Origin: a virus
Length of the DNA stretch: 11,430 bases
UHGV virus genome: UHGV-0107525
Strand: one strand, 5' to 3'
Part shown: one piece after another, positions 1 to 11,430 of the stretch
Layout: each line of letters opens with the position of its first letter
How positions within the stretch are numbered: the stretch's first letter is position 1
The notes under the pieces: model-generated
What the model was told of the DNA's origin: nothing
What the model saw: the letters and a program-made list of their open reading frames with translations, nothing else
Database searches by the model: none
Translations under genes and position numbers: made by a program

Positions 1-453
1 ATATTTGGTTGTAACACGGCGTATGGCACATGCGTCGTTAGCGGTCTGGTGTAGCTGTTAGGTACCTTTTACTAACACTGCATGGGCACATCAGGTAGCC
101 GGAATGTGCAAGCCCCGTTCATATCGTCGGACCGAGGACTCACCATCCTGGCGATTCGGTGTGACAGCCGGAAGAGCACGGCGCACAACAGGAAAAGGCG
201 TTTAATTAGCGTGAGCGCCGTTTCCGTTGTGGTAATTGCGGCTATGCGCTCGTGACGAAGCCATTTTCATTAATTGCGGTTCTGATAAGTGTCGTCGCCG
301 GGCGTGGCTGACCTGGCAGGTGGAGGCACCACCGCCACAACTCCTTTCAATTCATCATATAGCCGCTCAGGCTGTAACCCTTAATTAATACGAAGTTTCG
401 ACATATCTATCGGTTTAACCGAGAGATGGTCGCGCGTGTAAAAAGGAGACGTT

Positions 454-1029
454 ATGTTAATGGCGAACGATAACGCATATGCAGAAGAAGATCTCATTTT
501 GAGTGACTTCATCGGTCAGCGGGAACGCTGGACACAAAAGCGAGAGGAACTTTATGCCTCGTTAGTTCGCAAAGGTGTCAACATTGAAACCGCTCAAAGC
601 GGCGATATGACGGTAGTCAGTGTTGGATTACATGGTGTGAGCGTGTCCGCAGCCAATCATGAGCCATACGTAGCGTTATCCGAGTCGATGGCAAGGCTAA
701 TTAAGTTTCTGAAGCAAACAGAAGCCAATAATGTTTTCATCGCCAAAAAGAACATCAATTTTTCTGCCGCCGTGTTCTGGATGATGAAGGGGCTTGACGC
801 CCGCCGGGCATCATGGCCTAAAGGGAGCTATATGTCGATGTTCCGTGGCAGTATTGGCAGTAAAGAAAAGCTCGTCGAATTCCTGCCGGAAGAAGCATTC
901 GATATTGTGGAAGGGTGCGATGTGATGGTTATGCCTCGCCTGGTAATGATGAATGGGGATTTACAGGCGCAGACAGACTGGTTCGCAACTGGCGTGGATA
1001 TTATCGCAACTGACTGGGAGGCATTCTGA
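454..1029 (+). CDS. Hypothetical protein with C-terminal DUF2829-like domain (Tad2-like fold candidate)
   Basis: ATG at 454 with AAGGAG 5 nt upstream. C-terminal ~90 aa carries the DUF2829 signature seen more clearly in the 8666-9343 ORF: FSAAVFWMMKGLDARRASWPKG and a terminal DIIATDWEAF block (compare FSDALMWLKEGKKVARRGWNG and DLLACDWFVVE). Stop overlaps the next start (ATGA). Domain call is by-eye motif recognition, not a profile search. Confidence 0.55.
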   Translation: MLMANDNAYAEEDLILSDFIGQRERWTQKREELYASLVRKGVNIETAQSGDMTVVSVGLHGVSVSAANHEPYVALSESMARLIKFLKQTEANNVFIAKKNINFSAAVFWMMKGLDARRASWPKGSYMSMFRGSIGSKEKLVEFLPEEAFDIVEGCDVMVMPRLVMMNGDLQAQTDWFATGVDIIATDWEAF

Positions 1030-1421
1030 TGTACGAGACTACAAAATTAAGCATTCACGAAGCCTCCAATGTGGAGTGGAATATCGTTACCTGCAAGATT
1101 GTATCGTGTAATGCTGCCCGAACTGATGCAGGCTATAAGAGCACGATAACAGGCTACATGGTAATGGCTTATAGGGGATTGAGAGTTCGCTTTATCTGGA
1201 AAGCTCGGCAATTGACACCATTCAGAGAGCCGTCAATGCCATTAGAGGTAGAACAGGATTATTTAAGCCTGCCGGAAATAGACGGTGCAACGCTGGTGGA
1301 TTCTGATGGTCGTAAGGCTGATTTTGAAGTCAGCTTAAAGGTGGCGCAGGCCGTAATTAATAACTCACGTGGTAAGTGGATCGCTAAGGTAAAACACGTC
1401 GTTCGCTTATCTCGCTGGTAG
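1029..1421 (+). CDS. Hypothetical protein (130 aa)
   Basis: ORF translationally coupled to the upstream gene (ATGA overlap at 1027-1031). No recognisable motifs. Confidence 0.45.
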   Translation: MYETTKLSIHEASNVEWNIVTCKIVSCNAARTDAGYKSTITGYMVMAYRGLRVRFIWKARQLTPFREPSMPLEVEQDYLSLPEIDGATLVDSDGRKADFEVSLKVAQAVINNSRGKWIAKVKHVVRLSRW

Positions 1422-1529
1422 TGTTAGATAAATGGAATTAATTTTCTAATATAACCAACTTTTTGCCAGTCTATACAGAAATAACATTCTCATTATCATC
1501 CCCTCGGTCATTTCCTGCCCGGGGGATTA

Positions 1530-1922
1530 ATGGAACAAATCAGCAGCGCAGAAATTGCGGATATCATGATCAGGGCTGACTGCTATCTGACAGTCACTGA
1601 AATTACCACTCTAGCTAAAGAAAAATATCCTCACCTTCATGTTTCACGCGTAAGTGTAACCAACATCATTCGGCATTTTGTGCGGTCAAGCCGAGCTATT
1701 TGTGAGCTTGATGATCGTGTTTACCCACGGAAATACTGGTTGCATGGCCTGAACGGATATCAGTTCAAGGTGCGCGGGCGCACCCCTGAATACGGCAGTT
1801 TGCTGGTTAAAAACTGTAGCCGGAAGTCTGCAGAACTGGCGCGACAAGAGCAGCGCAAGCTGGTGGACATGGCTAATAAGCTGTGGAATGCCGCAGTTAA
1901 AAAGCGTGGTGTTGCTTTATGA
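1530..1922 (+). CDS. Putative small DNA-binding protein (winged-helix-like), immediately upstream of and overlapping pacA
   Basis: ATG at 1530 with GGGGGA 4 nt upstream; stop overlaps the pacA ATG (ATGA at 1919-1922). Helix-turn-helix-like segment LTVTEITTLAKEKYPHLHVSRVSVTNIIRHF followed by a wing-like YPRKYWLHGLNGY. P1 has its late-promoter activator lpa in this position, but homology could not be verified. Confidence 0.5.
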   Translation: MEQISSAEIADIMIRADCYLTVTEITTLAKEKYPHLHVSRVSVTNIIRHFVRSSRAICELDDRVYPRKYWLHGLNGYQFKVRGRTPEYGSLLVKNCSRKSAELARQEQRKLVDMANKLWNAAVKKRGVAL

Positions 1923-3283
1923 GCCTTGTTAATTGGGAAGAGCACCGCGCCAAATTTATAGCGTTGCGTGAAGAAAAAGGGATCACCGTAAAGGAATACT
2001 GCGAGCAACACGACCTTAGCTTCAATACCGCCAGAAAGCATCTCAATATGAAAAAAAATGAGGTGCGGTCGCAGGTGAAGACTACAAAAAAAAGCACCAA
2101 ATCACCTGAAAAAAAACGGGCAGGAAGAGCAAAAAAAAGGCCAGAAGAGGGTACAGAAACAACAAAATTTACAGAAACTGACAATTCACAGAGCGGAAGT
2201 TCTTTCCGGAGCATGCCGAGAAAGAAAACTTCGGATCATAAAAATAACGACAATAATAACAATGAGATAAAAGAATCTGTCAGGAGATCATTGCGCGAAA
2301 AAATGGCGAAAATGATCCCCACCGAAGATAAATGCGCCTCAAAAATCGAGGGATCTTCAGCAATGATCCCTGGCGGTGCTGTGCAGCGTGCCACGTTGCC
2401 CACTACGAGTGTGGCTCGCGACATGATGAAGAACGGCGCAGAAGAGCACCTGCGGTTAGCAATTCAAATGGCGCAAGAACGCGCACTTCAGTACCAAAGC
2501 ATTGTTGATCAGGAGGCCGAACGCCTACAGGCGGAGATAGACGCCCTGGGTGATGAACAGCCAGAAGGAATGCACCCTGGGCAGCGACTTCTCGGTCTAA
2601 TCAGTGACGCGGCCTACTACATGAACGATTTTATCAGTAGGTTGGCAGCGATATATCAGTCCGAACAAAAGCTGCGACAGGGTGATGAAAAACTTCGTCA
2701 GGGTGCTCGCCAGCAAGCATTCAGAGAGGCCGAGGCCAGAGAAAAACTCGAATTAGCACGCCTACAGGCCGAACAGCGTGGCAAAGAGATTGAATATCGC
2801 ATTGGCGCTGACGCACGCGCAGCCAGAGTTATCGCCGCCGCTATACGTATGCGTGAGCGCGAGGAGCTGGACGATATCGGTGTTGCTGAATACATCGAGC
2901 GTCAGGGTGTCAGTGTCCCGGCTATCCTCGCGGCGCGCGCGGCGAAAGCTATCACTCTTCTCGAACCTCCAGTTTCTGACATCAATGATGTTGATGATGA
3001 ACAGCTGGACAAAGAAGCGAAGGAGTTTGCATCGCTTCAGGCTAACCATCCGCAATGGCTGGCAGAGCGCCGGGCGGATGTGGCAACCATTGTTGAAGAT
3101 CTGGGGTGCGGAGATTACGACCACAATGGCGAGCGTAAGGCTGGGGAATTCGAGGCCAACGACGAAGAGTTGGATATTGACCCTTCGGCTACGGATGAAA
3201 TTTACGGTGATTATGATGCATCAGACGCAGGATATGACGCCGGAGATGATGATATCGCGATAGAACCGCCGGAGGACGACTAA
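1919..3283 (+). CDS. pacA: Terminase small / pac-recognition subunit PacA-like
   Basis: 454-aa protein with N-terminal HTH-like region, lysine-rich linker, coiled-coil-like Ala/Arg/Glu-rich middle and strongly acidic C-terminus (DDDIAIEPPEDD). Stop overlaps the start of the large terminase gene (TAATG). Contains an internal GATC cluster, as P1 pacA contains pac. Confidence 0.8.
   Translation: MSLVNWEEHRAKFIALREEKGITVKEYCEQHDLSFNTARKHLNMKKNEVRSQVKTTKKSTKSPEKKRAGRAKKRPEEGTETTKFTETDNSQSGSSFRSMPRKKTSDHKNNDNNNNEIKESVRRSLREKMAKMIPTEDKCASKIEGSSAMIPGGAVQRATLPTTSVARDMMKNGAEEHLRLAIQMAQERALQYQSIVDQEAERLQAEIDALGDEQPEGMHPGQRLLGLISDAAYYMNDFISRLAAIYQSEQKLRQGDEKLRQGARQQAFREAEAREKLELARLQAEQRGKEIEYRIGADARAARVIAAAIRMREREELDDIGVAEYIERQGVSVPAILAARAAKAITLLEPPVSDINDVDDEQLDKEAKEFASLQANHPQWLAERRADVATIVEDLGCGDYDHNGERKAGEFEANDEELDIDPSATDEIYGDYDASDAGYDAGDDDIAIEPPEDD
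2233..2369. other. Candidate pac (packaging initiation) site: cluster of five Dam GATC hexamers inside pacA
   Basis: GATC at 2234, 2286, 2314, 2352 and 2365 within about 136 bp, in hexamers GGATCA, AGATCA, TGATCC, GGATCT, TGATCC; ATGATCCC occurs twice. P1 pac is a methylation-regulated cluster of TGATCA/G hexamers within pacA. Confidence 0.4.
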
Positions 3284-4791
3284 TGGCTGGTGGGCGCAAG
3301 ATTAAATGCGTCACCAGCGATCCACGCTGGCGCGATATGGTAATCAAATACCGCTACAACTTTACCCAGGCTGTTGTTGATATTTTCGGGATGTTTCCCT
3401 CCCACCAGCAGCAGGAGATTATCCAGTCCGTACAGCAAAAAGGGAGCAGAACCACTGTTACTTCTGGTCACGGTACAGGGAAATCGTCGTTAACAGCTAT
3501 GTTGTTGCTGATTTATTTGATTCTGTTCCCCGATGCCCGTGTCATCATTGTTGCTAACAAGATAGGCCAGGTTAAAACAGGGGTATTCAAATACGTTAAA
3601 CAGTATTGGGCGAATGCAGTTAAGCGTCACGGGTGGTTACAGACCTATTTTGTCCTGTCTGACACCATGTTTTATGAACGTTCCCGCAAAGGGATCTGGG
3701 AAGTTCTCTGCAAAGGTTATCGACTCGGTAACGAAGAAGCACTGGCGGGGGAGCACGCGGCACATTTGCTTCTAATTCTGGATGAAGCATCAGGCATATC
3801 TGATAAAGCGATCGGCGTAATGACTGGCGCTCTGACTGAAGAAGATAACCGAATGTTGATGCTATCCCAGCCAACAAGGCCAAGTGGTTATTTCTACGAT
3901 TCGCACCATTCTCAAGCTAAAACCCCAGACAACCCGAAAGGGATCTGGACAGCAATTGTTCTTAACTCAGAAGAATCACCGTTCGTCACACCACAATTCA
4001 TCAGGCAGAAACTCCTGGAATATGGCGGGCGCGATTCTATTGAGTACATGGTCAAGGTTCTTGGTCAGTTTCCTCGGGAGATTAACGGCTATTTGCTTGG
4101 TCGTGATGAATGCGATCGCGCTGCGCGGCGCAAGGTGTTGTTGGAGAAAAACTGGGGATGGGTGGCTACTGCTGACGTTGGTAACGGGCGAGACAAGTCA
4201 GTTCTTAATATCTGTAAAGTGTCTGGTCACCGGGAAAAGCGGCGTGTTGTTAACTTTAAGGTAATGGAAATGCCAGGGACTATGGACCCGCTGGCTTTTG
4301 CTGACTTTATATACAACGAATGCACACCGGATAAATACCCGAATATTACAATCGCGGTTGACGCAGACGGTTTTGGTTCAGATACCTGTGCGCAGCTGGT
4401 GCGCCGTGGGGCTAATCCGGTACGGATTCGGTGGGGGAAACCCATGTTTTCGAACAAAGACAAGGAGCGTTTTGTTAACCAGCGTGCCTACGCAAATATT
4501 ATGGCTCGTGATGCCATAAAGTCAGGTCGTATGCGAATAGACAGCGACCCTAAAACGGCAGAGCAAGCGTCAAAAATCCCCTTTTTACTTAATGAAGAAG
4601 GGAAGATGGCGATGATGCGCAAGGAGCACATGCGGCAAAAGCTGAACATCAAATCACCTGACCGATGGGATACCTACTGCTTTACAATGCTGGTGGACTA
4701 TGTTCCTGCTAATGAAGATATCGGCGCTGAAATGGCTACCTTCCGCGATCAGGTTCTTGCAGATGTGGAAATGCCAGATCTGGATATATAA
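3283..4791 (+). CDS. pacB: Terminase large subunit PacB-like (ATPase plus nuclease)
   Basis: 502 aa. Walker A-like TSGHGTGKSS, Walker B-like LLLILDEASG, and C-terminal acidic clusters typical of the RNase H-like terminase nuclease domain (VATADVGNGRD, IAVDADGFGSD). Immediately follows pacA. Confidence 0.9.
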   Translation: MAGGRKIKCVTSDPRWRDMVIKYRYNFTQAVVDIFGMFPSHQQQEIIQSVQQKGSRTTVTSGHGTGKSSLTAMLLLIYLILFPDARVIIVANKIGQVKTGVFKYVKQYWANAVKRHGWLQTYFVLSDTMFYERSRKGIWEVLCKGYRLGNEEALAGEHAAHLLLILDEASGISDKAIGVMTGALTEEDNRMLMLSQPTRPSGYFYDSHHSQAKTPDNPKGIWTAIVLNSEESPFVTPQFIRQKLLEYGGRDSIEYMVKVLGQFPREINGYLLGRDECDRAARRKVLLEKNWGWVATADVGNGRDKSVLNICKVSGHREKRRVVNFKVMEMPGTMDPLAFADFIYNECTPDKYPNITIAVDADGFGSDTCAQLVRRGANPVRIRWGKPMFSNKDKERFVNQRAYANIMARDAIKSGRMRIDSDPKTAEQASKIPFLLNEEGKMAMMRKEHMRQKLNIKSPDRWDTYCFTMLVDYVPANEDIGAEMATFRDQVLADVEMPDLDI

Positions 4792-4812
4792 AGCCCCGGC
4801 AATGCGGGGCTT
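4791..4812. terminator. Hairpin between convergent pacB and the - strand 345-aa gene (likely bidirectional terminator)
   Basis: AAGCCCCG-gcaatg-CGGGGCTT: 8-bp perfect stem with 6-nt loop directly after the pacB stop and 5 nt before the stop of the convergent gene. No strong T-run on either side. Confidence 0.55.
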
Positions 4813-4816
4813 GTGA

Positions 4817-5854
4817 TTACCAGAGTTTAGCGGCGTGCTGTGTTTGGGAGAAAGTGAACCCGTAACGTTCTTCTATGGTTTTACCGTATCTTTTCCGCGC
4901 GTCTGTCAGTTTTATGCCTGTCAGGTCATCTCCGGATGTCATCATTACGTCTAACAACTCCAGATCCATTTTATTCAGTCGCGCCATCGCTTCGCGTGCT
5001 GTCTGTATTTTACGCTCAATGATATGGCGAATAGCCGGATCGGCTTCCTCAAGCATTTTGGCTGATTTGTTCTTTAAGCTCTCATTGCGGATGTCGATGT
5101 TTCGCAAGATGTATGACTTCGCAACATAGCTTGGTTGGTGTTTCTCCAGATCGCGAACGCGATAGAGACTAAAGTCACCAAGCAGGCCGCAAGGTATCGA
5201 CTCAACCCCAGAATAAATAGTAATGCTGCGACGTTCGCCGACATTATTAACAACGGGCACTGTGGTGTTCGGAAGTTTTGCGAACACTAAGGCTCCGTGT
5301 GCGCCTACCCTGAATCGTGACAGAGCATTGCTGCCTTCAATGTTTGTTGTAAGCACTACATCTGTGTATCCATCTTTGCGCGCCCGGTAAACTTCCCCTT
5401 CAGGTTCTGATGCGAAAAAACGGCGCTCTTCTTCAAGTGCACCAACAATCTGCGAAAATATCTTGTTTTTCAGGCTTTTCTTTATAATTGCATCATATTT
5501 TTTGAGCAGATTTTCGCGCGTAAATGAGCGGGTGGTGGTCGCGCTTTGCACAACAATATGCGTGCTTTGATTTGTGTCCTCGATAATGAATGGGATCGGA
5601 GAATATACAGACTCAACAATGTTAGACGCTTTGCCGTCAGCGTTACGGCACAAGTCAACAAAGGCTTTCCATTCTGTGAGGCACTTTTCAGCTTCTTCTA
5701 GCACATTCTGATCATGTGTTAGTGCAACATGGCGGAATTCCTCGCCGGAATAACTGGTATCATGGAAAACAGAGTTTGCGACCACCAGCTCTTTCCACCG
5801 TTCAGCGGTTTGCAGGAACCGTTTGTACTCTTTCTCGATCGACTTCTTACTCAT
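4817..5854 (-). CDS. Hypothetical 345-aa protein in the position of the P1 c1 immunity repressor (possible C1-type repressor)
   Basis: Long - strand ORF convergent with pacB, AGGA-type RBS 4-5 nt upstream of the ATG (RC of 5852-5854). Placement between pacB and the lox-type site/recombinase matches P1 c1. The functional call is by synteny only; no recognisable HTH. Confidence 0.4.
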   Translation of the reverse strand: MSKKSIEKEYKRFLQTAERWKELVVANSVFHDTSYSGEEFRHVALTHDQNVLEEAEKCLTEWKAFVDLCRNADGKASNIVESVYSPIPFIIEDTNQSTHIVVQSATTTRSFTRENLLKKYDAIIKKSLKNKIFSQIVGALEEERRFFASEPEGEVYRARKDGYTDVVLTTNIEGSNALSRFRVGAHGALVFAKLPNTTVPVVNNVGERRSITIYSGVESIPCGLLGDFSLYRVRDLEKHQPSYVAKSYILRNIDIRNESLKNKSAKMLEEADPAIRHIIERKIQTAREAMARLNKMDLELLDVMMTSGDDLTGIKLTDARKRYGKTIEERYGFTFSQTQHAAKLW

Positions 5855-5872
5855 TATTCCTACTCGATTTAG

Positions 5873-5881
5873 TTTTCTAAC
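5873..5881. repeat. Copy of repeated motif (A/T)TTTCTAAC, candidate repressor operator, upstream of the 345-aa gene
   Basis: TTTTCTAAC lies 19 bp upstream of the - strand start codon. Related copies at 5958-5966 (inverted), 6048-6059, 7272-7283 and 1438-1449. Confidence 0.3.
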
Positions 5882-6047
5882 ATAAAATTACTATGACAAA
5901 TCTATGCCGAATAACAGGGTGAGTAAAGGATCAAGATGTGTTTTTTTATCATCAAATTTAGAAAATTCCGCCTAAAAACTGCCTGGCATAACTTAAAGCC
6001 CACACCATCAATGCATTGCCCATCTGCGCGGAAAGGAAAAAATTTCC

Positions 6048-6059
6048 TAAATTTCTAAC
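6048..6059. repeat. Copy of 12-bp motif TAAATTTCTAAC abutting the rox-like site
   Basis: Identical 12-mer also at 7272-7283; 9-bp core shared with 5873-5881. Confidence 0.3.
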
Positions 6060-6087
6060 TTTAGATAATTGGCATTATTTAAAGTTA
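6056..6087. other. rox-type recombination site (Dre target; lox analogue)
   Basis: TAACTTTAGATAAT-TGGC-ATTATTTAAAGTTA: 14-bp inverted arms around a 4-bp spacer. The reverse complement matches the rox site as I recall it (TAACTTTAAATAATGCCAATTATTTAAAGTTA) at 31 of 32 positions, with one arm mismatch. Lies 152 bp upstream of the Cre-family recombinase gene. Confidence 0.85.
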
Positions 6088-6096
6088 GTATATAAT
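6069..6096 (+). promoter_or_regulatory. Sigma70-like promoter overlapping the rox spacer and right arm, directed toward the recombinase gene
   Basis: -35 TTGGCA (6069-6074), 16-bp spacer, -10 TATAAT (6091-6096). Two GATC sites follow at 6100-6103 and 6109-6112. A second -35-like TTGACA at 6116-6121 has only a weak -10. Confidence 0.45.
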
Positions 6097-6239
6097 AATG
6101 ATCAAACGATCAGTATTGACAGACTCAAAAAGTCATGGTTCGAATCAAGGGCTTAAATTTTAAATTCTCACGGATAACTAGCCTGTCATTTTTTGTTTTT
6201 TCGCGTAGCGACACCAATTTATAGAGGTGAAATGATTAC

Positions 6240-7268
6240 ATGAGTAAACTTATTATCTCCGGTAATCCTGGCATGTTTCTTCGTGATATTGGTGCTGAGT
6301 ACCAGGAAGCCGCCAAAAATTTCATGCAGTTCCTTAATGACCAGGGCGCTTACTCACCTAATACACTGCGCGATCTGCGCTTGGTCTTTCACTCCTGGGC
6401 GCGTTGGTGCCACGCTCGTGGTATTGCGTGGTTTCCGATCTCCCCGGAAGCTGCCCGCGAATACCTGCTTCAACTGCATGATGCGGATCTGGCTTCAACC
6501 ACCATTGAAAAGCATTACGCCATGCTCAATATGCTGTTGTCACAATGCGGACTGCCGCAACTCTCTGATGACAAAAGCGTATCCCTGGCGATGCGGCGCA
6601 TCCGGCGCGAAGCTGCAACCGAAAAAGGCGAACGCACAGGCCAGGCTATACCGTTGCGGTGGGATGATCTGAAATGGCTCGACGTGTTGCTGTCCCGTTC
6701 CGAGCGGCTGGTGGACCTGCGCAACCGGGCGTTTCTCTTCGTGGCATACAATACCCTGTTGCGTATGGCTGAAATGTCCCGCGTGCGTGTTCGCGATCTG
6801 GAACAGACTGGTGACACTGTAACGCTTCACGTATCCCACACCAAAACCATCACGACCGCCGCCGGACTTGATAAGGTGCTCTCCCTCCGGACAACTGCGG
6901 TTCTCAATGACTGGCTGGACGAGTCCGGACTACGTGATCACCCGGATGCGATACTTTTCCCGCCAGTACACCGGAGCAACAAAGCGCGGATCACCACCAC
7001 GCCACTAACCGCGCCCGCGATGGAGAAGATTTTCAGTGACGCCTGGGCGCTGCTTGGTAAGAGTGATGCCACCCCAAATAAAGGCCGTTACCGGACGTGG
7101 ACAGGCCACAGTGCGCGTGTTGGTGCCGCCATAGATATGGCTGAAAAACAGGTGTCTTTGGTTGAAATTATGCAGGAAGGTACATGGAAGAAGCCCGAAA
7201 CACTGATGCGTTATCTTCGTCGTGGCGGTGTGACAGCAGGTGCCAATAGCCGCCTCATGGATTCATGA
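6240..7268 (+). CDS. dre: Cre-family tyrosine recombinase, Dre-like
   Basis: 342 aa. Aligns along its length to P1 Cre as recalled, with conserved blocks (FPISPE, AFLFVAYNTLLRMAE vs Cre AFLGIAYNTLLRIAE, WTGHSARVGAA vs WSGHSARVGAA) and catalytic Arg, His-x-x-Arg, Trp and Tyr (LMRYLRR) in place. GAGGTG RBS 10 nt upstream. Adjacent rox-type site supports Dre. Confidence 0.92.
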   Translation: MSKLIISGNPGMFLRDIGAEYQEAAKNFMQFLNDQGAYSPNTLRDLRLVFHSWARWCHARGIAWFPISPEAAREYLLQLHDADLASTTIEKHYAMLNMLLSQCGLPQLSDDKSVSLAMRRIRREAATEKGERTGQAIPLRWDDLKWLDVLLSRSERLVDLRNRAFLFVAYNTLLRMAEMSRVRVRDLEQTGDTVTLHVSHTKTITTAAGLDKVLSLRTTAVLNDWLDESGLRDHPDAILFPPVHRSNKARITTTPLTAPAMEKIFSDAWALLGKSDATPNKGRYRTWTGHSARVGAAIDMAEKQVSLVEIMQEGTWKKPETLMRYLRRGGVTAGANSRLMDS

Positions 7269-7271
7269 GAT

Positions 7272-7283
7272 TAAATTTCTAAC
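7272..7283. repeat. Second copy of 12-bp motif TAAATTTCTAAC, between dre and the downstream operon
   Basis: Exact 12-bp match to 6048-6059, located 4 bp after the dre stop. Confidence 0.3.
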
Positions 7284-7342
7284 ACACCTTTTTAGATTGT
7301 TATCTTTGCTGTAAAGTACCCTCTCCTATTTCGGAGGGTGCT

Positions 7343-7687
7343 TTGCAGAGTCAAATCACGGAATCAAGACGCTTTAAGGTTGATGGTTACACCGTAACCT
7401 TCGCCGCTGGTGTTAAGAACAGTCATGCTGTCGTTGTATTTGGCATCATGACCGGACTTGAGGCCGTCCCTGTGTTTACCCTCGAAAAAAACTGGCGAAA
7501 TCTGGAGGAAGCGGAAAGCTACGTCCGGAGAGTAACCATCGCTGCCGCCGAAAAACTCCTGTCCCACTATCAGGAAAATTATCGCACTATGGTCGAGAAG
7601 ATTAATCTCGCTTTCACTCGCCCCACTACAGGCTTTATCGCCCCGGAGACTAATGCAGGTCGCTATCCTGCAAGGGGGCGTCGGTGA
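7343..7687 (+). CDS. Hypothetical protein (114 aa), first gene of the accessory operon
   Basis: ORF from a TTG start with GGAGGG 4 nt upstream; stop overlaps the next gene's GTG start. The start codon is uncertain. The antisense ORF 7364-7702 is less likely given operon polarity. Confidence 0.4.
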   Translation: MQSQITESRRFKVDGYTVTFAAGVKNSHAVVVFGIMTGLEAVPVFTLEKNWRNLEEAESYVRRVTIAAAEKLLSHYQENYRTMVEKINLAFTRPTTGFIAPETNAGRYPARGRR

Positions 7688-8160
7688 AAAATTATTACCC
7701 ATCTCTGAATTGTTACCCGTCTTCGTATCCGGAATTGTCCGGGAAGCTGTTAGCTCTATTGGCTAAATCACCAACTGAATGGTTTAAGCCTGTCGTTATC
7801 AATCCGCACTTCCTGGATTACGGATCTGTTCGCACTCGTAACGAACTCAAAAACCTGCTGGCGCATGGATTCATTCGACACCGTGCCGGGAAAGGCTATC
7901 AGTTAGCGATTTCGCCAGAAGAGGCCGTGCAGCTATTCGCATATCGTGACAGCCAGACAAAAGCACGGGTAATAGCTCAAATACTTCATAACGGCAGCAC
8001 CTATGCCCGCCAGTTTGGCGGCGACACGTCGCAGTTCTTGCGGGCTGTGCGATCGCTGGAAGAACAAGGAGTTATTGAAAGTTCCTGTCTTCCTGTTCCT
8101 ACCGTTCCACATATCAAACGTCGGGTTTACACCTTCACGCAGAGAGCTAAAAAACAATGA
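7684..8160 (+). CDS. Hypothetical protein, possible winged-helix DNA-binding protein (158 aa)
   Basis: No internal Met, so the GTG at 7684 (AAGGGGG RBS about 7 nt upstream) is the likely start. Wing-like IRHRAGKGYQLAI and helix TSQFLRAVRSLEEQGVIE. Stop overlaps the dUTPase ATG (ATGA). Confidence 0.5.
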   Translation: MKNYYPSLNCYPSSYPELSGKLLALLAKSPTEWFKPVVINPHFLDYGSVRTRNELKNLLAHGFIRHRAGKGYQLAISPEEAVQLFAYRDSQTKARVIAQILHNGSTYARQFGGDTSQFLRAVRSLEEQGVIESSCLPVPTVPHIKRRVYTFTQRAKKQ

Positions 8161-8651
8161 TTTACGTAAAAGTGAAACGCCTACATCCGGCAGCAAAACT
8201 TCCAGCTTATGCCACTGCCGGATCGGCGGCGATGGATTTTGAGGCTATTGAAATAACACCGTGCGTCGATAGCAATGGTGCAATTTCCTCAAGCTGGTGG
8301 GTGCATACCGGGCTGGCTATGGAGATCCCGCCCGGCTGGTGTCTGAAACTCTATCCGCGTTCCGGATTGGGCTGCAAAAAACATACTCGCCTGGCTAACT
8401 GCGTAGGAATTATCGACTCCGATTATCGCGGTGAAATCATGGCAAAACTGATTACTGATCCCGGCGGTGAAGGCGTTTGCCTCAAGCCAGGAATGGCGGT
8501 CATGCAAGGCATTTTTGAGCGTGTTGAACAAGTCTCTCTGGTCGAAGTTGAGGAACTCAACGAAACGGAACGTGGTGCTGGTGGCTTTGGTAGCACATCA
8601 GAAGGCCGCTTTGAAATTAAGCGTTCACCGCTTCAGTACGAAAAGTTATAA
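8157..8651 (+). CDS. dut: dUTP diphosphatase (trimeric dUTPase)
   Basis: Five dUTPase motifs recognisable in order: ATAGSAAMDF (motif 1 variant), YPRSGLG, GIIDSDYRGE, MAVMQ, RGAGGFGSTS. Confidence 0.85.
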   Translation: MIYVKVKRLHPAAKLPAYATAGSAAMDFEAIEITPCVDSNGAISSSWWVHTGLAMEIPPGWCLKLYPRSGLGCKKHTRLANCVGIIDSDYRGEIMAKLITDPGGEGVCLKPGMAVMQGIFERVEQVSLVEVEELNETERGAGGFGSTSEGRFEIKRSPLQYEKL

Positions 8652-8665
8652 GCAGAGGAAAGACT

Positions 8666-9343
8666 ATGGCTAGCATAGCAACGAAAGAGCTTTTTAGGTT
8701 CATTCCCAAATACAAAGCTCACAAAATCGTTAGTGCATCGAAAATCAAAAATGTTGTTATTTTCGGAGTAACTGATACCCCACTTTGGGGCAGCATCGAA
8801 CTCGTTGAGCCAAAAGGGGCAACAGTTTGTGTTGACGCAATGTTTTTACAAAAACACCGACCAAAAACTGGCGGGTATCTGATCGTTTATGAAAACGGTT
8901 ATCTGTTCTATGCCCAGGAGAAACCATTTGAGGAATGCTATGCCCTGGTTAACGACGCCTCCGAAAATGGAACCACGGTCATCATTACGGATGACAACGG
9001 CGTGATGACTAATCTTACCGGGAGCGTAACTATTTCTGCTGGTGGCATCACTACTCAGCAAGAAGAAATCGACCTTGAAGCAGCCGACTTTTCTGACGCG
9101 CTGATGTGGCTGAAGGAAGGAAAGAAAGTTGCTCGACGCGGGTGGAACGGCGAAAACCAATTCTGCTGGCTGGTTCCTGAAGGACAGTACCCAGCACGAA
9201 TGGAAGCCATTAAGGGATATTTCCCCGGCGACCTCGTTCCGTATGGTGCTTATTTCGCCTTAAAAAATGCACAAGGTGTAGTTGTTCCGTGGGTGCCTTC
9301 GGTAGGCGACTTACTGGCGTGTGACTGGTTTGTAGTGGAGTGA
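8666..9343 (+). CDS. DUF2829-domain fusion protein (Tad2-like C-terminal domain, unknown N-terminal domain)
   Basis: C-terminal about 85 aa FSDALMWLKEGKKVARRGWNGENQFCWLVPEG...VVVPWVPSVGDLLACDWFVVE matches the DUF2829 signature (F-x-x-A-L-x-x-L-K-x-G-K-K-V-x-R-x-G-W-N-G ... D-L-L-A-x-D-W). GAGGAAAG RBS before the ATG at 8666. Confidence 0.75.
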   Translation: MASIATKELFRFIPKYKAHKIVSASKIKNVVIFGVTDTPLWGSIELVEPKGATVCVDAMFLQKHRPKTGGYLIVYENGYLFYAQEKPFEECYALVNDASENGTTVIITDDNGVMTNLTGSVTISAGGITTQQEEIDLEAADFSDALMWLKEGKKVARRGWNGENQFCWLVPEGQYPARMEAIKGYFPGDLVPYGAYFALKNAQGVVVPWVPSVGDLLACDWFVVE

Positions 9344-9349
9344 TTTGAC

Positions 9350-10117
9350 ATGGAAAGCACCAAAACAATTCAATACCGCTTGCGTAATGGCCTGCTGGTG
9401 GCTGTTAACGCTGATATGTCACTGCCGTTTGACACGATAGAACGCACTATCATGACGTATCTCGGCTTTAATGAAGAGCTGAATGAAGAGCATGGCGTAG
9501 CTATATGGAGTGATGCAGACAGCGGCGTTCGTCGTTACATCACTGCCAGAGGCAAAGACTACTCTCTGGAAGAACTGTTTACCCTTGCGCAGTCTTTCGA
9601 ATGTGTAGCATTGGACCTGTTTAATGATCCTGCTATAGCGCAACGACTTATCCGCGATCTTGGACTGTCGGTTACCCCAATTATCTTTAAAAATGGCAGC
9701 CTGACTGGCACATGGCGCGTAGAACGCATCTCAAACTACCTTCCATATAACCGACAGTTAAATGGAGTAATCTCCGGCGTTAATCAGCCCGTAGCGTGTG
9801 AAAATGTAAACCTGGTTGTCGCTGTTTTGGCAACCGCATGTCGTGTTATCGGTTTGGCTAAACAGGCATTTATTCATTTCCCAAATGGTGCAGAAGGTAG
9901 CGCAGAGATTATCGCGTGTGATTTCGAATTTACCTGGATGCTACGCGAATATCTGGACCAAACAGTATTCCGTGCCGAAGAACTGGATATGTATATCACG
10001 TCAACGATTCCAGACGATGTGCGAGCTGAAGCAATCGCTACAGCCAGGGCGAAATGCCGTGCGGCGATTGCAGAACAGGCCAAAGAAGAAGTTAAGGAAG
10101 TGGCAGATGGCGACTAA
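9350..10117 (+). CDS. Hypothetical protein (255 aa) with acidic C-terminus, translationally coupled to the terminase-like pseudo-ATPase
   Basis: ATG at 9350; acidic tail AEQAKEEVKEVADGD; stop at 10115-10117 overlaps the downstream start at 10107 by 11 nt. No recognisable catalytic motifs. Confidence 0.6.
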   Translation: MESTKTIQYRLRNGLLVAVNADMSLPFDTIERTIMTYLGFNEELNEEHGVAIWSDADSGVRRYITARGKDYSLEELFTLAQSFECVALDLFNDPAIAQRLIRDLGLSVTPIIFKNGSLTGTWRVERISNYLPYNRQLNGVISGVNQPVACENVNLVVAVLATACRVIGLAKQAFIHFPNGAEGSAEIIACDFEFTWMLREYLDQTVFRAEELDMYITSTIPDDVRAEAIATARAKCRAAIAEQAKEEVKEVADGD

Positions 10118-11201
10118 GAGCAATATTTATAAAGATCCGCGCTGGCTGTCGCTGGTGGAGAAATATAAAGACAATTGGGTACTGGCAGCAAAAGAATTGT
10201 TTGATATTGATTTAAGCCACCAGCAACAACAAATTGTTGAAGCTATACAGCCCAACAATGCAAAAGCTACTGTCACCACTCCGTATGGGATCGGACGACC
10301 GCAAGTGCTTGCTGTTATTAGTACCCTTTATACGATTATGTATCCTGATTCCCGGACAGTAATTGTTTATCCAAAATCAAATGTTTGCAAAAGAGGAATT
10401 GTTGCATATGTGTGGCAATGTTGGGAGGCATTGCTGAAAAAACAACCTTTTATCATTGAGTATTTTAAGGTCGGTGATAGCGGTCTGATGTTCAATGAAT
10501 TTTGGGGAATGTGCTTTTGTAACTACCGCCTTAACTATGAAGATAGCATTGCAGGTCACTACGCCGACCATCTTTTATTCATTATTGTGGATTCCGTACA
10601 TATCAGCGATCGGGCATACAGCATTGTGTGGGCAAGCATGACTAGTGGTGATTCACGCATATTGCTCACTTCAATTCCGTCACCAGAGGAAATAGGCTTT
10701 TTTTATGATTCACATCATGGACGTGCTTTAGCTGAAGATAATCCGAGTGGTGTATATAAAGCCATTAAGCTGAGTGCGGAGGATTCACCATTTATTACCC
10801 AAGAATATCTTGATCATTTTGCCGAAAGGTATGGCGGGCGAAATAGTGATGACTATCGTCGTATGATTCTTGGTGAGTTCCCTGGTATTAGGGAGGCTGT
10901 TCTTGAATCAGATATGCCGAAGACAATGCGCTTTTCGATGCCTGATGGTAGTGAATGGACAATGCCATTACGAGTGATAGCCCGGCATCATGCGCAGCAC
11001 CACGCCAAAAAACATGGCGTCACGACATTAGAATGGTTGAAATCGCACACTATTCCACTCTTCACTGCAGATCACAATGCTATCGTTGAGTGGGCAAAAA
11101 CAATTCCGTGGGAGCATGTCGCTGAATATGCTCACATGCTGAAGCCTCCGAAAGACAGACACGAAATTAGCTGGCTGACAGCAGAAAAAATCATTGAGTG
11201 A
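10107..11201 (+). CDS. PacB (terminase large subunit) ATPase-domain paralogue with degenerate Walker motifs and no nuclease domain (predicted pseudo-ATPase)
   Basis: Start at ATG 10107 (AAGGAAG RBS 6 nt upstream) rather than the track's upstream 9816. The first ~250 aa align without gaps to PacB 3283-4791 (blocks DPRW, SHQQQ, TVT, PD-R-IV, HLL-I, G[YF]FYDSHH, DNPxG, ESPFxT, YGGR, LG[QE]FP). Walker A GHGTGKSS is replaced by PYGIGRPQ and Walker B ILDE by IIVD. The C-terminal ~110 aa are unrelated to the PacB nuclease domain and His-rich (RHHAQHHAKKHG). Confidence 0.8.
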   Translation: MATKSNIYKDPRWLSLVEKYKDNWVLAAKELFDIDLSHQQQQIVEAIQPNNAKATVTTPYGIGRPQVLAVISTLYTIMYPDSRTVIVYPKSNVCKRGIVAYVWQCWEALLKKQPFIIEYFKVGDSGLMFNEFWGMCFCNYRLNYEDSIAGHYADHLLFIIVDSVHISDRAYSIVWASMTSGDSRILLTSIPSPEEIGFFYDSHHGRALAEDNPSGVYKAIKLSAEDSPFITQEYLDHFAERYGGRNSDDYRRMILGEFPGIREAVLESDMPKTMRFSMPDGSEWTMPLRVIARHHAQHHAKKHGVTTLEWLKSHTIPLFTADHNAIVEWAKTIPWEHVAEYAHMLKPPKDRHEISWLTAEKIIE

Positions 11202-11207
11202 TAGTAG

Positions 11208-11238
11208 GAAGCCCGCCTGGTTGAGCGGGCTTCTTTTC
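11208..11238. terminator. Intrinsic terminator hairpin between convergent genes
   Basis: GAAGCCCGC-ctggttga-GCGGGCTTC: 9-bp perfect stem followed by TTTTC on the + strand; sits between the pseudo-terminase stop (11201) and the doc stop (11237-11239). Confidence 0.65.
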
Positions 11239-11430
11239 AAATATTGGAACCATATAGTTCACGTAGTTTTTCCGCTACTGAAGATACGGGGATTTCACCA
11301 GTTGCAGCCCCCACCGCAAGTTCCACCAGCACGGGAGAATCATATACCTGTATACCGTTACGGCGTAGAAATAGCAGCGCACTGTTTAGCGCGGTACGCT
11401 TATTGGCATCATTGAATATATGCCCTCTCG
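11237..11430 (-). CDS. doc: Doc toxin (Fic-family kinase of the phd-doc addiction module), 3' portion; N-terminus lies beyond the window edge
   Basis: Reverse-strand translation from the window edge gives RGHIFNDANKRTALNSALLFLRRNGIQVYDSPVLVELAVGAATGEIPVSSVAEKLRELYGSNI, containing the Fic/Doc motif HxFxDANKR and closely matching the C-terminus of P1 Doc as recalled. Not in the ORF track because the start is off-window. Confidence 0.9.
   Translation of the reverse strand, partial: RGHIFNDANKRTALNSALLFLRRNGIQVYDSPVLVELAVGAATGEIPVSSVAEKLRELYGSNI

Follow-up and report, generated by a model that had tools for sequence, protein, structure and literature searches.

Tad2 is a sponge by which phages take up signal molecules of bacterial immunity. 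The gcADPR pocket has been described for SPO1 Tad2 (W25, N26, W73, D79, T78, S76, H71, D67, I63, and T65) and for HgmTad2 (W21, N22, G23, M76, A78, T82, V84, W87, L88, S90, T92, and D93), and mutation of W21/N22 in HgmTad2 abolished binding (10.1101/2023.05.01.538930; 10.1101/2023.11.15.567273). MoTad2 binds His-ADPR and cUMP/cCMP. A sponge-diversity screen lists 18 tested Tad2 homologues in its Table S2, and their activities differ: Tad2_68 inhibits Thoeris of types I and II, Tad2_79, which has a W-S loop (KWSKD), inhibits type I and IV Thoeris, Tad2_72 (AWPKN) gave a positive result for type I Thoeris in plaque assays, and Tad2_69 (RRASWPQG) was negative for all seven systems, which were of the Thoeris, CBASS, and Pycsar types (10.1101/2025.08.24.671296). 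From an automated screen, Tad2-type genes are reported for 93% of D6-like phage-plasmids (10.1101/2025.09.12.675607).

The DNA analyzed here, referred to as the window, is the whole 11,430-nt stretch of the virus genome UHGV-0107525. Its source is a D6-like relative of P1, that is, a phage-plasmid of Escherichia coli, Shigella, and Salmonella: the first 6 to 8.5 kb are 88 to 89% identical to Escherichia phage D6, and positions 300 to 1500 are 99% identical to the E. coli plasmid NZ_AP027678. The window encodes two proteins in which a Tad2-like (DUF2829) domain follows a separate N-terminal domain, and the upstream one, here called orf6, is the subject of this analysis. The relevant features are as follows.

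443 to 448, plus strand: Shine-Dalgarno sequence AAGGAG of orf6, 5 nt 5′ of the ATG, read from the sequence
454 to 1029, plus strand: orf6-type gene for a two-domain Tad2-like fusion of 191 aa with ATG start and TGA stop, from the list of open reading frames
454 to 747, plus strand: N-terminal domain of orf6 (residues 1 to 98), alpha-alpha-beta-beta-beta-alpha, with a dsRBD-like or phage ABA-sandwich-like fold
757 to 1023, plus strand: Tad2-like domain of orf6 (DUF2829, PF11195; residues 102 to 190), long-insert subtype, from Pfam, PDB profile, Foldseek, and alignments
1029 to 1421, plus strand: orf5-type gene, 130 aa, from the list of open reading frames and PHROG 7004; its start overlaps the orf6 stop (TGATG)
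8666 to 9343, plus strand: canonical Tad2-like fusion, 225 aa, with the Tad2 domain at residues 141 to 224 (Pfam E value, 1.3e-22)

orf6 is a real gene, and both of its domains are under purifying selection. It matches PHROG 7362 over its full length, and its equivalent in D6, gp006 (92.7% amino acid identity), is annotated as a "hypothetical protein." The dN/dS ratio against D6 is 0.08 overall, 0.06 for residues 1 to 100, and 0.11 for residues 101 to 191, which is comparable to lpa, pacA, and pacB, and therefore, both halves are constrained coding sequence. In PLSDB, 119 plasmids have the orf6-orf5 segment and 117 have the D6-type pacB, with matching host distribution; hence, orf6 is effectively core to the D6 lineage. 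In a tblastn search of phage genomes with the orf6 protein, D6 was the sole match, indicating that P1 has no orthologue at that sensitivity.

The C-terminal domain genuinely belongs to the Tad2/DUF2829 family but is divergent. Residues 102 to 190 matched the Tad2-like family PF11195 with 37.8 bits (E value, 2.9e-9; profile positions 2 to 72 of 73), the curated Pfam cutoff being 25 bits. When 1.8 billion representatives were searched exhaustively with HMMER, orf6 had only 28 relatives at an E value of ≤1e-3, about a dozen of them two-domain proteins with 19 to 42% identity. A family profile built from 14 sequences among these relatives and run against the PDB matched all solved Tad2 proteins, namely, SptTad2 (6e-12), HgmTad2/AcrIIA7 (2.6e-11), ModTad2 (1.8e-8), and SPO1 Tad2 (2e-8), and the matches were confined to profile positions 105 to 198. 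The AlphaFold2 model of full-length orf6 (pLDDT, 87.9) points in the same direction: it has the Tad2 fold, in which an antiparallel sheet carrying an insert comes after an N-terminal helix, and the six best Foldseek matches in the PDB were all Tad2 proteins (probability, 1.00), with target-normalized TM scores of 0.60 to 0.72 to 9eib, 8wje, 8wjd, and 8kbi. The initial annotation had ascribed a DUF2829 signature to the C-terminal ~90 aa and had proposed profile searches and structure prediction as checks. Both were run; the Pfam score, the PDB profile, and a profile comparison with the second fusion (see below) agree with the assignment, as does the predicted fold, and the two strings it had quoted are indeed present in the translation (FSAAVFWMMKGLDARRASWPKG at residues 103 to 124 and DIIATDWEAF at residues 182 to 191).

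Among the solved proteins, SptTad2 (8wjd) and HgmTad2/AcrIIA7 (8kbi) share with orf6 not only family and fold but also a long insert of similar length with an "LP" motif, the α1 motif F-x-x-A…G…R-x-x-W, a Trp-Trp clamp together with an Asp, and a C-terminal A-x-D-W. Unlike them, orf6 has a folded N-terminal domain of ~98 aa and W-P in place of W-N-G. To compare the pockets, orf6 was aligned with SPO1 Tad2, HgmTad2, and MoTad2, and the predicted orf6 pocket comprises W121, P122, M165, Q171, W176, F177, T179, V181, and D182. W121 and W176 align with the ligand-clamping tryptophans of SPO1 Tad2 (W25/W73) and HgmTad2 (W21/W87), and D182 aligns with the ribose-binding Asp (D79 and D93, respectively). 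Together with M165, these three residues are retained, and F177, T179, and V181 are conservative changes. Neither tryptophan varies anywhere in the two-domain family (14 to 38 members in alignments A2 and A3), whose overall identity is only 19 to 25%; D182 is present in 10 of the 14 two-domain members. The diphosphate-contacting Asn-Gly (N26 in SPO1 Tad2; N22/G23 in HgmTad2), however, is absent and replaced by a single proline, so that the loop W121-P122-K123 is one residue shorter than the W-N-G loop, and the adenine side of the pocket is formed by Gln171, Gln173, and Val181. The cyclic-dinucleotide pocket of HgmTad2 (R31, S47, F70, and N85) is mostly not conserved, the equivalents by profile alignment being R131, an arginine that only the D6 clade keeps, together with F143, V159, and T174; in this, that is, in not keeping the cGG-pocket residues, orf6 differs from HgmTad2.

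The second fusion (8666 to 9343) has the same general layout, with its Tad2 domain behind a separate N-terminal domain, but is canonical in its pocket, which has WNG and W-x-P-S-x-x-D. It scored 80.5 bits on PF11195, compared to 37.8 bits for orf6, matched ModTad2 (9eib) in the PDB with an E value of 2.5e-21, and shares 68% identity with Tad2_68 and 46% with MoTad2 (9eib). It was found in 229 plasmids, of both the P1 and the D6 types. BLASTP aligned the two fusions with 26% identity over 89 aa (E value, 5e-4), and hhalign aligned the orf6 family profile with the second fusion at a probability of 96.7% (E value, 3.8e-10). In both comparisons, the alignment was limited to the C-terminal domains, and therefore, the N-terminal domains of the two fusions are unrelated. 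Thus, orf6 is the more divergent of the two and is fused to an unrelated N-terminal domain, as had been claimed from the sequence. The same annotation had cautiously suggested different ligand specificities, and this idea fits the data. With a proline for Asn-Gly and Gln/Gln/Val on the adenine side, orf6 probably prefers a ligand other than that of the second fusion, and since the latter resembles Tad2_68 and MoTad2, different targets of the two fusions are plausible.

The N-terminal domain (about residues 8 to 98, folded from ~11 to 91) is predicted with a pLDDT of 88 to consist of two helices, three strands, and a long helix. In a viral structure library, only two proteins matched over the whole domain, one from a Bacillus phage and the other labeled "Phage ABA sandwich domain" (TM score, ~0.6; E value, 0.02). 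Sequence-level searches gave no counterpart: there was no match to PF18066 (Phage ABA sandwich; PDB 1r7l), no credible match in a PDB profile search with the domain, and no Pfam match, including dsrm, for any of the 15 family members at an E value of ≤10. In those HMMER matches that contain it, the domain is always fused to a Tad2-like domain. It lacks the basic RNA-binding motif (see below) and is more likely a protein-protein interaction or oligomerization module.

The window starts directly after trnI and continues with orf6, orf5, lpa (1530 to 1922), pacA, pacB, c1 (on the minus strand), a gene for a Cre-like recombinase, two uncharacterized genes, dut, the second fusion, an uncharacterized gene, a pacB-like paralogue, and the end of doc. 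The terminase genes thus lie downstream of orf6 with lpa, in line with the position first noted for the fusion. In D6, the order is tciA-tciB-tciC-trnI, ~450 nt, and then orf6-orf5-lpa, and orf6 relatives in Pantoea and other P1-like elements have the same neighborhood, near lpa and pacA/B. P1 has the same tci-trnI block, which is followed by ban-dbn within the C1-controlled ban operon. orf6 therefore occupies the slot of ban-dbn, which makes early or derepressed expression plausible, and by analogy to P1, orf6 may be transcribed with an early, repressor-controlled operon.

The 17-nt motif TTAATTTTCTAAYATAA occurs at 1438 to 1454, 5869 to 5885, and 7271 to 7287 (3 sites compared to 0.04 expected), that is, upstream of both lpa and c1 and immediately behind the gene for the Cre-like recombinase. 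D6 has it at the same positions and once more before a pmgS-like gene, and it is probably the operator of the D6-type C1 repressor. The motif was not found between trnI and orf6, and the P1 C1 operator consensus had no match in the window within 3 mismatches. A sigma-70 and terminator scan of positions 1 to 2000 gave nothing above chance and no promoter directly upstream of orf6, and neither a tRNA nor an Rfam family was found. The spacer after trnI (1 to 185) is 79% identical to the trnI-ban spacer of P1 and has a hairpin at ~56 to 80, whose stem is GTTAG/CTAAC in the window and GGGG/CCCC in D6 and P1; this spacer does not fold better than shuffled sequences (z, −1.2) and has no Rfam match.

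Through the TGATG overlap, orf5 is translationally coupled to orf6. It is 77% identical to its D6 counterpart at the amino acid level (dS, 1.16; dN/dS, 0.11) and is thus faster evolving but still under purifying selection. In the large protein database, all homologues of orf5 were close ones, and Pfam, NCBIfam, and the PDB gave no match. Behind the orf6 homologue, an orf5 homologue is present in the divergent loci L007 (32% identity; E value, 5e-17) and, weakly, L004 but is absent in two others, L003 and L006. It is possible that orf5 is a partner of orf6 that is conserved only in closer relatives.

What can be said about the function of orf6? On balance, we think that it probably is a Tad2-type immune-signal sponge whose specificity has probably shifted, as judged by analogy to the characterized family members. 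orf6 would be a soluble two-domain protein that oligomerizes via its C-terminal domain, as in the solved Tad2 proteins. Pockets at the interface, with the W121/W176 clamp and D182, would bind a nucleotide-derived signal (a cADPR isomer or a related molecule), and by this sequestration, the host effector would never be activated. Consistent with such a role, all DUF2829 proteins whose mechanism has been demonstrated act as sponges, and even highly diverged members retain the two tryptophans and the Asp, although conservation of the two tryptophans could also reflect folding alone. The identity of orf6 to any tested Tad2 is only 19 to 27%. The nearest are Tad2_69 (27% identity; E value, 5e-8) and Tad2_72 (25% identity; E value, 6e-7), which have the RR-x-(S/A)-W-P-(K/Q) loop of orf6 but consist of one domain each (80 and 108 aa, respectively). 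With Tad2_69 inactive in all seven systems despite the shared RRASWPxG motif and Tad2_72 active, neither predicts the activity of orf6. W-P or W-S loops occur in active (Tad2_72 and Tad2_79) as well as inactive homologues, and therefore, such a loop is compatible with activity against Thoeris but not predictive of it. The inactivity of the closest tested homologue nevertheless argues against a sponge, as do the loss of the phosphate-binding N22/G23 of HgmTad2 and the poor conservation of its cyclic-dinucleotide pocket. The inactive homologue and the lost Asn-Gly would fit a Tad2 fold that has been reused as a protein-binding or regulatory module. Together with orf5, the N-terminal domain, or both, such a module would serve a core function of D6-type elements, for example, their replication or maintenance or the control of the lytic switch beside lpa. 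Presence in essentially every D6-type plasmid is unusual for accessory anti-defense cargo, and the position in the ban-dbn slot, the N-terminal domain found only in fusion with the orf6-type Tad2 subtype, and a translationally coupled orf5 kept in closer relatives also speak for reuse. However, the retained clamp, the activity of W-P loop homologues against Thoeris, and the absence of orf5 in two of the related loci, which makes it no universal partner, speak against it, and we consider reuse possible but the less probable explanation. A further reading appears rather unlikely to us, namely, that the orf6 family forms a separate two-domain branch of the Tad2 superfamily, core to its lineage, whose remodeled pocket (W-P and Gln171/Gln173/Val181) captures a signal outside the seven tested, or whose ABA-sandwich-like N-terminal domain (plus orf5 in closer relatives) couples capture to a second activity; D6-type elements would then carry two complementary sponges as standard equipment.

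Other functions might be read from single features of the protein. The N-terminal domain has the α-β-β-β-α arrangement of double-stranded RNA-binding domains, and it is imaginable that it binds dsRNA, for example, to mask phage dsRNA, with the Tad2 domain being secondary. However, its best matches among dsRBDs are TRBP dsRBD3 and Staufen "RBD"5, both of which are non-RNA-binding, protein-interaction dsRBDs, and the RNA-contacting motifs KKxAK (at the start of helix 2) and GPxH (loop) are absent; the stretch equivalent to KKxAK is E70-P71-Y-V-A-L-S-E77, which is acidic or neutral and devoid of lysines. With the missing dsrm match and whole-domain matches to phage ABA-sandwich-type proteins, dsRNA binding is very unlikely. 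The name "MW1434 family type I TA system toxin," which NCBI/UniRef attaches to P0007 and P0049 and which one source uses for the 56%-identical homologue, would make orf6 a type I toxin. This name traces to an 81-aa Staphylococcus aureus prophage protein that was called a toxin by bioinformatic prediction only (PMC6266405). orf6 is a globular protein of 191 aa with two domains and a confidently predicted soluble fold, not a short hydrophobic peptide, it matched no NCBIfam model, and no antisense RNA family was found; by size, fold, and missing antisense RNA family, the toxin reading is effectively refuted. Equally improbable is an anti-CRISPR protein like AcrIIA7. AcrIIA7/HgmTad2 is among the closest solved relatives (E value, 2.6e-11), but its inhibition of Cas9 comes without shown binding or mechanism, and AcrIIA7 has been reinterpreted as a sponge, for which reason we rejected this reading. 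The enterobacterial hosts of D6-type plasmids are not known to carry type II CRISPR-Cas as a rule, which also counts against it.

Tad2-type genes of D6- and P1-like elements are already captured by automated screens, and Pantoea relatives of the two-domain family are labeled "Thoeris anti-defense Tad2 family protein" at NCBI; orf6 is therefore a divergent addition to a known family, and what is undescribed is the domain partner of its Tad2-like domain. Clinical E. coli, Shigella, and Salmonella commonly carry D6- and P1-like phage-plasmids. Should orf6 be active, each element of the D6 type would possess two different Tad2-type sponges, one with a canonical and one with a remodeled pocket, a natural case of one fold diversifying its ligand range. 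If it is inactive as a sponge, the DUF2829 annotation overpredicts anti-Thoeris function there. orf6 is also a cheap and concrete candidate in the search for a new sponge specificity, and its study would open a first route to the function of the phage "ABA-sandwich"-like domain.

Two further observations concern the surroundings. Downstream of the second fusion, positions 10107 to 11201 (plus strand) encode a protein of 364 aa that is paralogous to the ATPase half at the N terminus of the PacB terminase (37% identity over 258 aa; E value, 2e-61). Both Walker motifs are degenerate, Walker A having changed from GHGTGKSS to PYGIGRPQ and Walker B from LILDEA to FIIVDS, and the protein has no nuclease half; possibly, it is an inactive terminase decoy. 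The segment from 9350 to 11430 is covered to at least 80% in only ~34 plasmid records, and the pacB-like gene is missing from the closest plasmid, NZ_AP027678. A third Tad2-like fusion, of 172 aa (PF11195 E value, 9e-7), is encoded at positions 413 to 931 of L004, a distantly related phage-plasmid contig of 89.7 kb, just upstream of a pmgS-like gene, whereas D6 encodes a VRR-NUC protein at the corresponding place. Acquisition of more than one DUF2829 fusion thus seems to be a trait of P1-like elements.

Follow-up and report, generated by a model that had tools for sequence, protein, structure and literature searches.

The packaging site (pac) of phage P1 was reportedly described by Sternberg and Coulby in 1987-1990 and by Skorupski et al. 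in 1994. The P1 record NC_005856 annotates pac together with an IHF site and cut sites. The P1 site occupies 161 bp within pacA and contains seven TGATCA/G repeats; its cleavage is under methylation control, and synonymous recoding of the repeats cuts packaging about 9-fold (PMC10028697). Analysis of read starts in the manner of PhageTerm has been validated on P1 (PMC5557969).

Phages of the P22, Sf6 and SPP1 type also carry pac in the small-terminase gene and fill headfuls from a preferred start (PMC11260489). The candidate site described here resembles theirs in lying inside the small-terminase gene, whose own product is predicted to read it. The pac sites of these phages are not known to consist of Dam sites or to be gated by methylation, and no sequence relationship is known between their terminase proteins and PacA. 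Clusters of GATC are also found at E. coli oriC and in the P1 oriR heptamer repeats, where they are read by SeqA and Dam. These origin clusters are dense and conserved, like the cluster considered here, and the methylation state of the origin acts as a switch. Unlike them, the present cluster lies away from a replication gene or origin (D6 has its plasmid replication gene near 46 kb and repL near 21 kb) and has conserved clade-specific flanks.

The D6-like terminase locus

The stretch of DNA analysed, referred to as the window, is 11,430 nucleotides of the viral genome UHGV-0107525. It is 91.5% identical to phage D6 over 3.5 kb and 99% identical to E. coli phage-plasmids of about 90 kb; near-identity and synteny with Escherichia phage D6 place it in the D6 group of phage-plasmids. 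Members of this group occur widely in E. coli, Shigella and Salmonella, clinical lineages included. A pac site is annotated in neither D6 record, and none of the papers examined mentions one. The gene order is lpa-pacA-pacB-c1-rox-dre, as in P1, and includes the following features.

1919-3283, plus strand: pacA, an open reading frame of 1365 nt (454 aa) for the small/recognition subunit of a P1-type pacase
3283-4791, plus strand: pacB, 502 aa, the large terminase/nuclease-ATPase subunit
6056-6087, plus strand: rox-like recombination site (lox equivalent), with one mismatch to the D6 rox arms

The assignment of pacA in the initial annotation is borne out by the protein comparisons. PacA is 93% identical to D6 PacA and collinear with P1 PacA at 19% identity (pairwise BLASTP, E=7e-9). 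It matches the terminase profile phrog_1711 (E=2e-176), and its N-terminal part also matches small-terminase phrogs. A tblastn search of PacA against phage records retrieved D6 only and did not retrieve P1, so that the homology to P1 PacA shows only in the pairwise comparison. PacB is 56% identical to P1 PacB over 488 aa and matches Terminase_6N and phrog_2, the terminase large subunit. Based on its conservation profile, PacA has an N-terminal helix-turn-helix-like domain (aa 1-45, with the helix NTARKHLN), then a K/N-rich, poorly conserved linker (aa ~46-150), followed by a C-terminal part that is conserved.

No match to the rox-like site was found in 200 shuffles. It is followed by a dre-like recombinase gene (6240-7268), the product of which has an integrase domain by Pfam; both rox and dre are annotated in D6. 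Phage D6 also encodes a D12-class N6-adenine methylase, D6_63 (PF02086, E=2e-56).

GATC repeats within pacA

Five GATC sites lie in 135-136 bp of pacA, as the initial annotation had noted, at 2234, 2286, 2314, 2352 and 2365 (contexts, in order: cGGATCAT, gAGATCAT, aATGATCCC, gGGATCTT and aATGATCCC). The largest gap between them is 52 bp, and some pairs of sites are 13 and 28 bp apart. The cluster covers nt 316-450 of the 1365-nt gene, the end of its first third, in agreement with the N-terminal third named earlier. The rest of pacA and pacB contains 10 GATC in 2737 bp, or about 1 per 270 bp, for which the previous figure of one per 200 bp was roughly right. The sequence already recognised as repeated, ATGATCCC, is exact at 2312-2319 and 2363-2370 and belongs to a longer repeat, the 9-mer AATGATCCC, which is exact at 2311-2319 and 2362-2370. 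In the 91-kb D6 genome the only two exact copies of the 9-mer are those in the cluster (repeats C and E below). Oriented to this consensus, the cluster has three minus-strand and two plus-strand repeats. The repeats and two neighbouring elements are as follows.

2166-2185, plus strand: conserved island AATTTACAGAAACTGACAAT, about 50 bp upstream of repeat A
2232-2240, minus strand: repeat A, CGGATCATA on the plus strand and TATGATCCG on the minus strand, matching AATGATCCC at 7/9 positions
2257-2269, plus strand: IHF-like sequence TAACAATGAGATA, within the spacer that separates repeats A and B, which is AT-rich (30% GC)
2284-2292, minus strand: repeat B, GAGATCATT on the plus strand and AATGATCTC on the minus strand, matching AATGATCCC at 8/9 positions
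2311-2319, plus strand: repeat C, AATGATCCC, the exact 9-mer
2350-2358, minus strand: repeat D, GGGATCTTC on the plus strand and GAAGATCCC on the minus strand, with GATC at 2352-2355
2362-2370, plus strand: repeat E, AATGATCCC, the exact 9-mer, with GATC at 2365-2368

Repeat A (GATC 2234-2237, codons GAT CAT for Asp-His) is present in all 25 distinct D6-group pacA sequences, and its GGATCA is invariant in 7 divergent lineages. Repeat B (GATC 2286-2289, codons xGA TCA TTx for Arg/Gly-Ser-Leu/Phe) has an invariant GATCATT and matches the consensus at 9/9 positions in lineages L004-L006; it pairs as an inverted repeat with repeat C (I6) and with repeat E (I7). Repeat C (GATC 2314-2317, codons ATG ATC CCx for Met-Ile-Pro) is found in 24/25 of the D6-group sequences, and repeat E is identical in 25/25. 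Repeat D has an invariant GATC core and matches at 7/9 positions in the window and in D6, and it is a perfect GGGATCATT in L004. Jointly, repeats D and E form the palindrome GATCATYGCAAATGATC in L004-L007.

The IHF-like sequence TAACAATGAGATA has two mismatches to the IHF consensus WATCAANNNNTTR, a quality of match that occurs 9 times per kb in the window. It is a weak candidate for an IHF site and is identical at 10/13 positions to the annotated IHF site of P1 pac, AAACAAAGAGTTA. It occurs at the same position in 7/7 D6-group representatives, and a match with two mismatches is common by chance. A 46-bp length difference in some plasmids (H12 and others) was set aside; judged by gene spacing, it apparently lies between pacB and c1, outside the cluster.

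The cluster shares several features with P1 pac. Both lie within pacA of a PacA/PacB operon, in the DNA for the linker that follows the N-terminal helix-turn-helix (aa 65-118 for P1 pac, aa 105-150 for the cluster), with genes for homologous PacA and PacB at and beside the site. Both consist of several short repeats that each contain the Dam site GATC, with five invariant cores in the present case, and both include a segment that is AT-rich or resembles an IHF site, in the window weakly so. A recombination site, lox in P1 and rox in the window, is found about 4 kb downstream (3.7 kb from the GATC cluster in the window), and the P1 and D6 phages each carry their own adenine methylase.

There are also differences from P1. 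The initial annotation had described hexamers of the P1 type, TGATCA/G, but neither TGATCA nor TGATCG occurs anywhere in the cluster; the repeat word is asymmetric, with a TGATCC core (GGATCA on the other strand) within AATGATCCC, and unlike in P1 its copies are in both orientations, as inverted pairs. Where P1 has 4+3 copies around a spacer of ~90 bp that holds the cut sites, the window has five copies in one 136-bp cluster. Alignment with the P1 pac region, which the initial annotation proposed as a check, places the cluster in matching linker-coding DNA; the two-arm layout of P1 is absent. The window PacA, at 19% identity to that of P1, also has a different putative recognition helix. We regard the cluster as a relative of P1 pac with a different repeat word and layout.

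Conservation in D6-like lineages and across PacA clades

The density of GATC is marginal evidence. The probability that five sites fall this close together somewhere in the window is 0.08 with uniform placement and 0.04 with dinucleotide shuffles, and in the whole 91-kb D6 genome the cluster is the densest 4- and 5-site GATC group, yet with p=0.29. CGCG, CCGG, AATT and GCGC form 5-site clusters in the window that are as tight or tighter. We therefore rejected density as proof of function; it is conservation that convincingly carries the case beyond chance.

Conservation was assessed in seven divergent D6-group lineages, whose DNA is about 61% identical in this region. All 20 GATC-core columns are invariant, versus 156/370 (42%) in the DNA around them (hypergeometric p=1.5e-8). 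Among the invariant runs within pacA nt 151-520, the longest are AAATGATCCC, AATGATCCC, AATTTACA, GATCATT and GGATCA, the first of which, at repeat C, is the longest of this variable stretch. In comparison with L036 (55-63% local identity), 5/5 of the cluster GATC sites are kept, versus 1/7 of the other GATC sites in contexts of <70% identity (Fisher p about 0.008, hand-calculated). In each of two natural variants, a change of GATC to GACC has removed one site, so single sites are dispensable. The five sites are under DNA-level purifying selection. Since they stay fixed while the surrounding DNA mutates freely, they are most likely a signal for the start of packaging.

The feature extends to the whole PacA family. 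We assembled a panel of clades from an IMG/VR scan with PacB alignment; a PacB scan of a separate genome-contig collection yielded only 2 loci. An excess of GATC in pacA nt 140-480 is present in 20/20 examined PacA clades, P1 included, and is 4.8-fold overall. In the family protein alignment, the cluster and the experimentally mapped P1 pac fall in the same stretch of linker-coding pacA DNA. The GATC core is common to all clades and its flanks are clade-specific: TGATCC in D6 and Enterobacter, and TGATCA, TGATCG or CGATCA in the others. The flanks vary together with the putative recognition helix, which is NTARKHLN in some clades and NTARRELx or NTARRYLR in others, a correlation that represents a single evolutionary event. 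Contig ends were rejected as a proxy for physical ends, as the IMG/VR pattern scan gave mostly chance matches; one IMG/VR contig begins at window position 2238, which we record as an anecdote.

A left GATC arm is present in P1, in the Enterobacter sister clade and in all other clades, and is absent from the D6 group. Because it is missing there, the D6 cluster may make up no more than a portion of the site, or be what remains of it. The sister clade (pJBIWA008_2, L008; IMG/VR L038) has a candidate pac with the same 9-mer, AATGATCCC/GGGATCATT, the same helix NTARKHLN and the same central island as the window. The right arm of L008 aligns with the window cluster and is mostly plus-oriented. Unlike the D6 group, L008 has a left arm, with GATC at nt 157, 169 and 181 in 12-bp steps and minus orientation; the arms are about 200 bp apart, in a P1-like two-arm layout that is absent in the D6 group. 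Four A8 runs were tried as a left arm in the D6 group and rejected, as they are not kept in lineages L004-L006.

Within the island at 2166-2185, AATTTACA and TGACAA are invariant in the D6 group and kept in L008, in which the island sits midway between the two GATC arms. We speculate that it is possibly part of pac, as a centre or a bend. At its end, ACTGACAA (2178-2185) is the reverse complement of TTGTCAGT, found at the P1 cut sites. We rejected this as a common cut-site motif: ACTGACAA is absent from all other clades, the P7-like one included, and we treat the match as coincidental.

A candidate pac element and its alternatives

With moderate confidence, and on the basis of the sequence comparisons, we predict that the repeats at 2232-2370 form the pac recognition element of the D6-like phage-plasmid, in full or at least as far as its right-hand arm. 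By analogy with P1, the element is probably read in methylated form. This analogy is strengthened because the GATC core is invariant family-wide despite changing flanks and because phage D6 has a D12-class adenine methylase.

We infer protein binding, methylation dependence, cut position and packaging direction from the P1 model and gene order. The pac repeats would be written into the DNA for the loosely constrained PacA linker. Late in infection, the PacA/PacB pacase would bind them through the PacA N-terminal helix-turn-helix, and for binding or cutting, host Dam or the phage D12-class methylase would need to have methylated the GATC cores at N6 of adenine. A DNA bend may form at the AT-rich spacer, possibly with the help of IHF, and PacB would cut nearby to begin headful packaging. 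Packaging would probably proceed rightward through pacB, c1 and rox, in which case the first headful would carry rox in the terminal redundancy. The initial annotation took the cluster to fix a candidate start and direction of packaging. The sequence fixes neither a cut position nor a direction, and the conserved pacA-pacB-c1-rox order does no more than suggest the latter.

The cluster could instead be a Dam/SeqA-responsive cis element that is not recognized by the terminase, with the true pac elsewhere; it may then couple pacA/pacB expression or another late function to the state of replication or methylation. We consider this rather unlikely. GATC clusters are generally known to serve sequestration and regulation as well (oriC, P1 oriR), the site pairs 13 and 28 bp apart could suit SeqA, and conservation shows a function but not which one. 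On the other hand, no promoter or terminator signal above shuffle expectation was found in or around the cluster, it occupies a place homologous to that of the mapped P1 pac, and across 20 clades the feature follows the terminase genes. Past GATC, the flanks are kept as a 9-mer that is particular to the PacA clade, and this argues for a sequence-specific reader and not SeqA or Dam alone.

It also seems quite unlikely that the cluster is a remnant right arm, now auxiliary, with recognition or cutting moved to other conserved pacA DNA such as 2033-2064 or 2166-2185. The first of these locations is a 32-nt invariant block just upstream in which all 9 of 9 synonymous sites are frozen; nothing ties this block to packaging. 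The second is the island, conserved and central between the arms in L008, and other clades do not share the resemblance of its ACTGACAA to the P1 cut site. The left arm of the sister clade (nt 157-181) is indeed missing from the D6 group, and the window copies of repeats A and D are degenerate, but the five sites are strictly kept in all sublineages, unlike what is expected of a decaying remnant.

A constraint on PacA peptides (Asp-His, Ser-Leu, Met-Ile-Pro), with GATC incidental, is very unlikely to explain the conservation. Met-Ile-Pro is encoded twice in one frame, the repeats mostly encode Asp-His in the Pantoea and Serratia clades, and in a low-power test only 4/6 of the synonymous repeat positions that could be tested are frozen, versus a background of 32%. 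Against this, the word of 7-9 nt is kept in three codon registers (GAT CAT, xGA TCA TTx and ATG ATC CCx) and on both strands, where it encodes unrelated peptides; the same word in different frames and on both strands places the constraint on the DNA and not on the protein. The nucleotides of the word stay fixed while adjacent residues change (Arg/Gly, Leu/Phe, Ala/Gln), all four bases occur at the Pro wobble position just past the repeat, and the surrounding linker protein is otherwise unconstrained. The equivalent repeats of P1 are proven DNA signals (PMC10028697).

A chance grouping of a common tetramer with no function, for which the scan statistics (window p=0.04-0.08, D6 genome p=0.29) and the equally tight clusters of other palindromic tetramers might speak, has a negligible probability and is effectively refuted by the conservation data, with five sites invariant among lineages about 61% identical (p=1.5e-8), retention of 5/5 versus 1/7 comparable sites and family-wide recurrence.

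Within the reading of the repeats as a pac element, we tentatively suggest, as a possibility drawn from the sequence comparisons, that D6-like phages have a re-specified, one-armed pac, in which a PacA whose recognition helix has changed to NTARKHLN would read inverted pairs of the asymmetric methylated AATGATCCC in a single compact cluster, with no need for the second arm on which P1 depends.

A pac element at this position introduces no new principle, because its logic is that of P1 pac. The candidate predicts the starting point of virion DNA ends and of generalized-transduction gradients. A fragment of about 2160-2375 may provide a basis for D6 phagemids, which could be orthogonal to P1 phagemids. 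The 20 PacA clades, with a common GATC core and differing flanks and arm layouts, form a comparison set for how small terminases read methylated DNA. If the re-specified one-armed pac is true, D6 and P1 packaging would be orthogonal, and related phage-plasmids sharing a cell would therefore not package each other. The methylated GATC core would then be the constant part of the signal, and the flanking bases an evolvable address, across the terminase family.

The GATC cluster and its gene setting

Nucleotide identity over the 3.5 kb around the cluster is 91.5% to Escherichia phage D6 and reaches 99.4% to E. coli plasmids of ~90 kb. The genes and sites are ordered as follows:

First in the order, before lpa: Tad2-like gene
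1530-1922: lpa
1919-3283: pacA
3283-4791: pacB
4817-5854, minus strand: c1
6056-6087: rox-like site
6240-7268: dre-type recombinase

PacB is 56% identical to P1 PacB. PacA aligns collinearly with P1 PacA (E=7e-9) at only 19% identity. PacA matches phrog_1711, a phage terminase family (E=2e-176), and small-terminase families at its N-terminus; we found no Pfam family and no relative with a solved structure for it.

At the C-terminus of the ORF at 454-1029 lies a Tad2-like (Thoeris anti-defence 2) domain (PF11195, E=3e-9), a match in conflict with the plasmid records, where homologues of this ORF are annotated as "MW1434 family type I TA system toxin". Plasmid matches H12-H14, H20 and H21 (e.g. 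CP057742, L015) are near-identical and ~46 bp longer across the query, with the extra sequence apparently between pacB and c1, judging from gene spacing (72 bp vs 26 bp in the window). Matches H15-H17 have a transposase insertion within the same 3.5 kb. The rox-like site TAACTTTAGATAATTGGCATTATTTAAAGTTA (6056-6111 region) has one arm mismatch to D6 rox and is followed by two GATC 8 bp apart (6100, 6108), upstream of the dre gene; only 6108 is retained in the pacA lineage L036. The cre promoters of P1 are reported as Dam-regulated.

Within pacA, GATC occurs at 2234, 2286, 2314, 2352 and 2365, and ATGATCCC is present at 2312-2319 and 2363-2370, confirming the five-site cluster and repeated word of the initial annotation. 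The five repeats, A to E, have AATGATCCC as their common word; two further conserved pieces are listed with them:

2311-2319, plus strand: repeat C, AATGATCCC
2362-2370, plus strand: repeat E, AATGATCCC
Minus strand: repeats A, B and D, copies of the AATGATCCC word
2166-2185: conserved island AATTTACAGAAACTGACAAT, shared by the D6 group and Enterobacter lineage L008, midway between the L008 arms
2257-2269: IHF-like TAACAATGAGATA, in the spacer that separates repeats A and B (30% GC)

Comparison with P1 pac and the PacA family

The pacA panel, from plasmid records and 80 IMG/VR loci anchored on PacB, comprises 84 distinct sequences, of which the D6 group contributes 25. The P1 record (NC_005856) places pac within pacA and annotates an IHF site and four primary cut positions; these lie between two sets of repeats, four TGATCA at pacA nt 195-229 and three TGATCA/G at nt 325-348. 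All 20 PacA clades examined have a GATC excess at pacA nt 140-480 (136 in 6.8 kb vs 191 in 45.8 kb, 4.8-fold; per-clade Poisson p from 0.11 to 2e-6), and a protein alignment places every clade's sites within an unconserved linker behind the N-terminal domain. Most clades have a two-arm layout, often with 12-bp phasing; Pantoea has GATC at nt 154, 166, 178, 190, 202 and 214, then at 363 and 379.

Every clade has the GATC core, whereas the flanks are clade-specific. Most clades have T on either side (TGATCA) and some have T/C; T/G (TGATCC) is restricted to the D6 group and its Enterobacter sister clade (L008/L038). The putative recognition helix is NTARKHLN in these two groups and NTARRELx or NTARRYLR elsewhere, a pattern that fits co-evolution of reader and site, although it stems from a single evolutionary event. 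A distant PacA clade, L078 (IMG/VR 3300027985_000978), has 14 linker GATC at nt 187-520. Of these, 13 are flanked by C and by T on opposite sides (typically CGATCA), which makes this the family's second asymmetric type of repeat.

We consider it fairly probable that D6-like phages use the cluster as their pac recognition element, in a version of P1 pac in which the repeat word differs and the repeats form one cluster. The initial reading as a P1-like pac is supported in part: the place in pacA is of the P1 type and the GATC is conserved, but the word has a TGATCC core in AATGATCCC instead of TGATCA/G, and a single cluster replaces the 4+3 repeats around the P1 cut positions. Both D6 records lack a pac annotation, and the literature searched, a set outside which stands the D6 genome paper that may describe one, does not mention a D6 pac site.

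A Dam/SeqA regulatory element is a possible alternative, but it is without promoter support and leaves the clade-specific 9-mer unexplained. The cluster could also be a remnant arm, with recognition shifted elsewhere. The Enterobacter clade has a left arm at nt 157, 169 and 181 (GGGATCATT) and, in mirror orientation, a right arm at nt 380-471, mostly AATGATCCC. The D6 group has the right-hand cluster only; its DNA at the expected left-arm place encodes an unconserved lysine-rich stretch. The missing arm favors a remnant, as does a striking invariant 32-nt block (2033-2064), but the five sites are still strictly kept.

This block, AGAAAGCATCTCAATATGAAAAAAAATGAGGT, does not vary among the 25 distinct D6-group pacA sequences and is the longest invariant run of pacA, twice the next longest. 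All nine testable synonymous sites are frozen (32% background), and its ARKHLN peptide uses other codons in the Enterobacter clade. An in-frame ATG, GAGGT and an A8 run all lie within it, and it could serve as an internal start or a slippery site, or belong to pac. Four A8 runs within 90 nt (2051-2058, 2086-2093, 2109-2116 and 2131-2138) encode a Lys-rich linker and are found only in the window/D6 sublineage, not being conserved in L004-L006. Slippage or sequencing error at A8 runs could explain several pacA entries in the databases that are split, frameshifted or shortened (L007, L009, L015 annotation).

The island at 2166-2185 might be part of the pac site, as might the IHF-like element, both weak candidates. 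ACTGACAA in the island is the reverse complement of TTGTCAGT, which spans the P1 pac cut sites; this 8-mer is absent from all other clades examined.

Constraint on the repeats

The repeats are read as GAT CAT (A), xGA TCA TTx (B, D) and ATG ATC CCx (C, E). Because one word persists across three registers and both strands, the pattern points to DNA-binding specificity rather than a peptide motif. A peptide constraint on PacA is poorly supported for the same reason, and adjacent residues vary (Arg/Gly, Leu/Phe, Ala/Gln) while the word nucleotides are fixed. All four bases occur at the Pro wobble position directly past repeat C, and 4/6 synonymous sites in the repeats are frozen against a 32% background, in an underpowered test. 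Lineage L004 has four perfect copies of AATGATCCC, two per orientation; a repeat finder independently detected the inverted pairs B/C and B/E. The D6 genome has only two exact 9-mer copies, repeats C and E.

Between D6 sublineages, pacA nt 151-520 are only ~61% identical. Across seven representatives, 20/20 GATC-core columns are invariant, compared with 156/370 for the whole stretch (hypergeometric p=1.5e-8), and the longest invariant runs are AAATGATCCC, AATGATCCC, AATTTACA, GATCATT and GGATCA. L036, 78% identical overall, retains 5/5 cluster sites at 55-63% local identity and 1/7 of the other GATC in <70%-identity contexts. Chance clustering is poorly supported given this invariance and retention. 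Two natural variants each miss one site through GATC to GACC.

GATC density taken alone is weak support for function. The remainder of pacA and pacB has 10 GATC in 2737 bp; uniform placement yields an equally tight five-site cluster anywhere in the window with a frequency of 8%, dinucleotide shuffling with a frequency of 4%, and CGCG, CCGG, AATT and GCGC form clusters as tight or tighter. In the complete D6 genome (91,159 bp), the pacA cluster is the densest of four or five GATC sites (131 bp vs 327 bp for the runner-up outside pacA), with a genome-wide chance of 0.29.

Methylation, cutting and packaging direction

P1 pacase binds hemimethylated pac and additional methylation promotes cleavage; synonymous recoding of the P1 pac repeats reduces packaging ~9-fold (PMC10028697). 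The family-wide unchanging part of the repeat is exactly the Dam target, and the phage D6 genome encodes, beyond the reach of the 11-kb window, a D12-class N6-adenine methylase (D6_63; PF02086, E=2e-56). By analogy with P1, methylation may have a role at the D6-group cluster, for which this support is indirect.

The IMG/VR contig of L062 (2537562191_000021; 23.6 kb, isolate genome) starts at window position 2238, the base directly after the repeat A GATC; this could be an assembly coincidence or the trace of a physical end.

The cluster had been proposed to fix a candidate packaging start and direction; the sequence settles neither the cut position nor the direction. P1 packaging proceeds toward lox, so the first headful has lox in its redundancy. 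Here rox lies 3.7 kb downstream of the cluster, mirroring the placement of lox ~4 kb downstream of pac. Because the order pacA-pacB-c1-rox mirrors that of P1, packaging in D6-like phages would be expected to run rightward.

Follow-up and report, generated by a model that had tools for sequence, protein, structure and literature searches.

A short AT-rich motif recurs at the regulatory junctions of a D6-like phage-plasmid, which raises the question of what binds there. The window (the whole stretch of 11,430 nucleotides that was analyzed) is the pac-c1-rox-dre region of a plasmid-prophage of the P1 family, 82% identical in nucleotide sequence to phage D6 and unchanged in gene order. Such D6-like phage-plasmids, the source of the Dre/rox tool, are common, and 194 plasmids in PLSDB match the region of the window. 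In P1, the repressor C1 acts at 22 dispersed operators with a 17-bp asymmetric consensus and represses repL and lpa (PMC8546580). An earlier note on the window proposed that the motif marks an equivalent set of dispersed, asymmetric operators, different in sequence, for a 345-aa immunity protein. Operator annotation is absent from both GenBank records of D6 (the immC region with c1, rox and dre, AY753669, and the genome, MF356679). Full-text literature searches with motif words and for D6-like operators returned nothing relevant, and an Rfam search of the whole window returned no RNA family.

Frequency and extent of the motif

All copies listed in the earlier note exist in the window. Exact WTTTCTAAC is found at 5873-5881, 6051-6059 and 7275-7283, and TTAGAAAAT is found at 5958-5966; the related TAATTTTCTAAT upstream of lpa is present as well, shifted by 1 nt (at 1439-1450, not 1438-1449). 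The 12-mer TAAATTTCTAAC is indeed identical at 6048-6059 and 7272-7283. By itself this pair is unremarkable, because about 4 identical 12-mer pairs are estimated to arise by chance in 11.4 kb and a generic repeat finder returned many chance repeats of 12-15 nt, the motif family being too short for its listing. The significance lies in the motif family and not in the single 12-mer pair.

The lack of significance of the pair alone fits the idea that the copies are merely a chance AT-rich word in AT-rich intergenic DNA, as does the copy at 6048-6059, which is probably such a case. Against this idea stand the counts. WTTTCTAAC occurs three times in the window versus 0.24 expected, and only 1 of 200 shuffled sequences reached three. 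The broader WTTTCTAAY falls entirely (4/4 copies) within 1,274 bp of intergenic DNA and is absent from the roughly 10 kb of coding sequence. Markov-1 and Markov-2 models trained on these same 1,274 bp gave a mean of 0.09-0.14 copies, and four were reached in none of 5,000 runs, so the motif is more frequent than AT-rich intergenic composition predicts. The enrichment extends to whole genomes: no 10-mer is more over-represented than TTTTCTAACA in D6 (10 copies versus 0.29 expected), and the same holds for the closest complete plasmid (9 versus 0.30). For TTTCTAAC in D6, 11 of 13 copies are intergenic, although intergenic DNA makes up 10.2% of the genome; simulation expects 0.41 such copies, with a maximum of 3 in 1,000 runs. 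With a core that is also invariant across diverged relatives, chance becomes a scarcely credible account of the set; it is refuted for the motif family, the copy at 6048-6059 being the one case where it is still likely. The repeats of TTTCTAAC are genuine.

The information profile of the 13 D6 sites shows a longer unit than the 9-12 nt originally listed. The full motif is asymmetric, about 19-22 nt in length, reads a.aTTAr(T/A)TTTCTAACAyA and has no internal dyad. A position-weight matrix (PWM) was built from these 13 sites and applied with a threshold of 5 bits, which in the window is reached only by the following sites:

1418..1439, minus strand: inverted partner half-site of the putative lpa operator; minus-strand sequence AATTCCATTTATCTAACACTAC, plus-strand core GTTAGATAA at 1423-1431; 11.2 bits
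1434..1455, plus strand: strong operator-like site upstream of lpa; GGAATTAATTTTCTAATATAAC, core TTTTCTAAT at 1442-1450; 22.8 bits
5865..5886, plus strand: strongest operator-like site; CGATTTAGTTTTCTAACATAAA, core 5873-5881; 27.8 bits
7267..7288, plus strand: strong operator-like site that follows the dre stop codon and precedes the orf2-orf3-dut operon; GAGATTAAATTTCTAACACACC, core 7275-7283; 20.7 bits

The extended motif is failed by two of the five copies first listed, so that three are convincing and two are doubtful look-alikes. A further candidate copy, TGAATTGCTAAC at 2455-2466, lies inside pacA coding DNA, scores below 5 bits and was rejected as chance. With the same matrix, D6 has 15 strong sites and pCUVET16-559.2 has 13. 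In these two genomes, matches lie upstream of or beside c1, lpa, pmgS/pmgR, the c4-icd-ant region, repL, orf52, hrdC, ref/orf88, pdcB and orf117, with both genomes carrying sites before repL, before hrdC and at the ref/orf88 junction. The orientation of the sites relative to the nearest gene is variable. Some are divergent pairs with an inverted offset of -16, namely the hrdC sites in both D6 and pCUVET16-559.2 and the pdcB sites in D6.

Sites at lpa, c1, rox and dre

The features around these sites are as follows:

1530..1922, plus strand: lpa, late-promoter activator (Pfam BPP1_LPA, E 2.2e-55; D6 annotation)
4817..5854, minus strand: c1-type repressor gene, 345 aa; product 89.6% identical to D6 C1, which is annotated 'phage repressor protein'
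5899..5927, minus strand: candidate c1 promoter; -35 TTTACT at 5927-5922, 17-nt spacer, -10 TAGATT at 5904-5899
5957..5966, minus strand: degenerate inverted copy; minus-strand sequence ATTTTCTAAA; PWM score -8
6048..6059, plus strand: look-alike copy abutting rox; TAAATTTCTAAC; below the 5-bit threshold
6056..6087, no strand assigned: rox site for Dre; TAACTTTAGATAATTGGCATTATTTAAAGTTA; placed by the D6 rox annotation and alignment
6069..6096, plus strand: strong sigma-70-like promoter toward dre; TTGGCA, 16 nt, TATAAT; 11/12 matches; inside and just right of rox

Upstream of lpa, the copy reported earlier proved to be part of a strong, conserved site, but its inverted partner at 1423-1431 had been missed. 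The TTTCTAA core at this junction is also found in D6 and in the E. fergusonii, Shigella and Enterobacter relatives, and the annotated P1 operator Olpa lies at the same junction. Together, 1418-1439 and 1434-1455 form a bivalent site with a 16-nt offset, and the corresponding pair in Shigella is near-perfect (GTTAGAAAT-N10-ATTTCTAAC). The presumed target of this 1418-1455 operator is lpa, so the bivalent site would guard the activator of the late genes. The motif was also compared with the -22 box of Lpa-dependent late promoters in P1, (A/T)GTGACTT upstream of the -10. It is not such a box, because LPpac (ATGTGACTT) and LPmat (AAGTGACTT) are unrelated in sequence to TTTCTAAC, and because the motif is found ahead of early-type genes and of lpa itself.

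The site before the 345-aa gene, listed earlier as a copy at 5873-5881, is strong and conserved: 14 of its 21 columns are invariant in six relatives, Enterobacter included, and no site in the window scores higher. With a distance of 18 nt to the c1 ATG and an orientation opposite to that of c1, 5865-5886 is the candidate autoregulatory operator of c1. The candidate c1 promoter was called by a relaxed sigma-70 scan (8/12 matches), with both hexamers in conserved alignment columns; a stricter sigma-70 scan did not call it. This promoter would place 5865-5886 at about +6 to +27 and the degenerate copy at about -65 to -74. A repressor bound at 5865-5886, just downstream of the probable c1 promoter, would exert negative autoregulation of c1. 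As for the inverted copy claimed at 5958-5966, TTAGAAAAT is present, but the site is degenerate. TTTTCTAA is kept at this position in D6, E. fergusonii and Shigella, and in Enterobacter a full TTTTCTAAC lies about 10 nt away. Lying upstream of the candidate c1 promoter, 5957-5966 may be an auxiliary operator of low affinity and may help autoregulation, for instance by looping as described for P1.

The copy abutting rox, proposed earlier as another operator, fared worse. Calculated by hand from the matrix, it scores about 2 bits, and it carries T in place of an A found in 13 of 13 D6 seed sites. Its columns have a mean identity of 0.69, lower than the alignment mean of 0.75. The equivalent positions read TTTTATAAC in D6, TTCCTAAC in Enterobacter and CCTTCTAAC in Shigella. 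The copy is probably no operator, because the 3' half of the motif is missing, its last four bases, TAAC, are the outer end of a rox arm, and it is not conserved in the D6, Shigella and Enterobacter relatives; most likely it is a chance look-alike. The converse idea, that the motif belongs to the 32-bp rox inverted repeat (TAACTTTAAATAAT-NNNN-ATTATTTAAAGTTA), was rejected, as only 6048-6059 touches rox and the other copies are unrelated to it. The rox of the window differs from that of D6 by a single A-to-G change in the left arm. Beyond dre, the copy at 7272-7283 lies within a site whose core, A.TTTCTAA.A, is invariant in the six relatives, again including Enterobacter, in agreement with its earlier listing at the junction with the accessory operon. 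The site at 7267-7288 would guard this orf2-orf3-dut operon downstream of dre. Overall, the motif occupies orthologous places in the window and D6. The C1 alleles of the two differ, and D6 is without the rox-adjacent look-alike. Both before c1 and after dre, the core is invariant in the six relatives whereas the flanks diverge; these relatives include Enterobacter pJBIWA008_2, the C1 of which is 42% identical.

The intergenic placement of the sites would also suit a common promoter or transcript-start element of early genes, arising from promoter ancestry or recognized by an RNA polymerase-associated factor. Several sites do read TTAGAn-N16/17-TAAYAY or have a -10-like hexamer at a fixed distance downstream. 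However, the invariant part, TTTCTAACA, fits neither the -35 nor the -10 hexamer of sigma-70, and the upstream TTAGA makes more sense as a second copy in inverted orientation, GTTAGAnAA, at the fixed 16-nt offset. Sites also occur in both orientations and at gene 3' ends, and the motif differs between lineages that have the same host RNA polymerase. A promoter element is therefore improbable. At the lpa and orf2 sites, the overlapping sigma-70 candidates are all weak, and the promoters of these genes are ambiguous; the conserved c1 candidate and the dre promoter embedded in rox are the only ones that seem credible.

The 345-aa protein and the pairing of motif with C1 type

Sequence comparison relates the 345-aa protein to P1 C1 as a remote homologue. 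The two are 20% identical by blastp (E 6e-8), and hhalign aligned residues 7-241 over 229 columns with a probability of 97.6% (E 2.9e-12). The NCBIfam model phage_rep_C1 matched at E 3.8e-5 and 23 bits, far below its cut-off of 500 bits and hence not as an equivalog; function is therefore deduced from remote homology plus synteny. A local copy of Pfam contains no family for the protein, and PHROGs assigned it only to a family of 'unknown function'. Sequence searches of the PDB (including a profile search) and a fold search of BFVD found nothing. The C1 family is rare, with 104 clusters among 1.8 billion proteins, and no member was found among solved structures. The allele of the window is 100% identical in plasmids NZ_CP034790 and NZ_AP027678 and 99.7% identical in pCUVET16-559.2; plasmid pQnrS1_005237 has only the rox-dre side in common with the window and says nothing on C1.

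The comparison with P1 extends from the repressor, homologous over about 235 residues by hhalign, to the arrangement of the sites. In both systems the operator is asymmetric, of similar length and built around a TCTAA(T/C) core; it recurs many times at scattered intergenic junctions, in single sites as well as in paired (bivalent) ones. The annotated C1 operators of P1 are Olpa, Oc1a-e, Oref and Omat, and the D6-type sites at c1, lpa and ref and upstream of repL match P1 by position only. The sequences differ: beyond the TCTAA(T/C) core, the operators of the window do not fit the P1 17-bp consensus ATTGCTCTAATAAATTT, and TGCTCTAA occurs 0 times in the window, consistent with the earlier remark that the motif departs from the P1 consensus. 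The repressor is also longer (345 aa versus 283 aa in P1), only about 20% identical and equipped with a helical C-terminal extension. In the D6-type pairs the two sites diverge, offset by 16 nt, whereas P1 Oc1a and Oc1b converge and overlap. Neither coi nor imcA/B lies between c1 and the recombination site; no ORF in the c1-dre gap exceeds 46 aa, and all of them look spurious. For the D6-like plasmid pYU39_89, Lxc is reported as not detected (PMC6799933).

The sequence of the motif follows the type of C1 across the three or four lineages compared. The core is TGCTCTAAT in P1, TTTCTAAC in the D6 type and ATTCTAAA in the Pantoea type. There are 5 copies of TGCTCTAA in 12.3 kb of P1, 0-1 in D6 and CUVET and 0 in the window, while TTTCTAAC has 13-14 copies in D6/CUVET, 1 in Pantoea and 0 in the P1 pieces. 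Conversely, ATTCTAAA has 13 copies in Pantoea pPSP-26e, whose C1 is 29% identical, and 1 in D6 and CUVET. This co-variation bears on the proposal that some other phage regulator binds the motif, such as a Rha/KilA/Roi-type 'antirepressor' or an unannotated small regulator. D6-type genomes do encode two Rha/Roi/KilA-like proteins, and sites also lie beside two icd-ant modules. Nevertheless, the best-scoring site of the window is 18 nt from the c1 start codon, the set of sites mirrors the annotated C1 operators of P1, and the motif flavour tracks C1 divergence over the P1, D6-type, Enterobacter and Pantoea lineages. Another regulator is thus unlikely, if marginally less so than a promoter element.

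The reading preferred here, to which we assign a probability of roughly 0.8, is that the motif forms the core of the sequence that the C1-type prophage repressor encoded at 4817-5854 recognizes as its operator. It is supported by the remote homology to P1 C1, the intergenic enrichment, the conserved footprints, the P1-like placement and the co-variation with C1 type. The proposal of a dispersed, asymmetric operator set equivalent to that of P1 is, in this comparative light, well supported. We infer that C1 is the binder and that binding amounts to repression, which would proceed by promoter occupancy or blocking as for P1 C1. With about 13-15 operators scattered over a D6-type genome, almost all of them intergenic, such a master repressor would keep the lytic genes off.

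A possible Tus-like repressor and a possible D6-type immunity specificity

A predicted model of the 345-aa protein (pTM 0.51) had Tus as its sole significant match among solved structures, with TM-scores of 0.38-0.43. By hhalign, the C1 family showed no significant sequence similarity to Tus, the probability being 0.3% with a 12-sequence profile and 5.2% with a 78-sequence profile. Tus binds Ter as a monomer, and P1 C1 acts as a monomer. Both proteins would occupy asymmetric sites of about 20 bp (23 bp for Ter; predicted for C1), and in each case a site is near the protein's own gene, TerB being 12 nt upstream of the tus ATG and the best putative C1 site 18 nt from that of c1. Unlike for Tus-Ter, however, nothing on the C1 side indicates replication-fork arrest. 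It may tentatively be suggested, at somewhat less than even odds, that the P1/D6 C1 family is built on a Tus fold and not as a helix-turn-helix dimer, and that the D6-type consensus with its regulon of about 14 sites would be a newly defined immunity specificity.

If true, a Tus fold would account for the length and asymmetry of C1 operators and for their ability to function as single sites. A phage immunity repressor would then be linked with Tus, which recognizes TerB beside its own gene. One would also have to ask whether C1 bound to its operators forms a polar barrier to replication or transcription, and a classic yet poorly understood repressor would be seen in a new mechanistic light. 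At the level of the regulon, the operator consensus predicts that the repressor controls lpa, repL, c1, ref, hrdC, pdcB and the accessory operon after dre. Four flavours of C1, each with a matching flavour of operator, were seen in the comparison, and the consensus would provide a basis for immunity typing as well as orthogonal repressor/operator parts for engineering. The D6-type phage-plasmids that would bear this newly defined specificity are widespread in E. coli and Salmonella.

Motif copies in the window

The window covers the lpa-pacA-pacB-c1-rox-dre-orf2-orf3-dut stretch of a D6-like phage-plasmid of the P1 family. Between positions 4700 and 7500, it shares 82% identity with phage D6 (c1, rox, and dre are annotated in the D6 record) and ~90% with numerous plasmids of E. 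coli, Shigella, and Salmonella; plasmid matches across the whole window reach ~95–96% identity. The gene preceding pacA was identified as lpa (Pfam BPP1_LPA, E 2e-55).

An earlier note proposed that copies of a repeated motif could form an operator set for the 345-aa immunity protein. All listed copies are present, the one upstream of lpa at 1439-1450 rather than 1438-1449. WTTTCTAAC occurs three times against 0.24 expected, and WTTTCTAAY four times against 0.09–0.14; Markov models trained on the same AT-rich intergenic DNA reached four copies in 0 of 5,000 simulations, which argues against base composition as the source. All four WTTTCTAAY copies are intergenic, within the window's 1,274 bp of intergenic DNA. 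The identical 12-mer noted at two places does exist but is by itself insignificant, as ~4 such pairs are estimated by chance and chance repeats of 12–15 nt are numerous in 11.4 kb. With a position-weight matrix (PWM) derived from 13 D6 sites, only four positions in the window pass a threshold of 5 bits.

Operator-like sites and motif copies in the window, with PWM scores
1418-1439: inverted partner of the lpa site, missed in the earlier note; 11.2 bits
1434-1455: operator-like site before lpa; 22.8 bits
5865-5886: operator-like site before c1, the best site; 27.8 bits
5958-5966: inverted copy, failing the PWM; score -8
6048-6059: copy at rox, below threshold; ~2 bits (hand calculation from the matrix)
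7267-7288: operator-like site after dre; 20.7 bits

In the copy at rox, the core and the 5' half of the motif are present; what follows is already the rox arm, from which the TAAC comes, and T stands where 13/13 D6 sites carry A. In alignments of six relatives, the most distant being Enterobacter pJBIWA008_2 (C1 42% identical), the site before c1 and the one after dre each keep an invariant core between diverging flanks. At 5958, closer relatives keep the copy as TTTTCTAA, and Enterobacter has a full motif copy ~10 nt away from that position. The rox-adjacent copy is not conserved (TTTTATAAC in D6, TTCCTAAC in Enterobacter, CCTTCTAAC in Shigella; mean column identity 0.69 vs 0.75 overall).

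Several other features of the window were observed. A GC-rich hairpin (1500-1529; CCCCTCGG...CCCGGGGG) sits directly upstream of the start codon of lpa, where it may cover the ribosome-binding site; in an alignment of relatives, it is kept in those from D6, E. fergusonii, and Shigella, with apparently compensatory changes in Enterobacter. The product of the ORF at 454-1029 has a domain resembling Tad2 (Thoeris anti-defence 2; Pfam PF11195, E 2.9e-9), and relatives carry the annotation 'MW1434 family type I TA system toxin' for it. In the 6056-6096 region, a single A-to-G substitution in the left arm separates the rox site from that of D6, and a near-consensus sigma-70 promoter points toward dre, with -35 TTGGCA inside rox and -10 TATAAT just right of it. 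Around 60 plasmids (62 records, 95–99% identity band) match the window only right of rox (~6053 onward), at 96–98%; they share it as rox-dre-phd/doc fragments, and the set, to which pQnrS1_005237 belongs, includes conjugative IncFIB resistance plasmids. Since the window's c1 side is closest to another plasmid group, the breakpoint lies at or near rox, pointing to mosaicism via recombination there.

The motif at genome scale and its proposed link to C1

An over-representation scan without a prior motif was applied to phage D6 and to pCUVET16-559.2, the closest complete plasmid (C1 99.7% identical to that of the window). In both, TTTTCTAACA was the most over-represented word after Chi (10 copies vs 0.29 expected in D6; 9 vs 0.30 in pCUVET16-559.2). 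TTTCTAAC is intergenic in 11 of 13 D6 copies, with intergenic DNA making up 10.2% of the genome; composition-matched simulation gave 0.41 intergenic copies expected and a maximum of 3 in 1,000 runs. Aligned, the 13 copies yield an asymmetric consensus of ~19 nt, a.aTTAr(T/A)TTTCTAACAyA, and several sites are accompanied by a second copy in inverted orientation (GTTAGAnAA), always offset by 16 nt. PWM sites lie upstream of or beside c1, lpa, pmgS/pmgR, the c4-icd-ant region, repL, orf52, orf86, and orf117 (the first gene after dre), at the ref/orf88 divergent junction, and, as paired sites, at hrdC and pdcB.

In P1, C1 represses repL and lpa and has 22 dispersed operators, whose 17-bp consensus, ATTGCTCTAATAAATTT, is asymmetric (PMC8546580). 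The P1 record places C1 operators at matching junctions: Olpa before lpa, Oc1a-e between c1 and lox, and Oref and Omat downstream of cre. The D6-type motif has the TCTAA(T/C) core alone in common with the P1 consensus, and operators are annotated in neither D6 GenBank record.

The flavour of the motif follows the C1 type across P1, D6/pCUVET16-559.2, Enterobacter, and Pantoea. For example, TGCTCTAA has 5 copies in 12.3 kb of P1 and 0–1 elsewhere, whereas TTTCTAAC has 13–14 in D6 and pCUVET16-559.2, 1 in Pantoea, and 0 in the P1 pieces. The unbiased scan of Pantoea pPSP-26e (C1 29% identical) returned ATTCTAAAT (9 copies vs 0.19 expected), and ATTCTAAA occurs 13 times there vs once in D6 and pCUVET16-559.2; the Pantoea copies occupy analogous places: downstream of the recombinase gene, upstream of c1, and, as a pair, upstream of the hrdC homologue. 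In Enterobacter, TTTTCTAAY persists with different 3' flanks. Because Lpa and host RNA polymerase are common to these lineages and C1 has diverged, C1 is the most parsimonious binder. The proposed operator set is favoured by enrichment, P1-like junctions, and C1-type tracking, but the copies at 5958-5966 and 6048-6059 drop out under the PWM.

The scans returned other words as well. Chi (GCTGGTGG) is strongly enriched in D6, pCUVET16-559.2, and Pantoea pPSP-26e (53–89 occurrences on both strands vs 7–12 expected). The D6 8-mer TGTGATTT (17 copies vs 3.8 expected) is similar to (A/T)GTGACTT, the -22 box of P1 late promoters, and may be the corresponding box in D6. In Pantoea pPSP-26e, TGTTTATAAA / GTTTATAAAC (16 copies each vs ~0.16 expected) and ATGTTTGCAA / GTTTGCAAAC (12–13 copies) are hugely over-represented.

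The C1 protein and proposed regulation

Features of the c1 region
4817-5854, minus strand: c1 (345 aa), 89.6% identical to D6 C1
5927-5899, minus strand: candidate c1 promoter, conserved; -35 TTTACT 5927-5922, -10 TAGATT 5904-5899, 17-nt spacer

Window C1 is 100% identical to C1 of plasmids NZ_CP034790 and NZ_AP027678. Its homology to P1 C1 is remote (blastp: 20% identity, E 6e-8; hhalign: probability 97.6%, E 2.9e-12, residues 7-241); NCBIfam phage_rep_C1 matches at E 3.8e-5, with only 23 bits against a cut-off of 500 bits. The family is small, with 104 clusters at E <= 1e-3 among 1.84 billion representatives, mostly of 250–290 aa and aligning to the first ~245 residues.

An AlphaFold2 model was made with an alignment of 12 sequences (mean pLDDT 83.6, pTM 0.51). 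Compared with solved structures, it gave a single match that stands out, E. coli Tus in complex with Ter DNA: all four Foldseek matches at E <= 1e-3 are Tus (E 1e-7 to 7e-6, probability 1.00), at modest TM values of 0.38–0.43. Tus binds its asymmetric 23-bp sites as a monomer; one of them, TerB, sits 12 nt ahead of the tus start codon. Sequence comparison of C1 with Tus gave no support for kinship, and no C1-Tus connection appeared in the literature searched. The predicted Tus-like fold is a lead, not a finding.

The candidate c1 promoter puts the best site, 5865-5886, at ~+6 to +27, where it could act as an autoregulatory block on c1; the degenerate copy at 5957-5966, near -65 to -74, might serve as an auxiliary site. 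The bivalent site before lpa would keep lpa off in the lysogen. The after-dre site is provisionally assigned to the orf2 operon; a conserved CTGTAAAGTAC element follows it at ~35–40 nt and orf2 at ~60 nt. Promoter scans of the window fixed none for lpa or orf2.

P1 has coi and imcA/B at immC; no coi or imcA/imcB equivalents were found between c1 and the recombination site (window 5855-6055); compared with P1, the window has a far simpler immC region. According to PMC6799933, Lxc was not detected in one D6-like plasmid. The D6-type motif, which may have an earlier description, is on sequence grounds a candidate for a new specificity of an already known type of system, P1-type C1 immunity.

Follow-up and report, generated by a model that had tools for sequence, protein, structure and literature searches.

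The Dre/rox system of Escherichia phage D6 (Sauer and McDermott 2004, as cited in PMC4777119; GenBank AY753669 and MF356679) is the closest described relative of the locus analyzed here, and it is a standard genome-engineering tool used alongside Cre/loxP of phage P1. In the D6 immC region (AY753669), positions 4909-4940 are annotated as a misc_recomb feature, labeled 'region of crossover (rox) site for Dre recombinase', which in the orientation of dre reads TAACTTTAAATAATTGGCATTATTTAAAGTTA. The wild-type rox site as printed in PMC4777119, 5'-TAACTTTAAATAATGCCAATTATTTAAAGTTA-3', is the reverse complement of this sequence, and the annotation and the printed site together served as our canonical reference. 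The loxP site of P1, described as 13-8-13, likewise lies between c1 and the recombinase gene near pac, and the system is established to act in cyclization of the P1 genome and in dimer resolution. Half-sites of loxP and rox differ at three consecutive bases, C8G9T10 in loxP versus TAA in rox (PMC4957104); the specificity triplet corresponds to positions 10, 11, and 12 in structural numbering (PMC7438526). On the protein side, R, P, and K at Cre positions 43, 259, and 263 experimentally switch Cre toward rox (PMC4957104; PMC7438526). A third system, Panto/pox from Pantoea sp. aB, combines a Dre-like enzyme with the same R/P/K residues, which by the paper's figure is ~52% identical to Dre, and a site whose inverted repeat is one nucleotide off rox and whose spacer is different (PMC4957104). 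Dre recombines pox (PMC4957104), as well as sites with up to four half-site mismatches (PMC10250229).

The stretch of DNA under analysis (hereafter the window; 11,430 nt of the virus genome UHGV-0107525) carries at positions 6056-6087 an unstranded 32-bp recombination site with the 14-4-14 architecture of rox. Its + strand reads TAACTTTAGATAATTGGCATTATTTAAAGTTA, i.e., TAACTTTAGATAAT-TGGC-ATTATTTAAAGTTA. The asymmetric 4-bp spacer (6070-6073; GCCA on the other strand) and the right, dre-proximal arm (6074-6087, +) are those of canonical rox, and the left, c1-proximal arm (6056-6069, +) shares 13 of its 14 bases with it. The sole difference from canonical rox is an A-to-G change on the + strand at site position 9 (6064), which is arm position 9. 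An earlier note on this DNA had claimed a match at 31 of 32 bases with C for T on the other strand; both claims were borne out against the AY753669 annotation and the site printed in PMC4777119, the variant reading ATTATCTAAAGTTA on that strand. The 14-bp arms are complementary at 13 of 14 positions, and adding the flanking C/G extends them to 15-nt arms with 93% complementarity. A degenerate rox pattern allowing up to 3 mismatches matched once in the window and in none of 200 shuffles, so that the site is not a chance occurrence. The pattern scan and a half-site scan, in which the two rox arms were the only matches, found no second or pseudo rox site in the window. With two inverted 14-bp arms of the TAACTTTAAATAAT type, a 4-bp asymmetric spacer, and a 31/32 match, window positions 6056-6087 are confirmed at the sequence level as a genuine rox site, one base off the published sequence.

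The genes around the site are arranged as in D6. Upstream, a late-promoter activator gene (lpa, 1530-1922) and the packaging genes pacA (1919-3283) and pacB (3283-4791), all on the + strand, occur as in the pac-c1 region of D6 and P1, followed on the - strand by a C1-type phage repressor gene (4817-5854) that is divergent from dre; the family PF27008 (Phage_P7_repressor_C1) was detected on an identical-length neighbor gene. Located 3' of dre are two small ORFs, dut, and then a DUF2829/Tad2-like gene. The order lpa-pacA-pacB-c1-rox-dre-orf-orf-dut is that of the D6 immC region (AY753669), in which the two ORFs are orf2 and orf3, and the whole window matches ~90-kb non-mobilizable E. coli plasmids at 90 to 96%. 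D6 and the ~90-kb plasmids share this order, and the source element is a D6-like phage-plasmid of E. coli, about 90 kb in size. The earlier note had derived a D6-like identity from the site: the designation stands by synteny with D6 immC, but the G variant by itself is no guide to the exact relative, since it occurs irrespective of the Dre allele next to it.

As a separate observation, the c1-rox intergenic region contains a 14-nt inverted repeat (5954-5967, AAATTTAGAAAATT; 6041-6054, AATTTCCTAAATTT) with 93% complementarity between arms 73 nt apart, the second of which stops one base short of rox. This repeat could be a candidate repressor operator pair; the P1 C1 operator consensus ATTGCTCTAATAAATTT had no match in the window at up to 3 mismatches.

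The recombinase gene (6240-7268, +) is separated from the site by 152 bp in both the window and D6. Its 342-aa product is a tyrosine recombinase with Phage_integrase and SAM-like domains (PF00589, E = 7e-16; PF02899, E = 4e-6; N-terminal SAM-like domain present). Aligned over 342 of 342 residues, it is identical to D6 Dre at 306 (89.5%), versus ~42% identity to Cre of P1, P7, and relatives, with which it shares the fold family and the catalytic residues, and 22 to 26% to Vibrio phage integrases. Alignment with Cre and Dre revealed that the catalytic residues R175, K202, H290, R293, W316, and Y325 (Dre numbering) are intact, and that R44, P259, and K263 of the window protein, at Cre positions 43, 259, and 263, are the Dre-type R, P, and K. 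The 36 substitutions that distinguish it from Dre spare all catalytic and R/P/K positions, and the one nearest a modeled DNA contact, D90E, is conservative. The nucleotide identity of the gene to D6 dre is 80.1%, with saturated synonymous divergence (dS ~1.3) and a dN/dS of 0.05, values that mark it as a second, deeply diverged and old allele under strong purifying selection. The previous description of the enzyme as a Cre-family, Dre-like recombinase thus holds, with the qualification that it is a diverged second allele and not Dre itself.

Database searches agree with this placement of the enzyme. Megablast of the site and gene against a phage collection returned no match, the longest exact run shared with D6 dre (26 bases) being shorter than the 28-base word size, and a protein search against phages recovered D6 Dre straight away. 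Among solved structures (PDB), the window protein matched only Cre and its derivatives, with no Dre structure found. NCBI already lists an identical protein, WP_219394468.1 ('tyrosine-type recombinase/integrase'), which belongs to a cluster of 845 members at 90% identity. At a threshold of 80% identity, the window protein has counterparts on ~192 PLSDB plasmids, with 84 plasmids classed as window-type (95% or more) and 106 as D6-type (80 to 90%), so that the window-type dre allele is nearly as frequent as its D6-type counterpart. A scan of one genome per species yielded only Pantoea-type relatives at 42 to 49% identity and no close Dre, which renders that collection uninformative on the G variant.

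Arm position 9 corresponds to A12/T64 in the structural numbering of Cre/Dre, the third of the three specificity positions, and the triplet in the left arm of the window is TAG, as opposed to TAA in rox and CGT in loxP. In molecular-dynamics models, P259 packs against thymine methyls in the specificity patch (PMC7438526). As the thymine methyl opposite the changed base is one that packs against P259 in these models, some loss of affinity on the G-carrying arm is plausible. The variant is nevertheless no rarity. An IMG/VR pattern scan identified 32 contigs with a rox-like site, of which 21 are canonical, 9 carry the G variant, and 2 have altered spacers, and counts of exact 33-mers in PLSDB gave 110 plasmids with canonical rox versus 28 with the G variant. 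The G-variant sites were always accompanied by a full-length recombinase gene. With these frequencies it is a common natural allele of a known system, present without annotation in dozens of public plasmids and contigs yet apparently undescribed: among the papers searched, none printed the G variant or the natural spacer variants.

That the G falls on one of the three base pairs that determine specificity, and makes both arms unequal, could be taken to mean that the site is crippled and the module a decaying relic without efficient recombination. We regard this as very improbable. The variant is kept in the plasmids and contigs counted above, always beside a recombinase gene of full length; the dN/dS of dre indicates strong purifying selection; haplotype switches map to the variant site itself, as described below; and Dre is experimentally permissive, accepting one to four half-site mismatches (PMC4957104; PMC10250229).

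Two further IMG/VR contigs (L150 and L151), whose recombinase is 57 to 60% identical, bear an equivalent site, TAACTTTATATAAT-GTCA-GTTATATAAAGTTA, in which both arms have T at position 9 and the spacer differs. They represent a more distant rox-like system. Across the family, it is apparently arm position 9 that is labile.

Linkage of the G to a particular enzyme allele was considered and rejected, since each Dre allele is found with both A and G: the G variant adjoins recombinases identical to D6 Dre at 342 of 342 residues in L002, L011, and L033, and the exact protein of the window adjoins canonical rox in L159. We then classified 52 loci by four features: the 12 bases preceding the site, the base at position 9, the spacer, and the 150 bases following the site. 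In this descriptive sample of phylogenetically non-independent loci, 10 of which were chosen for encoding the exact protein of the window, G occupies position 9 in 19 of the 20 loci whose left flank is of the window type (W; TTCCTAA.TTTC), and A occupies it in all 18 whose left flank is of the D6 type (D; ATCG.CATTTTA), whatever right flank or dre allele comes next. All four combinations of left and right flank types exist among the loci with the TGGC spacer (D/D, 16; D/W, 1; W/D, 9; W/W, 11). The position-9 base thus tracks the left-flank haplotype, not the enzyme.

The site is overlapped by a predicted sigma-70 promoter-like element (6069-6096, +; TTGGCA-16-TATAAT, 11/12) directed toward dre, whose -35 hexamer spans the rox spacer and whose -10 hexamer lies 3 nt beyond the site. 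This near-consensus element bears on the idea that the G is adaptive, either because weaker binding to the c1-proximal arm sets the order of strand exchange or because it tunes Dre occupancy of the promoter-like element. The distribution of the base lends the idea some appeal: G is present on two unrelated left-flank haplotypes, W and S, and only ever on the c1-proximal arm, the mirror position of the dre-proximal arm never being G in the 52 loci. However, A and G both occur on near-identical left flanks (L034/L129 versus the window, 2 differences in 120), which looks like simple polymorphism, and the changed base sits 5 bp ahead of the -35 hexamer. An adaptive role is therefore unlikely in our estimation, and we continue to treat the G as a tolerated, left-flank-linked base.

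Comparison of the window with its relatives revealed that relatedness switches exactly at the 32-bp site, and that the side on which similarity is retained, left or right, depends on the relative. Against L034, L002, and L011, the window has 4 to 12 mismatches in the 356 bp left of rox, ~25% divergence from 6089 to ~7270, and then at least 95% identity. Conversely, against L117, L038, and L036, heavy divergence reaches to 6052, and the first mismatch after the site is at 6123 (L117 and L038) or 6110 (L036). A divergent block that we call the dre cassette (6088-7285, +), ~75 to 85% identical to relatives that otherwise match at 95 to 100%, has rox as its left boundary. Across 6214-7285 it matches pEF-4 (L035), a plasmid of E. 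fergusonii, at 100% identity; outside this segment, pEF-4 is 52 to 84% identical to the window, save for a stretch at ~8250-9250 (~91 to 96%). The exact junction of the window, i.e., left flank, G site, and right flank, was in no PLSDB plasmid and is present in an IMG/VR contig (L010/L116) and several assemblies. The window is thus a mosaic in which the dre cassette comes from another lineage than the backbone and the left junction lies inside the 32-bp site.

Such switches are the expected footprint of natural crossovers within rox, and we infer that Dre is the agent. In principle, homologous or short-homology recombination, e.g., by phage recombinases, could have produced them at the sole conserved 32 bp with no Dre crossover. 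The intergenic flanks, ~100 bp on each side of the site, are too diverged to align, leaving the 32 bp as an island of identity, and the right cassette boundary (~7270-7300) is necessarily a homologous event. On the other hand, a dedicated recombinase acts on exactly this sequence, and a length of 32 bp is very short for RecA-dependent exchange. The position-9 base also remains linked to the left flank, which exchange in the central region would predict; this linkage is not decisive, in that most breakpoints inside the island would give the same pattern. Homology-driven switching without Dre is, on balance, a minority explanation with a small but real chance of being correct.

We therefore favor, with high confidence, a working Dre/rox module of a D6-like phage-plasmid in which the G is tolerated and linked to the left flank, and in which crossovers at rox have reassorted dre cassettes and left flanks. 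The 32-bp site would be the target of the recombinase whose gene lies 152 bp downstream; by analogy with Cre/loxP, two monomers would bind the two 14-bp arms of each site, two sites would synapse as a tetramer, and strands would be cut and exchanged around the asymmetric central TGGC via a Holliday intermediate. As presumed from P1, the reaction would serve to resolve dimers of the plasmid and to circularize the genome, which is terminally redundant, after injection. On the c1-proximal arm, the G would be a natural polymorphism that is tolerated, as its persistence in many intact elements suggests. Between co-resident relatives sharing TGGC, a rox crossover combined with a homologous crossover elsewhere, which would resolve the cointegrate, may shuffle flanks and cassettes, and the window itself would be one such mosaic.

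On its right side, the divergent dre cassette has its boundary at 7269-7300, directly after the dre stop codon (7266-7268), with mismatches against L002, L034, and L011 being dense up to 7269 and sparse beyond.

Of the promoter-like element, TATAAT is retained at an unchanged distance in 41 of 42 related loci, although the flank is otherwise 25 to 60% diverged. In P1, by contrast, the annotated cre promoters lie 100 to 400 bp from loxP and do not overlap it. A recombinase bound at rox might repress its own gene. Beside Dre-family recombinases 70 to 99% identical to that of the window, we also found natural variants of the central region, which at the same time change the -35 hexamer of the promoter-like element that overlaps the site. 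These are TGGA followed by G, the first base of the right arm (L036, L037, and L118; 6 PLSDB plasmids); TAGT (L038, L039, and L040; 33 PLSDB plasmids, mostly from Salmonella and many typed as conjugative IncFIB); TAGC (L148 = L009); and GGGG (L139 = L021). They may be naturally heterospecific rox sites. A broader proposal, which we advance tentatively and rate as slightly less probable than its negation, is that, among D6-like and related enterobacterial phage-plasmids, rox is a natural hotspot of module exchange, where a Dre crossover together with a homologous one elsewhere swaps dre cassettes and backbones, that the central variants (TGGC, TAGT, TGGA-G, TAGC, and GGGG) may define compatibility groups, that a promoter with its -35 hexamer in the crossover region may make the expression of dre self-limiting, and that the G shows tolerance at a specificity base. 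If true, the central-region variants would be ready-made orthogonal rox sites, and they are testable as such.

Relative to D6, the locus retains the architecture, gene order, and catalytic and specificity residues of the described system and departs from it in the A-to-G change at position 9, the 36 amino acid changes, the 80% nucleotide identity of dre, and the intergenic flanks on both sides of the site, which belong to other haplotypes. The system is known, and the natural allele pair is what is new; it is of modest interest and leaves the understanding of how Dre/rox works unchanged. For users of the tool, nature provides two data points: a Dre allele with 36 substitutions keeps the same target arms, and, in many intact elements, a one-base arm variant at a specificity position is found together with one or the other Dre allele. 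Because of this coexistence, users of Dre should expect TAACTTTAGATAAT half-sites to be recognized, which bears on the prediction of pseudo-sites. The breakpoints add population-level evidence for rox as a crossover point in nature.

Further from the site, the gene located just downstream of dut (8666-9343, +) encodes a 225-aa protein with a C-terminal Tad2-like domain (Thoeris anti-defense 2-like, DUF2829; E = 1e-22). A second block of low identity (71 to 84%), at 8500-9000, separates the window from the otherwise near-identical L002 and L010, and L034 remains at 95 to 97% there. This block, located around the 3' end of dut and the beginning of the Tad2-like gene, is a further mosaic segment.

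Follow-up and report, generated by a model that had tools for sequence, protein, structure and literature searches.

Gene content of the window

The window analyzed here, i.e., the whole stretch of 11,430 nucleotides of the virus genome UHGV-0107525, corresponds to the region for immunity and packaging of a D6-like phage-plasmid of the P1 type. The following genes and the recombination site between two of them frame the locus:

1919-3283, pacA-like gene
3283-4791, pacB-like gene
4817-5854, minus strand, gene of a c1-like prophage repressor (345 aa), oriented divergently to dre
6056-6087, rox-like Dre target site, composed of a left arm (6056-6069), the center TGGC (6070-6073) and a right arm (6074-6087)
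6240-7268, plus strand, dre homolog encoding a tyrosine recombinase of 342 aa, assigned by its Pfam domains and its identity to Dre of D6

Besides these, an lpa-like gene, two small ORFs, a dUTPase gene and a gene for a Tad2-like protein are present. The order pacA, pacB, divergent c1, rox, dre, two small ORFs and dut is shared with D6 (AY753669, MF356679), and positions 4800-7300 are 81% identical to the immC record of D6 (AY753669), where c1, rox and dre are annotated in identical order. The 345-aa protein has 90% identity to D6 C1, which is annotated as a repressor in the same record, and 20% to P1 C1 (pairwise E = 4e-8). In the product of the dre homolog, the Pfam domains Phage_integrase (PF00589) and a SAM-like domain (PF02899) were found. 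This protein shares 89% identity with Dre of D6 and 42% with Cre of P1, whose residues R173, K201, H289, R292, W315 and Y324 have identical counterparts (R, K, H, R, W and Y) in the alignment. Thus, it combines the Phage_integrase fold with the catalytic residues of a Dre/Cre-type recombinase. Since c1 is divergent, no upstream gene reads into dre.

The rox site and its overlap with a predicted promoter

The rox-like sequence at 6056-6087 reads TAACTTTAGATAAT-TGGC-ATTATTTAAAGTTA and is separated from dre by 152 bp, as in D6. It matches the annotated rox of D6 (AY753669) at 31 of 32 positions, the sole change being A-to-G at 6064 in the left arm. As expected for rox, it consists of 14-bp inverted repeats (TAACTTTAAATAAT; the arms are 93% complementary) around an asymmetric 4-bp center, and it adjoins dre. 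A 32-bp site suffices for recombination by Dre, as has been established in heterologous hosts (PMC12331466, PMC4957104). Extra Dre half-sites which could be used as accessory operators were not found in the window.

Sequences resembling a sigma70 promoter directed at dre begin within this site and continue to its right, where a second candidate follows:

6069-6074, plus strand, -35 hexamer TTGGCA, composed of the 4-bp center and one adjoining base from each arm
6075-6090, promoter spacer of 16 bp, made of 13 right-arm bases and 3 bp beyond
6091-6096, plus strand, -10 hexamer TATAAT, separated from the right arm of rox by 3 bp
6102-6104, plus strand, predicted transcription start, placed by the usual distance of 6-8 nt to the -10 hexamer
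6116-6121 and 6140-6145, plus strand, second, weaker promoter candidate (TTGACA, 18 bp, TCGAAT; 9.8 bits)

The preliminary description of this DNA had named TTGGCA at 6069-6074, 16 bp and TATAAT at 6091-6096 as a near-consensus promoter. Its coordinates are right and the match is the best of the window: in a consensus scan, the rox promoter was the sole site with 11 of 12 consensus bases, the six other promoter-like sites having 9 of 12 (7 sites observed vs. 15.6 expected from shuffles). Scored with a position-weight model, it ranked first on both strands of the 11.4-kb window with 14.2 bits, followed by a site with 10.4 bits. When the AT-rich intergenic region was shuffled by mononucleotides, 3.6% of the shuffles reached 14.2 bits. 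With the -35 hexamer held fixed and at the local composition, a perfect TATAAT 16-18 bp away is expected in approx. 0.4% of cases, and 13 of the 256 possible 4-bp centers (5%) would give at least five of six matches to TTGACA. Near-consensus -35 and -10 hexamers at a distance of 16-18 bp, as known for sigma70 promoters, are thus present.

The predicted leader ahead of dre has a length of approx. 137 nt. No terminator-like site was found in 6100-6240, no significant fold of the leader was detected in comparison to shuffles (z = 0.36), and the leader matched no Rfam family. A strong alternative promoter between rox and dre was not found. The best leftward promoter through rox, which would be the analog of P2coi in P1, reached only 7.7 bits, and no LexA box was seen near rox. 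Two additional elements were considered and rejected, namely an UP element in the A-rich left flank of rox (comparison to the consensus by eye) and an extended -10 (TG) rescuing weak -35 variants, which is absent from those variants.

Mutational work has been used to argue that the functional crossover region of rox includes the first base of each repeat (PMC4777119); in the region so placed, read in dre orientation, positions 2-7 are TTGGCA. Because the crossover reaches into the repeats according to that work, the -35 hexamer equals the presumed strand-exchange region, and its sequence is presumably under a second constraint, i.e., recombination compatibility.

Conservation of the predicted promoter in relatives

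Relatives were collected by a Dre protein search of viral contigs, by a search of genomes with a Dre-family protein alignment (which, in genome contigs, yielded four Pantoea/Enterobacter relatives only) and from selected plasmid records. In addition, viral and metagenome contigs were scanned for sites using the pattern TAACTTTANATAA-N6-TTATNTAAAGTTA, which does not require a -10 hexamer. Loci were counted only if a Dre-like gene was located downstream. This resulted in 88 D6-clade loci with 36 distinct types of site plus right flank, which are closely kin, so that the counts given below are not independent of each other.

TATAAT is present 3 bp to the right of rox in 35 of the 36 D6-clade types, the remaining one (L126) having TATGAT. 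In addition, a plasmid of Shigella dysenteriae carries TGTAAT, and the right arm of its rox site is mutated as well. The three bases on each side of TATAAT vary among types with 3-4 alleles per position: the preceding triplet is ggc, gta, tca, agc or ggt, and the following one cat, aat, att, ctc, tat, gta or act. Even a locus whose Dre is 70% identical and whose remaining downstream sequence is unrelated (L034) keeps ggtTATAATgta. TATAAT lies outside the 32-bp site and is kept although the site alone recombines, for which a function as -10 element is the simplest reason. Hence, the conservation of TATAAT amid variable flanks argues for a real promoter. Consistent with this, the rox promoter is the best or near-best promoter directed at dre in most relatives, which backs the promoter proposed in the preliminary description; it is the best plus-strand promoter between site and gene in the window, D6, L028, L034, L004 and L125.

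The two hexamers differ in their conservation. The -10 hexamer is conserved beyond its surroundings; TTGGCA is kept as -35 hexamer in only 27 of the 36 types, the others having TTAGTA (four types), TTAGCA (two types), TTGGAG, TGGGGA or TTGTAG. These variant centers cost the rox promoter 3-6 bits, and in the types with the centers TAGT and GGGG it scores below the TTGACA candidate. Judging from this pattern, the -35 hexamer may be constrained mainly by recombination.

This leads to the alternative that the promoter match is a by-product of AT-rich DNA and of a center selected for recombination, and that dre is read from a weaker downstream promoter, e.g., TTGACA/TCGAAT. It would agree with the free change of the -35 hexamer with spacer type and with the 3.6% of intergenic shuffles which reach the score of the rox promoter. 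Further, almost all D6-clade loci and even the more distant loci L036 and L037 retain the TTGACA of 6116-6121, and in P1, the annotated promoters P1cre to P3cre are without exception on the right side of lox, with poor hexamers. However, the candidate -10 hexamer TCGAAT lacks the A at position 2 which is needed by sigma70, and the downstream candidate scores 9.8 bits compared to 14.2 bits. A by-product also leaves unexplained why TATAAT is found in 35 of 36 types amid variable neighbors, and a downstream promoter could coexist with the one at rox. For these reasons, we regard this alternative as unlikely. TTGACA/TCGAAT may be a weak tandem promoter, loosely like the weak cre promoters to the right of lox in P1. 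Taking the evidence together, the sequence at rox is likely a functional promoter.

rox as a junction between lineages

To the left of rox, the window is approx. 100% identical to three loci (L014, L010, L008), compared to 72-80% to the right of it. Conversely, the right side is 98-99% identical to an IncC/IncFIB resistance plasmid and an IncY P1-like plasmid (L124, L125), the left sides of which are unrelated (approx. 52%). Left-flank and right-flank types assort in several combinations. Since the identities switch at rox, the site represents a natural junction between phage-plasmid lineages. Exchanges at rox preserve the unit of promoter and gene, because the whole -35 hexamer is within rox and the -10 hexamer and dre follow to the right; recombination between compatible rox sites would, consequently, rebuild the promoter, whatever is joined on the left. 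The role of rox as a natural junction bears on the exchange of segments among phage-plasmids and resistance plasmids carrying a rox-dre module.

Comparison with known recombination systems

D6 has the same arrangement of TTGGCA, 16 bp and TATAAT as the window. The right flank of the window belongs to a different lineage, with gtaTATAATaatGATC instead of ggcTATAATcatgtg. No promoter is annotated at rox in the D6 records AY753669 and MF356679.

Cre/lox of P1 (NC_005856) resembles the window in having the recombinase gene downstream of its own site and a GATC cluster just to the right of the site, and both share a homologous leader segment (ttcgcgtagcg ... gaggtgaaa). In P1, the annotated promoter P4cre, with the C1 operator Oc1e, has a -10 hexamer ending 14 bp to the left of lox and reads through lox to cra and cre. 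P3cre lies 86 bp to the right of lox and has GATCs in and next to its -35 hexamer. Unlike the window, P1 has no promoter element inside lox, and cra, which is missing in the window, is located between lox and cre.

In L036 and L037 (Dre 57-60% identical), the site is TAACTTTATATAAT-GTCA-GTTATATAAAGTTA and is not followed by TATAAT after the right arm. Here, a different near-consensus promoter match of 13.7 bits overlaps the site, as TTTACA in the left flank is followed, after 16 bp, by a TATAAT which forms the last 6 bp of the left arm. Panto/pox of Pantoea (53-55% identical) has arms nearly identical to those of rox and a site approx. 200 bp upstream of the gene (PMC4957104). It differs in having no -10 hexamer after the right arm, and the promoter matches overlapping its site are weak (at most 9.7 bits). 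The arrangement with a -35 hexamer in rox is, therefore, confined to the D6 clade, being absent from the Pantoea relatives and from P1 lox. More generally, a promoter next to or inside the site and directed at the recombinase gene recurs in this family in shifting registers.

Putative autorepression by Dre

The 32-bp Dre site includes the complete -35 hexamer and 13 bases of the 16-bp spacer, an overlap of the kind known from autoregulation of the Tn3 res type. Recombinase promoters inside the site which are modulated by recombinase binding have been described for res of Tn3/gamma-delta (TnpR) and irs of Tn5401 (TnpI) (PMC7157771). TnpI of Tn5401 is a tyrosine recombinase like Dre. However, Tn3 res and Tn5401 irs are long, with several subsites and accessory binding, whereas rox is a minimal core of 32 bp. 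ResD of the F plasmid, whose site is rfsF, is a Cre-like tyrosine recombinase. This D protein is reportedly both a plasmid dimer resolvase and a transcription repressor (Lane et al. 1986).

We propose that the main promoter of dre is a sigma70 promoter whose upstream half is supplied by rox. Transcription would start near 6103 and cross the leader of approx. 137 nt into dre. Cre clamps around loxP in its structure; a Dre dimer bound to both arms would, likewise, cover the -35 hexamer together with most spacer bases. RNA polymerase must contact 6069-6074 and 6091-6096, and the Dre dimer would be bound to 6056-6069 and 6074-6087, so that only one of them could occupy rox at a time. From this geometry and the likeness to Cre/loxP, Dre bound at rox should shut out RNA polymerase. 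Such negative autoregulation would hold Dre at a level keeping rox occupied. A promoter limited by Dre and free of the repressor would supply Dre on infection as well as in the plasmid state. On balance, we favor the combination of a promoter in rox and autorepression by Dre and consider it reasonably probable. In a full-text search of literature other than the primary D6 papers, no description of a promoter in rox or of Dre/Cre autoregulation was found.

Alternatively, the promoter may be real and useful repression by Dre absent, with rox being rarely occupied or Dre on the left arm, near -41, helping polymerase. The overlap would then matter only for the linkage of promoter and gene through recombination. 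The center of the left arm is located approx. 40 bp upstream of the predicted start, which, by geometry, is the position of a class II activator. On the other hand, with the spacer occupied by the right arm and the -35 hexamer placed between the two bound monomers, exclusion of sigma region 4 is to be expected in analogy to Cre/loxP. Further, the known promoters embedded in recombination sites are repressed by their own recombinases (PMC7157771). A promoter without useful repression by Dre is, in our view, quite improbable.

A further-reaching version of the proposal holds that the center bases set both the compatibility of rox and the strength of dre transcription, that Dre and polymerase compete for 6 bp, and that the overlap of site and promoter arose repeatedly in different registers. 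We consider this version doubtful. The alleles which would be dual in this sense, i.e., for compatibility type and expression, are the natural centers TGGC, TAGC, TAGT, GGGG, TGGA and TGTA. The registers it refers to are a -35 hexamer in the center (D6 clade), a -10 hexamer in the left arm (L036 clade) and a promoter abutting lox (P1).

Promoters inside recombination sites are known, and Dre/rox would add one, with autorepression as a putative step. What is distinctive in Dre/rox is that a minimal core site lends the -35 hexamer from its crossover region. If autorepression holds true, a phage-plasmid keeps a potentially harmful recombinase low and self-limiting without the prophage repressor, and a minimal 32-bp site of the Cre type acts as operator of its own gene. 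In bacterial constructs, a -10-like sequence 16-18 bp past the -35 hexamer of rox could form an unintended, Dre-sensitive promoter. The rox promoter with control by Dre is a well-supported, testable prediction on a widely used recombination system, although mechanistically ordinary.

Operator-like motifs and Dam sites

The region contains two further types of element which could control the promoter, i.e., copies of an operator-like motif and Dam sites:

1434-1459, strong operator-like copy (19.7 bits), upstream of the lpa-like gene
5865-5890, plus strand, strong operator-like copy (CGATTTAGTTTTCTAACATAAAATTA; 26.0 bits in the D6-genome model), just upstream of c1 and conserved across the clade
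6049-6060, plus strand, motif of 12 bp, AAATTTCTAACT, extending across the left edge of rox; unlikely to be an operator
6100-6103 and 6108-6111, two GATC sites within GATCAaacGATCA, between the end of the -10 hexamer (6096) and the start of TTGACA (6116)
7267-7292, plus strand, strong operator-like copy (23.8 bits), right after the dre stop and upstream of the next gene

The repeated motif belongs to the TTTTCTAAC family with an extended consensus near aAATTAgTTTTCTAACAcAaa. Across the complete genome of D6, 18 occurrences of TTTTCTAA were counted compared to 4.6 expected ones, and copies of the motif are found upstream of the counterparts of lpa, repL, ref and c1. These are positions which we take to match the C1 operator locations of P1, the P1 annotation confirming those near c1 only. 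The copy at 7267-7292 has its equivalent at 89940-89965 of D6. We infer that the 345-aa protein binds to the strong operator-like sites. Those at 5865-5890 and 7267-7292 flank dre, yet the gene has no strong site of its own upstream, which fits control by Dre rather than by the repressor.

The preliminary description had seen an operator-like motif at the left edge of rox. Its sequence, AAATTTCTAACT, has four matches in the window at up to two mismatches vs. 1.2 expected, a number equaled in 8 of 200 shuffles. With the 26-bp motif model derived from the D6 genome, it scores 6.5 bits, and shuffled windows yield 4.6 hits of at least 6 bits, so that it falls to the level of noise. Only the 8-bp core TTTCTAAC is shared with the true motif, and half of this core is formed by the first four bases of rox; a full-length match, as expected for a C1-type operator, was not found at this position. 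In addition, the left flank is wholly different across lineages sharing the right half. The left-edge operator was, consequently, rejected as a candidate.

Concerning the Dam sites, the second GATC starts at 6108 and not at 6109 as described before. With a start near 6103, the two sites are located at approx. -3 to +9 instead of +4 to +16. Of the 36 D6-clade types, 7 have GATC at the first position and 21 at the second, the others carrying GAAC or GTTC instead; D6 has none. In P1, the annotation places Dam sites 2 and 3 in or beside the -35 hexamer of P3cre (pR1), site 3 being inside of it. P3cre (pR1) is presumably the Dam-sensitive cre promoter of P1. For a Dam-controlled promoter, conserved GATCs inside a hexamer or a regulator-binding site would be expected; those of the window are neither so placed nor conserved.

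It is, hence, very improbable that the promoter is controlled mainly by Dam methylation of the two GATCs or by a C1-like repressor at the left edge of rox. For Dam, the three Dam sites annotated for P1 in the regulatory region of cre, two of them at P3cre, the 8-bp spacing shared by GATCAaacGATCA of the window and GATCAtttGATCA of P1, and a GA(T/A/G)CA kept approx. 20 bp to the right of the site from P1 to Pantoea can be put forward. However, the GATCs are outside the hexamers of both promoter candidates, polymorphic (GATC/GAAC/GTTC) and absent from D6, and Dam control as given in the preliminary description could not be upheld. For the repressor, TTTCTAAC at 6052-6059 corresponds to the core of the operator-like motif, and the P1 operator Oc1e adjoins P4cre. 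Against it stand the 6.5 bits compared to 20-26 bits for the three strong sites of the window, and a left flank which differs wholly between lineages having the same promoter.

The second GATC of the window shares its alignment column with Dam site 1 of P1, rather than with sites 2 and 3 at P3cre, and with the first GATC of Pantoea and L036. The seven aligned sequences, which include D6 relatives, P1 and Pantoea, agree here only in the G, A, C and A of GA-N-CA. A lineage-specific modulation of the rox promoter by Dam may occur.

Flanks and centers of rox

Across the compared stretch of the window (4800-7300), the c1 side is approximately 100% identical to the relatives' loci L014, L010 and L008, whereas the dre side reaches only 72-80%. 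Conversely, the dre side is 98-99% identical to loci L124 and L125, to which the other side of rox is unrelated. Judged from these alignments, the window is mosaic, and its two parts meet at rox (6056-6087). Several pairings of left-flank with right-flank types were seen across the loci, and the occurrence of the flank types in several combinations suggests a natural exchange between lineages at rox.

The rox-dre module, 95-99% identical to the right half of the window, was also found outside D6-like phages, namely in L124 (NZ_CP049291), L125 (NZ_CP127005) and L126 (CP116019). The module is carried by a P1-like IncY plasmid that also has phd/doc, as well as by IncC/IncFIB resistance plasmids; in the latter, it is adjoined by IS26, IS5, Tn3 and blaTEM-1. 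Two further copies are altered. In Shigella dysenteriae (L133, NZ_CP026816), the right arm is mutated (AAAGCTA) and TGTAAT replaces the predicted -10 element TATAAT, while in L129 (NZ_MK356557) the left arm is degenerate and the recombinase gene is not annotated. By their sequence, both look like decaying copies.

Besides TGGC (window 6070-6073), the natural rox centers among the relatives are TAGC, TAGT, GGGG, TGGA and TGTA, of which TGGA comes with an altered first base of the right arm. The centers other than TGGC are likely to define heterospecific compatibility types that occur in nature. In the left arm, a variant with G at position 9 (window 6064) co-occurs with the left-flank type.

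To the right of the site, at a distance of about 20 bp (window 6108-6112), GA(T/A/G)CA is present in all seven sequences of an alignment reaching from P1 through Pantoea to the D6 clade. In P1 this element is Dam site 1; in the D6 clade its middle base is T, A or G, mainly T or A (GATC/GAAC). To the left, an A-run within a short palindrome ends 8-12 bp from rox in four of four otherwise unrelated left-flank types, and may mark a bent stretch of DNA or a place where a protein binds:

6035-6047 in the window and the same position in relatives: A-run palindromes of the four left-flank types, GGAAAaaaTTTCC, GATTaaaaaaAATC, GGGAaaaaagTCCC and A9T5

The wider family of rox-like sites

In L036 (1804-1831) and L037, which belong to a clade whose Dre-like proteins are 57-60% identical, the site reads TAACTTTATATAAT-GTCA-GTTATATAAAGTTA. 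It is overlapped by a different near-consensus promoter (TTTACA, 16 bp, TATAAT; 13.7 bits), the TATAAT of which is supplied by the end of the left arm. Rox-like sites of the form TAACTTTA-N-ATAA-N6-TTAT-N-TAAAGTTA were also observed in many soil and other metagenome contigs:

L051, L059, L063, L069, L094, L099-L111, L120 and others: metagenome contigs with such sites

The centers of these sites are diverse, and no TATAAT follows the sites. These contigs point to a family of rox-like sites far wider than the D6 clade.

In the Pantoea loci L041-L044, eight bases that match the loxP spacer exactly (ATGTATGC) lie a few bases right of the rox-like site (tcATGTATGCttgatc); this may be a coincidence or a vestige. 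L036 has TGTATGC at this place, just right of its site.

The operator-like motif and the surroundings of dre

An asymmetric motif, approximately aAATTAgTTTTCTAACAcAaa, is repeated in the window:

5865-5890: copy of the operator-like motif
7267-7292: copy of the operator-like motif
1434-1459: copy of the operator-like motif

In the D6 genome (L127/L128), TTTTCTAA was observed 18 times versus 4.6 expected, and aAATTAgTTTTCTAACAcAaa-like motifs stand upstream of the counterparts of c1, lpa, repL and ref. The D6-type C1 repressor probably uses this motif as its operator; the motif is similar to ATTGCTCTAATAAATTT of P1, but not the same.

The cra gene of P1 is absent from the window. The sequence directly 5' of dre (ttcgcgtagcg ... 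gaggtgaaa) is homologous to the stretch upstream of P1 cra, and a mini-ORF of three codons (ATGATTACATGA, 6232-6243) shares bases with the start codon of dre:

6203-6243: homolog of the segment upstream of P1 cra, and mini-ORF region

Of the long inverted repeat of P1 (P1 117-176), the window keeps the 3' half only. At the other end of the gene, a terminator-like hairpin (CTCATGGATTCATGAG, 7254-7269) lies across the dre stop codon and is directly followed by an operator-like site, so that dre may be a single-gene unit. Elsewhere in the window, a Tad2-like (Thoeris anti-defence 2) domain was detected in two proteins, encoded at 454-1029 (E = 3e-9) and 8666-9343 (E = 1e-22).

What the first reader, a model, noticed from the sequence alone, without database searches (positions are those of the whole stretch)
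7343..11201. Six-gene overlapping operon between dre and doc looks like an accessory (possibly anti-defence) island and does not follow the P1 gene order
All six genes are on the + strand, joined by overlapping start/stop codons or short gaps: hypothetical, winged-helix-like, dUTPase, DUF2829 fusion, 255-aa hypothetical, pseudo-terminase. In P1 as I recall it, cre is followed by cra/ref/mat and the res-mod restriction system, and phd-doc sits upstream of pacA; here doc is convergent with the end of this operon. Phage dUTPases can moonlight as regulators (for example derepression of staphylococcal pathogenicity islands).
Basis: partly seen in the sequence, partly recalled or inferred. Interest (0 to 1): 0.55.

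Follow-up and report, generated by a model that had tools for sequence, protein, structure and literature searches.

The report
D6-type accessory operon with Tad2 sponge
This is the normal gene block that D6-like phage-plasmids carry after their Dre recombinase; one of its six genes encodes a known kind of anti-immunity "sponge", another encodes a previously undescribed dead copy of the DNA-packaging motor, and the rest have no known function.

Summary
Six co-oriented, tightly packed genes (7343-11201) lie between dre and a convergent doc, and they do not follow P1 order. They do follow the published order of phage D6. The block dre-g1-g2-dut-g4-isaA is present in every D6-like element I examined, so this is not a free cargo slot.

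The anti-defence idea is right for one gene. The C-terminal 90 residues of g4 are a Tad2-family signal sponge, closest to the His-ADPR-binding ModTad2. A 2025 preprint already reports Tad2 in 93% of D6-like elements. The dUTPase looks like an ordinary enzyme.

The new material:
- The sixth gene is intact. It encodes a PacB ATPase-domain paralogue that has lost Walker A and Walker B. It is fused to a ~100-aa domain from a family of more than 1,200 uncharacterised phage proteins. Similar dead paralogues occur in other elements.
- g4, isaA and g6 also fill the P1 "RD-2" hot-spot in P1-like plasmids.
- The locus is a domain-level mosaic, and the Tad2 segment spread recently.
- A conserved C1-operator-like motif precedes g1.

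The functions of g1, g2, IsaA and the dead terminase remain unknown.

The parts
7271..7283 (+). C1-operator-like motif TTAAATTTCTAAC, 60 nt upstream of g1, just after the dre stop codon
   Evidence: The pattern TTARWTTTCTAAY occurs 3 times in the window against 0 in 200 shuffles. The pattern was derived from these same sites, so this test is partly circular. The other two sites are upstream of lpa (1438) and upstream of the c1-like gene (5869), where P1 has Olpa and Oc1. The motif is found at the equivalent three positions in the D6-like loci L001, L002, L009, L010 and L011. Function is inferred, not shown.
7343..7687 (+). g1, 114 aa, unknown function (D6 orf117)
   Evidence: phrog_1968, E 1e-46, unknown function. 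No Pfam, NCBIfam, PADLOC or PDB match. Among deposited phages it is found only in D6. A 45%-identical homologue lies after a Cre-like gene in L017. dN/dS 0.16-0.25.
7684..8160 (+). g2, 158 aa, unknown function; possibly two tandem winged-helix-like units (D6 orf116)
   Evidence: phrog_6669, E 3e-96. Only 9 protein clusters in 5.8 billion proteins, all Enterobacteriaceae, none with a Pfam domain. The alignment shows two copies of an L..L...G.I(x)nR/K.Y.L/F.T/A pattern (my reading). There is one PadR hit at E 0.13 in 1 of 7 homologues. dN/dS 0.06-0.14.
8157..8651 (+). g3, trimeric dUTPase, 164 aa (D6 orf115)
   Evidence: Pfam PF00692 at 52.8 bits (cut-off 22). NCBIfam equivalog NF001862 at 121.8 bits (cut-off 103), aligned over residues 4-148 against profile positions 8-148 of 150. 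Sequences I read as the five dUTPase motifs (GSAAMDF, PRSGL, GIIDSDYRGE, AVMQ, RGAGGFGST) are present in the translation. dN/dS about 0.1.
8666..9067 (+). g4 N-terminal domain (residues 1-134), unknown function, fast-evolving
   Evidence: No Pfam match. PHROG families 872, 11049 and 9467 are all of unknown function. It is 53-58% identical in the L009, L010 and SJ46 alleles, while the C-domain of the same protein is 98-99% identical. dN/dS is 0.45-1.55, against 0.05-0.2 for neighbouring genes. It is largely deleted in D6 itself, whose g4 is 146 aa.
9068..9343 (+). g4 C-terminal Tad2 (DUF2829) domain, residues 135-225: predicted immune-signal sponge
   Evidence: Pfam PF11195 Tad2-like, E 1.3e-22, 80.5 bits. 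PDB hits: 9eib/8v3e ModTad2 at E 2.5e-21, HgmTad2/AcrIIA7 at 5e-12, SPO1 Tad2 8sme at 5e-10. The SPO1 Tad2 contact residues W25, N26, W73, S76 and D79 are conserved; T65, D67, H71 and T78 are not. The segment is 96-98% nt identical (dS 0.05-0.16) in all D6-like loci and in P1-like SJ46.
9350..10117 (+). g5, IsaA homologue, 255 aa, unknown function (D6 orf113)
   Evidence: 48% identical to P1 IsaA over 258 aa, E 1e-88. phrog_2326, unknown function. No PDB or Pfam match. P1 isaA scored non-essential in a CRISPRi screen (PMC10695390).
10107..10886 (+). g6 N-terminal part (residues 1-260): catalytically dead paralogue of the PacB (large terminase) ATPase domain
   Evidence: 37% identity to the window's own PacB over 258 aa, E 2e-61. 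PacB GHGTGKS aligns with PYGIGRP (Walker A). PacB ILDEAS aligns with IVDSVH (Walker B). All ~500-aa PacB relatives keep both motifs, and the short paralogues (P0004-7, P0009, P0012-15) have lost both. The ORF is intact at 49-62% aa identity in L009 and L005, with dN/dS 0.18-0.31.
10887..11201 (+). g6 C-terminal ~100-aa domain of an uncharacterised phage protein family, in the position of the terminase nuclease domain
11207..11245 (+). Intrinsic terminator closing the operon (stem 11207-11234, then TTTTCAAATATT); it fills the gap to the doc stop codon
   Evidence: RNA fold -20.4 kcal/mol, z -2.9 against shuffles. Also picked up by the terminator scan at 11215-11230. Sequence.
11237..11430 (-). 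3' end of doc (convergent neighbour, not part of the operon)
   Evidence: The minus-strand reading ends ...AEKLRELYGSNI*. The homologous stretch is annotated as death-on-curing toxin in matching plasmids.
6240..7268 (+). dre (Cre-like tyrosine recombinase), upstream neighbour; possible co-transcription cannot be excluded
   Evidence: Pfam Phage_integrase plus SAM-like N-domain. D6 annotation reads 'similar to P1 gene cre'. The only strong sigma-70-like promoter in 5800-11430 is at 6069-6096, upstream of dre.

Best explanation
The region is the early accessory operon that D6-lineage phage-plasmids carry downstream of their Dre recombinase. It holds six translationally packed genes. They are bounded by a site that looks like an operator for the C1-type repressor and by an intrinsic terminator.

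It has two layers. The old layer is g1, g2, dut and isaA, which are syntenic even in distant relatives. Of these, only the dUTPase has a clear biochemistry: it removes dUTP. The exchangeable layer has been added to this block and is swapped by recombination with P1-like plasmids.

The exchangeable layer has two parts:
- A Tad2-family sponge domain fused to a fast-evolving N-domain (g4). By homology it should form an oligomer that sequesters a TIR/Thoeris-type nucleotide signal. His-ADPR is the most likely ligand, with gcADPR or cyclic mononucleotides possible. That would block abortive-infection immunity when the element infects a cell or is induced.
- A PacB ATPase-domain paralogue that cannot hydrolyse ATP and has no nuclease domain (g6). 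It must act by binding something rather than by packaging DNA.

Shown: gene structure, family memberships, loss of the catalytic motifs, synteny, mosaicism and selection. Inferred: operator control, early expression, the ligand of g4, and any role for g1, g2, IsaA and g6.
For: - Gene structure and boundaries.
- D6 has the same order. So do four other D6-like plasmids spanning 66-99% aa identity.
- The distant lineage L017 has Cre-like, g1 (45%), g2 (24%), dut (25%) and isaA (26%) in the same order.
- Tad2 membership. Core contact residues are conserved.
- The Tad2 family sequesters Thoeris, Pycsar and CBASS signals, and ModTad2 binds His-ADPR and cUMP.
- In one survey the type II Thoeris TIR protein was numbered cluster 1 of the E. 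coli TIR-protein clusters.
- Tad2 is reported in 93% of D6-like and 56% of P1-like elements.
- dUTPase passes the equivalog cut-off.
- g6 has lost both Walker motifs but is kept as an intact ORF under purifying selection in three lineages.
- The exchangeable layer: g4/isaA/g6 combinations lie after ssb in P1-like genomes. The Tad2 segment has dS about 0.1 while the flanks have dS 0.5 to above 2. A g6-less plasmid keeps the last 66 nt of g6.
- The operator-like motif sits at three regulatory positions and is conserved across loci. The repressor is a distant C1 homologue.
Against: - No expression data, and no convincing sigma-70 promoter between dre and g1. The genes may simply be read through from the dre promoter and be expressed in lysogens.
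- The operator pattern was derived from the sites it was then tested on.
- The adenine-side pocket residues of g4 match neither SPO1 Tad2 nor ModTad2, so the ligand is open. A 134-aa N-terminal fusion could interfere with the tetramer that forms the binding pockets.
- Four of the six proteins have no functional evidence at all.
- P1 isaA is dispensable for lytic growth in the laboratory, which fits either layer.
Confidence: 0.6

Rival explanations
1. The whole six-gene block is a dedicated anti-defence island. g1, g2, dUTPase, IsaA and the dead terminase each neutralise a different host defence. For example, the dead terminase would occupy terminase-sensing receptors such as Avs1-3 or Upx without activating them.
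For: - Anti-defence genes tend to cluster, and one member (Tad2) is established.
- A second Tad2-like protein lies 7 kb upstream.
- The variable parts (g4 N-domain, isaA, g6 N-domain) evolve fast and mosaically, as arms-race proteins do.
- Relatives of the g6 C-domain sit in the accessory nin region of prophages beside Lar and Ea22-type genes.
- Avs2 and Upx recognise the terminase ATPase domain alone (PMC13601566).
Against: - No family evidence for any gene except g4, and no PADLOC hits.
- g1-g2-dut-isaA are conserved in order over deep divergence with low dN/dS. That is more typical of lineage functions than of arms-race cargo.
- EcAvs2 recognition uses ATP bound at the terminase Walker site, which g6 lacks, so strong binding to that sensor is doubtful.
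- g6 is frequently lost.
Confidence: 0.15
2. Apart from the inserted Tad2 domain, the operon serves the element's own DNA metabolism and development. The functions would be a regulator (g2), nucleotide sanitation (dut), and IsaA plus the dead terminase as modulators of recombination, replication or the timing of pac cleavage through binding to PacA, PacB or DNA.
For: - Deep synteny of g1-g2-dut-isaA after the recombinase.
- In other lineages the dead-terminase gene lies directly after ssb (L016, and P1-like pCREC-629_2) or overlaps a Ref-type RecA-dependent nuclease gene, with a Mat homologue a few hundred bases downstream.
- g6 keeps the PacB N-terminal region and the FYDSHH and YGGR..Y...LGEFP blocks.
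- The dUTPase is an ordinary enzyme.
Against: - isaA is non-essential in P1.
- g6 is absent from D6 itself, which is a viable phage, and from other lineages.
- There is no detectable similarity of g1, g2, g5 or g6 to P1 C8, Ref, Mat or IsaB.
Confidence: 0.2
3. The dead terminase, alone or with IsaA, is a weapon against competing P1/D6-like phages. It would be a dominant-negative subunit that poisons the packaging motor or titrates the PacA of a superinfecting relative.
For: - It is a non-catalytic copy of an oligomeric motor subunit.
- Its ATPase-like domain is highly divergent between lineages (49% aa) while the C-domain stays 95% identical, as expected for a specificity-determining surface.
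- It occurs only in related, co-circulating phage-plasmids.
Against: - It would also threaten the carrier's own PacB, to which it is 37% identical.
- There is no experimental precedent that I could find.
- It sits in what looks like an early lytic operon rather than with prophage-expressed exclusion genes.
Confidence: 0.05

Closest known systems
Phage D6 orf117-orf113 region (MF356679 / NC_050154)
   Same: The gene order after dre is the same: g1, g2, dUTPase, DUF2829 protein, IsaA-like, then convergent pdcA/doc/phd. Identity is 95-99% aa for g1, g2, dut, the Tad2 domain and IsaA.
   Different: D6 lacks g6 altogether. Its DUF2829 protein is 146 aa, with most of the N-domain deleted. D6 also has pdcA between isaA and doc. 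The window's dre allele is much more diverged (dS about 1.3) than the adjoining g1-dut (dS about 0.13).
Tad2 sponges (SPO1 Tad2; ModTad2/MoTad2, PDB 8V3E and 9EIB; HgmTad2/AcrIIA7)
   Same: DUF2829 fold family by sequence. The core pocket residues W, N, W, S and D are conserved. The closest solved relative is the His-ADPR/cUMP binder ModTad2.
   Different: Characterised Tad2 proteins are stand-alone at about 90-105 aa, whereas this one carries a 134-aa N-terminal domain of unknown function. Residues at SPO1 positions 65, 67, 71 and 78 differ from both SPO1 Tad2 and ModTad2. Neither binding nor oligomeric state has been tested.
P1 PacB / large terminase subunit
   Same: The first 260 residues of g6 are homologous to the PacB ATPase domain: 37% to the window's PacB and 33% to P1 PacB.
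   Different: The Walker A Lys-Ser and Walker B Asp-Glu are lost. The nuclease domain is replaced by an unrelated ~100-aa domain. By definition it is not a terminase.
T4 vs.8 (stand-alone terminase-ATPase-like protein noted in PMC13601566)
   Same: It is a phage-encoded separate paralogue of the terminase ATPase domain with unknown function.
   Different: vs.8 keeps Walker A and B and activates EcAvs2, whereas g6 has lost both motifs. Their relatedness to each other was not tested here.
P1 RD-2 hot-spot (ssb - isaA - IS1 - isaB - hxr)
   Same: It holds the same isaA family. In P1-like plasmids it also holds the g4 and/or g6 homologues. It is described as one of five variable regions of P1-like plasmids (PMC6906374).
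   Different: It is located after ssb rather than after the recombinase. In P1 itself, IS1 and the unrelated isaB occupy the place of g6.

Membership tests
Tad2 / DUF2829 (g4 C-domain) | Pfam PF11195 match above the gathering score | tested here: met
   80.5 bits against a cut-off of 25, residues 141-224.
Tad2 / DUF2829 (g4 C-domain) | Sequence similarity to experimentally characterised, solved Tad2 proteins | tested here: met
   9eib/8v3e ModTad2 at E 2.5e-21 over the full chain; 8kbi at 5e-12; 8sme at 5e-10.
Tad2 / DUF2829 (g4 C-domain) | Conservation of ligand-contacting residues defined in SPO1 Tad2 (W25, N26, W73, D79; also I63, T65, D67, H71, S76, T78) | tested here: inconclusive
   W25, N26, W73, S76 and D79 are conserved. 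I63 is L, T65 is N, D67 is Q, H71 is V and T78 is G (alignment, residues). The core is kept, but the positions likely to set specificity differ.
Tad2 / DUF2829 (g4 C-domain) | Homotetramer forming inter-subunit pockets; binding of gcADPR, His-ADPR or other signals; inhibition of Thoeris | not testable with these tools
   This needs multimer modelling or biochemistry and phage assays.
Tad2 / DUF2829 (g4 C-domain) | Small stand-alone protein (~90-105 aa) | tested here: not met
   g4 is 225 aa with a 134-aa N-terminal extension. The D6 allele is 146 aa.
Trimeric dUTPase (g3) | Match to the curated dut equivalog and Pfam dUTPase above cut-off, with catalytic motifs present | tested here: met
   NF001862 at 121.8 bits (cut-off 103); PF00692 at 52.8 (cut-off 22). 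Sequences I read as motifs I-V are visible in the translation.
Moonlighting staphylococcal-type phage dUTPase | Extra divergent insertion (motif VI) that mediates Stl binding (from general knowledge) | tested here: not met
   Residues 4-148 align with profile positions 8-148 of 150, with no sizeable insertion. There is only a 16-aa C-terminal tail.
Large terminase subunit (g6) | Homologous ASCE ATPase domain | tested here: met
   37% identity to PacB over 258 aa, E 2e-61.
Large terminase subunit (g6) | Walker A GxxxxGK[ST] and Walker B hhhhDE | tested here: not met
   g6 has PYGIGRP and IIVDSVH where PacB relatives have GHGTGKS and I(V/L)DEAS.
Large terminase subunit (g6) | C-terminal RNase H-like nuclease domain | tested here: not met
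P1 IsaA family (g5) | Full-length sequence similarity to P1 IsaA | tested here: met
   48% identity over 258 aa, E 1e-88; phrog_2326 at E 2e-133. The family has no known function.
Anti-defence gene island | Two or more recognised anti-defence genes adjacent to one another | tested here: not met
   Only g4 is recognisable. The second Tad2-like gene is 7 kb away at 454-1029.
Variable cargo locus of the D6 lineage | Different gene content at the same position in related elements | tested here: not met
   g1-g2-dut-g4-isaA are present in the same order in L001, L002, L009, L010 and L011. Only g6, the N-domain of g4 and the downstream TA genes vary.
C1-repressor-controlled operon (P1 type) | Operator for the immunity repressor overlapping the operon promoter | tested here: inconclusive
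   A conserved motif lies at 7271-7283 and at lpa- and c1-proximal positions. No promoter was identified, and binding was not tested.
Winged-helix DNA-binding protein (g2) | Match to a wHTH family profile or fold | tested here: inconclusive
   No Pfam hit for g2. There is one PadR hit at E 0.13 among 7 homologues. The repeated wHTH-like sequence pattern was seen by eye.

The most novel reading that the evidence does not exclude
g6 represents an undescribed, widespread class of phage proteins that I call 'psi-TerL'. These are terminase ATPase domains that have lost Walker A, Walker B and the nuclease domain, yet are kept under purifying selection. They occur in P1/D6-like phage-plasmids and in other elements. 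More than a dozen 50%-identity clusters were seen among the best 150 hits. In two lineages they are fused, in either order, to a ~100-aa domain that is otherwise a stand-alone accessory protein of lambdoid prophages. The most interesting reading is that they mimic the packaging motor. They would either blind terminase-sensing immune receptors (Avs1-3, Upx) or sabotage the packaging of rival phages.
Probability: 0.15. Interest if true: 0.8.

Novelty: new member of a known kind. Interest (0 to 1): 0.4.

Why it matters
The finding as stated is mostly ordinary. The gene order is that of the published phage D6, and the presence of Tad2 in D6- and P1-like phage-plasmids has been reported. P1/D6-like phage-plasmids are common in pathogenic E. 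coli, Shigella and Salmonella, so knowing which immune pathways they disarm helps explain how they spread.

Three results go beyond the annotation and can be tested:
- The Tad2 domain is a nearly identical cassette shared by otherwise deeply diverged P1-like and D6-like elements. It is fused to a fast-evolving partner domain. That points to recent selection for this sponge and to an unknown second activity.
- A conserved, non-catalytic copy of the terminase ATPase domain exists as a protein family of its own. Terminase is a principal target of bacterial immune sensors, so such mimics are candidates for a new counter-defence or inter-phage competition mechanism.
- A candidate operator motif gives a handle on the D6 immunity regulon.

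Tried and rejected
- Single-sequence AlphaFold model of full-length g6: unusable (pLDDT 39.5). I therefore modelled only the C-domain, with 56 homologues.
- Idea that IS1 split a g6 homologue in P1 into isaA and isaB: rejected. IsaB and the IsaA tail show no similarity to g6.
- Idea that P1 Mat is a dead-terminase relative, because the gene sits between ref and mat in L017: rejected.
- g1 and g2 against P1 c8, ref and mat: no tblastn hits in the P1 segments fetched.
- PADLOC defence models for all six proteins and two upstream ones: none.
- PDB sequence searches for g1, g2 and g5: nothing.
- P1 late-promoter '-22 box' (AGTGAYTT): two matches in the window, one at 9339 at the g4/g5 junction. 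This is no more than chance (27 of 200 shuffles reach two matches). I did not pursue it.
- Literature searches for inactive terminase paralogues or decoys: no relevant paper.
- The D6 genome paper (PMC5800970) is not held, so what its authors said about this region could not be checked.
- The pseudogene reading of g6: rejected. The ORF is intact at 49-62% identity in three lineages with dN/dS 0.18-0.31.

Full report
**What the window is**

The window is a piece of a D6-like, P1-family phage-plasmid from Escherichia.

- The six-gene stretch matches 243 plasmid records. Forty-four of them cover at least 80% of it, at 93-97% nucleotide identity.
- Phage D6 matches the first 65% at 95.8%.
- Upstream of the finding lie a Tad2-like gene (454-1029), a 130-aa ORF, lpa, pacA, pacB, a 345-aa C1-like repressor on the minus strand, an inverted repeat at 6055-6088 and dre.
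- The inverted repeat corresponds to the rox site annotated at the ends of the D6 record.

**Checking the observation**

All six ORFs exist as described, and they are annotated at the same coordinates in the closest RefSeq plasmid.

- The junctions, in order, are a 4-nt overlap, a 4-nt overlap, a 14-nt gap, a 6-nt gap and an 11-nt overlap. Ribosome-binding sites are plausible.
- The sixth gene starts at 10107 and encodes 364 aa. The mechanical ORF start at 9816 is not the gene start.
- The operon ends in a strong hairpin at 11207-11234 followed by a T-run (-20.4 kcal/mol, z -2.9).
- That hairpin fills the 35 nt up to the stop codon of the convergent doc.

**What each gene is**

- **g1 (114 aa)** belongs to PHROG families with no function assigned and has no Pfam, NCBIfam, PADLOC or PDB match.
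- **g2 (158 aa)** is likewise unassigned. It is confined to nine protein clusters in Enterobacteriaceae. Its alignment shows two winged-helix-like sequence patterns, and there is one marginal PadR hit.
- **g3** is a bona fide trimeric dUTPase. It scores 121.8 bits against the dut equivalog (cut-off 103) and has no inserted motif.
- **g4 (225 aa)** has a C-terminal Tad2 domain (Pfam 80.5 bits). Its closest solved relatives are ModTad2 (E 2.5e-21), HgmTad2/AcrIIA7 and SPO1 Tad2.
- **g5** is an IsaA homologue, 48% identical to P1 IsaA. P1 isaA scored non-essential (PMC10695390).
- **g6** is described in its own section below.

**The Tad2 domain of g4**

- SPO1 Tad2 binds 1''-3' gcADPR through W25, N26, W73 and D79, among other residues (10.1101/2023.05.01.538930).
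- Those residues and S76 are conserved in g4. Positions 65, 67, 71 and 78 differ from both SPO1 Tad2 and ModTad2.
- ModTad2 sequesters His-ADPR, the type II Thoeris signal, and also cUMP (10.1101/2024.01.03.573942 and PMC12393519).
- The family as a whole covers CBASS, Pycsar and three Thoeris types.
- I therefore assign the family with confidence and the ligand only tentatively.

**The sixth gene (g6)**

- Residues 1-260 are 37% identical to the window's own PacB ATPase domain (E 2e-61).
- The Walker A Lys-Ser has been replaced: GHGTGKS in PacB aligns with PYGIGRP in g6. The Walker B Asp-Glu has also been replaced: ILDEAS aligns with IVDSVH.
- Similarity to PacB stops exactly where the nuclease domain would begin.
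- In an alignment with relatives from an exhaustive profile-free search (728 hits), every ~500-aa PacB-type protein keeps both motifs. All the short paralogues have lost both.
- Further dead paralogues of 230-270 aa turned up among the best 150 hits.
- The gene is not decaying. It is an intact ORF at 62% aa identity in an E. marmotae D6-like plasmid and at 52% in a P1-like IncY plasmid, with dN/dS 0.18-0.31.
- The C-terminal 105 residues belong to a family of at least 1,211 mostly stand-alone ~100-aa proteins without any Pfam domain.
- Examples of that family sit in the nin accessory region of lambdoid prophages.
- A confident model (pLDDT 84.7) has no significant neighbour in the PDB.
- One metagenomic protein, P0025, carries the same two domains in the opposite order. 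This argues that the two domains work together.
- The neighbours of the dead paralogues vary. They include isaA here and in P1-like plasmids, ssb, a Ref-type nuclease and a radical-SAM gene.
- g6 shows no similarity to P1 IsaB or Mat.

**Is this a variable cargo position?**

Within the D6 lineage it is not.

- dre-g1-g2-dut-g4-isaA is present in the same order in D6, in three E. coli plasmids (counting the window), in one E. marmotae plasmid and in one E. fergusonii plasmid.
- An 84-kb metagenomic contig of a much more distant relative has a Cre-like gene, g1 (45%), an extra ORF, g2 (24%), dut (25%) and isaA (26%). Further on it has ref, a dead terminase and a Mat homologue.
- What varies is g6, the N-domain of g4 and the genes downstream.
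- g6 is absent from D6, L010 and L011. L010 still carries the last 66 nt of its reading frame, so g6 was lost there by a ~1-kb deletion.
- The N-domain of g4 is largely deleted in D6.
- The downstream genes are pdcA/doc/phd, doc/phd, or humD directly.
- dre also occurs alone on unrelated resistance plasmids.

In P1-like genomes the picture differs. Members of the g4-isaA-g6 set sit after ssb.

- SJ46 and Ro157c2YLVW have g4 plus isaA.
- pCREC-629_2 has isaA plus g6.
- P1 has isaA, IS1 and isaB.
- This is 'RD-2', one of five published hot-spots of variation in P1-like plasmids (PMC6906374).

**Mosaic evolution**

Identity to the window changes abruptly along the operon.

- The Tad2 domain is 98-99% identical at the protein level and 96-98% at the nucleotide level (dS 0.05-0.16). 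This holds in every locus, including P1-like SJ46.
- The N-domain of the same protein is only 53-58% identical in several of those loci, with dN/dS 0.45-1.55.
- isaA has dS above 2 against SJ46.
- The C-domain of g6 is 95% identical to the E. marmotae allele, while its ATPase-like domain is only 49% identical.
- The window's dre allele is far more diverged from D6 (dS about 1.3) than the adjoining g1-dut (dS about 0.13).
- The locus is therefore a patchwork assembled by recombination. The Tad2 segment spread recently across lineages.

**Regulation**

- The consensus scan finds no promoter between dre and g1. The only strong one lies upstream of dre and overlaps the rox repeat.
- An exact 11-mer, AAATTTCTAAC, occurs both next to rox and 60 nt upstream of g1.
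- The broader motif TTARWTTTCTAAY occurs three times in the window: upstream of lpa, upstream of the repressor gene and upstream of g1. None of 200 shuffles contains it.
- The motif is found at the equivalent positions in all D6-like loci.
- P1 has C1 operators at the lpa and c1 positions. The operator core TCTAAT is shared, and the 345-aa repressor is a distant C1 homologue.
- I infer that the operon is repressor-controlled and early. The motif was derived from the sites it was tested on, and nothing has been measured.

**Comparison with what is known, and verdict**

- The gene order is that of the published D6 genome.
- A 2025 preprint reports 'Tad2 AcrIIA7 (anti-Thoeris)' in 93% of D6-like and 56% of P1-like elements (10.1101/2025.09.12.675607).
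- In one survey, type II Thoeris corresponds to TIR-protein cluster 1 in E. coli (PMC11350192).
- The anti-defence reading is therefore correct for one gene and already in the literature at the annotation level.
- I found no description of the dead-terminase family.
- The nearest published analogue is T4 vs.8, a stand-alone terminase-ATPase-like protein that keeps its Walker motifs and activates EcAvs2 (PMC13601566).
- That paper also shows that Avs2 and Upx sense the terminase ATPase domain. This makes a mimicry role conceivable, though it is unsupported here.
- Overall, this is an ordinary, lineage-typical operon with one known-type counter-defence gene and one interesting uncharacterised component.

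Noticed in passing
window 454-1029 (+): A second, divergent Tad2-like protein of 191 aa (Pfam PF11195 at 37.8 bits against a cut-off of 25, domain at residues 102-190). It lies three genes upstream of pacA, where P1 has pdcB. The first Trp, the second Trp and the Asp of the Tad2 pocket are kept, but the Asn next to the first Trp is Pro.
   Followed up: partly
window 1438-1450, 5869-5881, 7271-7283 (+); weaker copies at 5957 (-) and 6049 (+): The motif TTARWTTTCTAAY recurs at regulatory positions upstream of lpa, of the C1-like repressor gene and of g1. It is conserved at the same places in all D6-like loci and is a candidate operator of the D6-type repressor.
   Followed up: partly
window 6055-6088: A 15-nt inverted repeat with a 4-nt spacer (CTAACTTTAGATAAT / ATTATTTAAAGTTAG). 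It is the rox-type recombination site and is overlapped by the only strong sigma-70-like promoter of the region, at 6069-6096. The D6 record annotates a rox half-site at its ends.
   Followed up: partly
window 7268/7343 boundary: There is a recombination breakpoint between dre and g1. The window's dre differs from D6 and most D6-like plasmids at dS 1.2-1.4, whereas g1, g2 and dut differ at dS 0.12-0.17. A 99.5%-identical dre is found in an E. fergusonii plasmid.
   Followed up: partly
L012 (NZ_CP060135, Salmonella IncFIB conjugative plasmid) 5001-6133: A dre gene, about 100 nt of downstream sequence and the operator-like motif sit alone between an IS5-family element and IS26 in a macrolide/mercury resistance region. 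The recombinase has escaped from phage-plasmids into resistance plasmids. Of 96 dre-positive plasmids, 30 are typed conjugative and 35 mobilizable.
   Followed up: no
L010 (CP125036) 5279-5390 against window 10091-11201: This g6-less D6-like plasmid retains the last 66 nt of the g6 reading frame at 94% identity. The same 66-nt remnant matches many other plasmids of D6-like size, which indicates repeated or inherited deletion of g6.
   Followed up: yes
P0025 (metagenomic protein, 246 aa): The ~100-aa 'MPDGS..W.VP...NNMNW' domain is at the N-terminus, followed by a dead terminase ATPase domain (ATGSGTGTTT). These are the same two domains as in g6, in the opposite order.
   Followed up: partly
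L013-L015 (Enterobacter prophages) 6001-6315: Stand-alone relatives of the g6 C-domain lie between the replication genes (DnaB-type helicase) and NinB. Their neighbours are Ead/Ea22, DUF551, dATP/dGTP pyrophosphohydrolase and Lar-type genes, which is a classic accessory region.
   Followed up: no
L017 (84-kb metagenomic contig) 1-7885: A third lineage combines both gene orders: Cre-like, g1, an extra ORF, g2, dut, isaA, further genes, a Ref-type RecA-dependent nuclease overlapping a dead terminase, then a Mat homologue. It has no Tad2, and a HigBA pair lies nearby.
   Followed up: partly
L016 (1.2-kb metagenomic contig) 1-1197: A dead terminase paralogue (P0009) lies directly downstream of a gene whose product ends in the SSB tail motif DDDIPF. 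This echoes the position after ssb in P1-like plasmids.
   Followed up: no
window 1750-2500 (+): A strongly A-rich coding strand (AT skew up to 0.43) covers the 5' third of pacA, which encodes a Lys/Glu/Asn-rich low-complexity segment. In P1 the pac site lies inside the 5' part of pacA.
   Followed up: no
window 9339-9346 (+): A match to the P1 late-promoter '-22 box' (AGTGATTT) sits at the g4/g5 junction. It is not above chance expectation: two matches in the window, reached by 27 of 200 shuffles.
   Followed up: no

Follow-up and report, generated by a model that had tools for sequence, protein, structure and literature searches.

Tad2 sponges are an established means by which phages silence Thoeris. 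ModTad2 sequesters His-ADPR and also cUMP/cCMP, in a second pocket, and Tad2_68 is reported to block Thoeris of types I and II, with negative results for CBASS and Pycsar. SPO1 Tad2, HgmTad2, and ModTad2 are reported as tetramers. In HgmTad2, residues W21/N22/G23 contact the diphosphate of gcADPR, and W87, L88, S90, T92, and D93 provide the contacts to the ribose hydroxyls and adenine (bioRxiv 10.1101/2023.11.15.567273). Two sponge domains in one protein are likewise an established phage strategy, known from Acb4-Tad2, Tad2-Sequestin, and Acb4-Sequestin. In RyR Tad (gp68 of Pectobacterium phage vB_PatP_CB1), the N-domain forms a strand-swapped dimer in the crystal; aa 1-86 of the protein showed no activity against type I Thoeris, for which the C-terminal RyR part sufficed by itself, and the June 2026 preprint calls the N-domain a "fold of unknown function" (bioRxiv 10.64898/2026.06.04.730250).

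The gene studied here lies at 8666..9343 of an 11,430-nt stretch of viral DNA (UHGV-0107525; hereafter the window), on the plus strand like all features given below. It encodes a two-module protein of 225 aa, in which an OB-like domain and a linker precede a Tad2 domain. The coding sequence, which includes the stop codon, begins with an ATG that is also the start in annotated plasmid homologues, and a Shine-Dalgarno-like AGAGGA (8654..8659) lies 6 nt upstream. PHROG 872 matched the protein over its full length (E = 3.3e-55), and homologues are annotated as "DUF2829 domain-containing protein" in 235 PLSDB plasmid records.

The gene is part of a string of co-directional genes (7343..7687, 7684..8160, 8157..8651, 8666..9343, and 9350..10117) that overlap by 4 nt or are spaced by 6 to 15 nt. 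This spacing is consistent with a single operon, such as the accessory operon of the original prediction. Simple scans found no convincing internal terminator in the gene string and no promoter in 7200-11430 (0 sites vs. 6.5 expected by chance). The upstream neighbour (8157..8651) is a dUTPase (Pfam PF00692, E = 4.4e-14), annotated as dut in phage D6 and plasmids. The downstream neighbour (9350..10117) encodes an IsaA-like protein (PHROG 2326, E = 2.2e-133) that is always found directly behind the OB-Tad2 gene, and the pair also occurs in D6, in SJ46, and in plasmids. The OB-Tad2 gene belongs to an accessory string that has a cre-like recombinase gene on one side and, at the related loci of D6 and plasmids, phd/doc on the other. 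It should be noted that the window encodes a second DUF2829 protein (454..1029), which does not have the N-terminal domain; among the window ORFs, the family HMM of that domain matched 8666..9343 only.

The C-terminal half of the protein (aa 138-225, 9077..9340) is a Tad2 domain according to Pfam, phmmer, Foldseek, and alignment with Tad2_68. The Tad2-like profile PF11195, formerly DUF2829, matched aa 141-224 over positions 2-73 of its 73 positions. The E-value of 1.3e-22 and the score of 80.5 bits, where the curated cut-off is 25, put the match far beyond chance. A phmmer search against the PDB gave the ModTad2 entries 9eib and 8v3e as top sequence matches (E ~2e-20, with a single gap of one residue). 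In the AF2 model, this half consists of a helix (H142-150) followed by strands. Foldseek matched the model to 24 Tad2 chains of the PDB at E <= 1e-3 with target TM-scores of 0.73-0.87, the best being 9eib, ModTad2 in complex with His-ADPR (E = 8e-9, 47% identity in the structural alignment). The alignment with Tad2_68 was gap-free at 65% identity, and the dN/dS of this part was 0.05-0.30, a sign of purifying selection.

The signal pocket was compared on the basis of the HgmTad2 residue list. The loop W160-N161-G162 (9143..9151) aligned with W21/N22/G23 of HgmTad2, and the segment W209-V-P-S212-V-G-D215 (9290..9310) with W87, L88, S90, T92, and D93. W160, N161, G162, W209, S212, and D215 are identical to W21, N22, G23, W87, S90, and D93, respectively. 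At the variable pocket positions (the equivalents of HgmTad2 M76, A78, V84, L88, and T92), four of the five residues are those of Tad2_68, and the L88 equivalent differs. The insertion between beta2 and beta3 has the same length as in ModTad2 and Tad2_68. On these sequence grounds, the domain is assigned to the ModTad2/Tad2_68 branch, and by analogy its expected targets would be His-ADPR and 3'cADPR, the signals of type II and type I Thoeris. The original prediction of a C-terminal DUF2829 domain was thus correct, the predicted fold agrees with solved Tad2 structures, and the canonical pocket residues are kept. A sponge role for this half is well supported by analogy with the proteins described above, but the branch leads us to expect His-ADPR/3'cADPR rather than gcADPR alone.

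The N-terminal part had been described as a single domain of ~130 aa of unknown function. No Pfam or NCBIfam model covers it, with only weak, sub-threshold Pfam matches (P68HR and Tudor), and neither Pfam, NCBIfam, nor PHROG has a name for it; calling its function unknown was fair. However, it is not one domain. It comprises an OB-type beta-barrel of ~88 aa (aa ~10-97, 8693..8956), marked by the family motifs PxYK(C/A)HKxVxAxKI and KHxPxxGGYxVxYE(D/N)GY...FEExY, and a variable beta-rich linker of ~40 aa (aa 98-137, 8957..9076) with four short predicted strands (pLDDT 51-57). The barrel modelled alone reached a pLDDT of 90.9. The linker is absent or different in more distant family members; across P1-like plasmids it occurs as two alleles with a dN/dS of 0.5-0.68.

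The barrel belongs to a large family. The initial protein search with the N-domain alone returned 11 close relatives, and the family was seen by exhaustive HMMER and profile searches. The former yielded 1,463 clusters at 50% identity, and the latter 3,332 clusters (90% identity) at E <= 1e-5. Nearly all of the best 120 of these 3,332 clusters are 83-110 aa long, and the few that are named in their source are "hypothetical protein". The family HMM matched aa 10-99 of the window protein (hmmsearch, E = 6e-32), and PHROG 11049 matched the N-domain (E = 2.8e-24); the family corresponds to PHROGs 11049/872, both unnamed. Its members are mostly stand-alone proteins of ~90 aa; within the best 146 proteins, 65 of the 149 stretches that matched stand alone. 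Stand-alone members are encoded among small early genes close to DnaB, methylase, or RNA ligase genes. The N-domain is a widespread, autonomous module of phages. Near-invariant positions of the family include the polar and aromatic residues H19, K20, K26, D77, Y79, S81, and S83; the window lineage carries changes at five near-invariant residues (D77N, S81F, S83A, P84Q, and G91C). The dN/dS of the barrel was 0.41-0.53, higher than that of the Tad2 part. Since these values are not close to 1, a pseudogene or decaying N-domain was ruled out, and the substitution pattern indicates purifying selection on the barrel.

Several other identities for the N-domain were rejected. The A2 profile gave an hhalign probability of 0.9% with LockinA, and TadIV-1 (T4 vs.3) is a different domain, being helical and confined to Straboviridae. 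The family motifs are absent from Table S5, the supplement table that we took as the list of Acb5 homologues. Identity with one of Tad3-Tad8, which bind ThsB/ThsA directly, can probably be set aside too, given that the preprint annotating Tad3 keeps the gp68 domain unnamed and that, in searches of the PDB with the A2 profile, the decoration protein Dec of phage L was the sole significant match.

Barrels of this family are associated with known sponges. In the 94 members that have several domains, the Pfam domains accompanying the barrel most often are those of sponges, namely Tad2 (5), Sequestin (4), Acb4 (3), and the Acb2/Tad1 hairpin (2), and one member carries a RyR domain. The supplement tables of Tal et al. 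also contain barrel fusions to Lockin and Sequestin, the Lockin case being a separate domain in one IMG/VR protein. At 14 of 80 IMG/VR barrel loci, compared with 0 of 80 control loci (p = 6.6e-5, Fisher test), a known sponge was either fused to the barrel or encoded within 3 kb of it; the control was built on one anchor gene, and both sets contained near-duplicates. When only separate sponge genes were counted, the numbers were 10 of 80 and 0 of 80 (p = 0.0014). In total, Tad2, Sequestin, Acb4, the Acb2/Tad1 hairpin, Lockin, and RyR were found fused or adjacent to the barrel. The additional segments fused to it are otherwise diverse, 78 out of 92 being singletons. The idea that the N-terminal part adds a second ligand pocket or another function thus gains circumstantial support from an autonomous, sponge-associated module, but in one published split experiment the N-domain of RyR Tad showed no activity against type I Thoeris.

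The two halves are also exchanged and lost as modules. Across P1-like plasmids, the gene is a mosaic, with interchangeable alleles of the barrel, the linker, and the Tad2 part. Alignment of the window DNA with D6 and SJ46, together with the D6 translation, showed that a segment corresponding to aa ~21-99 (8726..8962) is missing from orf114 of D6 and from some plasmids. The D6 deletion is in frame and 237 bp long, an AAAA(T) microhomology leaves its exact junction ambiguous, and the Tad2 part is kept. The barrel-less plasmid matches (H85-H87) covered 64% of the query in two pieces. Because D6 and several plasmids deleted the barrel in frame and retained the Tad2 part, the barrel is dispensable for whatever maintains the gene there. 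In RCS47, the gene is interrupted by IS26.

We consider it probable that this gene of a D6/P1-like phage-plasmid encodes an anti-signalling protein with two modules, a Tad2 sponge and a separable anti-defence barrel. We infer its oligomeric states, its ligands, and any activity of the barrel as follows. By analogy with solved Tad2 proteins, the Tad2 module would form a homotetramer with pockets between protomers, and these pockets would sequester the ADP-ribose signals made by TIR proteins, such that the Thoeris effector is never activated. The barrel, connected to it by the variable linker, may act as a second, separable anti-defence module. It probably dimerizes through strand swapping, like its homologue in RyR Tad, and probably binds a further ligand or a host target. 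Several points weigh against an active barrel, namely the inactivity of the gp68 N-domain against type I Thoeris, the five substitutions at near-invariant residues, the dN/dS above that of the Tad2 part, and the barrel deletion in D6 and several plasmids. In addition, a dimerizing domain joined to a tetramerizing one could clash with it or could give rise to lattices. More tentatively, the barrel may represent an unrecognised anti-signalling family of phages, either a sponge or a direct inhibitor, whose ligand or target is unlike those tested so far, a reading that we consider less likely than not. If so, the barrel would have been recognised through its fusions to known sponges, just as Sequestin was, its stand-alone members could serve as bait for a new bacterial immune signal, and the window protein would be a true double inhibitor, with each half shuffled on its own among P1-like plasmids.

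Alternatively, the protein could be a plain Tad2 sponge whose barrel is a structural accessory, i.e., a scaffold for dimerization, solubility, or avidity that itself has neither a ligand nor a target. Such a role would fit the homologous domain of RyR Tad, which dimerizes via a swapped beta1 strand in the crystal and is inactive against type I Thoeris when alone, as well as the maintenance of the barrel-less D6 allele, the faster evolution of the barrel, and the diversity of its partners, which would suit a generic helper domain. However, the commonest form of the family is the stand-alone protein, and it is not obvious why a mere scaffold should occur by itself. Furthermore, separate sponge genes are found beside the stand-alone genes more often than at control loci, the near-invariant polar and aromatic residues are of a kind that often marks binding sites, and solved Tad2 proteins form tetramers without a helper domain. 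We regard a pure scaffold as rather unlikely.

We think it improbable that the Tad2 domain serves a purpose other than Thoeris evasion, such as binding of Pycsar or CBASS nucleotides, of c-di-GMP, or of a housekeeping nucleotide relevant to a plasmid-prophage lifestyle, or an anti-CRISPR activity like that of AcrIIA7. The Tad2 family is plastic, with members that inhibit CBASS, Pycsar, and Thoeris types I, II, and IV, and 19 of 84 tested sponge homologues, counted across Acb2, Tad1, and Tad2, failed to inhibit any of seven systems. ModTad2 accommodates cUMP/cCMP in its second pocket, and HgmTad2 binds c-di-GMP with pM affinity (bioRxiv 10.1101/2023.11.15.567273). In addition, P1-like plasmids carry three Tad2 alleles, and what sets these apart is precisely the beta2-beta3 insertion, which forms the second pocket: one allele has a ModTad2-like insertion, one a long insertion, and one is a short variant with WKG in place of WNG. 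However, the canonical pocket for ADP-ribose signals is intact in the window protein, and Tad2_68, the homologue nearest to it among those tested (65% identity), was active against Thoeris I and II and negative for CBASS and Pycsar. For the DUF2829 protein AcrIIA7, the reported anti-CRISPR activity could not be reproduced (bioRxiv 10.1101/2023.11.15.567273).

A Dec-like capsid decoration protein, with the OB domain on the capsid, the linker as a trimeric stalk, and the DUF2829 domain displayed at its tip, is very improbable and was rejected on the basis of contact residues and genomic context: Dec of phage L is the best structural and sequence match of the OB domain among solved structures, the OB domain and linker to aa 126 extend weakly in phmmer to the start of the Dec stalk (Dec residues ~95-122, E = 0.02), and in Pseudomonas phage Jeremy one member of the family bears the annotation "capsid decoration protein", but the Dec capsid contacts K30, Y31, Y49, Y71, and E73 (PMC6449081) fall on variable columns or on other conserved residues (D77 and Y79) in the profile alignment, the gene lies in the accessory string described above, outside the head module, stand-alone members lie among small early genes, RCS47 and D6, both isolated phages, have the gene interrupted and the OB domain lost, respectively, a Tad2 tetramer is incompatible with a trimeric stalk, and a sponge outside the capsid would have no access to cytoplasmic signals.

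That a P1/D6-like phage-plasmid from E. coli and Salmonella carries a Tad2 sponge is a useful result, though no surprise. What the two-module protein adds is its partner domain, a very common and unannotated phage module of ~90 aa with thousands of clusters. Sponge families have repeatedly been used to discover immune signals, His-ADPR having been identified with ModTad2; should the barrel prove to be a binder, it could reveal a hitherto unrecognised signal or target. Nature supplies ready-made constructs in a series of alleles, namely the full-length protein, the barrel-deleted D6 form, and three Tad2 alleles with different second-pocket insertions. Even if the barrel is a dimerizing scaffold only, this would account for an architecture that recurs among phage counter-defence proteins.

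Among known systems, the C-terminal half shares with the ModTad2/Tad2_68 branch (PF11195; 8v3e and 9eib) the fold, the length of the beta2-beta3 insertion, the WNG loop, and the W..S..D motif. However, those proteins stand alone at ~87-89 aa, whereas the window domain follows an ~88-aa OB-type barrel and a ~40-aa linker. Dec of phage L (PDB 6e3c) has a homologous, distantly related OB-fold domain. However, it does not have the family-specific K(C)HK motif, the barrel family does not conserve the capsid-contact residues of Dec, and Dec is a structural decoration protein, whereas the window gene has an accessory, non-structural context. RyR Tad resembles the window protein in placing a member of the same N-domain family (hhalign probability of 96.7% between the family profile and CB1 gp68) in front of a signal-sequestering C-terminal domain. 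The gp68 N-domain is shorter (~70 aa) and does not contain the central hairpin, the RyR Tad sponge is an all-helical RyR Repeat12-like domain instead of Tad2, and RyR Tad forms dimers, in contrast to the tetramers of Tad2 proteins. The fused double sponges, Acb4-Tad2 of phage Pm86, Tad2-Sequestin, and Acb4-Sequestin of phage Ab09, likewise combine small modules from anti-signalling loci, as the window protein combines Tad2 with a second such module, and the close relatives P0081, P0097, P0098, and P0100 add a C-terminal Sequestin domain. In the fused double sponges both halves are proven sponges, whereas the window protein joins a Tad2 domain recognised by homology to a sponge-associated barrel.

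The 225-aa product of the ORF at 8666..9343 (+) carries a Tad2 domain whose pocket is intact, a variable linker, and an autonomous, selected barrel that is associated with sponges, the phage proteins that sequester immune signals. On balance, we consider this product to be a two-module anti-signalling protein. The window belongs to the P1 family of phage-plasmids and is D6-like: positions 7300-10200 were 95.8% identical to Escherichia phage D6. Further genes present are lpa, pacA/pacB, and one for a Cre-like recombinase. The coding sequence starts with ATG, 6 nt downstream of AGAGGA, and is the fourth of five closely packed genes on the same strand, following two unknown genes (7343..7687 and 7684..8160) and, directly upstream, a dUTPase gene (8157..8651), and preceding an IsaA-like gene (9350..10117). 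A simple sigma-70 scan of both strands of 7200..11430 found no promoter-like sites, where shuffled sequences led to an expectation of 6.5 ± 2.9. The end of the cre-like gene bears a weak hairpin with T-run (7254-7269).

The DUF2829 signature originally predicted in the C-terminal domain was confirmed by a match to PF11195 (Tad2-like) at aa 141-224 (E 1.3e-22). The closest solved sequences were those of Myroides prophage ModTad2 (9eib and 8v3e, E ~2e-20), followed by HgmTad2/AcrIIA7, SPO1 Tad2, and SptTad2. The predicted Tad2-like fold was also recovered, as an AlphaFold2 model of the 225-aa protein, built with 32 homologues as input, matched 24 Tad2 chains (Foldseek E ≤ 1e-3), with His-ADPR-bound ModTad2 as the top match (E 8e-9). 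HgmTad2 holds gcADPR through W21/N22/G23, W87, S90, and D93 (10.1101/2023.11.15.567273), all of which are kept here, as W160/N161/G162, W209, S212, and D215, so that the signal pocket in question is conserved. Among the five variable pocket positions (equivalents of HgmTad2 M76, A78, V84, L88, and T92), only the L88-equivalent differed from Tad2_68, an IMG/VR homologue sharing 65% identity with the Tad2 part in a gapless alignment; the other four were the same. Since its fold, sequence, and pocket match those of Tad2 proteins, the Tad2 part is a member of a known family. Inhibition of Thoeris types I and II has been reported for Tad2_68, and ModTad2 sequesters His-ADPR and binds cUMP/cCMP in a second pocket. 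By analogy with such proteins, the Tad2 part very likely acts as a sponge, with ADPR-derived Thoeris I and II signals as its most likely targets.

The N-terminal part had been predicted as a single domain of ~130 aa. Instead, the model resolved a confident OB-type barrel (aa ~10-97; pLDDT 85-93 within the full-length model, 90.9 for the isolated domain) and a low-confidence, beta-rich linker (aa 98-137). No Pfam or NCBIfam model covering the barrel was found, and the three PHROGs that cover it (872, 11049, and 9467) have no assigned function, in agreement with the original prediction of an N-terminal part of unknown function. An exhaustive HMMER search (E ≤ 1e-3) retrieved 1,463 clusters of barrel relatives at 50% identity, and a profile search (E ≤ 1e-5) retrieved 3,332 clusters at 90% identity; among the best 120 of the latter, nearly every member was a stand-alone protein 83-110 aa long, and in the few cases with a source name it read 'hypothetical protein'. 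The family signature is PxYKCHKxVxAxKI ... KHxPxxGGYxVxYEDGYxSxSPAxAFEEGY. A role in capsid decoration, as for the distantly related OB-fold protein Dec of phage L, was rejected because the capsid-contact residues of Dec are unconserved and the family genes lie in accessory or early regions, outside head modules. A barrel-containing 164-aa protein of Pseudomonas phage Jeremy (L011 2995-3489) is annotated as 'capsid decoration protein', a name probably transferred from distant Dec similarity; its gene lies among small hypothetical genes, beside a DNA methylase gene. Tandem barrel duplications in one polypeptide (P0131, P0135, P0146, P0257, and L052 2527-3135) would be in keeping with a dimeric mode of action.

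Among 94 multidomain members of the barrel family, the commonest recognisable Pfam partners were Tad2 (5), Sequestin PF21825 (4), Acb4 PF13876 (3), and the Acb2/Tad1 hairpin (2), with RyR, AlpA, and DUF551 found once each. Across 80 IMG/VR loci, 53 of 81 barrel genes were stand-alone (≤120 aa), and 14 loci had a known sponge either fused (Tad2, Acb4) or within 3 kb (Acb2, Acb4, Tad1, or a Tad2-Sequestin gene). The 80 control loci, similar in total length and all anchored on thymidylate synthase, had no such sponge (Fisher p 6.6e-5; 0.0014 for separate genes only). This control is limited by its single anchor gene, by near-duplicates in both sets, and by its reliance on seed sequences to detect sponges. 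Compact sponge-gene stacks were seen in three IMG/VR contigs: L041 has a barrel-Acb4 fusion gene (980-1711) that is immediately preceded by a gene for a Tad2-Sequestin fusion (465-953), and in both L058 and L062 the start of an Acb2 gene (3480-3749) is overlapped by a gene for a barrel-Tad2 fusion (2962-3507). The supplement of Tal et al. (10.1101/2025.07.12.664507) lists a protein composed of the barrel, an Acb4-like middle part, and Lockin, and a second composed of the barrel and Sequestin; the barrel motifs used for searching occurred in none of the 124 candidates tested in that study. Identity of the barrel with Lockin itself was ruled out (hhalign probability 0.9%). Many prophage Sequestins of Pseudomonas, Stenotrophomonas, and Aeromonas (Table S1 of the same study) bear a short N-terminal extension with GYxVxYEDGYxSWSPKDVFExAY, a motif that matches the barrel signature in its C-terminal half alone, suggesting that this extension may be a truncated or minimal barrel.

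The gene was carried by 235 PLSDB plasmids, nearly all ~90-100 kb and non-mobilisable, from Escherichia, Salmonella, and Shigella. Nine alleles formed a mosaic in which at least three barrel, two linker, and three Tad2 alleles were variously combined. The beta2-beta3 insertion, a region that forms the second nucleotide pocket in HgmTad2 and ModTad2, varies between the Tad2 alleles. The third allele (L005 and L009, both 56-706) has a very short insertion, WKG for WNG in the diphosphate-binding loop, and other pocket changes; it was paired with two different barrel alleles and may have altered ligand specificity. Nei-Gojobori dN/dS was 0.41-0.53 for the barrel (divergent pairs), ~0.5-0.68 for the linker, and 0.05-0.30 for the Tad2 part; selection thus constrains the barrel, though more weakly than it does the sponge half. 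In phage D6 and a few plasmids, an in-frame 237-bp deletion with AAAA(T) microhomology removes aa ~21-99, and in the P1-like element RCS47 the gene is interrupted by IS26.

The IsaA-like gene (PHROG 2326, no Pfam match; also L001 3041-3817 and L002 4685-5467) always lies 6-7 nt downstream of the barrel-Tad2 gene. The pair has two alternative genome locations: D6-like elements carry it after dut, SJ46 and RCS47 after ssb. This suggests a mobile two-gene cassette. Directly 3' of the IsaA-like gene, and missing there in D6, a 363-aa protein is encoded at 10110..11201 (+), inside the mechanical ORF 9816..11201. It is a paralogue of the ATPase domain of PacB, the large terminase subunit (3283..4791; 37% identity over 258 aa, E 1e-61), has PYGIGRP for GHGTGKS in Walker A and LFIIVDSVH for LLILDEASG in Walker B, and showed no nuclease domain or Pfam match; it could serve as a catalytically inactive decoy of the terminase, e.g., against terminase-sensing defences. 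The second DUF2829 protein of the window (454..1029 (+), 191 aa; PF11195 at aa 102-190, E 2.9e-9; PHROG 7362) combines an unrelated N-terminal part of ~100 aa with a divergent pocket (WP- for WNG, T for S90), and was found among INPHARED phages in D6 only. Some E. coli elements encode an in-frame dUTPase-Tad2 fusion without the barrel (P0056, 241 aa, 15 member sequences), and Bacillus phage Shanette (H16) has a DUF2829 match under a feature annotated as dUTP pyrophosphatase; dUTPase and DUF2829 may be recurrently linked.

We propose that the Tad2 domains would tetramerise and sequester His-ADPR and/or 3'cADPR, shielding the phage-plasmid from Thoeris. The barrel would dimerise and either merely scaffold the protein or, in our preferred reading, bind a second ligand or target; we rate such a second binding function as possible, short of probable. 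In the literature searched, the barrel was mentioned only in passing, as an unknown fold, and we found no description of its relationship to the OB fold of Dec, its family size, its recurrent fusion to six sponge families with the neighbourhood statistics, or the barrel-Tad2 architecture with modular alleles. The Tad2 half and double-sponge fusions are already known. One of the closest known systems is RyR Tad, gp68 of Pectobacterium phage CB1, a gcADPR sponge whose activity resides in its C-terminal RyR-like domain; its N-domain (aa 1-86) was inactive against type I Thoeris when expressed alone and formed a strand-swapped dimer in the crystal (June 2026 preprint, 10.64898/2026.06.04.730250). 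gp68 matched the barrel-family profile (hhalign probability 96.7%, E 3.6e-10) and shares with the family the motifs YQSHKxVxA and GYLVVY...SWSP..VFD.G. By this profile comparison, the window barrel and the gp68 N-domain are of the same family, the window variant being longer, with an extra central hairpin.

Follow-up and report, generated by a model that had tools for sequence, protein, structure and literature searches.

A second, catalytically dead copy of the large-terminase ATPase domain accompanies the functional PacB gene in the virus genome UHGV-0107525, from which we analyzed a stretch of 11,430 nt (the window). We are highly confident that this 364-aa protein (10107–11201, + strand) is a pseudoenzyme that arose as an ancient duplicate of the PacB ATPase domain: the fold was kept, the Walker A Lys/Ser, the Walker B Asp/Glu and the coupling motif were lost, and the nuclease domain was swapped for a small domain of a type otherwise found as a stand-alone early accessory protein. 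Its gene is coupled to isaA and belongs to the optional cargo of P1/D6-type phage-plasmids. A literature search for a description of such a PacB paralogue found no paper.

The parent-type gene used for comparison is the resident pacB (3283–4791, + strand), annotated in D6 as pacB/terminase, whose product retains SGHGTGKS, LDEASG and SQPT intact, and whose Pfam terminase matches are weak and sub-threshold. It is preceded by pacA (1919–3283, + strand), assigned as the small terminase-type partner from gene order and its overlap with pacB. In BLASTP, the 364-aa protein matched the resident PacB with 37% identity over 258 aa (E = 1e-61). The preliminary description had aligned its N-terminus block for block with the PacB ATPase domain by eye, and this homology holds for the first ~260 aa. 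The pseudo-ATPase domain (aa 1–260; 10107–10886, + strand) is thus delimited by BLASTP and alignment, and likewise by an AF2 model, in which the N-terminal domain reaches pLDDT values >90 and for which the best Foldseek matches are the solved large-terminase ATPase domains of P74-26, HK97, T4, Sf6 and D6E. A terminase-type ASCE ATPase fold with detectable homology is therefore present in the paralogue. Searches of Pfam and NCBIfam with the protein gave no match, and the profile of phrog_5902, a family of unknown function, covered nearly its entire length (residues 4–363 on positions 2–358 of 359; E = 8.4e-164). Of the 40 alignment columns that 27 terminases conserve, the paralogue retains 18; it has lost 14, among them all three catalytic motifs. 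Features retained in common with PacB are an N-terminal helical segment, the QQ motif, the P-loop glycines and the FYDSHH motif.

Alignments locate each of the degenerate motifs on the + strand. The Walker A region (TTPYGIGRPQ, 10275–10304) reads PYGIGRPQ where PacB has GHGTGKSS, so that GRP stands at the position of the terminase GKS (Lys to Arg64, Ser to Pro65). In the Walker B region (LLFIIVDSVH, 10572–10601), LLILDEAS of PacB has become LFIIVDSV, with V161-D162 in place of D-E (Asp to Val161, Glu to Asp162). The coupling (C) motif (LLTSIPS, where terminases have LSQPT; 10662–10682) has changed from SQPT to SIPS. The replacement of the P-loop Lys-Ser by Arg-Pro and of the Walker B Asp-Glu by Val-Asp, as originally read from the sequence, is thereby confirmed. 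The three motifs are lost in all 14 paralogue sequences (the window protein and 13 others) and kept in all 26 real terminases: the Walker A Lys position is occupied by R, Q, H, E, M, C, T or I, the Walker B Asp position is acidic in none of the 14, and the Gln and Thr of the coupling motif, conserved in real terminases, are gone from every paralogue. Intact Walker residues in a shifted register were ruled out by alignment for the window protein, whose loop contains no Lys at all; some of its relatives carry a Lys at +1 (GQKT, GHKS, GCKH), without a Gly before it.

The RNase H-like nuclease domain is missing, and the protein stops at 364 aa. Since the catalytic motifs are lost and there is no nuclease domain, the paralogue cannot be a terminase, in agreement with the earlier claim, and the gene is nevertheless under strong purifying selection (see below). 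Residues 261–364 (10887–11198, + strand; MPDGSxWxVP...PLF...WA...W..V) align not to the PacB C-terminus but to stand-alone proteins of ~100 aa, with 33–39% identity. Stand-alone early accessory genes for this domain account for at least 1,098 protein clusters; the domain also forms the C-terminus of phrog_17928, and lambdoid prophages encode homologues in their nin and early-left accessory regions. The suggestion that an unrelated His-rich tail had replaced the nuclease domain was right about the replacement and wrong about the nature of the tail, as the histidines are not conserved and the region corresponds to this widespread ~100-aa domain. Judged by these alignments, the tail is a discrete conserved domain family and not a lineage-specific His-rich appendage. 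AF2 confidence is low over it, Pfam and PDB sequence searches with it gave no match, and the early phage proteins that share it make up a large family not matched in Pfam.

The reading frames reported for the gene pair, 9350–10117 (255 aa) and 10107–11201 (364 aa), are present with their 11-nt overlap. A Shine-Dalgarno-like AAGGAAG (10094–10100, + strand) lies within the 3' end of the upstream gene, 6 nt 5' of the ATG at 10107, and equivalent Shine-Dalgarno sequences and overlapping starts occur in other subtypes (14-nt overlap in the 65% subtype, 8-nt in the P1 subtype). From this arrangement, translation of the paralogue is predicted to be coupled to the 3' end of isaA. A 99-codon open frame 5' of the ATG at 10107 raised the possibility of a frameshift or read-through fusion of the two proteins, which we rejected because other subtypes have just 4–12 such codons.

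The upstream gene (9350–10117, + strand) encodes a full-length homologue of P1 IsaA (48% identity over 225 aa) that matches phrog_2326 with E = 2.2e-133. P1 IsaA falls into the same PHROG, and the position relative to ssb and the DUF2829 gene in P1-type elements is shared. The preliminary description had likened this partner to the acidic-tailed PacA that precedes PacB, and had called the pair a terminase-like module. Neither idea could be upheld: BLASTP of the partner against PacA revealed no similarity (E = 14), and the pair is not obligate. The acidic C-terminal tail of the partner is short and is lacking in many IsaA family members, among them P0016–P0020. For the same reasons, namely the E value of 14 and the unconserved tail, IsaA was rejected as a PacA/TerS analogue. 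IsaA shows weak PD-(D/E)xK-like fold matches; a PDB sequence search and a BFVD fold search yielded nothing. In P1, isaA was non-essential in a CRISPRi screen (PMC10695390).

Throughout, the paralogue is placed in early or lysogenic accessory operons and never in the late packaging operon. In the window, the best sigma-70-like promoter (TTGGCA-16-TATAAT, 6069–6096, + strand) overlaps a lox-like site and precedes a seven-gene operon that starts at the recombinase gene and ends with the paralogue; adjacent genes overlap or are tightly spaced, no second promoter match of good quality was found from this site to 11201, and a terminator-like GC hairpin with a T-run (11210–11238, + strand) follows immediately 3' of the paralogue stop codon. 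In P1-type elements the cassette sits 3' of ssb; the P1 annotation places a C1 operator in the ssb promoters. The paralogue is thus predicted to be transcribed from the recombinase operon in D6-type elements and from the C1-controlled ssb operon in P1-type elements. Directly 5' of isaA, in the D6-type element of the window and in some P1-type elements, lies a gene for a DUF2829 protein with a C-terminal Tad2-like (Thoeris anti-defence 2-like) domain (8666–9343, + strand; PF11195, E = 1.3e-22). This gene accompanies the paralogue in its operon and cassette at two distinct genomic locations, the DUF2829/Tad2-like gene order is the same in E. albertii p2RM10507 and SJ46, and the paralogue is usually found 3' of it. 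We also considered whether the Tad2-domain protein, IsaA and the pseudo-ATPase form one co-evolving block; in a comparison of the window with pEC361_3, the whole operon proved to be mosaic (cre dS = 1.1), so that this block is not special.

A survey of P1/D6-like elements found isaA in 472 plasmids and the full-length paralogue in 163, so that IsaA is unaccompanied by the paralogue in roughly two thirds of plasmids and the conservation of the pair does not amount to an obligate link. One paralogue, from Citrobacter, has a Ref nuclease gene as its coupled neighbour in place of isaA. The paralogue is missing from about 78% of PacB-carrying plasmids, and an intact full-length copy is present in about 136 of 5,426 E. 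coli genomes. SJ46, RCS47, P1 and D6 have isaA alone, and the absence from both reference P1 and reference D6 marks the paralogue as dispensable; it is optional cargo of P1/D6-type phage-plasmids, and its slots are known hotspots with variable cargo (PMC6906374, PMC9603915). For two short paralogues, P0023 and P0028, a search of PLSDB for genomic context returned nothing. In reference P1, isaA is followed by IS1 and the unrelated isaB, and homology to the window stops right after the isaA stop codon, exactly where the paralogue slot was lost; isaB was considered as a paralogue remnant and dismissed, as it shows no similarity. Because IS1 at isaA replaced the paralogue, decades of P1 genetics missed it, and the paralogue accounts for a gap in the P1 reference genome.

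Where present, the gene is old and maintained, as had been argued from its divergence, and not a recent duplicate. In the tree, 12 of 13 paralogues fall into a single clade (bootstrap 0.92) that lies within the PacBs; comparisons between subtypes give saturated dS, and close pairs have dN/dS of 0.04–0.09. A decaying, functionless remnant of a duplicated pacB would explain why the catalytic residues are gone and why many relatives lack the gene. It is, in our judgment, very improbable: besides the low dN/dS, the reading frame is uninterrupted by frameshifts or stops in 163 plasmids and between subtypes whose dS is saturated, and the Shine-Dalgarno sequence and coupled start are conserved. The selection analysis effectively refutes this reading.

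Among described proteins, T4 vs.8 and Ksap2 come closest. Like the paralogue, vs.8 is a phage-encoded paralogue of the phage's own terminase ATPase domain that lacks a nuclease domain and exists besides the real terminase. This lineage-restricted protein, whose function is unknown, has preserved both Walker A and Walker B and is a trigger of EcAvs2 (bioRxiv 10.64898/2026.04.30.721860); compared with its published description, the window paralogue lacks the Walker motifs, has an additional C-terminal domain and stems from PacB, not from gp17. Ksap1 and Ksap2 are likewise small, non-essential phage proteins with predicted folds resembling the terminase ATPase core, but they have no detectable terminase sequence homology, are much smaller and were defined by Avs2 activation (PMC11564622). 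All three of these accessory proteins activate Avs2, whose binding pocket they are predicted to occupy; Ksap1 and Ksap2 have been shown to bind KpAvs2 directly, and the authors speculate that such proteins serve in anti-defence (bioRxiv 10.64898/2026.04.30.721860; PMC11564622). PacB itself, in P1- and D6-like phages, shares the homologous ATPase domain and fold with the paralogue; unlike it, PacB has intact Walker A/B and SQPT motifs, a nuclease domain, a PacA partner and a place in the packaging operon, whereas the paralogue has no PacA-type partner and is optional, encoded in an early or lysogenic operon of accessory genes.

Context favours an accessory or counter-defence role, and our best guess, held tentatively, is that the paralogue is a non-catalytic mimic acting in counter-defence. 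It would act by binding, without hydrolysis: expressed early, it may resemble the terminase ATPase domain closely enough to occupy a partner of that domain. The anti-defence neighbourhood, the patchy distribution and the dispensability make a host immune sensor of terminase (Avs1–3 or Upx type) the likeliest candidate, which might be bound non-productively or held off PacB, with the C-terminal domain and IsaA possibly serving as accessory binding modules. We count the loss of catalytic motifs alongside preserved homology, fold and purifying selection in favour of this mimic. Upx toxicity is mostly retained despite Asp-to-Ala mutations in the terminase Walker B and nuclease sites (bioRxiv 10.64898/2026.04.30.721860). 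Published structures, however, show both Avs2 and Avs3 in contact with the bound ATP: EcAvs2 reaches it through a bridging ATP, and SeAvs3 reportedly reads it together with terminase active-site residues. As its ATP- and active-site features are lost, the paralogue probably cannot present what Avs2 and Avs3 read. A recognised early mimic could also trigger the sensor instead of blunting it, by analogy with vs.8 and Ksap. The proximity of one Tad2-like gene is weak evidence by association, PADLOC defence-protein models gave no match to the paralogue or its tail domain, to IsaA or to the Tad2-like protein, and the non-obligate link between IsaA and the paralogue also counts against a mimic. The coupling to the Ref nuclease in Citrobacter points towards DNA transactions instead. 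This would suit a function unrelated to terminase partners, possible if somewhat doubtful. The dead ATPase would then be a scaffold or a DNA/nucleotide-binding module, and by carrying its C-terminal domain or a nuclease-like partner (IsaA, Ref) to a target in the host or on DNA it might, for example, govern recombination or replication early in infection. In agreement with such a role, the tail domain forms an early-gene family that is self-sufficient, the partner is either the Ref-family HNH nuclease or an IsaA with weak PD-(D/E)xK-like fold matches, the operon neighbours include ssb, dut and the recombinase, and the QQ motif and P-loop glycines are retained.

Two further explanations invoke packaging. 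The paralogue might interfere with competing P1/D6-like phages by binding foreign PacA/PacB or by joining the PacB ring as a dominant-negative subunit that poisons the motor, with an outcome analogous to that of TerI, Ppi and Gpi; we regard this as rather unlikely. The N-terminal helical segment and many PacB core positions are retained, and the D6-type gene belongs to the recombinase operon, whose P1 counterpart (Cre) is active in lysogens. Terminase inhibitors encoded by prophages and satellites also exist (bioRxiv 10.1101/2025.02.27.640495). TerI (Listeria prophages), Ppi (SaPI) and Gpi (PLE) are mobile-element-encoded and act on the packaging machinery by binding, but they are small proteins not described as terminase-derived. 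The paralogue is about equally distant from resident and foreign PacBs (33–38% identity), which would make self-poisoning hard to avoid, and whereas TERi include dedicated self-immunity genes, the locus has no evident one. Moreover, P1-type copies lie 3' of the C1-controlled ssb promoters and should hence be silent in the lysogen, and without the C-terminal domain of PacB the protein may fail to dock on the procapsid. Alternatively, early sequestering of PacA/PacB could time or limit pac cleavage in the phage's own packaging. Expression early relative to packaging and the retained surfaces in common with PacB are compatible with such a modulator, but its absence from most PacB-carrying plasmids and from the fully viable reference P1 and D6, as well as its location in variable-cargo hotspots, render this improbable.

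To our knowledge, the terminase is the phage protein most widely sensed by bacterial innate immunity, and satellites and prophages also interfere with it. The dead but conserved paralogue of its ATPase domain, present in a model phage group, is a concrete and easily testable candidate for the manipulation of terminase recognition or of packaging by phages or phage-plasmids. A more specific version of the counter-defence proposal, which we consider unlikely though worth stating, is that P1/D6-type phages took the protein which pattern-recognition receptors of the host detect, duplicated it and stripped the copy of catalysis and of the features of ATP-dependent recognition, and that this copy, produced early with IsaA and the Tad2-like protein, became a dedicated blocker or shield against terminase-sensing immunity (Avs1–3, Upx). 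If true, it would be the first case of a phage making a dead mimic from its own PAMP. As a side observation, some records misannotate the paralogue as 'terminase large subunit'.

The 364-aa protein encoded at 10107-11201 aligns with the resident large terminase PacB (3283-4791) at 37% identity over 258 residues (BLASTP, E = 1e-61), so that the N-terminal similarity to the PacB ATPase domain seen in the preliminary description is significant. Residues 1-260 were modelled confidently by AlphaFold (pLDDT mostly >90), and the solved structures closest to this model are the large-terminase ATPase domains of P74-26, HK97, T4, Sf6, and D6E. We compared the catalytic motifs in an alignment of 26 bona fide terminases and 14 paralogue sequences (13 distinct; two Citrobacter copies are near-identical). 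SGHGTGK[ST], DEASG, and SQPT are present in 26 of 26 terminases, whereas in all 14 paralogue sequences the Walker A Lys is missing from its position, the Walker B Asp is replaced by a non-acidic residue, and the coupling motif lacks its Gln and Thr; the Walker residues are thus destroyed, as had been proposed. An intact Walker A in a shifted register was ruled out for the window protein, whose P-loop region contains no Lys. The loss is selective: when 40 columns conserved in ≥85% of 27 terminases were scored in the 12 paralogues of the main clade, 18 were kept (glycines, the QQ motif, hydrophobic and aromatic core positions) and 14 were lost, including the three catalytic motifs and the invariant His before Walker B.

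The remaining residues (~261-364), previously described as an unrelated His-rich tail, instead form a widespread domain. In a search of 1.8 billion representative proteins they match stand-alone proteins of ~100 aa at 33–39% identity, and a profile built from the latter recovered at least 1,098 clusters. Asp, Pro, Ala, Thr, Phe, Trp, and Val residues are conserved across the family, and histidines are variable. Pfam and PDB searches with this domain returned no match, and its part of the AlphaFold model is of low confidence. The domain further makes up the C-terminus of phrog_17928, and both the P1-like Cronobacter phage JK004 and Xanthomonas CP2-like phages encode it as a gene of its own. Lambdoid prophages of enterobacteria carry the stand-alone genes at two sites: in the nin region, where they are flanked by the replication genes and ninB, and in the early-left region adjoining int. 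Neighbours include Ead/Ea22 and DUF551, plus a Lar-type gene in one prophage. Some stand-alone proteins (P0075, P0121) carry Cys-rich N-terminal extensions with CxxC pairs, which suggest an added zinc-ribbon-like element.

The 255-aa protein encoded directly upstream (9350-10117) is a homologue of P1 IsaA (48% identity, phrog_2326). The pair had been read as an echo of PacA-PacB, a view that does not hold: no similarity between the partner and PacA was detected, and the acidic C-terminus likened to that of PacA is variable within the IsaA family and missing in several members. IsaA occurs in 472 plasmids (454 full-length) and is far commoner than the paralogue; in SJ46 and RCS47, isaA is present with nothing equivalent downstream. 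Every 364-aa paralogue overlaps the 3' end of isaA, by 8, 11, or 14 nt, and is preceded by a Shine-Dalgarno sequence of its own; in the window, the described 11-nt overlap was confirmed, and AAGGAAG sits 6 nt upstream of the ATG. The P1-like Citrobacter freundii plasmid NZ_CP114569 (4333-5789) encodes a 263-aa tail-less dead paralogue with GIGCKH and FFICPNA motifs, located between ref and mat and overlapping the upstream Ref-family HNH nuclease gene by 4 nt. Given this coupling to ref and the isaA-only plasmids, pairing with IsaA is frequent, not obligate. The paralogue frame in the window is also open for 99 codons 5' of its ATG (9810-10106), overlapping isaA, compared with 4–12 codons in other subtypes; this is probably chance, and it leads some gene callers to predict a 438-aa protein.

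The paralogue is old, maintained, and optional, the first two as anticipated. Among close relatives, synonymous changes far exceed non-synonymous ones (e.g., 29.5 versus 10.5; dN/dS 0.04–0.09), and intact full-length copies are found in 163 PLSDB plasmids, falling into three subtypes by identity (≥95%, ~65%, and ~52%). After masking of the catalytic columns, neighbour-joining groups 12 of the 13 dead paralogues into a single clade (bootstrap 0.92) nested among PacBs. The exception, P0057 (268 aa), is a more distant dead terminase ATPase domain and appears to be an independent inactivation. Another dead paralogue, P0027 (444 aa), has a different, unannotated C-terminal region of ~180 aa. Only ~22% of PacB-carrying plasmids carry the paralogue, and among 5,426 complete E. 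coli genomes the D6-type was found in 36 and the P1-type in 100, nearly all on plasmids. Both reference phages lack it. D6 has isaA followed by pdcA-doc-phd; in P1 (NC_005856, 8500-10133), homology to IS1-free P1-like genomes, represented by MH422554 (7800-9100), stops directly after the isaA stop codon, and IS1 and the unrelated isaB occupy the place of the paralogue, which accounts for its absence from the laboratory P1 genome.

The window derives from an E. coli D6-type phage-plasmid, with 98.9% identity to pMTY12355_3 across the gene-pair region; the match of reference phage D6 to the pair is restricted to isaA. Three ORFs of unknown function (191, 130, and 130 aa; 454-1922) precede pacA (1919-3283) and pacB, which are followed by a c1-type repressor gene on the minus strand (4817-5854). 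A lox-like inverted repeat (13+8+13; 6055-6088), corresponding in position to the annotated D6 'rox' half-site, lies upstream of a Cre-like recombinase gene (6240-7268), and together they are presumably the Dre/rox system of D6. The best sigma-70-like promoter match (6069-6096) overlaps this site. Downstream of the recombinase gene follow two small unknown genes, dut (8157-8651), a gene for a DUF2829 protein (8666-9343) in which ~137 N-terminal aa precede a domain resembling Tad2 (Thoeris anti-defence 2; PF11195, E = 1.3e-22), isaA, and the paralogue, whose stop codon is followed by a hairpin and T-run. Since the junctions are tight or overlapping from recombinase to paralogue, with a single good promoter match and this 3' hairpin, the seven genes can be read as one operon. 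The order Tad2-like gene, isaA, paralogue recurs at two distinct genomic locations: D6-type elements have it after dut, within the recombinase operon, and P1-type elements, E. albertii p2RM10507 for example, have it after ssb. The Tad2-like gene also precedes isaA in SJ46 and p2RM10507. Since a C1 operator is annotated at the ssb promoters of P1, the P1-type cassette would be expressed early in the lytic cycle. None of the paralogues lies in a late morphogenesis operon. In published comparisons of P1-like elements, variable hotspots include the isaA region (PMC6906374, PMC9603915), and isaA scored as non-essential in a P1 CRISPRi screen (PMC10695390).

Because catalysis was selectively lost while the fold was kept under purifying selection, we infer that the paralogue acts by binding; a non-functional remnant is highly improbable. 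Tentatively, the best-fitting partner would be a host immune sensor of terminase, bound by the paralogue as a dead mimic of the ATPase domain. This possible reading would best match a gene that is presumably expressed early, lies in a hotspot next to a Tad2-like gene, is patchily distributed, and is dispensable in laboratory hosts. Avs1-3 and Upx recognise the terminase ATPase domain. Avs2 is triggered by the terminase-ATPase-like accessory proteins T4 vs.8, Ksap1, and Ksap2, which are predicted to occupy its pocket; Ksap1 and Ksap2 were shown to bind directly, and the discoverers speculate about an anti-defence origin for these proteins (bioRxiv 10.64898/2026.04.30.721860; PMC11564622). A point against a sensor partner is that Avs3 reportedly reads residues of the terminase active site as well as bound ATP, and that a bridging ATP links Avs2 to the bound ATP; the paralogue has lost these features. 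With Upx, by contrast, toxicity was mostly retained after mutation of Walker B and the nuclease site, and the predicted contacts of Upx are with core beta-strands (bioRxiv 10.64898/2026.04.30.721860).

It is rather doubtful that the dead domain is only a scaffold carrying the tail domain or a nuclease-like partner. Interference through binding of PacA or PacB of rival phages has functional precedents in TerI, Ppi, and Gpi (bioRxiv 10.1101/2025.02.27.640495), but self-poisoning speaks against it, as does C1 repression of the locus in P1-type elements, and we regard it as unlikely. Binding to the phage's own PacA or PacB for regulation is more unlikely still for a dispensable protein.

The family corresponds to PHROG 5902, listed as of unknown function, and our literature search found no paper describing this paralogue. 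The nearest described proteins are T4 vs.8 and Ksap2; compared with such stand-alone terminase-ATPase-like accessory proteins, the paralogue is a catalytically dead, domain-swapped, lineage-wide version. Some public records (e.g., P0002; MH422554, 7995-9089) label it 'terminase large subunit', which is misleading since the motifs are lost and the nuclease domain is missing. Compared with the D6-type plasmid pEC361_3, the operon region (6240-11430) is strongly mosaic, with DNA identity of 49% to 98% per 150-nt window; divergence peaks in the pseudo-ATPase domain (dN 0.42), and the tail domain and the DNA downstream are 93–97% identical.
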